Source: Eledone cirrhosa (taxonomy: Eukaryota). From it: 64,000 bases of DNA. A program made the position numbers and the translations under genes. Below are positions 1 through 64,000 of this stretch, piece after piece. The number at the start of each line of letters is the position of its first letter. Within the stretch, counting starts at the first letter, position 1. Location of the stretch: assembly GCA_964016885.1 (NCBI GenBank), contig OZ024758.1:24924001-24988000 (forward strand), in the 5' to 3' direction. A model generated the notes under the pieces. That model ran no database searches. It was not told the DNA's origin and worked only from the letters and a program-made list of their open reading frames with translations.

Positions 1-303
1 CAACTGATGCGGCCGGATCCCCAAACGAGACCAGTCAAGCTCATGGATGTTATCCGACCAATGTGCTCGGGGCCTACCTCGGGGTCTACTCCTGGATCTC
101 CTGACTGTTGGTTTCTGCCCTTCCTTCTCAAAAATGAAAGAGAGAAAGACAGAAAGAAAGCTCAATAATTACGACTAGAAGAACTCCATTCTTGTAAGGT
201 CTGTTGAGAGATAACCTGGGATTAGACAACCACATTTAGCCTGGTCACGTAGAGATCAACTATTTAAGTACATTGTATGAAAGCATGGGGGTCAATATAT
301 ATA

Positions 304-1410
<1,107 letters not shown>

Positions 1411-1781
1411 AAGTACACGAAGTCTTTATTTAGTAAAATATATCAACAATAAGAAAAACAATTTACAATATTACAGCAAAGCTATCAGTTTTAGTTTATT
1501 TTGCTGCGAGTATTTGTGTTTAGGTGTGACTGAGTTGTGAGAAAAGTCTGTAAAAACTGACAGGATTTTTAAAATGTGAACAAATATAAAAAGAAACAAT
1601 AAGACACACATATGTGATACGTTTTGCAGAATACAGCCGATTTCTGAACTTGCTCTAACTATTTCGATAATATCTAACTAATAGTTTATTGTTGTAAAGT
1701 CTTGTAGTTTGATGTATTGTCGAATAAGAAATACAAATTTAAATAAGTTTAGATATTTGGAAGCCCGACAATGCGTGCAAG

Positions 1782-1980
1782 ATTAAAAAATGCCAAGGTA
1801 AAAGAAGTTTTAGAGAATGAAAGGACTGAGAAAAAGTGAAAACGGTAGAATATTACCGTAGCAATTTTATTGAGCTCAAATGTTTTCGGGTTTTAAATTA
1901 CTAAGGTAAAATTCTACCGTTCTCTCTTTTTTCTCAGTTCTTTTATTCTTTATACATCCTATTACCTTGACACTTTTAAT
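1782..1980. mobile_element. Degenerate foldback/MITE-like inverted repeat
   Basis: aaggtaaaagaag...ctgagaaaaag...aacggtagaat is mirrored by attctaccgtt...tttttctcag...attacctt. Confidence 0.45.
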
Positions 1981-1997
1981 AGTTTATTGTTGATACA

Positions 1998-2318
1998 GCA
2001 CTCAGTGCTCCCGTGGGAGCCCCTGCATGGACACACTAGAAGAGGAAGACCGAGGTTGACATATGTTGATCCCCTAGGGACAGACACTGGTCTCTTGGAG
2101 ACGCAAGACATGGCAGCGATGATGAGGGACAGAGACCGCTGGAGAGAACTCGTCCATGGATCTCGGGAATTTTACCCGCCCAAGAGAGAGAGAGAGAGAA
2201 AGAGAAAGAGCGAGAGAGAAAGAGCGAGAGAGAAAGAGCGAGAGAGAAAGAGCGAGAGAGAAAGAGCGAGAGAGAACGAGCGAGAGAGAAAGAGCGAGAG
2301 AGCGAGAGAGAGAGAGCA
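1998..2318 (+). mobile_element. 3' fragment of the RTE LINE family seen at 54091-56669, followed by a (GA)-rich tail
   Basis: Near-identical to 56471-56654; encodes HSVLPWEPLHGHTRRGRPRLTYVD...GSREFYPP. A GA/GAGC array follows at about 2183-2318. Confidence 0.93.
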
Positions 2319-2504
2319 GGCTATTAACACTGCTTTTCTATAAACTGTAGAAATTGGAGTAGGTATATTTGTGAAAGACTGCTCAATCATCAGACGACAT
2401 GTGAGAACGTTCTCTGGAGGGCAGGATCCCTGGGGCATACCGCTTCCTGGTCCCAGGAGACGGGCAGGATGGTGAAACTATGTTATGTTATTGTTACCTC
2501 ACCT

Positions 2505-2543
<39 letters not shown>

Positions 2544-3272
2544 ACATATTCTCTCGGATCTCGAATAATCGCTCGCTCTCCCATCCCCTCCTCGCTTATT
2601 ATTTTTCGAATTTTTTCCACCCCTTCCCCCCTTTTATTCCACCACCCACGCTTATTAATTTTTTCAGATTTTTTTTACAACCCCTCCCCGCTCTTATTCC
2701 AACCCCCATACCCACTCCCCGCCAATCTATTTTTGGCGAAATTTTATTTTAAGTAGTAGCATTCCTGCGACAGTTAATTTTCGTCATACATTAAAAAACA
2801 TTATACATGACAAAACAAAAAAAAAAGAACATTACTAGAAATCCCATACGTTATAAAATAAATAGGATGGGTTGGGGTGTCAATATGTAACGATGTCTTC
2901 AGAACTATTACTAAAAAATGTTGAATTGTTTCCAGTAGATCAAAACTGCATTCATTTTTAACAGACATAACATCAAACGGATTAGGGGCTGATTCTATAT
3001 GACTTTTACAGTGATGAGTTCCTCGTGCTGGTTTAACTTGAAGAGGAGATGGGGTCTACTACATATTTTACCTTACCCTACGAAATATGATATAGAATAT
3101 ATTAGAAAAGTTTAGGTTGTTAAATTGGTATGGAAGTCTTCAGTTAGAAGGTATATTTCATAATCACGACATTTGCTCCAAGATTTCTAATAGATTGTAT
3201 ACCCCTTCTAAAATATGTTGAGTTAATTGATAATTAAATAAGTAGCTTCAATGTAAAGTGATACTTCAGTCA

Positions 3273-3305
<33 letters not shown>

Positions 3306-3667
3306 AAAGAGAAACAAGTCTAATTGCTACCTATGTCACTTTACGTTGAAGTTTGGTCGATTTGTTCATAAGTATACAGTGAACCCCGGCATAGGCGACC
3401 ACAGCATTCGCGAAAATTTCCTTATAATCTAATAATTGTTCGTGGGAATCACCGTATATTCGCGGAATTGTAAATATCTTCCGCAATTTTTTTTTTATAG
3501 CTTTTTTTCGTGGCAATACTCTTTTACTCTTTTACCTGTTCCATCCATCCGGCTGTGGCCATGCTGGGGCACCGCCCTTGATATATATATATATATATCA
3601 TAGCATTTTGGGAAGGTCCGTCGAGCCGCGGATTATTGAGTCGGGTAGGATCGATATAGATCGAACC

Positions 3668-3851
3668 TTGAGCTGATCAGTGGCGAAACGCGCGTCACCT
3701 ATCAATAAATGCAATGAAGGAATAATCAATCGTCCTTTTTATCCTTTCTATATATTACACTCTGTATAGCTCTACACATCATCACAGAAGTGAACCTAAT
3801 CATCGAGTGCTCACCCGGGTGAACCTGCAGTAACTCCTAGTTACACACCCT

Positions 3852-3853
<2 letters not shown>
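3668..3853 (+). mobile_element. (TA)n-flanked Penelope-like pLTR fragment with a degenerate hammerhead motif
   Basis: CTGATCA-gtggc-GAAAC-gcgc-GTC with palindromic stem III and a core G8 change, then AATAAA, GAGTGC at 3805 and (TA)n. Confidence 0.55.
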
Positions 3854-3892
<39 letters not shown>

Positions 3893-3915
3893 CGCTTTCT
3901 AACGCTAAATTATTA

Positions 3916-4088
3916 ATTATTTCTACTTTTGGCACAAGGCCAGCAATTATTCCAGTGCATTACTGGTACTTTATTTTATCGACCCCGTAAGGATGAAAGG
4001 CAAAGTTAACCTCGGTGGGATTTGAACTCAGACCTTAAAGGGCCGTAACTCTTTGCTGCAAAGCATGGCGTCAGACCCTCTACCGATA
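3916..4088 (-). mobile_element. tRNA-derived SINE, family A
   Basis: Reverse complement of B-box GAGTTCAAATCCC and of the core gcctttcatccttacggggtcgataaaataaagtaccag; about 20 copies in the window. Confidence 0.9.
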
Positions 4089-4391
4089 TAACAATATACT
4101 GTATTTGTCGGCCTATATTTTATGTTATGTTTTGACGTTTATAGGCGTTTTTATGTACCATGTCCAATATTCGCGGGTGCTCTAGCGACATATACCGGGG
4201 GACAACTATATATTATTTCTAGAACTGCTATATAAGACAATCTCTAAAAGAGTTCTATAATAGAAGACATTGAATTAAATTACACTTTCCCTTCTATAAT
4301 TTATGTTATTGTCTAATTTACTGAAATAATCTATTTTTCTTAGATAAACTGAGAATATACATTAATTTTTGTCTTCATATAATATTATTAA

Positions 4392-4588
4392 CCCTTTAAT
4401 GTTCAAACCGGCCAGAATTCTCTACCTTTTTCTGTTGAAACTGTCTGTAACTGGTCACTCATACTGATGTTAAGGTATTGTTCTCAAAATAAATACTTTC
4501 AAAATCTCATAGATTCGATATTATGTGAGGTAAAGCCTTTACCACGAAAATATAATAGTATATATAGAGTAATGTGAATGCCAAAGGG
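4392..4588. mobile_element. piggyBac-like MITE
   Basis: TTAA|CCCTTT...AAAGGG|TTAA; same family as 59159-59404 and 38705-39716. Confidence 0.8.
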
Positions 4589-4815
4589 TTAATCTAAGCT
4601 TTTATATTTTATTTATAATCTATTCTATGTCTAGTGTCATTGCTGAGTTGTGATGACATCTTTGATGACTATCTTCAGGTGTAATATATAGAACAGGTGA
4701 GCATGTTGGTAATCACCTCTCTAAACTATAAATATAACGCACTTTATTTTACAGTGTAAAACTCTGTTGCACCTTACATTGGCGAGTTTTCTCTAACTTC
4801 ATATATATAAGTTTA

Positions 4816-4945
4816 TCCCGGGTTCAATCGGGGGTAACCACAGTAACTAAAGTACCCAAGGGATAGCAAAGTATAAATATTTAACAAAGCCCTGATGATT
4901 TCCTCCGAATGAAACAGTTCTAGTCCTGTAGAAGTCATTTCTATA
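4816..4945. mobile_element. (TA)n-flanked hammerhead element, family H1 (3' end on - strand, hammerhead core on + strand at 4892-4936)
   Basis: CTGATGA-tttcctccgaat-GAAACAG-ttctagtc-CTGTA; the terminus is shared with 5561-5607, 9118-9173 and 20421-20482. Confidence 0.75.
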
Positions 4946-5191
4946 CATATATGTACGTACGTACGTGCGTGCGTGCGTGTATATATATGTGTGTATATAT
5001 ATATATGTGTATGTATATATATATGTGTGTGTATACATGTGTGTATATATGTGCGTGTATATATGTGCGTGTATATATGTGCGTGTATATATGTGCGTGT
5101 ATATATGTGCGTGTATATATGTGCGTGTATATATGTGCGTGTATATATGTGCGTGTATATATGTGCGTGTATATATGTGTGTGTGTGTATA

Positions 5192-5230
<39 letters not shown>
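4945..5230. repeat. (TATATATGTGCGTG)n and (TA)n microsatellite
   Basis: Direct reading; 14-bp period in the centre. Confidence 0.95.
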
Positions 5231-5232
<2 letters not shown>

Positions 5233-5320
5233 CACTTTTCAGAGATAGACAGATCTGTGGTGAAAGATCCTGCTAGATCAATCTTCAAAGATTTAGAATA
5301 TATATATCTTTTGTCGCATC

Positions 5321-5412
5321 ACCAGTCTGAGGAGCAGATTTATACTGGAGTCGGGTCCATAACTCCTATGGGTCACATTGAGCCAATCCTCTGCGAAACG
5401 CGCGTAACAGGT
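5321..5412 (+). ncRNA. Type I hammerhead ribozyme motif with extended stem II
   Basis: Stem I accagt/acaggt; core CTGAGGA at 5327; stem II gcaga/tctgc closing an insert of about 50 nt; GAAAC-gcgc-GTA; AATAAA at 5421. Confidence 0.75.
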
Positions 5413-5476
5413 AGATACGCAATAAATATTGTTCATATGTAAACGAAACTTCCTCGTTTTTTTTCTTCTTTATCAG

Positions 5477-5607
5477 GGTTTCCTGATGATTTCTCCCGAA
5501 TGAAACAGTTCTAGTGCCTTAGAAGCCATTTCTATAATAAATATTTATACTCTGCTATGTATTGAGTACTTTACTTACTGTGATTACCCCCGATTGAACT
5601 CGGGATA
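5477..5607 (+). mobile_element. Hammerhead element, family H1 (hammerhead 5477-5527 plus 3' terminus)
   Basis: Stem I ggtttc/gaagcc, CTGATGA, ttc-tccc-gaa, GAAAC; stem III damaged; AATAAA; TGAGTACT; then (TA)n. Confidence 0.7.
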
Positions 5608-5636
5608 CACATATATATACATATATATATATACAT

Positions 5637-5821
5637 TAGAATTGGTGCTCTGAAATAGCGATATATATTTGAATCTATATATAGGGTATTAGGCAATACA
5701 CTGTATGCTTAATTAAAAGCATTTTGAAGACCACGCGCTATTGTTTTAAAATAGTGACAATGTCACTCAGTTAAATCTTCAGCAAACAGGGGAGATAAAC
5801 TGAGAGAGCTCTGTTTCGTAC

Positions 5822-5869
<48 letters not shown>

Positions 5870-6173
5870 CTATTTCAGAGAACCAATTCTAATTTTCAAT
5901 TTCTGCTGGACCGGCGACCACTCTGTATAATCAGTTCCTGATTATTACTGGAATTCTATAAGAATCCAACACACATAATTTTCAGCAAACAGGAGGGGTA
6001 GTGAACTTTTGATAAGTACCAAAATGTACGAAACAGAGCTCTGTCAGTTTATCTCCCCTGTTTGCTGAAGATTTAAATGAGTGACATTGTCACTATTTTA
6101 AAACAATAGCGTATGGTCTTCAAAACGCTTTTAATTAAGCATACAGTGTATTGCAAAATACCCTATATATACA

Positions 6174-6177
<4 letters not shown>
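5637..6177. mobile_element. (TA)n-embedded element with rearranged inverted duplications
   Basis: 5671-5821 is the reverse complement of 6026-6176, and 5637-5667 is the reverse complement of about 5863-5892. Confidence 0.75.
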
Positions 6178-6216
<39 letters not shown>

Positions 6217-6218
<2 letters not shown>

Positions 6219-6410
6219 CGAAAGAAATGTGGTAAGGAACCAGGTGGACCATAACGCACCAAAGTACTCAATTACTTAGGGTAGTAGAGTGGGTAATAGG
6301 AACGAGTAGGACCCCGACGGCTGAGCTCAAGCCGTTTCGACGGCTAATTCTGGACATCCAGAATTAGCCGTCGAAACGGCTTGAACTCAGCCGTCGGGGT
6401 CCTACTCGTT

Positions 6411-6415
<5 letters not shown>
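6217..6415 (-). mobile_element. (TA)n-flanked foldback element, family H2
   Basis: Inverted arms of about 59 bp (6296-6354 and 6357-6415); contains GAAAC-ggct...agcc-GTC, a hammerhead 3' half. Other copies at 9643-9806, 22460-22587 and 44111-44296. Confidence 0.8.
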
Positions 6416-6456
<41 letters not shown>

Positions 6457-6528
6457 AATTTTTCATTCGCACCGTTTCCTTTCGCTATGTCTCTCCACCA
6501 CTCCCCTACACACCTTTTGAACTCTCAC

Positions 6529-6556
6529 CTGAAGAAGGGCTTATGCCCGAAACGTC
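6529..6556 (+). ncRNA. Minimal hammerhead motif of Penelope pLTR type
   Basis: CTGAAGA-a-gggc-ttat-gccc-GAAAC-GTC with ACGT palindromic stem III; stem I is weak. Second copy on - strand at 9921-9948. Confidence 0.7.
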
Positions 6557-7066
6557 GTCCTCCACCTACCCCCCCCCCCCCCCACTCTCCTGAGCGTGAA
6601 TTTAATAAACATTTGTCGTACTGCCTCTCTGTTCTGTCCCTGTTCAATTTTTCATTATATATATATATATATATACCTAACTATAGCTAGGCTGGGTTCC
6701 TTCGAAATTAAGATTTGGGGACACATACAAAACAGCAGTGGCAATACAAACTGTCAAGTACTTGACTGGTTTAGTGGTACCTACTTAACGCGACCATCAA
6801 TATTCTAAGTCTTTGAAGATTGATCAGGCAAGAGCTGTCACCACAGATGTGTATCTTTAAAAGTTGCGAAGGAATTAGAAATATTTCTGTATCATTGGCC
6901 CATCAAAAAAGAACTTACATGAAGATGGCAAATACCGATCCGCGCGTGCGTGCAGGTGAGTGTGGTGGCGGCAGCGGTGTGTGTGGTGTGTGCGTGTTTT
7001 CAAGAAATGTCAAGATAAACGTAGAGATGTAAAAACACAAAGTCTTATTAATATCACGCTTAGGAG

Positions 7067-7139
<73 letters not shown>

Positions 7140-7141
<2 letters not shown>

Positions 7142-7603
7142 AAAGTTATATTTAAATTGTTGGGTTAACAACGAGTAAATATTTATAACTGATATAAAAG
7201 CACTCAACAAGTATTTGGAGTATATTTATGATATTAAATAAATGGAAACTATATTTATAAAACCATATTTATTTCGTTATATATATTTCAGGGATATCAT
7301 ATTAACAATATGTTATGCCTTCTTCAGACAAAATACAATATAAACAGTTTTATAGATAAATAGATACGACATACCTTTCAATCACCTTGCATTTGGGAGG
7401 TTGATTTGGCAGATTGATTACTGCCAAATCAACCTCCCAAATGCAAGGTGATTGAAAGGTATGTCGTATCTATTTATTTATAAGACTGTTTATATTGTAT
7501 TTTGTCTGAAGAAGGCATAACATATTGTTAATATGATATCCCTGAAATATATATAACGAAATAAATATGGTTTTATAAATATAGTTTCCATTTATTTAAT
7601 ATC

Positions 7604-7605
<2 letters not shown>
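7140..7605 (-). mobile_element. Foldback hammerhead element, family H3, with arms of about 185 bp
   Basis: 7228-7412 and 7421-7605 are inverted copies around an 8-nt spacer; flanked by (TA)n; hammerhead motif on both strands. Confidence 0.85.
7498..7563 (+). ncRNA. Type I hammerhead ribozyme motif (mirror copy on - strand at 7270-7335)
   Basis: Stem I tattttgt/acgaaata (8 bp); CTGAAGA at 7506; stem II closed by agg/cct; GAAAT-atat-ATA. Confidence 0.78.
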
Positions 7606-7634
<29 letters not shown>

Positions 7635-8005
7635 CATGGGGAGAGGAATACTGCATGGTTGCACATGGATTACATATTATAAAATTAGTCCCTCAGTGAT
7701 TTGCCAACCATCATTGGTATTTCATCGCATTAAAAATCATATACCTCAGGTTGGTGCGAGCAATAACTAAAATAAGCTATTGGGACAAGTGAATCGCGTA
7801 AAGCGAGTGAGACAAGTAAACAACATAAAAGGAAAAGCAAACCGAAGGTAGGAAAAAAGCAAGCAACATGATGGTTATCCGATCAGCATAATCTGGGTGA
7901 ATTTCATGAGCGGTCAGAAAACAGACCGTCCGACGTGAATGAGATGTGAGAAAGAAAGAATCCCACTACTAACGAACGGGATATATATATATATATATAT
8001 ATAAA

Positions 8006-8483
8006 TGATATTAAATAAATGGAAACTATATTTATAAAACCATATTTATTTTATTATATATATTTCAAGGGTAGCAACATTTTGGTACGCCCTCATCAGA
8101 TAAAATACAAAATTTGTTTTATAAATGGTGACATATCCAAGAAACCAGACCTTATCGGTTCAGGTTCAGTTTGGATATCTATCCAAACTGATATCTATCC
8201 AAACTGATATCTATCCAAACTGATAGATATCCAAACTGAACCGATAAGGTCTGGTTTCTTGGATATGTCACCATTTATAAAACAAATTTTGTATTTTATC
8301 TGATGAGGGCGTGCCAAAATTTTGGTACCCTTGAAATACATATAATAAAATAAATATGGTTTTTATAAATATAGTTTCCATTTATTTGATATTATGATAT
8401 TATACTCCAGAAAACTTGTAGAGTGATTCGAATCTGTTATAAATAAATTTGTTGAATAACCAACAAATTAAATATCTCTTATG

Positions 8484-8485
<2 letters not shown>
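8006..8485 (+). mobile_element. Foldback hammerhead element, family H3 variant
   Basis: Same termini as the 7228 element with a different interior; about 8006-8200 is inverted against 8220-8394. A degenerate half copy lies at about 10039-10200. Confidence 0.82.
8292..8352 (+). ncRNA. Type I hammerhead ribozyme motif (mirror copy on - strand at 8047-8107)
   Basis: Stem I tattttat/ataaaata; CTGATGA at 8300; stem II includes gtgccaa/ttggtac; GAAAT-acat-ATA. Confidence 0.78.
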
Positions 8486-8523
<38 letters not shown>

Positions 8524-8526
<3 letters not shown>

Positions 8527-8963
8527 AAAACACACACGCACATAGAACAAACAACCAACCAGTAACATGTAAATAAACAAATAAATAAACAAATATAAAC
8601 ACACATAGACACCCGGATGTAACATGCTCAAATTAAGCACACAACACACACAAAAACAAGATGGCGTAAGACAGAACAAAGGAGCGGCACAAAAACAAAG
8701 AAAAGAATCCCCAGTCACTGAAGAGGTCACAGAATGTGTGACGAAAGAACTTTGACAATATATGAACAATCGTCTGGTTGTGGAACCAACCAACCGGAAA
8801 TTTATAAATTCACAAATTTATAAATTTAATTTATAATAAATTGAAGTGAAAGCAACTGGTGCGTGTGTTTCTTATTGACAACATGACCCTCCCAAAGTAT
8901 AACAATATCGGTTTCAACACACCTTTTCAGATAAAGAATCTTGCTAAACAAATTCAGAAACGA
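8524..8963 (+). mobile_element. (TA)n-flanked hammerhead element, family H4
   Basis: Same family as 21925-22422; contains the hammerhead at 8714-8756. Confidence 0.8.
8714..8756 (+). ncRNA. Compact type I hammerhead ribozyme motif
   Basis: gtca-CTGAAGA-g-gtcaca-gaatg-tgtgac-GAAAG-aa-CTT-tgac: stem I gtca/tgac and a 6-bp stem II. Confidence 0.72.
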
Positions 8964-8983
8964 AATATATATATATATATATA

Positions 8984-9173
8984 GTTTTAATATAGATGAG
9001 ATTCTACAGGACTAGAACTGTTTCATTCTTTAGAAATCATCAGGAATCTTTCTAAAGAATTAAACAGTTCTAGTCCTGTAGAATCTCATCTATATTAAAA
9101 CGTTTATTCTCTGCATCGTATTGAATACCTTACTTACTGTGGTTACCTCCGACTCAACCCGGAATAACGTACC
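8984..9173. mobile_element. Foldback hammerhead element, family H1
   Basis: Inverted arms at about 8984-9023 and 9062-9101; H1 3' terminus at 9118-9173; (TA)n flanks. Confidence 0.8.
8999..9049 (-). ncRNA. Complete type I hammerhead ribozyme motif
   Basis: The - strand reads agattc-CTGATGA-tttctaaagaat-GAAACAG-ttctagtc-CTGTA-gaatct: 6-bp stem I, stem III ACAG/CTGT, GUA triplet. Confidence 0.82.
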
Positions 9174-9200
9174 TATATATAATATATATATATATATATC

Positions 9201-9368
9201 CCGTATTTCCCGGCCCCGAAGACGCTTCGTCCTCGAGGCCGCACCCTAATTTTGACAACCAAAAATTTGAAAAAAAGTAATAAACAATCTTCGGCCTCCA
9301 GGATCCATGGTAGAGTTTTGAGACTTATTTTATGAAAAAAGTAGCGCCCGCAGCGCCGGGAAATACGG
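9201..9368. mobile_element. pogo/Tigger-like MITE
   Basis: TIRs CCGTATTTCCCGG / CCGGGAAATACGG in a TA context. Confidence 0.75.
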
Positions 9369-9464
9369 TCTATATATAGTTCGAAATAACAGAAAACCAA
9401 AAACAAAGGAACGCAAGAGTAAATGTTGTATGGTATTAATAGTGTCACGCTTGGTGAGAGTGGC

Positions 9465-9580
9465 GTGTGTGTGTGTGTGTGTGTGGTGTGGTGTGGTGTG
9501 GTGTGGTGTGGTGTGGTGTGGTGTGGTGTGGTGTGGTGTGGTGTGGTGTGGTGTGGTGTGGTGTGGTGTGGTGTGGTGTG

Positions 9581-9642
<62 letters not shown>
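9465..9642. repeat. (TG)n-(GTGTG)n-(TA)n microsatellite
   Basis: Direct reading. Confidence 0.95.
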
Positions 9643-9645
<3 letters not shown>

Positions 9646-9806
9646 AACAAGTAGGACCCCGACGGCTGAGCTCAAGCCGTTTCGACGGCTAATTCTGGAC
9701 TCTGTCGTCGGGGTCCTACTTGTTCCTATTACCCACTCTACTACCATAAGTATTGAGTACTTTGGTGCGTTATGGCCCATCTGGTTCCTTACCACATTTC
9801 CTTCGT
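9643..9806 (+). mobile_element. Family H2 element, rearranged foldback
   Basis: Matches 6217-6415 in opposite orientation; TATTGAGTACT at 9751. Confidence 0.8.
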
Positions 9807-9920
9807 TATATGTATATATATAGCAAAGAACAAAACAAAAACAAGGAGTGCAGTACGAACAGTGTTGGTGTTGGTGTTGGTGTTGGTGTGTGGGTGTGGG
9901 TGTGTGTGTGTGTGTGGAGG

Positions 9921-9948
9921 GACGTTTCGGGCATAAGCCCTTCATCAG
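9921..9948 (-). ncRNA. Minimal hammerhead motif
   Basis: The - strand reads CTGATGA-a-gggcttatgccc-GAAACGTC. Confidence 0.65.
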
Positions 9949-10213
9949 GAGACAGGTGGGAAGGAAAAGAGTTCCGAGGGGGGTGTGAGGGGGAGTTGTG
10001 GAAAGACAATTAAAAAGAAGGAATATATATATATATCAATGATATTAATAAATGGAAACTTTTTATGAAACCATATTTATTCTATTATATATATTTCAGG
10101 GGTACCAAAAGTTTGTTTGGTACGCTATTAGATAAAATACAGAGCTTGTTTTATAAATATTGACATATCCAAGAATGAGACCTTAACGGTTTAAGTTAAT
10201 ATATATATAAAAT

Positions 10214-10244
<31 letters not shown>

Positions 10245-10467
10245 TATAAACAAGTGTAATATCGCTGGACAATTTTTACCAGATATTCTTCAATTAGATC
10301 GATGAACTTTTAGGTTCCTGTTCTCCATTATTTGAGTGTGTAATCTGTTATATGACACAATTGTTCTTTGTATAGGGTAAGATCTGTTGGAGATTAATAC
10401 TTTCTGTTGAGGGATTAATACTTTCTGTTGAGGGATTAATACTTTCTGTTGAGGGATTAATATTTAG

Positions 10468-10652
10468 GTGGATTGGCAGTATCAGTAGAGGGTCGGACGC
10501 TATGCTTTGATGCATAGAGTTACGGTCCTTGCCAATCTGAGTTCAAATCCCGCCGAGGTTAACTTTGCCTTTCATCCTTAAGGGGGTCGATAAAATAAAG
10601 TACCAGTAATGCACTGGGATTATTGCTGGTCTTGTACCAAAAGTAGAAACAT
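10468..10652 (+). mobile_element. tRNA-derived SINE, family A
   Basis: A-box-like tggcagtatcagtaga, B-box gagttcaaatccc and the conserved core. Confidence 0.9.
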
Positions 10653-10869
10653 ATTTAACTTTGAGATGTAGTTTTCTTGCAAACATTTCACTGCTCTTAG
10701 GTGAAATCTATTTCCACCACCACTCATCGTTTTCACTAAACCTTTACAATACAGACTACTAAATACAGACTACTAATTAGTGACTTATTCCATTAAGTAT
10801 ATCTTCTGAGACTCACTGAACTCCTTCAAACACCAACAGCTGTTCTATCTTTCTATATTCCGAATAACT

Positions 10870-11355
10870 ATCTTACCTCTCTCATTCTCCCATTATCTTT
10901 CTCTCTCAACCTCTCTCATCCCCCCCCTCTCACCCTCTTTCTCTCTCATCTCATTCTCCCCCCCCCACCCAATCACTCTTTCTCTCTCATCTCTCATTTT
11001 CTCCCTCCCTCTCACTCATTCTCCTCCTCACCTCATCTCTCTCACCTTTCTCACTCACTCAGTCCCCTCTCATCCTCTCCCTCCCCCATTCATTCTCTCC
11101 CTCCCTCATTCTCCTCCTCACCTCTCATTCTCCTCGTCTCTCTCACCTTTCTCACTCACTCAGTCAGTCAGTCCCTCTCATTCTCATCCTCCCTCTTTCA
11201 TTCTCTCATCTCTCCCTCCCCTCTCTCACTCTCACCTTTCTCACTCACTCACTCTCTCTCTCATTCTCTCATCTTTCATTCTCTCCATCTTTCTCTCACG
11301 TTATTCTAGATGGCTTCACTCTACATAACTCTCCCTCCCTCCCTCCCTCTCTCGC
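10870..11355. repeat. CT-rich low-complexity tract
   Basis: Degenerate (CT)/(CTCA) repeats. Confidence 0.85.
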
Positions 11356-11490
11356 CCTACCACAACGATTCTGCTGGCACAGAGGTAAAAACCTGACTAC
11401 TAATTAGTATACCACCCACCCCTACACTCTTGACTTCTTCCTTACCCCCAAACCCAATCTACTATAATAGTCTCTTGCACCATAGGCAGT

Positions 11491-11530
11491 GGTTAGGGTT
11501 AGGGTTAGGGTTAGGGTTAGGGTTAGGGTT
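11491..11530 (+). repeat. Interstitial telomeric repeat, (TTAGGG) x ~6
   Basis: Perfect ggttagggttagggttaggg... run. Confidence 0.93.
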
Positions 11531-11980
11531 CTCAACGGACAGGAGCAGCGATACTTTTGGCACCGCCACCTTAATTAACAAACCAGAGTAAATTTTGCAC
11601 CCTATTCACACCTATATCCGGGTGACCGACCTTCACCCCTCCGCCTCAGCCTATCAGATTGCTCGGCCATTTCTTAAGCAAAGTTTCTCATATCACATCA
11701 ACCCCTTGTATAACATCCACTATCTCTCGATCCCTCTGGAATATACGATACGAGATGGAGAAATACTTCAGCCTTACGAACTTCTTACAAAGCAAGAAGT
11801 ATAAGTGGAATGTTATTTTTATGTTGAGTCATTACTCAGGTACAGATGTTACAGATACATATACTCTTGGCAGACATATATTCTTGGTAGATAGAGTAAT
11901 TGAAGAAGCAACAATAAGCGAAAAATAATTAAATTCAAGTGATAGGGGGTCATATTCACCATTCAACACCTTATACTTAA

Positions 11981-14404
11981 GAAATAGGATTGACGGACAA
12001 GTTATAGAAATAGGATTGACGGACAAGTTATAGAAATAGGATTGACGGACAAGTTATAGAAATAGGATTGACGGACAAGTTATAGAAATAAGATTGACGG
12101 ACAAGTTATAGAAATAGGATTGACGGACAAGTTATAGAAATAAGATTGACGGACAAGTTATAGAAATAGGATTGACGGACAAGTTATAGAAATAAGATTG
12201 ACGGACAAGTTATAGAAATAGGATTGACGGACAAGTTATAGAAATAGGATTGACGGACAAGTTATAGAAATAAGATTGACGGACAAGTTATAGAAATAGG
12301 ATTGACGGACAAGTTATAGAAATAGGATTGACGGACAAGTTATAGAAATAGGATTGACGGACAAGTTATAGAAATAGGATTGACGGACAAGTTATAGAAA
12401 TAGGATTGACGGACAAGTTATAGAAATAGGATTGACGGACAAGTTATAGAAATAGGATTGACGGACAAGTTATAGAAATAGGATTGACGGACAAGTTATA
12501 GAAATAGGATTGACGGACAAGTTATAGAAATAGGATTGACGGACAAGTTATAGAAATAAGATTGACGGACAAGTTATAGAAATAGGATTGACGGACAAGT
12601 TATAGAAATAGGATTGACGGACAAGTTATAGAAATAGGATTGACGGACAAGTTATAGAAATAGGATTGACGGACAAGTTATAGAAATAGGATTGACGGAC
12701 AAGTTATAGAAATGGGATTGACGGACAAGTTATAGAAATGGGATTGACGGACAAGTTATAGAAATAGGATTGACGGACAAGTTATAGAAATGGGATTGAC
12801 GGACAAGTTATAGAAATGGGATTGACGGACAAGTTATAGAAATGGGATTGACGGACAAGTTATAGAAATAGGATTGACGGACAAGTTATAGAAATAGGAT
12901 TGACGGACAAGTTATAGAAATAGGATTGACGGACAAGTTATAGAAATAGGATTGACGGACAAGTTATAGAAATAGGATTGACGGACAAGTTATAGAAATA
13001 GGATTGACGGACAAGTTATAGAAATAAGATTGACGGACAAGTTATAAAAATAGGATTGACGGACAAGTTATAGAAATAGGATTGACGGACAAGTTATAGA
13101 AATAGGATTGACGGACAAGTTATAGAAATAGGATTGACGGACAAGTTATAGAAATAAGATTGACGGACAAGTTATAGAAATAAGATTGACGGACAAGTTA
13201 TAGAAATAAGATTGACGGACAAGTTATAGAAATAGGATTGACGGACAAGTTATAGAAATAGGATTGACGGACAAGTTATAGAAATAGGATTGACGGACAA
13301 GTTATAGAAATAGGATTGACGGACAAGTTATAGAAATAGGATTGACGGACAAGTTATAGAAATAGGATTGACGGACAAGTTATAGAAATAGGATTGACGG
13401 ACAAGTTATAGAAATAGGATTGACGGACAAGTTATAGAAATAGGATTGACGGACAAGTTATAGAAATGGGATTGACGGACAAGTTATAGAAATGGGATTG
13501 ACGGACAAGTTATAGAAATGGGATTGACGGACAAGTTATAGAAATAGGATTGACGGACAAGTTATAGAAATAGGATTGACGGACAAGTTATAGAAATAGG
13601 ATTGACGGACAAGTTATAGAAATAGGATTGACGGACAAGTTATAGAAATAAGATTGACGGACAAGTTATAGAAATAAGATTGACGGACAAGTTATAGAAA
13701 TAAGATTGACGGACAAGTTATAGAAATAAGATTGACGGACAAGTTATAGAAATAGGATTGACGGACAAGTTATAGAAATAGGATTGACGGACAAGTTATA
13801 GAAATAGGATTGACGGACAAGTTATAGAAATAGGATTGACGGACAAGTTATAGAAATGGGATTGACGGACAAGTTATAGAAATGGGATTGACGGACAAGT
13901 TATAGAAATGGGATTGACGGACAAGTTATAGAAATGGGATTGACGGACAAGTTATAGAAATAGGATTGACGGACAAGTTATAGAAATAGGATTGACGGAC
14001 AAGTTATAGAAATAGGATTGACGGACAAGTTATAGAAATAGGATTGACGGACAAGTTATAGAAATAAGATTGACGGACAAGTTATAGAAATAAGATTGAC
14101 GGACAAGTTATAGAAATAGGATTGACGGACAAGTTATAGAAATAGGATTGACGGACAAGTTATAGAAATAGGATTGACGGACAAGTTATAGAAATAGGAT
14201 TGACGGACAAGTTATAGAAATAGGATTGACGGACAAGTTATAGAAATAGGATTGACGGACAAGTTATAGAAATAGGATTGACGGACAAGTTATAGAAATA
14301 GGATTGACGGACAAGTTATAGAAATAGGATTGACGGACAAGTTATAGAAATAGGATTGACGGACAAGTTATAGAAATAGGATTGACGGACAAGTTATAGA
14401 AATA
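11981..14404. repeat. 26-bp minisatellite GAAATAGGATTGACGGACAAGTTATA, about 93 copies
   Basis: Head-to-tail with no spacers; variation essentially limited to ATAGG/ATAAG/ATGGG. Confidence 0.97.
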
Positions 14405-14435
14405 ATTCCTTGAAGCCATTGTATAATATATCTGA

Positions 14436-14782
14436 GGTGGCGACTTGGCAGAGTCGTGAGAACGTCAGATAGAATACTCTGTTGTATCCGTTTCGGTTCT
14501 CTGCTCTCTGAGCTCAAACCCCCGCCGAGGTCAACTTTGCCTTTCATCCATACAAGGATGATAAAAAAATTAAAAAAAAAGTACCAGTCTAGTCTAGTAC
14601 TGGGGGGGGGGGGGGGTCGATTGTTCCTACTTCCATTTTGTTACTCTGTGTTTCCCAGGATGAAGTCTGCTGCATTCAGACCTAGGGATCTCATCTCCTC
14701 CTCAGGTCCGAGCAGGAAATGCCCTAAAAACGCCGTATGTCAATACATCGCCCTCTGCGACTCCCCATGAGGGAGTTACGGT
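14436..14782 (+). mobile_element. tRNA-derived SINE, family B (family A core with a different 3' region)
   Basis: Same layout as 23535-23865, 36355-36690, 50300-50770, 51712-52000 and 57322-57628. Confidence 0.85.
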
Positions 14783-14877
14783 ACTTGAAAGGAAAAAGGA
14801 TATACTTCTAAGGATATACCTCAAAATATACTTCAAAACTCATTGATAACGATATTGTAATCATAACTCTATTTCTG

Positions 14878-15092
14878 TTGGCAGTATCGGTAGAGGGTCG
14901 GACGCCATGCTTTGACGCATAGAGTTACGGCCCTTTATGATCTGAGTTCAAATCCCGCCGAGGCTAACTTTGCCTTTCATCCTTACGGGGTCGATAAAAT
15001 AAAGTACCAGTCACGCACTGGGGTCGATTTTATCGACTTTCCCCTCCCCCCCAAAAAAAAGAATTGCTGGCCTTGTGCCTACATAAGAAACC
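14878..15092 (+). mobile_element. tRNA-derived SINE, family A (long form)
   Basis: A/B boxes, core and gtcgatt..atcgac hairpin. Confidence 0.9.
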
Positions 15093-15354
15093 AGTATTAC
15101 ATGTAATACCATTAATTAGTTGTAATTGATGCTCGGTGAATTAAATATATGGACAATAATTTAACTAATTACTCAGAGACGTCTCTCAGTAATTCCCTGC
15201 CACATCTATGCCAAATACCATATTCCTGTATGTCGACATAGTAAAACTCACCATATATATTTAACCTCTTATTCTGACTAAACGACTTCAGGTCTGCTTA
15301 AGCAATGTCGACAGTCACATCAAAACAGTTCTTAACTTTTCTCACCAAATGCAG

Positions 15355-15665
15355 ACCCTTTAAAATAAGAACTACCATCAGTCCCTTTAAAATGAGAATC
15401 CTATCCTCGTACTCTATAAAACAAGAACTACCCTCAGCCCCTTTAAAACAAGAACTCTACCTTCAGCCCCTTTAAAACAAGAACTCTACCCTCAGACCCT
15501 TTAAAACAAGAACCCTACACCAGTCCCTTTAAAACAAGAACTCTACCCTCAGACCCTTTAAAACAAGAACCCTACACCAGCCCCTTTAAAACAAGAACTC
15601 TACCCTCAGACCCTTTAAAACAAGAACCCTACACCAGCCCCTTTAAAACAAGAACCCAACCCTCA
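15355..15665. repeat. Minisatellite of about 27 bp (ccctttaaaacaagaactctaccctcag)
   Basis: About 11 imperfect copies. Confidence 0.9.
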
Positions 15666-15799
15666 ACCTCCAAACATCACCTGAGCACATACCACATATT
15701 TACAATGATTTTCTTGATAACAACCTCTTACTCCTTGACAATACATTTTATTATTGCTCCTTTACATTTTGTCATAATCTCATCTATGGAATTTATATA

Positions 15800-16085
15800 C
15801 ACTCATATATATATGCATATATACTAATATGCATATATACTCATATACAAATACTAATATGCATATATACTCATATACATATACTAATATGCATATATAC
15901 TCATATACATATACTAATATGCATATATACTCATATACATATACTAATATGCATATATACTCATATACATATACTAATATGCATATATACTCATATACAT
16001 ATACTAATATGCATATATACTCATATACATATACTAATATGCATATATACTCATATACATATACTAATATGCATATATGTTCATA
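15800..16085. repeat. 30-bp minisatellite tcatatacatatactaatatgcatatatac
   Basis: About 9.5 copies. Confidence 0.93.
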
Positions 16086-16134
16086 TATATAAATATATAC
16101 GTAAGTATATATAGCTACATGCACACATACATGT

Positions 16135-19693
<3,559 letters not shown>

Positions 19694-20110
19694 TGGTGGC
19701 TGCCAACTCGTTTTCGAGTACGGCCACTACTTTACATCCATGTAGGATAACCCCTACCGAAGCGCTGAACGAGTGTGACTTTTTAGTCCAGCCAGCGACT
19801 TGAAACCTCTGGTACAAACACAACACCTGTGACAATCATTGACACATAGTGCTAGGCCCATGGTAGGACAATCATTGACACATAGTGCTGGGCCCATGTG
19901 AGGACAAGTGCAGAGAGATCTCCAGATATAAAGCAATGCCTGTGCCGTGAAGCTTTTATAGTGAGCAAAGGCACTGCACAAAGCCAGTCCCACTCTCTTA
20001 ACCAAGATGCTATTTACCAAAAAGAAGAACAAGTCAACATCATTGGATACCATCAGGGTTGCAGGTGTTATATCAGAGTTTTCCTTCTCCTAGAATTCTG
20101 CCTTGACTAA
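19694..20110 (-). mobile_element. Degenerate 3' end of an RTE (BovB-like) LINE
   Basis: The - strand translates to [19 protein letters not shown] (terminal C2H2-like finger), then a short 3' UTR with an actcg-aaaa-cgagt hairpin and a microsatellite tail. Confidence 0.6.
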
Positions 20111-20379
20111 GGCTAAATATATACATATACATATATATATACATATACATATATATATACATACATATATATATACATACATATATATATACATACATAC
20201 ATATATACATATATATATACATATATATATACATATATATATACATATATATATACATATATATATACATATATATATACATATATATATACATATACAT
20301 ATACATATATATATACATATACATATACATATATATATATTACAGGGATCGACGCGGGTCCTTTACTGTTGCTTCATTT

Positions 20380-20420
<41 letters not shown>

Positions 20421-20614
20421 GTAGGTCCCGGGTTGAGTCGGGGATAACCACAGTAAGTAAGGTACTCAATACATGGCAGAGTAAAATTTTTTTATTTTAT
20501 AGAAGGAACTTCTACAGGACTAATACTGTTTCATTCAGATGAAATCTTCAGGAAGCACCTGAAGATTTCATCTGAATGAAACAGTACTAGTCCTGTAGAA
20601 GTTCCTTCTATAAA

Positions 20615-20620
<6 letters not shown>
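20421..20620 (-). mobile_element. Foldback hammerhead element, family H1, with cores on both strands
   Basis: Arms of about 62 bp around a 5-nt spacer. The - strand reads gcttc-CTGAAGA-tttcatctgaat-GAAACAG-tattagtc-CTGTA-gaagt (20508-20556); + core at 20559-20597. Confidence 0.82.
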
Positions 20621-20669
<49 letters not shown>

Positions 20670-20944
20670 TTCATATCCATACCTATAAAACACACATATA
20701 CACACACTACGTTGAACATGTAAAGTTAATGTCTTCTCAGTAAACCCTCTCGTATCCACTTTGTTATTCTTGAAAACTAATTAGTCTCCTTTTCGTTTGA
20801 ATTAAGTCGTCAAGATATAAAAGGTGATAATATTTTTTTTTCTTTTTACCCTACTTCTGTACTTCTCTTTAAAATCTTATTCGAGGGCGTTAATAAAGAG
20901 TTTTACCCGAAACATTGAACCTACTGTTTTCAAAAGCCCAACCA

Positions 20945-21270
20945 AGTTTCTATAGGAAAACAATTGAGATTGCTACTAAACTTAAACTGGTTTGGAGTTA
21001 AGGTTTTAAAGTTCTCTGTGAGCAAACTATCGAGATTGTAACTAAACTTAAACTGGTTTGCAGTTAAAGTTTTAAAGTTCTCTGTGGGTAAACTATCGAG
21101 ATTGTTACTGAACTTACACTGGTTTGGAGTTGAGGTTTTAAAGTTCTCTATGGGTAAACTATCGAGATTGTTACTGAACTTAAACTGGTTTGGAGTTGAG
21201 GTTTTAAAGTTCTCTATGGGTAAACTTTCGAGATTGTTACTGAACTTAAACTGATTTGGAGTTGAGGTTT
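20945..21270. repeat. 63-bp minisatellite, about 5 copies
   Basis: Seen as a 21-aa period in ORF 20930-21295. Confidence 0.9.
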
Positions 21271-21651
21271 TCTTAAACATCGCCTTACCTATCATGTCAT
21301 GTTACTATATTTTTTAATATTTGTAGCTAGTTTTCACGAACTAATTGCATTTACACAAACTGGTTGATAAGATCGGAATTTTACTCATAACATTTTCAAA
21401 GTGAAATTTATTTTAATTACTTTCTACAGACAAGAACATGATATTTATCTAAAAAAATTAACTGAGACTTGTTCTGAGACTTAAATAGCTGTTACTGACT
21501 CATTGTTTTAACTAATCTGTTAATCAAGTGATGAAGAATACAGCCTGTAATCTGTGAGGTTTTCCTTGAGCTATCGTCAGAGTTATAGCAAAGTGCAAGC
21601 TCATGTTTAAGGGGGTTGAAGTACGATACTGTTTTCCTTATATGGAGAGAG

Positions 21652-21682
<31 letters not shown>

Positions 21683-21890
21683 GAGAGAAAGAGAGAGAAA
21701 TAGAGAAAGAGAGAGAGCGTGTGTCTCTCTCTCCGTGTCTGTCCGTGAGTATCTGTGTCAGAGTATATAGAGAGCAGAAGTCAGACGTAGGTAGATAAAC
21801 TACTGGTCACTGCCGAATCTCGATGCAACTATGCTTCGAAGGACACATTGAGTTCTAACAACGTTATCACCCCCACTAGAACCAGATGGA

Positions 21891-21924
<34 letters not shown>

Positions 21925-21928
<4 letters not shown>

Positions 21929-22420
21929 TACTTTGGGAGGGTCATGTTGTCAATAGGAAACACGCGCACCAGATGTTTCACTCCAATTTATTATAAATTA
22001 AATTTATAAATTTAAGAATTTATAAATTTCCGGTTGGTTGGTTGGTTGGTTCCACAACCGGACGGTTGTTCATATATTGTCAAAGTTCTTTCGTCACACA
22101 TTCTGTGACCTTTTCAGTGACTGGGCATTCTTCTCTTTGTTTTGTGCCTCTCCTTTGTTCTGTCCTACGCCATCTTGTTTTTTCAAAATGTGTGACGAAA
22201 GAAATTTGACAATATATAAACAACCGTCCGCTTGTGGAACCAACCAACCAACCGGAAATTTATAAATTCTTAAATTTATAAATTTAATTTATAATAAATT
22301 GGAGTGAAAGCAACTGGTGCGTGTGTTTCTTATTGGCAACATGACCCTCCCAAAGTATAACAATATCGGTTTCAACACACGTTTTCAGATAAAGAATCTT
22401 GCTAAACAAATTCAGAAACG

Positions 22421-22422
<2 letters not shown>
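21925..22422 (+). mobile_element. Foldback family H4 element
   Basis: About 21925-22102 is inverted against 22187-22362. The - strand hammerhead at 22079-22121 has the mutated core CTGAAAA. Confidence 0.8.
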
Positions 22423-22459
<37 letters not shown>

Positions 22460-22463
<4 letters not shown>

Positions 22464-22585
22464 AATGAGTAGGACCCCGACGGCTGAGCGGGGTCCTACT
22501 CGTTCCTATTACCCACTCTACTACCCTAAGTATTGAGCACTTTGGTGCGTTATGGTCCACCTGGTTCCTTACCACATTTCCTTCG

Positions 22586-22587
<2 letters not shown>
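22460..22587 (+). mobile_element. Short family H2 element
   Basis: ataggaatgagtaggacccc...ggggtcctactcgttcctat plus the H2 terminus, with (TA)n flanks. Confidence 0.78.
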
Positions 22588-22623
<36 letters not shown>

Positions 22624-23033
22624 GTATAGTATATTTGACAATATACTATATGCTTATATAAAAACATTTAGAAAACCTTTCGCTATGAGCTTTAACGTAG
22701 TGACTACGTCGCTTGGTCTCGATAAAAAGAAAGGGAAGTAATCAACGGCCGTTTCTCGCTCGTTATTAATGGTTATTACATATCCCTTCGCTTCTGCTGA
22801 TAGAAGCTGTTTTGGACACCCTGTATAGCTTTTATACTCATTATACAGGCTCTTATTTGGGCCAGGGCTAATTGGAGCATCCAAACTATAGCATAATAAT
22901 TTTGTGGTACAACTTCTCATTTGACATTTTATTGAGGAAAAAAATGCGACAGATTTTCTTTCAAGTAGCAACTAATTTCATCTCTAAATGAATCTGTTTA
23001 AAATTTCTATTTAAGATATTATTTCTGAAATAA

Positions 23034-23368
23034 TATTTCCTTCAAAAATTATATAATATTTCCTTCAAAAATTATATAATGTTTCCTTCAAAAATTATAT
23101 AATGTTTCCTTCAAAAATTATATAATGTTTCCTTCAAAAATTATATAATGTTTCCTTCAAAAATTATATAATGTTTCCTTCAAAAATTATATAATGTTTC
23201 CTTCAAAAATTATATAATGTTTCCTTCAAAAATTATATAATGTTTCCTTCAAAAATTATATAATGTTTCCTTCAAAAATTATATAATGTTTCCTTCAAAA
23301 ATTATATAATGTTTCCTTCAAAAATTATATAATGTTTCCTTCAAAAATTATATAATGTTTCCTTCAAA
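23034..23368. repeat. 23-bp minisatellite tttccttcaaaaattatataatg
   Basis: About 14.5 copies. Confidence 0.95.
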
Positions 23369-23534
23369 GATTTCCGACAATACTTAATTATTGAACGAGA
23401 AGCACGTTTAAGGAGAGTTTAAGTACGTTAAGAAATGAATTAAAATGAAATCTGGTAAATAAAAACCGGCCTGTTTATCATTGGATATATTATCACACCA
23501 CAACTTAGTCTCTTCATACGGAATATTTGCAGAA

Positions 23535-23865
23535 TGGTATGGTCCCATAACTCCTCATGTAGTCGTAGGGACGCCATAGTGGCATATGATGTTTCTAGGG
23601 CATCTTTTTTTTTTTTTTAAATCTGGTAAACCCCATCTCCTCTCCAGCTCTGAATACAGTAGATTTCTTCCAGGAAAGGATAGAGAATGAGAAAGAGAGA
23701 AAGGGGAAGAATCGACCCCAGTACTAGACTGGTACTTTTTTTTTATCGACCTCAAATAGATAAAAGGCAAAGTTGACCTTCATGGGATTTGAACTCAAAA
23801 AAACAGAGCCGAAACGAATACAGTAAGGCATTTTATCTGACGTTCTAACGACTGACAGTTCGTTG
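23535..23865 (-). mobile_element. SINE family B
   Basis: B-box and core on the - strand; ends in gggaccatacca. Confidence 0.85.
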
Positions 23866-24282
23866 TCTATTTTCAGTATAAGATGCCTGAAATAGTTTAA
23901 GAACATCGAATAAATTAAACTTTCTGCTCGTCTAACAGAAGTAATAAGTCATTCCCTTGAATTTTGGGTATCTACAGAAGTAGCAGTTGAGTAAAAGCCT
24001 ACATTAGATCTAAAGTGAGGGCTGAGAATCTGTGACCCCTACCATTACACCCTTAACACAAAGTTAATTACAGTAAAAGCAGAAGCTGTGTAATTTACTT
24101 CTTATATTTCTTGAAGTTGAAACAATCATTTTGTGATTGAAGGAAACAAAACTCTACAGGAATGTACCCAGCTGCAAAACTTAAGATAACACGAAATCTC
24201 TATCTCTGTTACTAGACTACTATGTTTCTTTATAATTAAGATATTTAGGGGTACGTGACTCAATCTGTATGGATGTATGTGA

Positions 24283-24595
24283 AGGCGCGTGGCTTTGTGG
24301 TCAGTGTATTCAACTCACAATCGTCAGGTCGTGAGTTCGATTCCCGTCCACGCGTTGTGTCCTTGAGCAAGACACTTTATTTCATGCTGCTCCAGTCCAC
24401 TCAGATAGCAAAAATGAGTTGTTCCCGTAGTTCGAAGGACCAGCCTTTTCACACACTGTGTCACACTGAATCTCCCTGAAAACTACGTAAAGGGTGTCTG
24501 TGGAATGCTCAGCCACTTGCACGTTAATTTCACGAGCAGGCCGTTCCGTTGATCAGATCAACTGGAACATTCGTTGTAACCGTTGGAGTGCCTCC
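24283..24595 (+). mobile_element. tRNA-derived SINE, family C
   Basis: A-box gtggctttgtggt, B-box gagttcgattccc, then ttgtgtccttgagcaagacacttt; partial copy at about 38176-38288. Confidence 0.85.
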
Positions 24596-24604
24596 ATGTA
24601 TGTA

Positions 24605-25075
24605 TATCAGATCGCTCTCGAGTGCTACTGGTAACATGTAACCCAGTACAACCTGTCTCATGGTTGGGTCGTCGGCTACTAAACCGACAACCTCACCAAT
24701 CTAGCCTGGTGAGGAGGGTGATGTTTGGACACCCTGCGGAATGAAATAAGACCCGGAAAAGGGCGGAGGAACTCAGCAGAGTCAACGACCATCCAAAAAT
24801 GTGTAACTATGTATACACATATATACATAGAAAAAAATCGGGCTGGATAACGATCGCGCGGTTAAACCACTGGGTGTGAAGGACCCTAGCCTTTGTCAAG
24901 GCATCTCAGGAAACTGGGATAACTCCGATATAAAACCTGCAGCTCAGTAGTTACCGATGATGTTAATCTTTTCTTCTTTTCGGGTTATAGCTACTGTCGC
25001 TCAGAGAGTGGGACTGGCTCAGTGCAGTCTTTCCTCACTTGAAAAAAAAACTTCACGCACAGTATTGCGCGATAA
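24605..25075 (+). mobile_element. GC-richer interspersed repeat resembling an RTE 5' UTR-derived non-autonomous element
   Basis: Composition shift and structured motifs (ctcacca..tggtgag, agggtg..caccct); assigned by resemblance only. Confidence 0.35.
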
Positions 25076-26154
25076 CATTAATTGATAATTATTTATAATG
25101 TTATATCGTGCAATAGCCATACTCGATAACGAGGGGAAAGCCATCATGTATTTATGTATATACTGTTAATTATATCAACTTTTAATTAAAGCACATTTCT
25201 TCCATTTGGTCTTTTTTTTTTCAATGTAATATCTGCTCTATGAGTCTACATAAACTCTTGTATTAAGGAATTCCTGCAATTAAAAATTGTATGTAGCCTT
25301 CTGAATAGTTTAGTGTAATAAATCTCATATTTTGAGCTGTAATAACTTCACCTACCTTTATCTGTATTTGAAAACCAACCAACCAACCGTCCGTCCACAC
25401 ACACAAGTGTTACTCTGTGAGTGTGTATGTCTATATAGTTTTATTTAAGTGATCCCATCACGTAGTCCTTCCTGGCACCAACCTCAAGCTAAAATGTCCA
25501 TACTGACACGAAACTTGGCACCAGATAATAATTCTAACCTTGTCATCTACGTGTATTACACTCTGGCTTATTGACCAACTTACATTGTCATAATTGTGTA
25601 GTGACCTACATTCTGATGACTTTTGAATACATTCTTAATTTGTTTTTTATTTCATTTCTTATGACATGTCTTCACAGCTAACTCAACTTCTCATCTTTGT
25701 AAATAAATTATATATAAAAAAAAAACATCGTAATGCCTTATGATGATATTTGCCACAAATTCCCTTGGACTGCTTCAGTTACTTCTCTGTGATACAATAC
25801 CCAAACAATACATACAGTATATCATCTATCACCTACTTCTAAAAGTGCTATATAGCATGACAATCACCATGTTCGTATGTTCAGCTATTGCTATAATATT
25901 CCCAGTCTGCCACCAATCTCAACAACGGTGTATAAGCCAGGTCACGAGTTTACGTTTAAAACAATAACTACCACCATAAATTATCGAGATTTATTCTAGC
26001 TGTAACCATTGCCAGATTTACCATTGTGCTTGGCTCTGTGCTTAAGCACAGAGCCCCGTTGGCCGGGGGGGGGGGGCGTGAGGGCATCTTCCTGCGAAAA
26101 AAAGATTTTTTTACGATGAATTTTTTTACAAGCAAGGGGCCTCATAGCTTAATT

Positions 26155-26553
26155 AGCACAGGGCTTCATAACTTAACTAACACAGGGCTTCATAACTTAA
26201 CTAACACAGGGCTTCATAACTTAACTAACACAGGGCTTCATAACTTAACTAACACAGGGCTTCATAACTTAACTAACACAGGGTTTCATAACTTAACTAA
26301 CACAGGGTTTCATAACTTAACTAACACAGGACCTCATAACTTAACTAACACAGGACCTCATAACTTAACTAACACAGGACCTCATAACTTAACTAGCACA
26401 GGACCTCATAACTTAACTAGCACAGGACCTCATAACTTAACTAGCACAAGACCTCATAACTTAACTAGCACAAGACCTCATAACTTAACTAGCACAGGAC
26501 CTCATAACTTAACTAGCACAGGACCTCATAACTTAACTAGCACAGGGCTTCAT
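26155..26553. repeat. 24-bp minisatellite cacagggcttcataacttaactaa
   Basis: About 16.5 copies with variants in ordered blocks. Confidence 0.95.
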
Positions 26554-27574
26554 TTGTCCTAAATCCGGCACTGGTTGTAGTTAAAACAAATTACTAAACT
26601 TTGTTATTTGCTGTTGTTTAGCCCGACATCAGCCTTGATCAAGATATGGGGAAATACATTCCAACCGTAGCAATACCACCTTATTTCCGGGTATTGTGTA
26701 TGCAGGGTCACACTATCCAGCATGTCCTTCATTTTTTTTAAGATGGCAGGGTGAAGTTTGAGGGATATATGGCTGCTATTTTTTGCATGTAGGAAAAACC
26801 ACAAGTATGAGTATGAAATATTTTCAACAACTAAAACAAAAGGCATGATAAATGCTGAAAGAGGAGAGAGTAAACGTGAAAGTCTGGAAAACCGAAGATT
26901 ACATTAGCTTAAATTATTAAAAGAAAGGTATATATGAATAGAAAAAATAGCCTTTACTTTGAACATCGAATATCATGTTTGTAGATTAAGGAAGTTGCCA
27001 CAAGTAAAGTTGTTAATGAGAGGCATTTGAGAGAAGGAGCAGACGCAATCCCAAGTGACAGCTAACATTTCAAATCGCTTTGTTCGGCTTTGTAGATGAG
27101 AAATAAAGTGATGGAAAACATCGGTGTCTCATAAATGGATGTGTAGTGGATGTGTACTGGATGAGTCATGAAATAGAAAGGATTTCTTATATCTGTTCTT
27201 ACTTATACATGAACTGAAAAGGTATATCCATTTCTATTGGTCTTCAATATTTGACATCTGGCTTGACTTCAACACAAGTATGTTTATCATTTACAGGGGT
27301 TAGCTTTCTATCCTTTTATATTAGTAGTTGCTCTTTTATTTTGGAGAGGTTTTTTCCGTTCCAAAAAAAAAATGAAGACTAAGTCTTTTTAATGGCTTAT
27401 TGCACTGAATTTACTGGAATATACTAGAAGTTGAATCACAGAACTGAACCACTGAGCCGTGTTAATTTTCTTCTGATTAAAATCTTTAATTACTCTGTCA
27501 AATATTTCGCAACTGTAAGAATTTACGACACCTTTTCTTATATAATTAATTCTTCGAACTAAGAAACTAGTGCA

Positions 27575-30500
27575 TGTTGGTATGTTAGGGTATGGTAGGT
27601 ATGGTGTGGTAGGGTATGGTAGGGTGTATCGTGGTGTGGTGTGATGTGGTGTGGTATGGTGTGATCTGGTGTGGTATGGTGTGATGTGGTGTGGTATGGT
27701 GTGATGTGGTGTGGTATGGTGTGTCGTGGTATGGTGTGTCGTGGTATGGTATAATGTGGTATGGTGTGTCGTGGTATGGTGTGTCGTGGTATGGTGTGAT
27801 GTGGTATGGTGTAGTGTGGTATGGTATAATGTGGTATGGTATAATGTGGTATGGTATAATGTGGTATGGTGTGGTGTGGTATGGTATGTGGTATGGTGTG
27901 TCGTGGTATGGTGTGTCGTGGTATGGTGTGATGTGGTATGGTGTGATGTGGTATGGTGTGATGTGGTATGGTGTGATGTGGTATGGTGTGTCATGGTATG
28001 GTGTGTCGTGGTATGGTGTGTCGTGGTATGGTGTGATGTGGTATGGTGTAATGTGGTATGGTATAATGTGGTATGGTATAATGTGGTATGGTATGTGGTA
28101 TGGTGTGATGTGGTATGGTATAATGTGGTATGGTGTGATGTGGTATTGTGTGATGTGGTATGGTGTGATGTGGTATGGTGTGATGTGGTATGGTGTGATG
28201 TGGTATGGTGTGATGTGGTATGGTGTGATGTGGTATGGTGTGATGTGGTATGGTGTAGTGTGGTATGGTGTAGTGTGGTATGGTATGGTGTGGTATGGTG
28301 TGATGTGGTATGGTATAGTGTGGCATGGTGTGATGTGGTATGGTGTAGTGTGGTGTGGTATGGTATAATGTGGTATGGTGTAGTGTGGTATGGTATGATG
28401 TGGTATGGTATAGTGTGGTATGGTATGGTGTGGTATGGTATAATGTGGTATGGTATAATGTGGTATGGTATAATGTGGTATGGTATAATGTGGTATGGTG
28501 TAGTGTGGTATGGTGTAGTGTGGTATGGTATAATGTGGTATGGTGTAGTGTGGTATGGTGTAGTGTGGTATGGTGTAGTGTTGTATGGTGTAATGTGGTA
28601 TGGTATAGTGTGGTATGGTATAATGTGGTATGGTGTAGTGTGGTATGGTGTAGTGTGGTATGGTGTAGTGTGGTATGGTATAGTGTGGTATGGTGTAGTG
28701 TGGTATGGTATAATGTGGTATGGTATAGTGTGGTATGGTATAGTGTGGTATGGTATAATGTGGTATGGTGTAGTGTGGTATGGTGTAGTGTGGTATGGTG
28801 TAGTGTGGTATGGTGTAATGTGGTATGGTATAATGTGGTATGGTGTAATGTGGTATGGTATAATGTGGTATGGTGTAGTGTGGTATGGTATAATGTGGTA
28901 TGGTGTAGTGTGGTATGGTATAATGTGGTATGGTATAATGTGGTATGGTGTAGTGTGGTATGGTGTAGTGTGGTATGGTATAATGTGGTATGGTATAATG
29001 TGGTATGGTATAATGTGGTATGGTGTAGTGTGGTATGGTATAATGTGGTATGGTGTAGTGTGGTATGGTGTAGTGTGGTATGGTGTAGTGTGGTATGGTG
29101 TAGTGTGGTATGGTGTAGTGTGGTATGGTGTAGTGTGGTATGGTGTAGTGTGGTGTAGTGTGGTATGGTGTAGTGTGGTATGGTGTAGTGTGGTATGGTA
29201 TAATGTGGTATGGTATAATGTGGTATGGTGTAGTGTGGTATGGTGTAGTGTGGTATGGTGTAGTGTGGTATGGTGTAGTGTGGTATGGTATAATGTGGTA
29301 TGGTATAATGTGGTATGGTATAATGTGGTATGGTATAATGTGGTATGGTATAATGTGGTATGGTATAATGTGGTATGGTGTAGTGTGGTATGGTATAATG
29401 TGGTATGGTGTAGTGTGGTATGGGATAGTGTGGTATGGTGTAGTGTGGTATGGTATAGTGTGGTATGGTATAGTGTGGTATGGTATGTGGTATGGTATAA
29501 TGTGGTATGGTATAGTGTGGTATGGTATAGTGTGGTATGGTGTAGTGTGGTATGGTGTAGTGTGGTATGGTGTAGTGTGGTATGGTGTAGTGTGGTATGG
29601 TGTAGTGTGGTATGGTGTAGTGTGGTATGGTGTAGTGTGGTATGGTGTAGTGTGGTATGGTATAATGTGGTATGGTATAGTGTGGTATGGTGTAGTGTGG
29701 TATGGTGTAGTGTGGTATGGTGTAGTGTGGTATGGTGTAGTGTGGTATGGTGTAGTGTGGTATGGTGTAGTGTGGTATGGTATGATGTGGTATGGTATAG
29801 TGTGGTATGGTATAATGTGGTATGGTATAGTGTGGTATGGTATAGTGTGGTATGGTGTAGTGTGGTATGGTGTAGTGTGGTATGGTGTAGTGTGGTATGG
29901 TGTAGTGTGGTATGGTGTAGTGTGGTATGGTGTAGTGTGGTATGGTATGGTGTGGTGTGGTGTGGTGTGGTATGGTATAGTGTGGTATGGTATAATGTGG
30001 TATGGTATAGTGTGGTATGGTATAGTGTGGTATGGTGTAGTGTGGTATGGTGTAGTGTGGTATGGTGTAGTGTGGTATGGTGTAGTGTGGTATGGTGTAG
30101 TGTGGTATGGTATGGTGTGGTGTGGTGTGGTGTGGTATGGTATAGTGTGGTATGGTATAATGTGGTATGGTATAGTGTGGTATGGTATGATGTGGTATGG
30201 TGTAGTGTGGTATGGTATAATGTGGTATGGTGTAGTGTGGTATGGTATAATGTGGTATGGTGTGATGTGGTATGGTATGATGTGGTATGGTGTAGTGTGG
30301 TATGGTGTAGTGTGGTATGGTATAGTGTGGTATGGTATAATGTGGTATGGTATAGTGTGGTATGGTATAGTGTGGTATGGTGTAGTGTGGTATGGTATAG
30401 TGTGGTATGGTATAATGTGGTATGGTATAGTGTGGTATGGTATGATGTGGTATGGTGTAGTGTGGTATGGTATAGTGTGGTATGGTGTAGTGTGGTATGG

Positions 30501-33500
30501 TATAATGTGGTATGGTGTAGTGTGGTATGGTGTAGTGTGGTATGGTGTAGTGTGGTATGGTGTAGTGTGGTATGGTGTAGTGTGGTATGGTATAATGTGG
30601 TATGGTGTAGTGTGGTATGGTATAATGTGGTATGGTGTAGTGTGGTATGGTATGATGTGGTATGGTGTAGTGTGGTATGGTATGATGTGGTATGGTGTAG
30701 TGTGGTATGGTATGATGTGGTATGGTGTGATGTGGTATGGTATGATGTGGTATGGTGTGATGTGGTATGGTATGATGTGGTATGGTGTGATGTGGTATGG
30801 TATGATGTGGTATGGTGTGATGTGGTATGGTATGATGTGGTATGGTGTGATGTGGTATGGTATGATGTGGTATGGTGTGATGTGGTATGGTATGATGTGG
30901 TATGGTGTGATGTGGTATGGTATGATGTGGTATGGTGTAGTGTGGTATGGTGTAGTGTGGTATGGTGTAGTGTGGTATGGTATAATGTGGTATGGTGTAG
31001 TGTGGTATGGTGTGATGTGGTATGGTATGATGTGGTATGGTGTAGTGTGGTATGGTGTAGTGTGGTATGGTATAATGTGGTATGGTGTAGTGTGGTATGG
31101 TATGATGTGGTATGGTGTGATGTGGTATGGTATGATGTGGTATGGTGTGATGTGGTATGGTATGATGTGGTATGGTGTAGTGTGGTATGGTGTAGTGTGG
31201 TATGGTGTAGTGTGGTATGGTATAATGTGGTATGGTGTAGTGTGGTATGGTGTGATGTGGTATGGTATGATGTGGTATGGTGTAGTGTGGTATGGTGTAG
31301 TGTGGTATGGTATAATGTGGTATGGTGTAGTGTGGTATGGTATGATGTGGTATGGTGTGATGTGGTATGGTATGATGTGGTATGGTGTGATGTGGTATGG
31401 TATGATGTGGTATGGTGTAGTGTGGTATGGTGTAGTGTGGTATGGTGTAGTGTGGTATGGTATAATGTGGTATGGTGTAGTGTGGTATGGTGTGATGTGG
31501 TATGGTATGATGTGGTATGGTGTAGTGTGGTATGGTATAATGTGGTATGGTGTAGTGTGGTATGGTATAATGTGGTATGGTGTAGTGTGGTATGGTATGA
31601 TGTGGTATGGTGTGATGTGGTATGGTATAATGTGGTATGGTGTAGTGTGGTATGGTATAATGTGGTATGGTGTAGTGTGGTATGGTATAATGTGGTATGG
31701 TGTAGTGTGGTATGGTGTGATGTGGTATGGTATGATGTGGTATGGTGTAGTGTGGTATGGTATAATGTGGTATGGTGTAGTGTGGTATGGTATAATGTGG
31801 TATGGTGTAGTGTGGTATGGTATGATGTGGTATGGTGTGATGTGGTATGGTATAATGTGGTATGGTGTAGTGTGGTATGGTATAATGTGGTATGGTGTAG
31901 TGTGGTATGGTATAATGTGGTATGGTGTAGTGTGGTATGGTGTGATGTGGTATGGTATGATGTGGTATGGTGTAGTGTGGTATGGTATAATGTGGTATGG
32001 TGTGATGTGGTATGGTATGATGTGGTATGGTGTGATGTGGTATGGTATGATGTGGTATGGTGTAGTGTGGTATGGTATGATGTGGTATGGTGTAGTGTGG
32101 TATGGTGTAGTGTGGTATGGTATAGTGTGGTATGGTGTGATGTGGTATGGTATGATGTGGTATGGTGTAGTGTGGTATGGTGTAGTGTGGTATGGTATAG
32201 TGTGGTATGGTGTGATGTGGTATGGTGTGATGTGGTATGGTGTGATGTGGTATGGTGTAGTGTGGTATGGTATAATGTGGTATGGTGTGATGTGGTATGG
32301 TATGATGTGGTATGGTGTAGTGTGGTATGGTATAATGTGGTATGGTGTGATGTGGTATGGTATGATGTGGTATGGTGTGATGTGGTATGGTATGATGTGG
32401 TATGGTGTAGTGTGGTATGGTATAATGTGGTATGGTGTGATGTGGTATGGTATGATGTGGTATGGTGTAGTGTGGTATGGTATAGTATAGTATGGTATAG
32501 CATAGTATGGTGTAGTGTGGTATGGTATGATGTGGTATGGTGTAGTGTGGTATGGTGTAGTGTGGTATGGTATAATGTGGTATGGTGTGATGTGGTATGG
32601 TATGATGTGGTATGGTGTAGTGTGGTATGGTATAGTATAGTATGGTATAGCATAGTATGGTGTAGTGTGGTATGGTATGATGTGGTATGGTGTAGTGTGG
32701 TATGGTGTAGTGTGGTATGGTATAATGTGGTATGGTGTGATGTGGTATGGTATGATGTGGTATGGTGTAGTGTGGTATGGTGTAGTGTGGTATGGTGTAG
32801 TGTAGTATGGTGTAGTGTGGTATGGTGTGATGTGGTATGGTGTAGTGTGGTATGGTGTAGTGTGGTATGGTATAATGTGGTATGGTGTGATGTGGTATGG
32901 TATGATGTGGTATGGTGTAGTGTGGTATGGTATAATGTGGTATGGTGTGATGTGGTATGGTATGATGTGGTATGGTGTAGTGTGGTATGGTGTGATGTGG
33001 TATGGTATGATGTGGTATGGTGTAGTGTGGTATGGTGTAGTGTGGTATGGTGTAGTGTAGTATGGTGTAGTGTGGTATGGTGTGATGTGGTATGGTGTAG
33101 TGTGGTATGGTGTAGTGTGGTATGGTGTAGTGTGGTATGGTGTAGTGTAGTATGGTGTAGTGTGGTATGGTGTAGTGTGGTATGGTGTGATGTGGTATGG
33201 TGTAGTGTGGTATGGTGTGATGTGGTATGGTGTAGTGTGGTATGGTGTAGTGTGGTATGGTGTAGTGTAGTATGGTGTAGTGTAGTATGGTGTAGTGTGG
33301 TATGGTGTGATGTGGTATGGTGTAGTGTGGTATGGTGTGATGTGGTATGGTGTAGTGTGGTATGGTGTGATGTGGTATGGTGTAGTGTGGTATGGTATAA
33401 TGTGGTATGGTGTGATGTGGTATGGTGTAGTGTGGTATGGTGTAGTGTGGTATGGTGTGATGTGGTATGGTGTAGTGTGGTATGGTGTGGTATGGTGTAG

Positions 33501-36355
33501 TGTGGTATGGTATGATGTGGTATGGTGTAGTGTGGTATGGTGTAGTGTGGTATGGTGTGATGTGGTATGGTGTAGTGTGGTATGGTATGATGTGGTATGG
33601 TGTAGTGTGGTATGGTGTAGTGTGGTATGGTGTGATGTGGTATGGTGTAGTGTGGTATGGTGTAGTGTGGTATGGTGTAGTGTAGTATGGTGTAGTGTGG
33701 TATGGTGTGATGTGGTATGGTGTAGTGTGGTATGGTGTGATGTGGTATGGTGTAGTGTGGTATGGTGTGATGTGGTATGGTGTAGTGTGGTATGGTATAA
33801 TGTGGTATGGTGTGATGTGGTATGGTGTAGTGTGGTATGGTGTAGTGTGGTATGGTGTGATGTGGTATGGTGTAGTGTGGTATGGTATAATGTGGTATGG
33901 TGTGATGTGGTATGGTGTAGTGTGGTATGGTGTAGTGTGGTATGGTGTGATGTGGTATGGTGTAGTGTGGTATGGTGTAGTGTAGTATGGTGTAGTGTGG
34001 TATGGTGTGATGTGGTATGGTGTAGTGTAGTATGGTGTAGTGTGGTATGGTGTGATGTGGTATGGTGTAGTGTGGTATGGTGTAGTGTGGTATGGTGTAG
34101 TGTGGTATGGTATAATGTGGTATGGTGTGATGTGGTATGGTGTAGTGTGGTATGGTGTGATGTGGTATGGTGTAGTGTGGTATGGTGTGATGTGGTATGG
34201 TGTAGTGTGGTATGGTATAATGTGGTATGGTGTGATGTGGTATGGTGTAGTGTGGTATGGTGTGATGTGGTATGGTGTAGTGTGGTATGGTATAATGTGG
34301 TATGGTGTGATGTGGTATGGTGTAGTGTGGTATGGTATAATGTGGTATGGTATGATGTGGTATGGTGTAGTGTGGTATGGTGTAGTGTGGTATGGTGTAG
34401 TGTAGTATGGTGTAGTGTGGTATGGTATAGTGTAGTATAGTGTGGTATGGTGTAGTGTGGTATGGTGTAGTGTGGTATGGGTTAGTGTAGTATGGTGTAG
34501 TGTGGTATGGTATAGTGTGGTATGGTGTAGTGTGGTATGGTGTAGTGTGGTATGGTGTAGTGTGGTATGGTGTAGTGTGGTATGGTGTAGTGTGGTATGG
34601 TGTAGTGTGGTATGGTGTAGTGTGGTATGGTGTAGTGTGGTATGGTGTAGTGTGGTATGGTGTAGTGTGGTATGGTGTAGTGTGGTATGGTGTAGTGTGG
34701 TATGGTATAGTGTGGTATGGTATAGTGTGGTATGGTATAGCATAGTATGGTGTAGTGTGGTATGGTATAGTATAGTATGGTATAGCATAGTATGGTGTAG
34801 TGTGGTATGGTATAGTGTGGTATGGCATGGTGTAGTGTGGTATGGTGTAGTGTGGTATGGTGTAGTGTGGTATGGTGTAGTGTGGTATGGTGTAGTGTGG
34901 TATGGTGTAGTGTGGTATGGTGTAGTGTGGTATGGTGTAGTGTGGTATGGTATGATGTGGTATGGTGTAGTGTGGTATGGTGTAGTGTGGTATGGTGTGA
35001 TGTGGTATGGTGTAGTGTGGTATGGTGTAGTGTGGTATGGTGTAGTGTAGTATGGTGTAGTGTGGTATGGTGTGATGTGGTATGGTGTAGTGTGGTATGG
35101 TGTGATGTGGTATGGTGTAGTGTGGTATGGTATAATGTGGTATGGTGTGATGTGGTATGGTGTAGTGTGGTATGGTGTAGTGTGGTATGGTGTGATGTGG
35201 TATGGTGTAGTGTGGTATGGTATAATGTGGTATGGTGTGATGTGGTATGGTGTAGTGTGGTATGGTGTAGTGTGGTATGGTGTGATGTGGTATGGTGTAG
35301 TGTGGTATGGTGTAGTGTAGTATGGTGTAGTGTGGTATGGTGTGATGTGGTATGGTGTAGTGTAGTATGGTGTAGTGTGGTATGGTGTGATGTGGTATGG
35401 TGTAGTGTGGTATGGTGTAGTGTGGTATGGTGTAGTGTGGTATGGTATAATGTGGTATGGTGTGATGTGGTATGGTGTAGTGTGGTATGGTGTGATGTGG
35501 TATGGTGTAGTGTGGTATGGTGTGATGTGGTATGGTGTAGTGTGGTATGGTATAATGTGGTATGGTGTGATGTGGTATGGTGTAGTGTGGTATGGTGTGA
35601 TGTGGTATGGTGTAGTGTGGTATGGTATAATGTGGTATGGTGTGATGTGGTATGGTGTAGTGTGGTATGGTATAATGTGGTATGGTATGATGTGGTATGG
35701 TGTAGTGTGGTATGGTGTAGTGTGGTATGGTGTAGTGTGGTATGGTATAGTGTAGTATAGTGTGGTATGGTGTAGTGTGGTATGGTGTAGTGTGGTATGG
35801 TGTAGTGTGGTATGGGTTAGTGTAGTATGGTGTAGTGTGGTATGGTATAGTGTGGTATGGTGTAGTGTGGTATGGTGTAGTGTGGTATGGTGTAGTGTGG
35901 TATGGTGTAGTGTGGTATGGTGTAGTGTGGTATGGTGTAGTGTGGTATGGTGTAGTGTGGTATGGTGTAGTGTGGTATGGTGTAGTGTGGTATGGTGTAG
36001 TGTGGTATGGTGTAGTGTGGTATGGTATAGTGTGGTATGGTATAGTGTGGTATGGTATAGCATAGTATGGTGTAGTGTGGTATGGTATAGTATAGTATGG
36101 TATAGCATAGTATGGTGTAGTGTGGTATGGTATAGTGTGGTATGGTATGGTGTAGTGTGGTATGGTGTAGTGTGGTATGGTGTAGTGTGGTATGGTGTAG
36201 TGTGGTATGGTGTAGTGTGGTATGGTGTAGTGTGGTATGGTGTAGTGTGGTATGGTGTCGTGTGGTATGGTGTAGTGTGGTATGGTGTAGTGTGGTATGG
36301 TGTAGTGTGGTATGGTATAGTGTGGTATGGTATAGTGTGGTATGGTATAGTATAG
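27575..36355. repeat. Pentamer-based satellite of about 8.8 kb (TATGG/TGTGG/TGTAG; 15-bp higher-order unit)
   Basis: Direct reading; higher-order periods of 240 bp and about 1.32 kb. Confidence 0.98.
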
Positions 36356-36690
36356 TCTCGTAACTCCTGATAGAACCGTAGGGACGCCGTATTAACATAC
36401 GGCGTTTCTTGGACATTTTGAAACCTGGTGGAGCCCATCCCTCTCCAAGTCTAAGTACAGCAGATTTCTCCTAGAGAAGAATAAAAAATGAAAGAGATGA
36501 AATGATAAGGAGCTATGAAGGACGAATCGACCCCAGTACTACACTGGTACTTTTTTTATCGACCTCGAAAGGATGAAAGGCAAAGTTGACCTCGGCGGGA
36601 TTTGAACTCCGAGGCCAGAGAGACAGAAACCCGAAACGAATACTTCAAAAACATTTTATCCGACTTTCAACGACTCTGCCAATTCGTCAC
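36355..36690 (-). mobile_element. SINE family B whose 3' end abuts the pentamer satellite
   Basis: The - strand reads ...caggagttacgagac followed directly by tatactataccatacc... Confidence 0.88.
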
Positions 36691-37117
36691 CTGCAAACTA
36701 GTACAAAAAAAAAACTATTAAAATCTACTGTTTAGGTCGGAGAAGGAACTGGAAAATGTGGTTGTCTGCAAAACAAATATTTAGTAGGCCAGCACAGCGG
36801 AAGTTTATTGGTTTTGTGCTACATTTAACTGTTAACAGCTATCCAATTAGATAAACTGGGTCAGATGAGAAAGCTATTAGGGATGAAGACATTTTTTCTG
36901 GTTTCGTATAGACATGGTTAAAAGGTAAGGCCAAACAGATATCCCGAGCGGTTAAAATAGAAGACGAAGGCATGATCCATAACTACTGAATATACTTCAA
37001 TCAGAACATCTGTAATGAATTCTCTTCCTGCACATCTAATTATATTGCTTTGGCTCAGCTCAATCTTGCTTTCTCGTCTTTTCCATATGCCCGTGTTTAT
37101 AAGTTGAAGGTAGGTGT

Positions 37118-37418
37118 GCACGCACACGCGTGTGTGTGTGTGTGTGCGTGTACGTCAGTGTGTGTGTGTGTCAGTGTGTGTGTGTGTCAGTGTGTGTGTG
37201 TGTGTCAGTGTGTGTGTGTGTGTCAGTGTGTGTGTGTGTGTCAGTGTGTGTGTGTGTGCCAGTGTGTGTGCCAGTGTGTGTGTGCCAGTGTGTGCCAGTG
37301 TGTGTGTGTGCCAGTGTGTGCCAGTGTGTGTGTGTGCCAGTGTGTGCCAGTGTGTGTGTGTGTGCCAGTGTGTGTGTGTGTGTGTGTGTCAGTGTGTGCG
37401 TGTCAGTGTGTGCGTGTC

Positions 37419-37450
<32 letters not shown>

Positions 37451-37835
37451 CGCGCGTCAGTGTGCGCGTGTGTCAGTGTGTGTGTGTCAGTGTGTGTGTG
37501 TCTGTGTGTGTGTCAGTGTGTGTGTGTCAGTGTGTGTGTGTGTGTGTGTGCGCGCGCGCGTCAGTGTACGCGTGTGTCAGTGTGTGTGTGTGTGTCAGTG
37601 TGTCAGTGTGTGTGTGTCAGTGTGTGTGTGTCAGTGTGTGTGTGTCAGTGTGTGTGTGTCAGTGTGTGTGTCAGTGTGTGTGTGTCAGTGTGTGTGTGTG
37701 TGTGTGTGTCAGTGTGTGTGTGTGTGTGTCAGTGTGTGTGTGTGTGTCAGTGTGTGTGTGTCAGTGTGTGCGCGCGCGCCGGGCGTACATGTGTGTGCGC
37801 GCGCGCCGGGCGTACATGTGTGCGCGTATGCGTGT
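37118..37835. repeat. (TG)n punctuated by CAG, compound microsatellite
   Basis: Direct reading. Confidence 0.95.
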
Positions 37836-38579
37836 TGGCTCAAATCTTTATACGTATTTTTATGTCAATTATTTCTCTCTTAACTGCTAATAGTTGTTTA
37901 AGTTCTTTAATCCTCTTACTGATGGAAATATTAGTATTACTATCATAGTCAACTTTACTGGTTACTTTACAGTTGCTGTCCGTGTTAGTTTAACTGGTTT
38001 TAAGTAATCTAAATTATAAATCTTTGCCGTAAGTATATATAGTGCTACTTACGATGTACGTCTGGGATGAGTTGAGTGGCCGTTTGATCTCGAAATTTAC
38101 CTTTAATTATCTTAAATGTACACATCCATTTCGTAGAATACTGGAATTATATATGTTTATTTCTATAAATACGGGTATATGGAAGACTAAGTGGTTAGAG
38201 AGTTGGGTTCGCAATCGTGAGGTTGCGAATTCGATTCTCGGACCGGATGATGCGTTGTGTCTTTGAACAAGACACTTTATTTCACGTTAGTATCAGCAAT
38301 GGAAATTTTCAGTGGAAACGTGGTTTCCTAGGTCCGATTTAACGAGGTCCACCCCACTCGGCAAGTGAATGAGGTCTGGGATCGTGTCGATCGATCAGAG
38401 TGATTTCTAAGACCTTAAAAACGTCCAAGGAACTCGCACCAGTAGATGAATATAATCGACATATTTCTTGCTTTTGACGAAGATTGAAGCCAGATAGGCT
38501 CCAGGGGTCGTGCTATATTTATTACTCTCCCATTTCCATGTCACTAAGCAACAATTAGGTTAGATTTGGGGATGTCGGG

Positions 38580-39830
38580 CAGTGGTCTGCAACCTTTTTT
38601 ATACCATGGACCGGCTTCATGCCGGACAATCTTTCCGCGGACCGGTAGCCGCACATGTGTGTTATTTAAGTGTATTTCAAAGGGAAGAAAAAGTGTATCA
38701 ATATTGAATATTTAAACTAGTCATATCCAGCCAGAATTCTCACCTCTTTCTGTTCAAACCGGATGTAACTGGCCTCTCATACTGATGTTAAGGCATTGTT
38801 CTCAAAATAAATAATACCAAAATCTCATAGATTCGATATTATGTGAGATAATTATGCAAGGTAAAGCCTTTACTGTGAAAATACAATAGTATATTTAGAG
38901 TAATGTAGATGTTATGTGAGATATTATGTGAGGTAAAGCCTTTACTGTGAAAATACAATAGTATATTTAGAGTAATGTAGATGTTATGTGAGATATTATG
39001 TGAGGTAAAGCCTTTACTGTGAAAATACAATAGTATATTTAGAGTAATGTAGATGTTATGTGAGATATTATGTGAGGTAAAGCCTTTACTGTGAAAATAC
39101 AATAGTATATTTAGAGTAATGTAGATGTTATGTGAGATATTATGTGAGGTAAAGCCTTTACTGTGAAAATACAATAGTATATTTAGAGTAATGTAGATGT
39201 TATGTGAGATATTATGTGAGGTAAAGCCTTTACTGTGAAAATACAATAGTATATTTAGAGTAATGGGAATGTTATGTGAGATAATTATGCAAGGTAAAGC
39301 CTTTACTGTGAAAATACAATAGTATATATAGAGTAATGTAGATATTATGTGAGATAATTATGCAAGGTAAAGCCTTTACTGTGAAAATACAATAGTATAT
39401 TTAGAGTAATGTAGATATTATGTGAGATAATTATGCAAGGTAAAGCCTTTACTGTGAAAATACAATAGTATATTTAGAGTAATGTAGATATTATGTGAGA
39501 TAATTATGCAAGGTAAAGCCTTTACTGTGAAAATACAATAGTATATATAGAGTAATGTGAATGTTATGTGAGATATTATGCAAGGTAAAGCCTTTACTGT
39601 GAAAATACAATAGTATATTTAGAGTAATGGGAATGTTATGTGAGATAATTATGCAAGGTAAAGCCTTTACTGTGAAAATACAATAGTATATTTAGAGTAA
39701 TGGGAATGCTAAACGGTTAAACAAATCTTTTTAAATTAAAGTCCAATATGCGATTTATCTATTATGTTATTTCGAACAAGTTAATTATTTCTTTGCGGCC
39801 CGGTAGCAAATGATCCGTGGCTCGGAGGGT
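38580..39830. mobile_element. hAT-like MITE remnant interrupted by a piggyBac-like MITE (about 38705-39716)
   Basis: Left end cagtggtctgcaacc and right part gcggcccggtagc...; the inner element matches 4392-4588 and ends aatgctaaacgg|ttaa. Confidence 0.55.
38838..39710. repeat. 72-bp minisatellite, about 12 copies, amplified from the MITE interior
   Basis: ggtaaagcc recurs at 38860, 38932 and onward; a single unit is present at 4518-4580. Confidence 0.93.
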
Positions 39831-40664
39831 CAACTTAAAATCATTCTAAGGTGATTAGTAGGTATATACGTCTGATTAAGAATTCCAATGCCCCCAAGTA
39901 TACGGTGACGTGATGTTAACATTTCTTTGGAAGTTTCGGGATTTTTTATGAAGTATATGTTTCATTTTATTTCTGAGACGGCCATATACAATGCCCGGGG
40001 GTGGGCGGAAATGGGCTCCGGCAGGTTTTAGAAGAAAAAAAAAAATGCCCTAGCAACGCTGTATATCAATACGGTGTCCCTACAACTCCTTTGAGAGTTC
40101 CAGTACCATACCTACATAGTAAGATGATATCACTGTCATGCTATGGAAACATAGGATAATGCTCTCACAGCTTTGGGTTTCAGGTATGATGACTGATGAT
40201 GTGGAACAGTACCCGTCTCATCGCCTCCACTAAAGCCAGTAAACGTGTTGATATTGATCCAAGCATCACGTTTTCATACGGTTACACCCGGACACATCTC
40301 ACGTATTACTGTAATCACTTTTTTTTTTAAAATAATTTACGCTTCTTTTCAATTAACTTACAATTGAACGCTAGAGTCCTTGCCATTCCCTCCCTATTCT
40401 GTTTTTTTTTTTTCTTTTTTCTTTATATTTTCTTATTTCACATTCCATTCTTCTCAATCTAAATTTTCTTTTTTTTTTTCTATTGCGTGATATATTCCAT
40501 AAATAAAATGTTCGATATATATTGAAAACATATCGACATCACAAGAAAAAAAAAATAAATAAATAAATTTAAAAAAAAAAAATCAATTTTATATTCCAAT
40601 ATCGAACATATCAAACTATACAGAATACTTACAAAGCTAAATATTTTTTGCTATAACAAAGAAT

Positions 40665-41052
40665 GGTTTCTGGTTTAGTCACAAGGTCAACAATGTTTGG
40701 GGTGGAGGGAAAAGTCGATTAAATCAACCCCAGTGCATTACTGGTACTTTATATAATCGACCCCGTAAGGATGAAGGCAAAACTAACCTCGGCGGGATTT
40801 GAACTCCTCCTACTATTACTACTACTACTAATAATAATAATAATATAGTTTCTTATATAGGCACAAGGCCAGCAATTTGGGGTGAGGGGAAAGTCGATTA
40901 AATCGACCCCAGTGCGTGACTGGTATTTTATTTTATCGATCCCGTAAGGATGAAAGGCAAAGTTAACTTCGACAAGATTTGAACCTGAAGGGATGGAACT
41001 ATATGCAGCAAAGCATGGTATCCGACGCTCTACCGATATTGCCAACCCACCA
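40665..41052 (-). mobile_element. Two adjacent SINE family A copies
   Basis: Cores at about 40740-40805 and 40915-40985. Confidence 0.85.
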
Positions 41053-41136
41053 CCCTAAAGGAAGCTAATAATGTCTCCATTAGTCAACATTGAACATCCA
41101 AACAAATGGAATTATCTCACCTAATAAAGTACCAGT

Positions 41137-41522
41137 TTCAAATCCCGCCGAGGTTGACTTTGCCTTTCATCCTTACGGGGTCGATAAAATAAAGTACCAG
41201 TAATGCACTGGGTAATTGCTGGCCTTGTGCCTAAAGTAGAAACAAGTAATGTACTGGGTAATTGCTGGCCTTGTGCCTAAAGTAGAAACAAGTAATGTAC
41301 TGGGTAATTGCTGGCCTTGTGCCTAAAGTAGAAACAAGTAATGCACTGGGTAATTGCTGGCCTTGTGCCTAAAGTAGAAACAAGTAATGTACTGGGTAAT
41401 TGCTGGCCTTGTGCCTAAAGTAGAAACAAGTAATGTACTGGGTAATTGCTGGCCTTGTGCCTAAAGTAGAAACAAGTAATGTACTGGGTAATTGCTGGCC
41501 TTGTGCCTAAAGTAGAAACAAT
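41137..41522 (+). mobile_element. 5'-truncated SINE A with its 3' segment of about 52 bp repeated about 6 times
   Basis: agtaatgtactgggtaattgctggccttgtgcctaaagtagaaaca in tandem. Confidence 0.9.
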
Positions 41523-41694
41523 TATCTCGCCTAATATTGAATCTACGGGATTTTGATTTTATTTATTTTGAAAACAAAACCTTAACACAAGTATGAACAG
41601 CCGGTTACGCACGGTTTGAACAGAAAGAGGTGAGAGGATTCTGGCTGGGTGTGGCCAATTTAAATGTTAAAGGATTAAGACAATGCAAGATTAG

Positions 41695-42030
41695 AAGGGT
41701 CAACTGAAAAGTTCATAGGCTGGCAAAGATACTCTCATGGAATGACCAAATGGCGTTTATTTTTCAACATAGTCGCTGGAAAGAAACAATGTAGTTATTA
41801 ATAAGCAATGTTGAATTTAATGCATGCAAGATTTCACAGCTCTAGCATCACTCCATCACGGGCTGACCAAGATACTCTCATGGAATGACCAAATGAGGTT
41901 TATTTTTCAACATAGTCGCTGGAAAGAAACAATGCAGTTATTAATAAGCAGTATTGAAATTAATGCATGCAAGATTTCACAGCTCTAGCATCACTCAGTC
42001 AGCCTATTAACTTTTCAGCCGACTCTTGTA
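41695..42030. mobile_element. Mariner-like MITE with an internal duplication
   Basis: Same family as 43160-43262 and 47279-47472. Confidence 0.7.
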
Positions 42031-42349
42031 AATAGTGTAGCTTGTCAGACAGTAAATGACATTTCAAAAGGAATAATGTTAAATTTTAAACTTTAACAGG
42101 ACTAAGTCATATTCCTCCTATGATTTACTGATTTGAACTGATTCCGCGGCCCCCCCCCCCCCCCCTACACCATCCATTATCTGGGAAGATTTTTTCTTAC
42201 CGAAAATAATTAATGTTGTTTATAGAATAAACGACCGAGAGACGCCATCCGTGTATTTTCTCCAGACAATTCCTATTTTCTCCACCAGCCAATTTATATT
42301 TACTTAATAGTTCTTTCATCACTACTTTGTCAATTGCGTTGAAGTCTGT

Positions 42350-42393
42350 GCTTCGCTGATGAGGTCATACTACGGCTGAAACATGTCCGGTGT
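42350..42393 (+). ncRNA. Minimal type I hammerhead motif
   Basis: tcg-CTGATGA-ggtc-atactac-ggct-GAAAC-at-GTC-cgg, with palindromic ACATGT stem III. Confidence 0.7.
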
Positions 42394-42419
42394 TGCGTCA
42401 CCTATTTACTGAAATAATA

Positions 42420-42628
42420 GTTGCAAATTTAGGCACAAGGCCAACAATTGGGGGGGGGGGGCAGTCGATTAAATCGACCTCAGTACATTACTGGTGCTTA
42501 TTTTATCGAGCCTGTAAAGATGAAAGGCAAAGTTAACCTCAGCGGGATTTGAACTCATAACGTAAAGGGCCGTAACTAAGCCTTTAAGTATGTTGGCCGA
42601 CGCTCTACCGATTCTGCAAACCCACCGC
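42420..42628 (-). mobile_element. SINE family A with probable TSD
   Basis: Core on the - strand; ctatttactgaaataata occurs on both sides. Confidence 0.88.
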
Positions 42629-42971
42629 ACTATTTACTGAAATAATAAGAATAATATTGATTTTTAACATAAGCAAAGGCCTTAAGTTTTGTAACGTGTA
42701 TAGTGGATTATATCGATTTCAGTACTTCGAAACTCCTAAATCCAGGACATTCTCACTCCTGTTAGAGGACCCCCCCCTTTCCCGGTTGACCTCCACTGCT
42801 TCCTATTTCTGGCCATATAAGGCCATGTGCGGCCGAGGTATCGGGTCATTCAGTACTTAGTTGGTGCTTATTTTATCACCTCCTAGTTAAATACTTCATA
42901 TAAACTCTTTAAAGTTCTCTGCATTAAATATATTAAGAATACCTTAATAATGTATATCATTATTGTTAAGG

Positions 42972-43152
42972 CTGGTAGTATCGGTAGAAGGTCGAACGCC
43001 ATGCTTAGCAGCGTAGAGTTACGGCCCTTTATGGTCTGAGTTCAAATCCCGCCGAGGTTAACTTTGCCTTTCATCCTTACGGGGTCGATAAAATAAAGTA
43101 CCAGTAATGCACTGGGGTAATTGCTGGCCTTGTGCCTAAAGTAGAAACAATT
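42972..43152 (+). mobile_element. SINE family A
   Basis: A/B boxes and core. Confidence 0.9.
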
Positions 43153-43548
43153 ATTAATATCTACATTGTTTCTTTCTAGGTACTATGTTGAAAAATAAAC
43201 CATTTGGTCATTCCATGAGAGTATCTTGGTCAGCCTATGAGCTTTTCAGCTGACCCTCGTATGTTTTAATGGAAGTGGATGAGGAATGTAAATATAAGGT
43301 TACAACCAGTCACTGGTTGTAACCTTATATTTACATATAGAACAAATTTCTAGGATTTAAATACACAAATGTTCAGCAAATATGTACAAATTATAAACAA
43401 GAGTAAATGTATAAATAACTTGAGAGAAATAACTATTTGTAGAGATAAATATAGATTTAGAACCTACGACTTGTGATTTGGAAGCGAACCTCTTATTGAA
43501 AGCATAACTGTATAAGAAATACATTGTTGGTATTTTTGTATGTTACAC

Positions 43549-43589
<41 letters not shown>

Positions 43590-43594
<5 letters not shown>

Positions 43595-43796
43595 AGATCA
43601 AAAGATGGTTAAAAGAGTTCCATGTATTTTATTATGCGCATTTCAAATAAAATACATGGAATAAAATACATGGAACTCTTTTAACCATCTTTTGACCTTA
43701 TATATTATATATACTCCAGTCCTACAAACTGTAGAGTGCTACTTATCCGATATCTGCATTGCTTTATTGTACTACAATAAAACTCACCTCCTACAT

Positions 43797-43827
<31 letters not shown>

Positions 43828-43965
43828 GTGGAACACTGGAAGGTAATATCCGTAGTGGTAGAGCACTCAGTCCAAGGGACGAGTTAGGTAGAAGTGGTTA
43901 CACAACAGTTAGTTCACCATACCGAGAACAATTGTTTCACCTTAGCGGATCTTGAAGATCCGCTT
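43590..43965. mobile_element. Two (TA)n-flanked foldback fragments carrying hammerhead 3' halves
   Basis: The - strand has GAAAT-gcgc-ATA (about 43632-43643) and GAAAC-aatt-GTT (about 43927-43938). 43590-43633 is inverted against 43661-43703; GAGTGC motifs are present. Confidence 0.6.
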
Positions 43966-44110
43966 ATATATATATATATATATATATATAGATATATATA
44001 TAGATATATATATAGATATATATATAGATATATATATATATATAGATATATATATATAGATATATATATAGATATATATATAGATATATATATAGATATA
44101 TATAGATATA

Positions 44111-44296
44111 TAACAAAGAAAGTGAGGTAAAAAAAACAGGTGGACCATAACGCACCAGGGTAGTCGATACTTAGGGTAGTAGAGCGGGTAATAGGAAAAG
44201 AGTCAAGACCCCGACAGTATGATACTGCTGGATTAGTTCGGATCTAGCTGTCAAAACGGCCAGAGCTCAGCCGTCGGGGTCCTGACTCTTTTCCTA
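44111..44296 (-). mobile_element. Diverged family H2 foldback element
   Basis: Arms ggaaaagagtcaagacccc / ggggtcctgactcttttcc; terminus similar to 6217-6295. Confidence 0.72.
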
Positions 44297-44422
44297 TATA
44301 TAAGAGAGAGATATCCGAGAAAAATCAGGCATTCCTGATTTTTTCATACGAAGGAAACATTTCTAGCCATGTAGAAGCCATTCACATTATATATATATAT
44401 ATATACACACACACATATATAT

Positions 44423-44481
<59 letters not shown>

Positions 44482-44911
44482 TGTTGTGTCAATATAGTTG
44501 ATACAAGTATATTTGAAAAGCGATAATGTCCTGCAGAATTCCTGTTTAAAATGAATGGATTTAATTTGTAAAAAGATATCAAGTTGAATTTAAAACCAAC
44601 GTTAGTAATATCATTGATAACCGACTACAGCCATCTGCAGTGAATTAAACCGCCATGTGAGACAAAGCAAACACTAACCAATGATTGACAACTTACGTTT
44701 TAAGTCTTTTATTGTAATTACTGGACCTAGTGTAGTTTTCATTGTAAAAATGTTTCTGGACATTTGACACCTCTTCCAAAACATTTCTCTTTCGTTACCA
44801 CATATTTTTCTTAATTTTTTCAACAACATTGCTCGTATTCAGAGATTCATTCAACTATTCTTTTTCATCCAGTGTTATATGTACATTCGCCTGCTAAGTT
44901 CTATACTTTAA

Positions 44912-45127
44912 CCCTTTTGGTATCAAACTGCCTGAAACTGCCCCAGGTTCTATGATACAAAACTCCTTATTTTAAAGTATTTATGTTTACCTATAAACTT
45001 TTGTTAGGTTATGTTCCAAAAACCAGTTTGACAATGAGAAAGTTATGTTACTAAAACTCTCAAATATCTTGGTTATTTAAAAAAAAAATTGAAAACCATA
45101 GAAGTGTATTTTATGGTAACGAAAGGG
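44912..45127. mobile_element. Second piggyBac-like MITE family
   Basis: TTAA|CCCTTT...AAAGGG|TTA. Confidence 0.5.
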
Positions 45128-46079
45128 TTAGGGTTAGAAGAGAAATTTATTTTTTTTTTTCCCCCTGTGGAATGCGAGTTAACCCCGTTATGTCTCGTGC
45201 AGTGATAGTCGCAGCTGGATGCAATGGGGCGATAGCAACCCATCTGAGGAAGGCACCCTACGAGGTGGGGGGGGGGGGCTATTGCAGATGGCATCTCTGG
45301 CCATTGTCCACGGAAATGCCTTTGCAACTTTGTCCACTGTGCGCAGCCGAAACACCACTGACTCAGGTGTAGAGTGTGTCACCCCCCCCCCCCCTTCATC
45401 CTTCCGTTGCCTAATAGTCCTTGCTCTTTCCCTCCCTTTCCTCTCATTTATGGCATGTATAGTCCTTTCCAATACTGCTTCCTTTTTCTGTACATTTTGC
45501 TGTAGTGTAGGTAACCCGTCTAGGATAGCTACCACCCCGAATAAATTGGTGTGGGGTGGAGAAGCCCCCTAAGTCAAGTAAAACGACTTTCCTAGTGCTG
45601 GTGGCACGAATAAAAGCACCCGGTCCATGCTGTAAAATGGAGGTAATGGTAGTAGCATTCAGCTGTTAAAAACCATTCCAAAGTATGGGGTGGAGAGGGC
45701 CCCTGAGTCCAGTAAGACAACCTCTAGTGCTGCTGGCACGAATAAAAGCACCCAGTCTATGCTGTAAAGTTGTGCTGGTGATAAGAAGGGCATCCCACCA
45801 GTATATTAATGCCAAACATTATGAGGGTTCGTATCCGTCAACTAAACTGTATAGGTCATACTTCGGATCCCATCATTGGTGCTGTTTCATGTCATTACTG
45901 TCAAATCCCTTAATAATTCAGTCCCCCTGAAAAGATACAGTTCATCGCGATATAAGTGACAAATATTTTATTTGGTAATAAAGTTGGGCACAAAAATCCT
46001 TTAAGAGACTTGGAGAAAACAAGAAACCACTGAAGGTTCCAGGTGATGGTGTAAAAGCAAGCGACGGATTAAGTCTACC

Positions 46080-46754
46080 TTGGAAGAGTCTTTCCAACGA
46101 CACCAAGATCAGACTCTTCAAGTAACAATTCAACCAATCTTATTATATGGAAGGGAAACATGGACGCTTTCATCCAAACAAGAAAAGCACCTTGATGGCA
46201 CCTACACTCGCCTGCTTCAGCGCATTCAGAGTATAAGCTGGCGACATCTGACAGAGATATATGCCGGCCTCCCACGCATATCTGTCGTTGTACGTCCAAG
46301 GAGAGTAAGATTTACTGGCCACTGGCATCGTGCCACCTATGAGGCTGTGTCCCCATTAGTGCTTTGGAAGCCACAAACAGTCACTAATAACAGGGGCCAC
46401 AAGCTCTCCTATCCCGATTTGCTGGCCACTGCTATCGTGCCACCTATGAGGCTGTGTCCCCATTAGTGCTTTGGAAGCCACAAACAGTCACTAATAACAG
46501 GGGGAACAAGCTCTCCTATCCCGATTTACTGGCCACTACTATTCTGTCACCTATGAGGCTGTGTCCCCATTAGTGCTTTGGAAGCCACAAACAGTCACTA
46601 ATAACAGAGGGAACAAGCACTCCTATCCCGATGTCATCTCCAGAGATTCTGGTATTGAAATCCAGGACTTGGCAACGGCAATGAACGACAGACCCACGTG
46701 GAGATCAATTGTTGAGTCGATTTCGGCTGAGGCTGCCGGATCATGATGATGATG
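46080..46754 (+). mobile_element. 5'-truncated degenerate RTE LINE (second family) with 9-bp TSD and (TGA)n tail
   Basis: Encodes ILLYGRETWTL..LDGTYTRLL..RFTGH. TSD aagtctacc at 46071-46079 and 46755-46763; internal 107-bp triplication at 46311-46631. Confidence 0.88.
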
Positions 46755-47278
46755 AAGTCTACCACCCAAGAATTCAAAACACAAAGATTCAGAACAAATA
46801 CCACGAAGGTTCCAGGTAATAGTGTTAAACCAAGCGACGGATTAAGTCTACCACCAAGGAATTCAGAACACAAAGACTCGGAACAAATACCACGTGGTAT
46901 TTCATTCAACGATTCAACAATCCCGTTTATTCACCGACCATGCGAGGATGAAAGACAAATTTCACCTCAGAACGTCAGAACAAATACCGCAAAACATACT
47001 TTTTCCTACGTTCTAACGACTAATTCACCGCCTTCCTTATCTAACCTGACAATTTGGGATTCTCTCCTCTCAAGTATGTAGTGCTATTCCATTAACAAAT
47101 AATAGACTATTTGTTACACTTCCAAGATAAAAATGAATTATATAGTCGGGAGATATATATCTGGGAGATACAGGGTTCGTTTCCTTGTAGCGGCTGATGA
47201 CAACTTCGTTTTTCGTCTTCAAGGTTCTTCACCTTATTTTATAGCATCTCCGCACATGAGCAAACCAGTCTGTATATA

Positions 47279-47472
47279 CGAAGGTAGGCTGAAAAGTCAT
47301 AGACTGAACATGAAGTAGTGATGCTAGTGCTGTGAAATCTTGCTCGTATTAATTTCACCCCTTTTTATTAATAACAACATTGTTTCTTTCTAGACTATGT
47401 TGAAAAATAAATCTCATTTGGTCATTCCATGAGAGTATCTTGGTGAGATATGAAATGTTCAGTCAACCCTCG
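47279..47472. mobile_element. Mariner-like MITE
   Basis: TA|CGAAGGTAGGCTGAA...TTCAGTCAACCCTCG|TA. Confidence 0.75.
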
Positions 47473-48097
47473 TATATAGAAATTCCTGATAGTGTCACTT
47501 AAAATAGCCAGAACATTATCTATCGATATAATACTGTCCAGACATGATTCAGTGATTAAAAATTGAATGAGAACATACCGCGGAGTGTGTCTGATTCTTT
47601 GTTCTACGTAAGGTGAAAACACGGAAGCCTACGTCAACTTGTATTTAGCAGATCTTAGGGTCCCTGAGAAAACGCGGAAGCTACGTTAACTTGTACTTAG
47701 CAGATCTTTCCACTCCCTTTCTTTTAATCTGACCAATCCGCTGCTACCTTGTCCAAATCAGAATACAGGTTAGCCATTTTGATTTTTCGAAAATCTTAAC
47801 AGTGGGAGTTCGGCTCTTCCGTGTTCGGAACACATTGGTCAGCACTTGGAATTTGGTTTGTTTCCTCGATTGTTGGAAAGGAATGTGTATTATGCTTCAT
47901 AACCACACGTTTCTCTACTGAGAATATATAGGATGTGAATGAAAAGTAATTTAAAATAATGGCATAGGATTATTTCTCAGAGACGCTTTCTGCACGAAAA
48001 ACACAGTTAATTGTAAACTAACATACTCAATGTAGTGAGACAAAAACATATTTGTAAACAGTAAAAAATTACATCTGTAATGACAAAAAAATACATT

Positions 48098-48286
48098 AAC
48101 TGTTTCTACTTTAGGCACAAGGCCAGCAATTACCCAGTGCATTACTGGTACTTTATTTTATCGACCGCCGTAAGGATGAAAGGCAAAGTCAACCTCGGCG
48201 GGATTTGAACTCAGATCGTAAAGGGACGTAACTATGCTGGAAAGCATGGCGTCCGACTCTCTACCGATACTGCCAATCCACCGCCC
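48098..48286 (-). mobile_element. SINE family A with TSD aaaatacattaac
   Basis: Full-length copy; the flanking direct repeat is on both sides. Confidence 0.92.
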
Positions 48287-48875
48287 TTAAAATACATTAA
48301 CGTTTGATAATTCTAATGCAGGGTTTATTCTTTTACTCTCTTACCTGTTCCAGCCATCCGGCTGAGGCCATGCTGGGGTTTCCCAAACTTTTTTCAAACG
48401 CGGAACCCTTTGGTTCAGAAGCTTTTAGGGAGACCCCAAAGTCTAAAACTGTTATATAACAGTATATAAATATACTCCTCTACCTTTTTTTTTTTCATGA
48501 AACCCCAGACACTCCTTTGCGGAACCCATTTTGTGAATGAGGACATACAATGATGAGTGTCGGTGATGTTGTGACGTTTTCTGCTAAATATTTATTTAGT
48601 TGTCACAATTACTGCCCCCCACTAAAAGAATTCTTCCTACGCCCTATTTAACAAATTGTCTCTATATACACAAAGAATAGTAAGAGAACTGTCAATGTAG
48701 TATTGTTTACGTCGACATGAATCGGGACGAAAATAAAAACAAGATACTAACTCAAAGGTTGTCTATTTGGTTGTCTTTTGCCAAACGTTTTCCACTTCTC
48801 CAAAGTAAAACAACGTATTTATTATTATGGATGTTTAAACATGGCAACTTTTCCTCTCGTGTCAGTTTCTTCTTT

Positions 48876-49330
48876 TTTAACCATCAAACCATTCAGGTAA
48901 AGTCTTCTCTTTCTTTTCCTCTCCCACATTTCTCTCTCTCTCTCGCTGTTTCTCCCCTTTTTTGACCATCAAATTATTCAGGTAAAGTCTTCTCTCTTTT
49001 CCTCTCCCCCATTTCTCTCTCGCTGTCTCTCCCCTTTTTAACCATCAAACCATTCAGGTAAAGTCTTCTCTTTCTTTTCCTCTCCCCCATTTCTCTCTCT
49101 CCCCTTTTTAACGATCAAACCATTCAAGTAAAGTCTTCTTTCTTTTCCTCTCCCCCATTTCTCTCTCTCTCGCTGTTCCTCCCCTTTTTTGACCATCAAA
49201 TTATTCAGGTAAAGTCTTCTTTTTTCTTTTCCTCTCTCACTCTCTTTAAACCATCAAATCATTCAGATAAATTATCTCTCTCTCTGTTTCTCCTTTTTAA
49301 TCAAATCATTCAGATAAATTTTTCTCTCTC
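48876..49330. repeat. Imperfect tandem repeat of about 70-85 bp, each unit with CAG|GTAAAG and a polypyrimidine tract
   Basis: ttttaaccatcaaaccattcaggtaaagtcttc occurs 5 times, plus 2 degenerate copies. Confidence 0.85.
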
Positions 49331-50299
49331 TTCCCCTTTCTTTTTATATCTCTCTGTTTCTCTCCCTCTCCCCCCCCCCCTATTTCTATACTCTATCATA
49401 CCCTCCCACCCACCATTAACTCACATTCACCATTCACACACATATGCAAACACATTCTTTCAAAGTACTCTCAAAGTAAACATTTTATACACTTAAGCAA
49501 CCACAAAATCTCTTATTTCTTCAGAAAATGTTAAATTGGTTTACTAGCTGTGAAGCAATCGTCGTCATAAAAGTATTTACTTCGTTGTTTTTTGTGTCTT
49601 CAGCGATTAAGAATTTCACTGTTGTGGATGAGTAAAAATATAGGCTATAAACAGATCTTTTGTCGACTGAGGCTTGTCATAACAAAGTCGTGTCATGACA
49701 ATCATTAGCATTCAAAACATTCTTTTGATTATTACGAGGGTTTAGTGATTTAATGGCAACCAGAGAAGAGTTTTCTAAATGGATCTATCAATGGTACAAA
49801 ATACAATAAATTTTCCCCATTCTTTCCTCTTGTTTTTTTTTCACCATTTCATCAGTGGAAAGAAAAAGAGGTTTATGATATGACGCCCGACACTAATGAT
49901 GGAAAACGCGTCGTCTGGCCGCCTTTACTTCTCAAATGTATTTCACAGGAGTAAAAGAGAACGACTAAGAGGAACATTAACTCTTCAACGTATCTATTTC
50001 TAATTTATTCAGCGTTCCAATTAGCCCCTTTAGAAACTCTTCTTTGTATTGTTTTTGTTTTCATTTCTTTCCCCTCCTTTTCTTCTTTTTTTGTAACATC
50101 TTTTTTTGTGTTTAGTCCCCCACCACACACACACATCATACACTCAACACAACACACATATGCACACACCAAAGAATGATTCGATTGGGGGTTATAAATG
50201 AGGATTTGCATATATGTATAATTGTATAGACATGTATGTATTGACTTGTATGTATGTATAAACGTGTATGCATGCATGTATGTATGTATGTATGTACGT

Positions 50300-50885
50300 A
50301 TAGACTCGTAACTACTGGCGGAGTCGAAAGAGAACCTTGATAACATACTGCATGTCTTGAGGTATTTTAAACCTGGCAGAGCCCATTCCTGGCAGAGTCC
50401 ATTCTCTCTCCAGAGCCCATTCCTGGCAGAGCCCATTCCTGGCAGAGCCCATTCCTGGCAGAGCCCATTCCTGGCAGAGCCCATTCCTGGCAGAGCCCAT
50501 TCTCTCTCCAGGTCTGAACACAAACATTTTCTTCCAGAAGAGGAGAAGGAAGAGAACAAAAAGAGACGGGGTTGGTGGTGCTAAAAGGAGTATGTGAGTG
50601 AGTGAGAGAGAGAGGAAATCAGAAAGAATCGACCCAGTACTGAACTCGTACTTTTTTATCGACCTCCAAAGGATGAAAAGCACAAAGTTGTCCTTGGTGG
50701 ATTTTTCGAACTCAGAGCGCAGAAAGCCAGAACCAATATCACAAAGCATTCTATTCAACGTTCTATCCAGTCAGGATGAAAGCACAGCTAAGCTCGGCAG
50801 GATTTGAACTCAACTTAAATGGCCATAGCTCTATGCCGCAAAGCATGTCGTTCGACGCTCTACCAATACTGCCAATCCGCCACCC
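50300..50885 (-). mobile_element. SINE B (with an internal 17-bp tandem, cctggcagagcccattc) followed by a SINE A fragment
   Basis: Core and B-box on the - strand. Confidence 0.8.
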
Positions 50886-51711
50886 TCAAGAAATTCTACT
50901 TCATTTGAAAACGACGGTAAATTTCAAGAAAATTTGGAATATTTCTGAAAGGTTCCACTTGACATAGATAGACTTATGTAGTAGATGAGAGCAACCAAAT
51001 AGTGAGATGTGCAGAAGTTCGGGTTAACCTACTGACTTCCAAACTCTTTGTATCAGCGCGCGCGCAAGTATTATTTTTGAATACAGAAGGCAGTACGGAT
51101 GGCCGAAATGCTTACAACATAGTCCTTGCGTCCCTTCAATGGGATCCACTAAGTGGTAGAGTTAAACCAGGTAACATTACGTCTACCACTCAAGAAATTT
51201 GAATAACAGTGAGATTTGAACTTAGATTGCAAAGAACTATAACAAATACCGCAAGGCATCTCTTCTGATTCTCAATCCATAACCATGAACTGATACTTCA
51301 TTTTATCGATCTCCGAAATTTACGAAGAGATTCCTGTGTCCCTTTTCCGCCAAGTAGTGCATAGGCCAAGGGTCCCAAAAGACGATGCCCGCAAACTACT
51401 TTTCTATGACCCGCAGAAGAACAATTTTCACAACTAATATTTTCCTAAAACTTCGTAATTTTTCCTTCACCCCTTCCATACTTTTGTAACAGGAATAGTA
51501 TTAACAGTAAATATTGAATACATACTAACCTATCAGCTGTATTGTAGGTTTATTAACTATAAAAAAATTAAAAAAATAGTCGAACATGTTAGTCATTTAA
51601 GCACCTAAAACCAGAAAAGATTGACAATTTCACCTGCCTTTATTTCTAATTTAGGTACAAGGCCAACAAAATTAGTGGAAGGATAAAAGCTGATTAAACT
51701 GTACCCATGAA

Positions 51712-52150
51712 TGAATTGTCAGAGTCGTTAGAACGTCTGATAGAATGTTTTATGGTATTAATTCCAGCTCTCTGCTCTTTGAGTTCAAATCCCACCGAGG
51801 TCAACTTTGCCTTTCATCCTTTCGGGGGTCGATAAAAAAAAAATACCAGTCTAATACTAGGGTCGATTCTTCCCCTCCCTGGAAGAAATCTGCTGTACTC
51901 AGGCCTGGAGAGGAATGGGATCTGCCAGGCTTAAAATGCCCAAGAAACGCCGTATGTCAATATGGCGTCCCTACAACTCTATCAGGAGTTACGGGACCAT
52001 ATATACATAATTGACTTCTAATTTATTATATCTATCGCAGTAGAATAAAAGGCAAAGTTGAACTTGGCGGGATTTGAACTCAGAATATAAAGAGCCAAAA
52101 CAAATATCACAATAGCATTTTATCCGACGCTCTACCAATTCTGCCAATCA
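51712..52150. mobile_element. SINE B (+, 51712-52000) and a SINE fragment (-, 52030-52150)
   Basis: B-box gagttcaaatccc and core. Confidence 0.82.
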
Positions 52151-52227
52151 CTAACCCTTGATCCTTGTTAATTATCAATTTCAGTTTTCGTATGTCCTTG
52201 ACTTATTTTATTTTTCATTTTTCTCAG

Positions 52228-52459
52228 CGAGAATGTATTTCAATACACGTTGGTCAAGCGGGAGTTCAGATTGGAAACGCCTGCTGGGAACTTTATTGCT
52301 TGGAGCACGGCATACATCCTAGTGGCTACCTTCAACAAGACAACCCAGACGAAGCTGATCTCAATGAAGAAATTTCTTTTAATGCTTTCTTTCGAGAGAC
52401 CACTGCTGGCAAGCATGTCCCTAGAGCCGTGTATGTCGACTTGGAACCCAGTGTTGTAG
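52228..52459 (+). CDS. TUBA: Alpha-tubulin, coding exon beginning at codon 2 ([12 protein letters not shown]...DLEPSVV)
   Basis: Polypyrimidine-CAG acceptor and G|GTTAGT donor. Translates [29 protein letters not shown]...[14 protein letters not shown]; 232 nt, 9 nt longer than the canonical protein requires. Confidence 0.97.
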
Positions 52460-52870
52460 GTTAGTAAATAATTATATTGGTGCATCTATTCGTATGGTAT
52501 GAAAAACAAATGCAAAGTGCGCTCGCACTGTGTGTCTGTGTGTGCAGGGCGTCTGTATGTTTGCTGGTAGAACTGAAATGTATTTAATTTAAATTTTTAA
52601 TAGGTCGTGTTGATTCGATTTACTTTACTTGGTATCTTATCTGGCACTTACAGCTCTCTATCAATCGGGCAATGCGGTCAGTGGAAATTCCACATTAGCG
52701 TTCTAAAGAGGACAAGTGTTGAGCAAGCGCATCGGCGCTCTCCGTGAAATTCTCGGCGTCGACGAGAACGAACTAGCGAGTCTGTGTGTTTCTCCTCCTC
52801 TAAATCATTCATTTTTTTTGTTGTTTTCTAAATTTAATCTTAAATTACGAAATCCCGCTTTGAATTTCAG

Positions 52871-53019
52871 ATGAGGTCCGTACAGGCATGTACAGTCAAC
52901 TTTTCCATCCCGAGCAACTCATCAGTGGCAAAGAGGATGCTGCGAATAACTACGCGAGAGGTCACTACACAGTTGGCAGAGAAATAATTGACCAGGTTCT
53001 CAACTCCATCAGGAAAATG
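52871..53019 (+). CDS. TUBA: Alpha-tubulin exon (DEVRTG...[13 protein letters not shown]...IRKM)
   Basis: tttcag acceptor and ATG|GTAAGA donor; 149 nt; phase matches the previous exon. Not in the ORF track. Confidence 0.97.
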
Positions 53020-53085
53020 GTAAGATTGTTTAACCAAATGTTAATCTTCAAGAGAGTTAATATTTAACAGAGAGCTTATAAAATA

Positions 53086-53315
53086 ATGGAGGTTATTACT
53101 CGATTGTTTTTAATCTTTGAACACCCGAGATCAGACCTGTCAACTCCTTCAGTTCAATGGGGAGATCACCCACCCACTTTGGGGTGGGTGAGAGATGTCT
53201 TCTCTTGTGGAAATGGGTATAGCTTTCATTATGTAAAATCTCCCCATTTCTCTCCGTTTTTTAGAGACTTGTTTTCATGGTACTCCCTGTTTGAGGTTGG
53301 CAGGCCTGCGAGATG
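53086..53315. mobile_element. Interspersed repeat, with an inverted relative at about 62990-63178
   Basis: ctttcattatgtaaaatctcccc versus ggggagattttatataatgaaag. Confidence 0.7.
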
Positions 53316-53477
53316 AGCTGTCGTTAATATATCAGGCGATTAACCTCATACTTAGAGATTAAAGATTGTTGTCTTTACTTTATTTTTATATTTACATTAC
53401 ATTTCAGTTAGATTAATCTCCAATCGTCTTTAGGGTTTGTACCCAGTACCGGACTGAATTAAATCTAAGAACTGATA

Positions 53478-53687
53478 TAGGGTGACCACAAAAGCACCGA
53501 GCTTGATTATCGCATTGATGTTTGTTGAGCAACAAAAGGGGCACACATCGAGTGTGTATGAGATCGATCAAAACTGCATGAAACTTTATTAGTTTATGCA
53601 ACTGTAGCCCCAATATTGTAAGAATATTCATTTAAGTTTTCATATTATAAGTATTTGAAATCAAGGAGTGTTTTTGTGGTCACCCTG
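53478..53687. mobile_element. Tc1/mariner-like MITE
   Basis: TA|TAGGGTGACCACAAAA...TTTTGTGGTCACCCTG|TA. Confidence 0.8.
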
Positions 53688-54090
53688 TATTATTTATAAG
53701 TTAGGGGTAATAACGGTCTCAATAGAAAATGGTGCATGTACAATTTTTTTTTTTTTTTTTTTTTTTTTTTGCGATCCTGATTATCGAGAAAAAATTCTGA
53801 GAAATCCGTTTACCGATGTATAAGAGTAAAACATACATAACTTTATGTGTTCAAAATATAAACAGACTTACTGTTGAAGGGATCTTCTGGATAAACTTCA
53901 AATTCTTGGTTAAAAGGTTTAAGTACTGCAACAACTAGAGTCGTTTGGCTGCTGTCACACTCCGGTTATTCTCGTTGTTTCACGTAGAAGACGCGACCTA
54001 TTTTTGCATATGAATAAGTGTGCAACATATCGCCGGGCAAGTCCATTTATATATTGGTAGGACATGCAGTATATAGTCTCTATACAGCTA

Positions 54091-56669
54091 TGTGAATGCC
54101 GAGGAGTTCCATGAGGAGGTGTGTAGAGCTGTCAACACCACTCAGGCACACAATATCCTGCTTGTTTTGGGGGACTTCAATACACATCTGAGTAAGGAGG
54201 GCAGTGAATAATCCTTGCTGGTACTTCCATAACAACACCAACCGAAATGGAAGACTACTGAGAGACACCCTGCTGGAGGCGAACTTGATGGCGACCAACC
54301 TAAGGTTTAGGAAGAATCTGGGGAAGATGTGGACCTACATCTCAGATATGCACCTGTCCAAGTCCCAGATTGATTTCATTCTGGTGAGGAAAAGGTGGCG
54401 GAATAGTGTTCTGAACACGGAACCATACAGCTATTTCAGTACACTGGATAGTGACCACCGGCTTGTTATGAGTGAGGTCCGCGTGAGCTTAAGAAAGAGC
54501 AAGGCTCAGCCCCGGAGAACAATCTATGACTGGGGAGCTTTCAAGGAAGATGATAAGCTACAGGAGAGGTTCACAGTGGAAGTGAGAAACAAGTTTAGTG
54601 CTCTGTGTGGAGAGTCAGAGGAGAGAGAGATTGGATGGACTGAGGAGAGTGTGACGAGGAGGTACGGGCACTTCACCAATGCAGTGGCGAGAGCAAGTGA
54701 AACCCTGGTGCCGAGGAAAAAGAACAAAGGGAAGCACGTCAGCTCTGCAAACCCAAAAGTGTGTGCAGCCAGAGAACACCTGAAAGCTGCCAGGGACCAA
54801 TTCTATGCTGATCCTACGGAGGAGAGGATGGAGACTGTGGAGGTGATGAGGGAAGAGCTCTGTACCGCTTACACTGAGGTCAGAGAGGAGGCACTGATAG
54901 AGAAGATCAGAAGTGTGGAGAGAGCGGTTGACAGATCTGGATGTAAGGAGAGCTGGATGATCATCAACGAGATCACAGGGAGGAAGAAAAGGTGTTCGAG
55001 TCAGATCCAGGGAACGGGGCCCGAGGATAGGAAGAGGAAATGGCTAGACCATTTTAGGACCCTACTAGGAGAGCCACCCTCCACAGCCCAGAGCACTGGG
55101 GAGATCAGGCGGCTGTTTGAGGAACTGGATGTTGAGACAGAGCCCTTCACCAGAGAGGAGCTTCAGAGAGCCAAGAAGAAGATCAAGGAGGGCAAGGCTC
55201 ATGGAGAAGATGGAGGGGCATCAGAGGTGATGAAGAGGTGTGATTTTGATGATATCATCCTGGGGTTCTGTAACGGGGCACTGGAGAAAGGAGTTGCCCC
55301 GAATCAGTGGAGGATCAGTAACATCGTCCCAGTGCCAAAGAAGGGAGATCTCTCTAACACCAACAACTACCGGGGGATCTCACTGACGTCACTTGTGGCA
55401 AAGACCCTCAACAGGATGATTCTTAACAGGATCCAGCCTGAGATGGAGAAGAAGCTCAGGGACAACCAGAACGGCTTCAGAGAGGGTAGATCAACCACCA
55501 GTCACATCCTGATGCTGAGGAGGATATTAGAGGGAGCTAGAGCAAAGTGCCTTCCTGCGGTCATGGTTTTCATTGACTTTAGGAAGGCCTTTGATTCTGT
55601 GGACCGTTACTGCCTGATGAAGATCTTACAGGCTTATGGAATCCCCAAGAGGATAGTGGACCTGATATCACTGCTCTACACCAACACCAAAGCCCAAGTC
55701 ATTACACCTGATGGGATGACAGAGTTCTTTGAGATACTGGCTGGAGTGCTCCAGGGAGATACATTGGCTCCCTACCTTTTTATCATCGTAGTGGACTATT
55801 GTATGCGCCTTGCACTGGAGAAACACCAGGACTCTGGCTTTACTGTAGCACCGGCTCAGAGCAGGAGAGTTGGGGCGAAAAAGGTATCGGATGCTGAATT
55901 TGCCGACGACATAGTTTTGGTGACAAATACAGTGAAGGAGGCAGAGGATTTGATGCGGGAGGTTGAGACTGTGTCGATGAGTGTGGGGCTGAGAATGAAT
56001 GAGACTAAAACAAAATATCTGGTAGAGAATATTGAGAAGCCAGAGGGGATCACTAATGTAGGCGCGAAGCCGCTGGAATTGGTTGAGGACTTCCTGTATT
56101 TGGGAGCAAAGATTGGGAATGCGGAAGATGATGTGGTTGAGAGGAAGAGCAAGGCCTGGGCGGCGTGTCACAGCTTGAGATCGGTGTGGAAGTCGGACCT
56201 TCGTAGAGACCTGAAAATCCGCCTCTTCATTGCTGTAGTGGAGTCTGTGCTGCTGTGTGGGTCTGAGACTTGGACACTGACCAAGAGACTCACTCAGATG
56301 GTGGATGGGTGCTACACGAGAATGCTGAGGATGGCTCTGAACATTAATCAGTATACACTGAGGATGAAAAACTCAGAGCTGTATGGGAGCATCCCAAAAG
56401 TCAGCTCAAAAGTGACACAGAGAAGACTGAGGTTGGCTGGACATGCTCACCGGCATCCAGAGTTGACATTGCACTCAGTGCTCCTTTGGGAGCCCCTACA
56501 TGGACACACTAGAAGAGGAAGACCAAGGTTAACATATGTTGATGCCCTAAGGACAGACACTGGTCTGTTGGAGATGCAGGATATGGCAGCGATAATGAGG
56601 GACAGAGACCGCTGGAGAGAACTCGTCCATGGATCTCGGGAATTTTACCCGCCTTAGATAGATAGATAG
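54091..56669 (+). mobile_element. 5'-truncated RTE-clade LINE in the tubulin intron
   Basis: TSD atacagcta at 54082-54090 and 56670-56678; (TAGA)n tail; sharp GC shift from the flanks. Confidence 0.95.
54204..56657 (+). CDS. LINE ORF: C-terminal part of the APE endonuclease plus reverse transcriptase (817 aa open)
   Basis: IDFIL and SDH (APE); PKKG, YRGISL, QNGFR, DFRKAFDSV, QGDTLAPYLF, FADD and YLG (RT); RTE-type GRPR C-terminus. The upstream GDFN motif (54170-54181) is out of frame by one base. Confidence 0.95.
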   Translation: MNNPCWYFHNNTNRNGRLLRDTLLEANLMATNLRFRKNLGKMWTYISDMHLSKSQIDFILVRKRWRNSVLNTEPYSYFSTLDSDHRLVMSEVRVSLRKSKAQPRRTIYDWGAFKEDDKLQERFTVEVRNKFSALCGESEEREIGWTEESVTRRYGHFTNAVARASETLVPRKKNKGKHVSSANPKVCAAREHLKAARDQFYADPTEERMETVEVMREELCTAYTEVREEALIEKIRSVERAVDRSGCKESWMIINEITGRKKRCSSQIQGTGPEDRKRKWLDHFRTLLGEPPSTAQSTGEIRRLFEELDVETEPFTREELQRAKKKIKEGKAHGEDGGASEVMKRCDFDDIILGFCNGALEKGVAPNQWRISNIVPVPKKGDLSNTNNYRGISLTSLVAKTLNRMILNRIQPEMEKKLRDNQNGFREGRSTTSHILMLRRILEGARAKCLPAVMVFIDFRKAFDSVDRYCLMKILQAYGIPKRIVDLISLLYTNTKAQVITPDGMTEFFEILAGVLQGDTLAPYLFIIVVDYCMRLALEKHQDSGFTVAPAQSRRVGAKKVSDAEFADDIVLVTNTVKEAEDLMREVETVSMSVGLRMNETKTKYLVENIEKPEGITNVGAKPLELVEDFLYLGAKIGNAEDDVVERKSKAWAACHSLRSVWKSDLRRDLKIRLFIAVVESVLLCGSETWTLTKRLTQMVDGCYTRMLRMALNINQYTLRMKNSELYGSIPKVSSKVTQRRLRLAGHAHRHPELTLHSVLLWEPLHGHTRRGRPRLTYVDALRTDTGLLEMQDMAAIMRDRDRWRELVHGSREFYPP

Positions 56670-56719
56670 ATACAGCTACGCAGCATGGAAATGAAAACGT
56701 CTTGTATAACTACGTATAA

Positions 56720-57187
56720 TAATCGTTTCTACTTTTGGCACAAGGGGCCAGCAATTATCCCAGTATATTACTGGTACTTTATTTTATCGACCCCGTAAGG
56801 ATGAAAGGCAAAGTTAACCTCGGCGGGATTTGAACTCAGATCGTAAAGGGACATGTATAATAATTGTTTCTACTTTAGGCACAAGGCCAGCAATTACTCA
56901 GTGCATTACTGGTACTTTATTTTATCGACCCCCGTAAGGATGAAAGGCAAAGTCAACCTCGGCGGGATTTAAACTCAGATCGTAAAGGGACATGTATAAT
57001 AATTGTTTCTACTTTAGGCACAAGGCCAGCAATTACCCAGTGCATTACTGGTACTTTATTTTATCGACACCGTAAGGATGAAAGGCAAAGTCAACCTCGG
57101 CGGGATTTGAACTCAGATCGTAAAGGGACGTAACTATGCTGGAAAGCATGGCGTCCGACCCTCTACCGATACTGCCAATCCACCGCC
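56720..57187 (-). mobile_element. Tandem trimer of SINE family A
   Basis: Three head-to-tail cores; gacatgtataataat at the junctions and the right flank. Confidence 0.9.
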
Positions 57188-57321
57188 CACCGACATGTAT
57201 AATAATATTTTAAATTACATGGATCTGGTAGGAAAATTAATTTAGAGAATGTTTTAAAAATATCGACACACTTCGGTATACTCTTTTTATATATTTTTTT
57301 CGTTTCTCTATGTTAGTATAG

Positions 57322-57628
57322 GCGGCGAATTGTCAGAGTGGTTAGAACGTCGGATAGAAGGATTTATGGCATTCGTTCCGGTTCTCTGAGTTTAAATCCT
57401 GTCAGGGTCAGCTTTGCCTTTCGAAGTAGATAAAAAAAAAGTACCAGTCTAGTACTGGGGTGGTTTCTTCCTCTATATCTCTTTCTAACTTCCTCTCTCT
57501 CTCTCTCACTGGAATAAATCTGCTGTACTCAGGCCTGGAGAGGGCTGGACTCCGCCAAGCTTAAAATGCCTCCAAAATGCCGTATGTCAATACGGCTCCC
57601 CTATCAGGGGTTACCGGACCATACCATA
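57322..57628 (+). mobile_element. SINE family B ending in ggaccataccata
   Basis: A-box, B-box-like motif, core and B-type 3' region. Confidence 0.85.
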
Positions 57629-57659
57629 TATATATATTGGGATATAAATTATTGATAAT

Positions 57660-58703
57660 TATTTCTACATTTGACACAAGGCCAGAAATTTTGGGGGAGT
57701 GGAGAGTCGATTAAATCGACACCAGTACATTACTGGTATTTTATTTTATCGACCTCGTAAGGATGAAAGGGAAAGTTAACCTCGGCGGGATTTGAACTCA
57801 GACCATAAAGGACCGTAACTCTATGCTGCAAAGCATGGCGTCTGACCCTCTACCGATACTGCCAATGCATCACCCTTACACTATATTCTATAAAGTTATA
57901 TTACAGATCGGTTGGAGACGGTTGATTATGTCGAGACCCACTAGAAGGATTTTTGAGGGCTCTGCTCCAACAACCCTCTCAAGAATAAATGGGCGTAGAA
58001 GAAGAAGAAAATATTGTGGCACCAACAATAGAGAGCTTGTCGTATCGCAATTGAAGGGTGGCCGTGGGGGTCTTCTCAACAAATTTTAACAGAGTTTCTA
58101 CGGCTGGAAGCCCTCCCTAACACCAGCCACTTTACAGAGCCTATTGGGTGAGTTTTATCGTGCGCTTTTCTCGTCACCAGAGAGATTGTCGGTCATATAT
58201 ATTTATACATATAAATATATACATATATGTAGATATATATAATTGTTTCTACAATAGGCACAAGGCCAGCAATTATCCCAGTGTATTACTGGTACTTTAT
58301 TTTATCGACTCCCGTTAGGATGAAAGGCAAATATATATCCCTCGACTGGATTTGAACTCAAAATGGCAAGATATGTAGATATATATATAGATATATATAT
58401 AATATATGTAATATATATATAATATATGTAGATATATATAATATACATAATTAATATATGTAGATATATATAATATACATAATTAATATATGTAGATATA
58501 TATAATATACATAATTGTTTCCACTTTAGGCACAAGGCCAGCAATTACCCAGTGTATTACTGGTACTTTATTTTATCGACCCCGTAAGGATGAAAGGCAA
58601 AGTTAACCTCGGCAGGATTTGAACTCAGAATGGCAAGGGCCGTAACTCTATGCGTCAAAGCATGTCGTCCGGCCCCCTACCGATACTGCCAATCCACCGC
58701 CCT
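57660..58703 (-). mobile_element. SINE A copies (57660-57870, 58240-58365, 58511-58703)
   Basis: Cores on the - strand. Confidence 0.85.
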
Positions 58704-59158
58704 TATATATCCTATATATAATATACATAATATATGTATATTTATTCCAGGAACGCCTGTATATGATATGACCATCAGATTTCCGCTTTATAATGATGCA
58801 ATTAAAAGCAATGTTTTATTGCTATGGGAGCTCATTAAAAGATGATTCCACCTGCATGATAAATATTTTCACGAATCCAGAATATTTACATCTCATGTGG
58901 AAAATGGAAGTCAACGAAATTACTAATCCTATGAAAGACTTTTTTCATTATGTGGATAACGATATTGTCGAGTTAATGACGTCCGGAAGTTGTTTTTTAT
59001 TTAAAACTAGCAAAAGAGCCTGTCATTGCCGGGCACATCGTTCGCTACTGTAAATAAAGCCCCTCCCCCCCCCCCCCCCATCTCCCCTCTCTCTCCTCAA
59101 CATGGCCGTCTTTAAATAGCCTCAGAACTCTGCTATTTTAGAGGAGAGCAATATTTAA

Positions 59159-59404
59159 CCCTTTAGCATTCACATTACTTTATATTTACCATTGTATTTT
59201 CACAGAAAAGGCTTTATCTCACGTAATTATCTCACATAGTATTGAAAATACAAGATTTTGGTATTATTTATTTTGAGAACAATACCTTAATGGCGGTATG
59301 AGTGACCGATTATGTCCAGTTTGAACAGAAAGGGGTGAGAGAATTTTGAACAGAAAGGGGTGAGAGAATTCTGAACGGATGTGGCTGGTTTAAATGCTAA
59401 AGGG
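59159..59404. mobile_element. piggyBac-like MITE
   Basis: TTAA|CCCTTTAGCATT...AATGCTAAAGGG|TTAA: perfect 12-bp TIR. Confidence 0.88.
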
Positions 59405-59554
59405 TTAAACTATATGTTGACATGCTCCGGGAACTAAATAACCTATGTATCAACCTTTGAACAAAATCGGATGGAAACTGTGGAAATGCATCGCATGTAT
59501 ACAGACAAATAGATATTTTCGTTTCTCTCTCTATATATATGTGGATAGATAGAT

Positions 59555-59910
59555 TTCTTTATTAGCCACAAGGGCGCAACAAGAAAGGGGACAATACAAA
59601 GACATGCCGGGGATTTTACATACAGTCGTGTAAAAAATATAAAAACAAACAATTTCAACAATCGAAATCCCCAATAGGGGGGAGGCGCCACAAATGGGTT
59701 GTTTAATACCCCGTCGATAGAGCAACCCTCAACTCAAGGAGCGTGTTGTGCAAGTGCTCCTTTCTTCCTTTTGCTCTCTTCCTCAACCTACAGGCTTATA
59801 AACAGAGAAGGCCCAATCACTCGGGCCATTTTCGCTTCATTCACCCACCTTTCAGTAAATTTACTGGGGTGCAGTGCCTCTCTCTCCACCCTGATTCTCC
59901 TTCTAAAGTG
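59555..59910 (-). mobile_element. 3' end of an L1/Tx1-like LINE with a 20-bp TSD
   Basis: The - strand gives RRRIRVEREALHPSKFTERWVNEAKMARVIGPSLFISL*, a 3' UTR and AATAAA. TSD atatatgtggatagatagat at 59535-59554 and 59911-59930. Confidence 0.72.
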
Positions 59911-60037
59911 ATATATGTGGATAGATAGATAGATAGATAGATAAGTTTATATGTTTGTATTGAGAATGGGTGACAATATGACTTTAAAAGCAGCAGCTTT
60001 GATAATGTTATGTTTTATTTATTATTTATTATCTTTA

Positions 60038-60860
60038 GTGGATTGGCAGTATCGGTAGAGGGTCGGACGCCATGCTTTACAGCATGGAGTTACGGCCCTT
60101 TACGGTCTGAGTTCAAATCCCGCCGAGGTTAACTTTGCCTTTCATCCTTACGGGGTCGATAAAATAAAGCACCAGTCACGCACTGGGGTAATTGCTGGCC
60201 TTGTGACAAAAAGTAGAAACTTTATTTAGGGCAGTATCGGTAGAGCGTCGGACACCATGCTTTACGGTATAGAGTTATGGCCCTTTACGTTCTGGGTTCA
60301 AATCCTGCCGAGGTTAGCTTTGCCTTTCATCCTTACGGGGTCGATAAAATAAAGTAGCAGTAATATACTGAGGTAATTGCTGGCCTTGTGCCAAAATTAG
60401 AAACAATTATATCCTATATTTATTTGGTATTCTACTGATATGGAATGTTCTATATAACATTCAACGATCTCTTTGGATTCTAAGTTGTTTGATTCTTCAC
60501 TGTATAGTGCAATACCAATACCACGGTTCTTAGTCACGAGTTGACATCACGTGATGCTACCACGAGAAATGTACTTAACTGATCTAATCGAGACTTTATA
60601 TCTACTTTACAGAAACATTTGCTAATTGGAAACGCCAAGATTGTCATTTCATTATTATATTTTAGGGCGGTGGAGCGTCAGACACCATGCTCCTCGGCAA
60701 AGAGTTACGGCCCTTTACGTTATGAGCTCAAATCCTGCCGAGGTTAGCTTTGCCATTCATCCTTGCGATGGTCGATTAAATAAAGTACCAGTAATGCACT
60801 GCGGTCGATTTAATCGACTTTCCCCTCCCCCCAAAATTGCTGGCCTTGTGCGTAAAGTAA
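60038..60860 (+). mobile_element. Three SINE A copies (60038-60221, 60229-60408, 60665-60860)
   Basis: A/B boxes and core. Confidence 0.88.
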
Positions 60861-60942
60861 AAAAATCATTATTATTTTTTTGTTGTTGTTTTGTTTTTAA
60901 CACGGTGTTTTTAAAGAAATTTATTCTCTCTTTCTTTCCCAG

Positions 60943-61095
60943 GCTGACCAATGTTCCGGGCTGCAGGGATTCCTGGTGTTCCATAGTTTCGGTGGAGGAA
61001 CTGGAAGTGGGTTTTCTTCACTCTTAATGGAAAGATTATCTACAGATTACGGCAAGAAATCTAAATTAGAATTTGCTGTGTATCCAGCGCCTCTG
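60943..61095 (+). CDS. TUBA: Alpha-tubulin exon ([10 protein letters not shown]...GGGTGSG...[14 protein letters not shown])
   Basis: ttcccag acceptor and CTG|GTAATC donor; 153 nt, phase 0-0; tubulin signature GGGTGSG. Not in the ORF track. Confidence 0.97.
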
Positions 61096-61284
61096 GTAAT
61101 CAAATAACGTCATCTCCTGTCTTGTTATATTCGTTTTTGTTGTTATCTTGCTTTCCTGTAAACATTTAGTTAGTTAAAAAAACAAAATTTGTTTTCGTTC
61201 ATAACATGGTGGATACCCATTCATAAGTGAATAAGAATAATAATAACAACAATAACAACAACAACAACAATAATAATAATAATG

Positions 61285-61640
61285 ATTTCTTTATTAACCA
61301 CAAGGGTTTACATAAAGTAGACATTAAGGACAGTGCAGGACAATACAGGACGGTACAAATGGGCATTTCTGCGTGTAAAAAACAAAAACAGAGGATGTAA
61401 CAAAAAAAATAACAATGAAAAATTCCCCAATAGGGGGGAGACTTCGGAGGGACATTTGTGGAGAAAGCCCAGTAAAAAACCACAGTGACCCTGACCACCA
61501 GGGCAAGTGCCCTCTAGACACATACTCAGAGTAGGCCCATTCACTCGGGCCATACTTGCTTCTCTCACCCATCTTTCAACAAAATGCTGGGAAGAGAGCA
61601 CTTCCCTCTCTACCCTCAACCATCAACACCACCAGCAGAG
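61285..61640 (-). mobile_element. 3' end of a related L1/Tx1-like LINE
   Basis: Translates RVEREVLSSQHFVERWVREASMARVNGPTL; shares the UTR motif ccccaataggggggag with 59555-59910; aataataataatgatttctttatt occurs on both sides. Confidence 0.7.
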
Positions 61641-61679
61641 ATGGCAGCAACAATAATAATAATGATTTCTTTATTTAAT

Positions 61680-62725
61680 AATTGTTTCTACTTTAGGCAC
61701 AAGGCCAGCAATTACCCAGTGCATTACTGGTACTTTATTTTATCGACCCCGTAAGGATGAAAGGCAAAGTCAACCTCGGCGGGATTTGAACTCAGATCGT
61801 AAAGGGACGTAACTATGCTGGAAAGCATGGCGTCAAACCCTCTACCGATACTGCCAATCCACCGCCCTTTTTTTCTTTATTTAATAATAAGTATTTATAT
61901 ATGCATATGCACAGTTTTTTTTTTGTTTTGTTTTTTAATTCTAATCAATGTGCTGTATTAAGTGGCTTACCAATGCACACTGTGAATTTATTTGCCCTAG
62001 GTGTCAGGAAGACACTCGGCATATATCTCAGATACGATAATGAATGAAAATGAAAATGATAATAATAATAATAATAATAATATCAAAATATTATTAATTT
62101 TCGGGGTTTTTTGGCGGGGCGCGGGGGATAATTTTCGGCAAAGCGGGTTGTAAAATCGCTTGGTATGCATATGAGGCTAATCAGCCAATGTTTACATTTG
62201 AGAATACGATGTATTCTCAGCAGTTCCAGTTAGTAGCAAACACGGGAATATACAATCTTGATAAGGAACAAACACTCCGAAACAATTGTCGATTGTTTTC
62301 TCTCAACTACCGCCGGAACAAAAGGATGAATCTGTTCATCTAGAAAACACACGTGGTGTTTATGAAGCTCATTGCTTGCTAAACAAACTGAATATTCGAG
62401 GTTAACTTTGTCTTTCATCCTTAAGGGGCCGATAAAATAAAGTACCAGTAATACACTAAAGTACCAGTAATACACTGGGGTAATTGCTGGCTTTGTGCCA
62501 AAAGTAGAAACAATTATTATAATTGGCAGAATCGGTAGAGTGTCAGACACCATGCTTTGCAGCATAGAGTTATGGCCCATTACGTTCTGAGTTCAAATCC
62601 CGCCGAGGTTAACTTTGCCTTTCATTCTTACGGGGTCGATAGAATAAAGCACCAGTAATGAACTGGGGTCGATTTAATCGACTTTCGCCTCCCCCAAATT
62701 TCTGGCCTTGTGCCTATACTAGAAA
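61680..62725. mobile_element. SINE A copies (61680-61867 -, 62397-62512 +, 62524-62725 +)
   Basis: Cores and B-boxes. Confidence 0.85.
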
Positions 62726-63516
62726 TCATTATTATAATATTTTTGTTATTCACTCACGAGTATATTTAGTTCTTCCTTATTTGAATCAGAATTCCGATCA
62801 ACAAATTTCTTGGTGAGTTTTCTATGGGAGAAGGGAGGGCATTCATTATATGTTTGTATAATAGGGAGAGATTAGAAATACGTGTTGTGTTATCCAAGCC
62901 CATTCTCAAATATATTGACTGAGAATCAGAAGTGAAACGGCTACAGTTATTCCAAAGTCTTATAACAGTCAACCTGTCTAGTCGTGAAGAAGCAGCTAAA
63001 GCCAGACTGACAACCTCTAAACACCCAAACGCGGAGTGCCATGAAAAAAAGTACCCCAAAACGGGGAGATTTTATATAATGAAAGCTATACCCGTTTTTA
63101 CAAGAGAAGACATCTGTCAGCCACCCCAAAGTGGGTGGGAGATCTCCCCGTCGGACGGGGAGAGTTGGCAGGTCTGCTAAAGCTCAAAGTTGTTACTATA
63201 TATATGCAACTTCTGATAATCCTCCTGATCACATTTGTCGCATTGAGTTGAGGCTGCTTTTTATAAGATTACTAAAACTGTATCCTAAAACACTTCTCAA
63301 ATATCTGGAATGATGTTGCTTCTACACAGACTGTGCTCTGCATTCTAGACTGCGTTTCTCACTCCTAGAATAATACCAGAACCAAGATTCAACCACAAGC
63401 TCATCAACAAGATGGTATCTTCTATTAACTTCTGTTATGGTTCCCGCTTCGTTGAGCTAGCTATTTACAATTCTCACCAAGCCTACTCGATCTCCTTTAA
63501 GGTGAGCCTGCAAAGA

Positions 63517-63977
63517 TTAGGGGTTATAGTCAGAGCAAGGTTATGGTTAGGGTTAAGTTAGGGTTGGGGTCAGGGGTAGGTTAGAGTCAGGGTTAGGTTA
63601 TGGTTAGGGTAAAGTCCGGGCTAGGTTATGGTTAGGGTTAAGTTAGGGTTGGGGTTAGGGGTAGGTTAGAGTCAGTGCTAGGTTATGGTTAGGGTTAGGT
63701 TAAAGTCCGGGCTAGGTTATGGTTAGGGTTAAGTTAGGGTTGGGGTCAGAGCTATGTTAGGGTTAGGGGTAGGTTAGAGTCAGTTCTAGGTTAGGGTTGG
63801 GTTAAAGTCCGGGCTTGGTTAAGGTTAAGTTAGGGTCAGGGCTAGCTTAGGGTTAGGTTATGGTTAGGGACAGGTTAAAGTCAGGGATAGGTTATGGTTA
63901 GGGATAGATTACAGTCAGGGTTAGGTTAAGGCTAGGTTAGGGTTGGGTTTAAGTTAGGGCTGGGTTAGGTTTAGGGC
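63517..63977 (+). repeat. Degenerate TTAGGG-derived array with higher-order units of about 85-100 bp
   Basis: ttatggttagggttaagttagggttggggt...aaagtccgggct recurs at 63541, 63626 and 63717. Confidence 0.9.
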
Positions 63978-64000
63978 GGTCTTCTTGAAGGCGGTCTTCT

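What the first reader, a model, noticed from the sequence alone, without database searches (positions are those of the whole stretch)
7140..8485. Long foldback elements with a complete hammerhead on each strand (family H3)
Seen: two neighbouring palindromes with arms of about 185-190 bp share termini but have different interiors. Stem I covaries (tattttgt/acgaaata versus tattttat/ataaaata), stem II differs completely yet still pairs, and both use an AUA triplet with an AU-rich stem III. Established: truncated Penelope insertions often carry an inverted partial pLTR. Inference: a transcript in either direction contains a ribozyme and its antisense, so cleavage would compete with a long dsRNA hairpin that could be an ADAR or Dicer substrate.
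Basis: partly seen in the sequence, partly recalled or inferred. Interest (0 to 1): 0.7.

Follow-up and report, generated by a model that had tools for sequence, protein, structure and literature searches.

The report
Two-armed Penelope insertions carrying hammerheads
These two mirror-image repeats are separate, shortened insertions of Penelope-type jumping genes, likely made when both ends of a cut TA-repeat copied the front end of one RNA back to its start; their self-cutting RNA motifs are real but are predicted to be buried in the hairpin if the region is read through.

Summary
The two palindromes and four minimal type I hammerheads are real. They are two independent head-to-head insertions of two related Hydra-clade Penelope-like families (parents with RT plus C-terminal GIY-YIG found; one intact 737-aa ORF), each in its own (TA)n. 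Each has one long arm (87-90-nt tail) and one short arm; 68 of 69 pairs in family P1 follow this rule. This scan found that rule, and the twin hairpins behind the ends, before on other DNA. Added here: arm 5' ends pile up at one YYA|CT site (24 of 60 ends within 16 nt), and the two arms' ends are coupled (p 3e-6). So the ~190-bp foldbacks are a size class, likely two-ended copies of the element's 5' UTR that ran to its transcription start. Fold-back synthesis is excluded. Editing and transcription were not testable.

The parts
7069..7139 (.). (TA)n target, left flank of insertion P1
   Evidence: sequence
7140..7412 (-). P1 long arm: 5' UTR/pLTR end of Hydra-clade family P1, from +2 of the 5' hotspot to the long end; tail 7140-7226
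   Evidence: 99% to parent L031 ref 6007-6279
7202..7221 (-). bulged hairpin 6 nt behind the short end; a direct-repeat copy lies behind the long end in the parent
7270..7335 (-). minimal type I hammerhead, AUA triplet, predicted cut after 7278
7413..7419 (.). P1 centre: 7-nt insert holding TTGATT, a copy of the left arm's last bases
7420..7606 (+). P1 short arm, starting exactly at the hotspot A (ref 6006), ending at ref 6192
7498..7563 (+). minimal type I hammerhead, predicted cut after 7555
7607..7631 (.). (TA)n target, right flank of P1
7632..7980 (.). unrelated high-copy repeat between the two insertions, not identified
   Evidence: high contig depth; part recurs in L062
7981..8003 (.). 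(TA)n target, left flank of P2
8004..8177 (-). P2 short arm of related Hydra-clade family P2, 5' end at +3
8047..8107 (-). minimal type I hammerhead, predicted cut after 8055
8178..8227 (.). P2 centre: 50-nt insert made of repeated copies of the arm's first 12-13 nt (three 16-nt units at 8174-8221)
   Evidence: 8174-8219 present without mismatch in short-read contigs of X1 and X2
8228..8486 (+). P2 long arm, 5' end at +3, one TGAACC unit lost, tail about 8397-8486
8292..8352 (+). minimal type I hammerhead, cut after 8344; loop III change breaks its self-complementarity (duplex +1.0 against -3.2 kcal/mol for P1)
8404..8424 (+). ACTC...GAGT hairpin motif 7 nt behind the P2 short end; GCTC...GAGC lies behind the long end in parents
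8487..8524 (.). (TA)n target, right flank of P2

Best explanation
Each palindrome is a separate 5'-truncated, head-to-head insertion of a Hydra-clade Penelope-like retroelement into (TA)n, likely made when both ends of the cut target primed reverse transcription at two fixed sites on the same RNA and both copies ran back to its 5' end. Shown: parentage, (TA)n target, two fixed 3' ends 87 nt apart used once each per insertion, a 5' hotspot, coupled 5' ends, unique centres. Inferred: the endonuclease cuts both strands (shown in vitro for a Poseidon element, PMC11167929); one cDNA starts 187 nt and the other 274 nt downstream of an internal pLTR promoter start (ref 6006, 323 nt before the ATG); the downstream-primed copy displaces the other, or stalls at it; the two cDNA ends are joined by microhomology with templated inserts. 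The hammerheads are passengers from the 5' UTR; in a read-through transcript they would be buried in a ~190-bp hairpin.
For: Parent L031: inverted short arm, 1009-bp pLTR, RT-EN ORF, pLTR; intact 737-aa ORF in L118; P2 parents with the same layout. 68 of 69 head-to-head pairs are long+short, 0 alike, 1 unclassed. 100 unselected chromosome-C1 arms: 47 long, 53 short. 24 of 60 mapped 5' ends lie in 6000-6015 (p 2e-15, window chosen after looking). Both arms end in the hotspot zone in 11 of 38 pairs, only one in 4 (Fisher p 3e-6). Arms share 68 variants against 8.5 in shuffled pairs, 0 of 2000 shuffles reaching it; 40 of 41 pairs agree at family-polymorphic sites. Four long arms stop at 6189-6202, at the short start (p 0.025, post hoc). 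Same YYA|CT context at the P2 hotspot. Single G before the A with no local template in L137, L142, L148, L159, L166, L167, as expected from copying a cap (known for L1: PMC4859970).
Against: No RNA data: the start site, cap and transcription are inferred. G precedes the A in 19 of 36 P1 and 6 of 15 P2 matches, but most can come from the G-rich partner arm, so the cap signal is weak. The hotspot sits just behind a T6 run and could be an RT stall. Overlapping arms need strand displacement, not shown for this enzyme. Coupling and shared variants also follow if one source locus is active at a time and two RNAs are used. P1 in this window is the one discordant pair: its long arm has two alleles of another sublineage within 7 nt. 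15 of 53 short arms had no long partner in the DNA held. The P2 5'-end map is soft (mixed subfamilies, one reference).
Confidence: 0.7

Rival explanations
1. Two RNAs: an enzyme dimer holds two RNA molecules, one primed at each site; same anatomy, independent templates.
For: Overlapping arms need no strand displacement; window P1 has two alleles on one arm only; a dimer is predicted for PAc (PMC11167929).
Against: 5' ends coupled; two pairs share a variant seen in no other of 149 arms (L109, L119); long arms that stop at the short start.
Confidence: 0.2
2. The 5' hotspot is an RT stall or drop-off at the U-rich tract, not a transcription start.
For: A T6 run and pyrimidine tract lie just upstream in both families; the cap-G signal is weak.
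Against: Most ends fall at or just inside the A (6006-6011), not within the run; six untemplated G's; D. virilis Penelope has an internal pLTR promoter (PMC2377424, passages).
Confidence: 0.25
3. Fold-back: one cDNA snaps back and copies itself to make the second arm.
For: Near-perfect palindromes with tiny centres; snap-back-like repeats at the P2 centre.
Against: The short arm lacks the tail, so it cannot template the long arm, yet it reaches further 5' by more than 25 nt in 11 of 38 pairs and by a few nt in 6 of 11 hotspot pairs, up to 2.8 kb in L033.
Confidence: 0.04
4. One reading: functional ribozyme/antisense switch in which cleavage competes with dsRNA formation.
For: Cores intact in all four copies; Penelope repeats are heavily edited in lizard and octopus has much dsRNA (PMC5625713, passages).
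Against: Antisense arm always first; energy gap of about 260-300 kcal/mol; arms are young and near-identical to the family, so intact cores need no selection; only 2 clear and 2 ambiguous 5' ends at the cut site among 11 pattern hits, 6 others being uncleavable AUG variants.
Confidence: 0.05
5. A foldback DNA transposon/MITE, or a palindrome that spreads as a unit.
For: Long inverted arms in TA.
Against: Unequal ends, arms run on into an RT ORF, and the centres differ from copy to copy.
Confidence: 0.01
6. Assembly artefact.
For: Palindromes are a known long-read artefact (recalled); no record laid spans a whole palindrome.
Against: Arms differ by 2-5 bases and by a tail; fixed long+short rule at 68 loci; P2 junction 8174-8219 present in short-read contigs (may be the source sample).
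Confidence: 0.01

Closest known systems
Hydra clade of C-terminal EN+ Penelope-like elements (Craig et al. 2021, PMC8557442; e.g. Hydra-1_Obim)
   Same: RT then GIY-YIG, RW[K/R], DKT, CxCX5C, CxxC and CxH, hammerhead in pLTR, (TA)n target, inverted 5'-truncated copy, tail at one end only
   Different: New families (best named relative 39% identical); unit 3.75 kb against generally under 3 kb; tail 87-90 nt against 30-40 bp; strict long+short pairing and 5' hotspot not in the passages read
Poseidon_Ac internal RT initiation (Frangieh et al. 2024, PMC11167929)
   Same: Two RT start sites that define the tail; both strands cut and extended; uncleaved RNA is the main template; AT-rich target
   Different: Starts lie in the ORF there, in the 5' UTR here; no strand difference in start site in vitro, but one of each per insertion here
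L1 twin priming (Ostertag and Kazazian 2001; seen only as cited in PMC4859970; details recalled)
   Same: Two primers on one RNA give an inverted 5' part joined by microhomology
   Different: Second site is fixed, not random; arms usually overlap, giving true palindromes; it is the rule rather than a minority
Minimal PLE hammerheads (Cervera and de la Pena 2014, PMC4209133)
   Same: Type I core, long helix II, 1-bp helix III with palindromic loop
   Different: Stem I is 8 bp; AUA triplet; copies here face away from each other and cannot form the tandem dimer
Animal non-LTR retrozymes (bioRxiv 10.64898/2026.07.22.740005, passages)
   Same: Non-coding, hammerhead-bearing, PLE-derived
   Different: No tandem monomers here; each palindrome is made anew from the coding parent's RNA

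Membership tests
Hydra-clade PLE | Single ORF, RT with C-terminal GIY-YIG EN | tested here: met
   L118 737 aa: YRDD at 352, IVY...YVG at 615; arms 99% identical to the UTR of parent L031. No Pfam hit for the ORF itself.
Hydra-clade PLE | RWK motif and DKT in place of DKG | tested here: met
   RWR at 37 (conservative variant), DKT at 118 (criteria)
Hydra-clade PLE | CxCX5C linker; CxxC and CxH around E and N; no CCHH in the EN | tested here: met
   CNCRDRSKC 596, CDLC 694, CKH 721; one Cys only inside the GIY-YIG core
Hydra-clade PLE | N-terminal GxKF/Y not conserved | tested here: inconclusive
   GVKF at 84 fits the pattern but by eye lines up with NLRF of Hydra-1_Obim; not aligned by program
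Hydra-clade PLE | Hammerhead in pLTR and (TA)n insertion | tested here: met
Hydra-clade PLE | Placement in the clade on an RT tree | not tested
   Only compared by eye with the paper's supplementary alignment
Type I hammerhead ribozyme | CUGANGA, GAAA, NUH with stems I and II | tested here: met
Type I hammerhead ribozyme | Stable helix III as a monomer | tested here: not met
   1 bp plus loop; destabilising by 2-3 kcal/mol; Rfam 0 hits
Type I hammerhead ribozyme | Self-cleavage | not testable with these tools
   needs an assay
Non-LTR retrozyme | Tandem short hammerhead monomers | tested here: not met
   one hammerhead per arm, head-to-head
Foldback DNA transposon / MITE | Equal terminal inverted repeats and a shared interior among copies | tested here: not met
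   ends differ by 87 nt, centres differ between copies, arms continue into RT
Naiad/Chlamys PLE | N-terminal endonuclease | tested here: not met
   EN is C-terminal

The most novel reading that the evidence does not exclude
Hydra-clade Penelope enzymes routinely twin-prime one capped mRNA from both ends of a cut (TA)n, at two hairpin-marked sites in the 5' UTR, and run both copies to the cap. The product is a fixed-size ~190-bp foldback, an outward-facing pair of promoter starts, stamped out about a hundred times by family P1 alone (extrapolated from 11 per 100 arms), and such products are a main source of the perfect dsRNA that ADAR edits in this genome.
Probability: 0.35. Interest if true: 0.7.

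Novelty: new member of a known kind. Interest (0 to 1): 0.42.

Why it matters
How Penelope-like elements, the retroelements closest to telomerase, make their tandem and inverted insertions is stated as open in PMC8557442. These young families give countable footprints (one long and one short end per event, coupled 5' ends, a candidate start site) that turn it into a direct test: two marked RNAs and 5' end mapping. The locus itself is an ordinary pair of repeat insertions; the ribozymes are unlikely to act there.

Tried and rejected
Rfam at gathering threshold: 0 hits. Pfam: no family for the Penelope ORF. No coding exon found near the locus: of 115 high-complexity frames listed in the window and 10 kb upstream I sent 89; only tubulin exons at 52-61 kb and a LINE RT hit, so a host transcript over 7-8.5 kb is neither shown nor excluded. 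Sequencing runs: no RNA holder listed. Contigs and RAD-seq reads laid on 6640-8960 and 8100-8320: family reads swamp the arms, no record spans a palindrome, 8220-8267 is uncovered. Hyper-editing fossils: none among 201 P1 arms, but the loci were picked by exact or best matches, which would drop edited copies, so this says little. A hammerhead-cut template: no strong peak at the cut. A splice acceptor at the 5' hotspot: rejected, no AG and no shared upstream exon among truncated copies. My first reading of the P2 centre as the element's own 5' sequence was wrong; the parent reads differently. One search gave no rows (no coordinates in headers) and was redone. Literature searches for the pairing rule or a start-site hotspot returned no paper whose listing or read passages describe them; older subscription papers are not in the library and bioRxiv supplements are closed. 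Look-ups of earlier notes by sequence and by start-site words were empty.

Full report
Observation. Both palindromes are present: arms 7221-7412/7421-7612 at 98%, and a second pair with a 131-nt ungapped core at 96% and a centre of three 16-nt tandem units. A motif scan gave four type I hammerhead cores, one per arm, all pointing outward from the centres. Stems I and II form; helix III is one pair on a 4-nt loop and is destabilising. That is the minimal, dimer-dependent form described for Penelope-like elements (PMC4209133, abstract and passages). The two elements are homologous throughout (179 of 224 aligned bases). Each has an unpaired tail on one arm.

Parents. The window is G000:C19:24924001-24988000 in a 3.0-Gb genome. 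The host is not established; the best named protein relative is from Argonauta hians at 39%. The P1 arm has 44 exact 180-nt matches among 51 listed and a core pattern occurs 1030 times, so the family is young. Locus L031 shows the whole unit: inverted short arm, 1009-bp pLTR, RT-endonuclease ORF with one frameshift, 3' UTR, second pLTR. L118 has an intact 737-aa ORF with the Hydra-clade motifs (against PMC8557442 section 11, read whole, and passages of its supplement). P2 belongs to a sister family with the same layout and a homologous ORF start; its pattern, shared by several subfamilies, occurs 2242 times. The arms are the pLTR end, that is the stretch just before the ATG.

Two fixed 3' ends. 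In L031 coordinates copies end at 6192 or 6279, 87 nt apart, running into TA. Of 100 unselected arms on C1, 53 are short and 47 long. Of 69 head-to-head pairs, from unselected and selected loci together, 68 are one long plus one short and one is unclassed. A small bulged hairpin, repeated, lies 6-9 nt behind each end in the P1 parent, and an RCTC...GAGY motif does so in P2, though MFE folding of the P2 stretches did not return that stem. I looked for it after reading earlier notes of this scan, which report the pairing rule and the hairpins for other families in this genome. In print, the inverted copy and one-sided tail are described (PMC8557442) and the tail equals the distance between two RT start sites in vitro (PMC11167929, parts 1-2 of 4 read).

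Why arms of about 190 bp. 5' ends pile up at 6000-6015: 24 of the 60 arms whose ends mapped in 5830-6127 (some ends near 6060 are subfamily divergence rather than true ends). The window's short arm starts exactly at A6006 and the long arm at +2; both P2 arms start at +3 of a similar site. Both sites read YYA|CT after a pyrimidine tract. The P2 map is softer: 26 of 30 ends at -12 or downstream, four of them a subfamily that simply continues with other sequence. A single G without local template precedes the A in six loci, which fits copying of a cap, as known for L1 (PMC4859970, passages); most other G's could come from the partner arm, so this is suggestive only. D. virilis Penelope has an internal pLTR promoter (PMC2377424, passages). 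I infer that the hotspot is the transcription start, 323 nt before the ATG.

One RNA, two primers. The ends are coupled: both in the zone in 11 of 38 pairs, one only in 4 (p 3e-6), and both further upstream in 13. Arms share variants far above shuffled pairs (68 against 8.5). Four long arms stop where the short arm starts. Fold-back is excluded because the tail-less arm often reaches further. Centres differ between copies, with 0-6 nt microhomology or inserts copied from nearby arm ends in most, as in polymerase-theta-type joining (recalled). Against a clean story: window P1 is the only one of 41 pairs discordant at polymorphic sites, with two alleles of another sublineage within 7 nt on the long arm; that haplotype occurs three times in the genome, the other two in that sublineage, so a later conversion or template switch is likely. 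Two RNAs from one active source cannot be excluded.

The ribozymes. A transcript crossing either palindrome makes the antisense arm first. The foldbacks fold at -266 to -309 kcal/mol, the hammerhead form at -5 to -9, and stem I pairing drops to effectively zero; even in the sense arm alone it is 0.09 and 0.008. Among 11 hits for a copy starting at the cut, 2 are clear ends, 2 ambiguous and 7 are point variants, 6 of them AUG, against about 1000 arms: the copied RNA was mostly uncut, as in PMC11167929. If the promoter is internal, each arm could instead fire outward and give sense-only RNA (inference). A read-through hairpin would be a good ADAR substrate (PMC5625713, passages), but transcription and editing could not be tested here.

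Verdict. Real, and explained: two new-family Hydra-clade insertions of a known architecture. The value lies in the family statistics on mechanism; the pairing rule was noted before by this scan, the start-site size class and end coupling were not found in my look-ups or paper searches.

Noticed in passing
window 6218-6415 and 8984-9180: Palindromes of other families with the same asymmetry: 60-nt arms plus a 78-nt one-sided tail, and 55-nt arms plus a 79-nt tail; 5661-6186, 9641-9806 and 21920-22366 look similar.
   Followed up: partly
window 10029-10200: Third, single-armed relative of P1/P2 on the minus strand with a mutated hammerhead core.
   Followed up: no
window 7348-7354: P1 long arm carries two alleles of another sublineage within 7 nt; only one of the two changes is editing-like. 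Probably conversion or template switch.
   Followed up: yes
L196, L197, L198, L200, L202, L205: Six copies with AUG in place of the cleavable triplet; four also share an altered stem II, a lineage with a dead ribozyme that still spread.
   Followed up: no
L114, L118: Tandem full-length units of family P1; L118 holds an intact 737-aa ORF.
   Followed up: partly
window 52162-52461, 52864-53064, 60901-61104: Tubulin exons on + (Pfam PF00091), alpha-type by sequence (recalled); first exon not located.
   Followed up: no
window 54192-56657: 821-aa LINE-type RT frame (RVT_1) inside a tubulin intron.
   Followed up: no
window 27400-36400 and 16070-19800: 9-kb pentanucleotide satellite with GC skew near 1, and 3.7 kb of TA/CA simple repeat.
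   Followed up: no
window 7632-7980: Unidentified high-copy repeat between the two insertions.
   Followed up: no

What the first reader, a model, noticed from the sequence alone, without database searches (positions are those of the whole stretch)
8999..9049. Family H1 hammerhead shows compensatory stem I changes and an unusual U-U at the base of stem II
Seen: stem I is agattc/gaatct (8999-), gcttc/gaagt (20508-) and ggtttc/gaagcc (5477+). Stem II keeps ttc/gaa while its loop varies (taaa, atct, tccc, ctcc at 4892). Stem III is ACAG/CTGT with a GUA triplet in three of the four loci and damaged at 5477. All copies have U opposite U at 10.1/11.1, where canonical hammerheads have a purine-pyrimidine pair. 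Inference: RNA structure was under selection in the source elements, and this may be a variant fold able to act as a monomer.
Basis: partly seen in the sequence, partly recalled or inferred. Interest (0 to 1): 0.75.

Follow-up and report, generated by a model that had tools for sequence, protein, structure and literature searches.

The report
Penelope retrotransposon hammerhead with U-U mismatch
This is one of about 27,000 broken copies of a hammerhead self-cutting RNA motif from a young family of a known kind of animal jumping gene; its odd U-U pair is common in that group, and the motif likely trims the very start of the element's RNA, though cutting has not been tested.

Summary
Observation confirmed; the reading is partly supported. 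H1 is a type I hammerhead in the terminal repeat of a young Hydra-clade Penelope-like retroelement: 26,985 exact core matches, and H1 brackets intact 713-aa RT/GIY-YIG ORFs about 1.3% apart. Stem I covaries at two pairs; stems II and III do not. U10.1-U11.1 is fixed (96.5%) but not unusual for the clade: 14 of 25 families in a published supplement and 19 of 44 hammerheads beside related ORFs in metagenomes have it, and it swaps with purine-pyrimidine pairs at least five times on the RT tree. A natural U-U was reported in 2011. What sets H1 apart is a 16-nt stem-loop III, the only one predicted stable as a monomer hairpin, though it pairs as a dimer too, and a TATA box 29-31 nt before stem I, which would put the ribozyme at the transcript start. 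The window copies are truncated; the one at 8999 is locked in a 53-bp inverted repeat and the proposed construct misfolds. The scan earlier noted a sister family with a C-C mismatch in this genome. Cleavage is untested.

The parts
8999..9049 (-). Type I hammerhead H1 (loop II UAAA subfamily), stems I-III intact, predicted cut between 9005 and 9004
9036..9036 (-). U10.1, the position that is G and binds the active-site metal in most hammerheads
9025..9025 (-). U11.1
9006..9021 (-). 16-nt stem-loop III (A15.1 to U16.1), 4 bp with an 8-nt loop holding a CUAG palindrome
8984..8998 (-). Short 3' end of the terminal repeat (about +21 from the cut), running into (TA)n
9049..9173 (+). Inverted, 5'-truncated second copy: lacks C3-A9, has U at G12, ends with the long (+89) tail; 9049-9101 pairs with 8984-9036
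20508..20557 (-). H1 copy, loop II AUCU subfamily, 5 bp of stem I left; tail runs to about 20428
20553..20624 (+). Inverted arm with a full core but no stem I 5' strand (67-bp inverted repeat with 20486-20552)
5477..5619 (+). H1 copy, loop II UCCC subfamily, stem III and triplet damaged, with long tail
4886..4945 (+). H1 copy, loop II CUCC subfamily, stem I 5' strand lost; preceded by an inverted tail at 4802-4883

Best explanation
H1 is the type I hammerhead in the terminal repeat of a young Hydra-clade Penelope-like retroelement, and it likely works as a slow, assisted self-cleaver that would cut about 45 nt after a predicted TATA-driven start, releasing an uncapped RNA with a 136-nt leader and the RT/endonuclease ORF. 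Shown: the fold, two covarying stem I pairs, H1 on both sides of intact 713-aa ORFs, a TATA box 29-31 nt before stem I, insertion into (TA)n, inverted 5'-truncated arms and two 3' ends about 68 nt apart. Inferred: U10.1-U11.1 is a tolerated alternative to G-C that stacks like a pair and probably offers O4 in place of guanine N7 near the active-site metal, at some cost in rate; folding probably needs the element's protein or a second copy, with the longer stem III allowing either monomer or dimer. The window copies are dead truncated ends that decay neutrally.
For: Element link: of 20 long-ORF loci, 15 have H1 just upstream and 18 have it 2.4-5.2 kb downstream. ORF motifs RWR, DKT, YRDD, CxCX5C, CxxC and CxH fit the Hydra definition. 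15 ORFs differ by 1.3% on average (105 pairs); cut-to-ATG is 136 nt in 15 of 15; TATA lies at -30/-31 in 13 of 15 and at -29 to -31 in 46 of 60 copies of other subfamilies chosen without a TATA criterion. Structure: 96% of 845 cells paired; pairs A-U/C-G and A-U/G-C change on both sides. U.U: 26,985 of 27,969 copies; 19 of 44 hammerheads beside related ORFs, with no other mismatch seen; 6 changes on the RT tree, at least 5 forced by starred branches. PMC3088659 reports a natural U-U and cites it as the most active mismatch. G10.1 N7 is a metal ligand and its loss costs about 30-fold (PMC6961537 passages). A Penelope-type hammerhead cut only with its protein (PMC11167929); others cut weakly as dimers (PMC4209133). 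3' ends at +21 (27 of 83) and +89 (17 of 83) fit the tail signature.
Against: No cleavage, start-site or expression data. The hammerhead fold is never the predicted minimum-energy fold (0.3 to 3.4 kcal/mol above it in minimal constructs; stem II pair probability at most 0.19). Only two pairs covary, about 2-3 events on a noisy tree, and the count of such pairs does not beat the shuffle (434 of 500). No compensated stem II subfamily was found (8 and 64 double changes genome-wide). D. virilis Penelope has a TATA-less internal promoter (PMC2377424 abstract), and the anole ribozyme was not needed for insertion in vitro. A TATA at the same spacing is not general among the metagenome relatives (7 of 40 at 37-46 nt before the core). 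An out-of-frame AUG lies 35 nt into the leader. A sister family in this genome has C or A at 10.1.
Confidence: 0.6

Rival explanations
1. H1 cuts efficiently as a stand-alone monomer, having escaped the dimer requirement of its relatives by lengthening stem-loop III.
For: Its 16-nt stem III hairpin is -1.4 kcal/mol, against +1.3 to +6.0 for 42 of 43 relatives of 4-10 nt (one cannot form a hairpin). The loop's self-complementarity is not above chance: 105 of 840 permuted loops and 867 of 3000 random loops give as stable a duplex. For the youngest subfamily the hammerhead fold is only 0.3 kcal/mol above the minimum.
Against: Stem II is 3 bp on a U.U base; loop II varies freely (30 loop sequences in 221 copies), which argues against a fixed loop I-loop II contact needed for fast cutting; loop III is nearly invariant (150 plus 34 of 221) and its one subfamily change strengthens the self-duplex to -15.2.
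Confidence: 0.25
2. H1 acts only as a dimer between the two terminal repeats of a read-through transcript, cutting out unit-length (possibly circular) RNA; the TATA box is incidental.
For: Intact elements carry two sense copies 4.7-6.3 kb apart; this is the published model for metazoan Penelope hammerheads (PMC4209133; PMC6765202 passages); the self-duplex is as stable as in relatives.
Against: TATA spacing stays at 29-31 nt across subfamilies whose spacer sequence and length differ; the two copies are kilobases apart.
Confidence: 0.3
3. The motif is kept as a protein-binding or priming structure and no longer cuts at a useful rate; U.U is a sign of lost catalysis.
For: Ribozyme mutants did not impair insertion in vitro and no RNA ends mapped to the cut in the anole element; loss of G10.1 N7 lowers the rate.
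Against: All catalytic core positions and the triplet are kept across subfamilies (GUA 202, GUU 7 of 221) and across elements about 40% identical in protein; U.U interconverts repeatedly with G-C, G.U and A-U without core decay.
Confidence: 0.12

Closest known systems
Hydra-clade C-terminal EN+ Penelope-like elements and their hammerheads (Craig et al. 2021, PMC8557442; section 11, passages, File S1 sheet 3 and File S2 read)
   Same: RWK-like and DKT motifs, CxCX5C linker, CxxC and CxH, (TA)n targets, inverted 5'-truncated arms, type I hammerhead; U opposite U at the stem II base in 14 of 25 tabulated families (my count; the U's are entered in the core columns and the motifs are called canonical); ACAG/CUGU stem III as in the Nematostella and Saccoglossus rows.
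   Different: Published consensuses are mostly under 3 kb, whereas this unit is 4.7-6.3 kb with a microsatellite-filled 3' region; stem III closes an 8-nt loop rather than 1-3 nt; stem II has 3 bp; a TATA box precedes stem I.
Natural U10.1-U11.1 hammerhead (Perreault et al. 2011, PMC3088659; section 8 and passages read)
   Same: Same mismatch at the same positions; said there to be the most active mispair, citing Ruffner et al. 1990 (not seen).
   Different: Treated there as a rare variant and normally filtered out of searches; here it is fixed in about 27,000 copies and is the commonest state in the clade sample.
Minimal Penelope hammerheads (Cervera and de la Pena 2014, PMC4209133, parts 1-2 of 4 read; Lunse et al., RNA Biol 14:1499, title only, not held)
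   Same: Type I motif in both terminal repeats, palindromic stem III region, many divergent subfamilies per genome, mostly solo truncated copies.
   Different: Their consensus has G10.1-C11.1, an extra base after A9, a long stem II and little or no stem III; H1 has none of these.
Anolis Poseidon PAc hammerhead (Frangieh et al. 2024, PMC11167929, parts 1-2 of 4 read)
   Same: Ribozyme at the repeat-ORF junction; two 3' ends that define a tail.
   Different: Other clade; its ORF starts inside the ribozyme, whereas here the ATG is 136 nt past the predicted cut.

Membership tests
Type I hammerhead ribozyme | Core C3-U4-G5-A6-N7-G8-A9, G12-A13-A14, A15.1-U16.1, H17 | tested here: met
Type I hammerhead ribozyme | Three stems with stem I open-ended, supported by covariation | tested here: met
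   Two stem I pairs covary within H1; stems II and III are invariant within H1 but replaced with pairing kept across relatives
Type I hammerhead ribozyme | Purine-pyrimidine pair at 10.1-11.1 (consensus, not obligatory) | tested here: not met
   U.U in 26,985 of 27,969; precedent in PMC3088659
Type I hammerhead ribozyme | Match to an Rfam hammerhead model | tested here: not met
   No hammerhead among 130 window hits at E<=1; none on H1 in 3 loci, nor on 2 relatives including a G-C one, at E<=10, so the miss is not due to U.U alone
Type I hammerhead ribozyme | Stem I-loop II tertiary contact | tested here: inconclusive
   Loop II varies freely; no contact identified
Type I hammerhead ribozyme | Self-cleavage after NUH | not testable with these tools
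   No assay possible
Penelope-like element (EN+) | Single RT plus C-terminal GIY-YIG ORF between repeats that carry a hammerhead | tested here: met
   14 of 20 loci have H1 on both sides; Pfam GIY-YIG is weak (E 0.025); 1292 homologs at E<=1e-20
Penelope-like element (EN+) | 5' truncation, inverted arms, optional tail | tested here: met
   72 of 221 copies have an inverted arm within 60 nt; ends at +21 and +89; window arms
Hydra clade | RWK-like and DKT motifs, CxCX5C linker, CxxC and CxH, no CCHH | tested here: met
   Read by eye in the L156 ORF against section 11 of PMC8557442
Hydra clade | (TA)n insertion | tested here: met
   67 of 83 copies of three subfamilies run into (TA)n within 120 nt of the cut
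Hydra clade | Placement with named Hydra references in an RT tree | not tested
   The tree holds only unnamed relatives
Non-LTR retrozyme | Non-coding tandem units each with a hammerhead | tested here: not met
   H1 belongs to a coding element; copies seen are dispersed truncated ends

The most novel reading that the evidence does not exclude
Hydra-clade elements run a hammerhead without the metal-binding G10.1, having switched to and from U.U many times, and in this family the ribozyme sits exactly at a TATA-driven start, removing its own cap as a monomer so that the RT is translated cap-independently. This would give Penelope hammerheads a defined job and a natural test of the active-site metal pocket.
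Probability: 0.2. Interest if true: 0.72.

Novelty: new member of a known kind. Interest (0 to 1): 0.4.

Why it matters
What Penelope hammerheads do is still open. This family is young (intact ORFs 1.3% apart) and has a simple layout of TATA box, ribozyme, 136-nt leader and ORF, so the question can be tested directly. Position 10.1 is a metal ligand, and a clade that repeatedly swaps G-C for U.U offers natural material on how dispensable that ligand is. Searches that demand a pair at 10.1-11.1, and Rfam, miss these motifs, so genome counts of hammerheads are too low. The U-U itself is already in print.

Tried and rejected
Rfam gave no hammerhead hit on H1. I first linked H1 to the ORF upstream of L013; that ORF is another Hydra family with its own hammerhead, and 0 of 20 such loci had H1 in a regular 3' place (2 had a nearby H1 insertion), so L013 is a chimera and the link was dropped. 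Stem II covariation inside H1: 8 and 64 double changes genome-wide; 4 of 5 checked U-A closing-pair copies of one loop type have an inverted arm that still shows the C-G form, so these look post-insertional. The flank tree of 70 of 118 copies was too noisy to count events firmly. The test for excess self-complementarity of loop III was negative. No RNA holder listed. Pfam and PDB sequence searches were uninformative. Lunse et al. was not held and may already list such variants. Searches for U10.1/U11.1 returned only PMC3088659 and for Hydra/Penelope/U-U/cephalopod only PMC8557442. R-scape was not available. No covariance model was built and no reads were laid.

Full report
Observation. The motif is present as described on the - strand at 9049-8999, with further copies at 4892+, 5483+, 20551- and a fifth core at 20559+. 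The core pattern has 26,985 exact matches in the 3.0-Gb genome and 0 for the reversed control. Rfam lists no hammerhead among 130 window hits.

Anatomy in the window. All five copies are truncated ends (0 of 5 keep the normal upstream context). The copy at 9043 is one arm of a 53-bp inverted repeat and the copy at 20551 of a 67-bp one. Copies end in (TA)n at two preferred points, +21 (27 of 83) and +89 (17 of 83) from the cut, like the tail explained by two reverse-transcription starts in PMC11167929.

Parent element. My first lead, the ORF upstream of L013, was wrong: it is another family with its own hammerhead. L039 linked H1 through a microsatellite-filled 3' region to a different ORF end, whose best 150 genomic matches are 97-99% identical apart from the query itself. 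Of 20 long-ORF loci that I picked from these, 15 have H1 just upstream, 18 have it 2.4-5.2 kb downstream and 14 have both. The 713-aa protein shows RWR, DKT, YRDD, CxCX5C, a GIY-YIG-like core, CxxC and CxH, matching the Hydra clade definition; clade placement by tree against named references was not done. The 15 intact ORFs differ by 1.3% on average, so this subfamily is young.

Covariation. Among 112 of 118 copies with intact 5' context (6 left out, mainly those with an extra U in stem I), pair 4 is A-U in 58 and C-G in 44, and pair 6 is A-U in 100 and G-C in 9. On 65 distinct rows, 96% of cells pair and these two pairs change on both sides; cell-level measures beat all 500 shuffles but the pair count does not (434 of 500), and relatedness inflates the former. 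A rough post-hoc figure for four variable sites forming two complementary partner pairs is 0.003. The flank tree suggests only 2-3 events and is poorly resolved. Stem II shows no compensated subfamily. Selection in source elements is therefore supported, modestly within H1 and strongly across the clade.

The U.U. With both positions free there are 27,969 matches, 26,985 of them U.U and 522 not U at 10.1, the first 100 listed being scattered over many loop types, as decay would give. It is not peculiar to H1. PMC3088659 reports a natural U10.1-U11.1 and cites it as the most active mispair. File S2 of PMC8557442 shows it in 14 of 25 Hydra-clade families from three phyla, by my count, under the heading canonical. 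Independently, 44 of 78 metagenome loci with related ORFs held a sense hammerhead; of 44 distinct motifs 19 were U.U, 13 G-C, 5 G.U, 4 A-U and 3 had an extra base, with no other mismatch; controls gave 1 antisense hit and 0.2 per shuffle. On a quick RT tree of 39 of those loci (4 duplicates and 1 extra-base locus left out) plus two from this genome, U.U needs 6 changes, at least 5 forced by starred branches (the careful search did not finish). G10.1 N7 is a ligand of the active-site metal and its removal costs about 30-fold; cytosine is said to be the only base unable to bind metal on that edge (PMC6961537 passages). That U supplies O4 instead is my inference.

Monomer or dimer. H1's stem-loop III is 16 nt against 4-10 nt in 43 relatives, and is the only one with a negative hairpin energy (-1.4 kcal/mol); its self-duplex is -12.8 to -15.2, but not better than permuted loops (105 of 840). 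The full fold is 0.3-3.4 kcal/mol above the minimum in minimal constructs. Loop II takes 30 sequences in 221 copies while loop III is nearly fixed. Published metazoan Penelope hammerheads cut weakly as dimers or only with their protein. The question is open; assisted cutting is most likely.

A start-site lead. A TATA box lies 30-31 nt before stem I in 13 of 15 intact elements and 29-31 nt before it in 46 of 60 copies of other subfamilies selected without that criterion, though the spacer differs. By the usual TATA-to-start distance (recalled), transcription would begin at stem I, cutting would remove the cap and 45 nt, and a 136-nt leader would precede the ATG. Self-cleavage can drive cap-independent translation in viruses (PMC13725137 abstract). 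Against this, D. virilis Penelope has a TATA-less promoter (PMC2377424 abstract) and only 7 of 40 relatives have a TATA at a comparable place.

Verdict. A real, correctly read hammerhead of a known clade; the U.U is a clade trait already visible in print, though my searches found no text remarking on it for these elements. The longer stem III, the repeated switching and the TATA placement are the new, testable points. Interest 0.4. I also saw part 1 of 5 of bioRxiv 10.64898/2026.07.22.740005, which did not change the reading.

Noticed in passing
L031/L081/L082 family; hammerhead about 1.5-1.7 kb after the ORF (L134, L138, L145): A second Hydra-clade family (52,133 first-look candidates) whose hammerhead often has C at position 4, a 7-bp stem II on C.U, C.A or A.G, and a palindromic CAAUUG stem III.
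   Followed up: partly
L040:2207, L082:5544, L162: Another hammerhead family with U.U at the stem II base, AGCU/AGCU stem II and a minimal CUAG stem III; parent ORF not identified.
   Followed up: no
window 6529+, 9948-, 8718+, 22117-, 7506+/7327-, 8300+/8099-, 42356+: At least four other hammerhead-like families in the window, several in long inverted repeats (192 bp at 7221-7612; 131 bp at 8036-8363).
   Followed up: no
G000: Copies with non-U at 10.1 are skewed to one strand (383 forward, 139 reverse), unlike the family overall; possibly a tandem array.
   Followed up: no
L023, L219 (loop CUCC subfamily): Subfamily with an extra U in stem I, U.G next to the core and a GUU triplet.
   Followed up: partly
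L039, L151-L165: The element's 3' region carries 2.4-4 kb of largely TA/TG microsatellite that varies in length between copies yet is transposed with it.
   Followed up: partly
G000:C9:35496849-35497154: Three H1 cores spaced 136 nt apart, a small tandem array.
   Followed up: no
window 6296-6415: Near-perfect 59-bp GC-rich inverted repeat in (TA)n, with a related sequence near 9680-9711.
   Followed up: no
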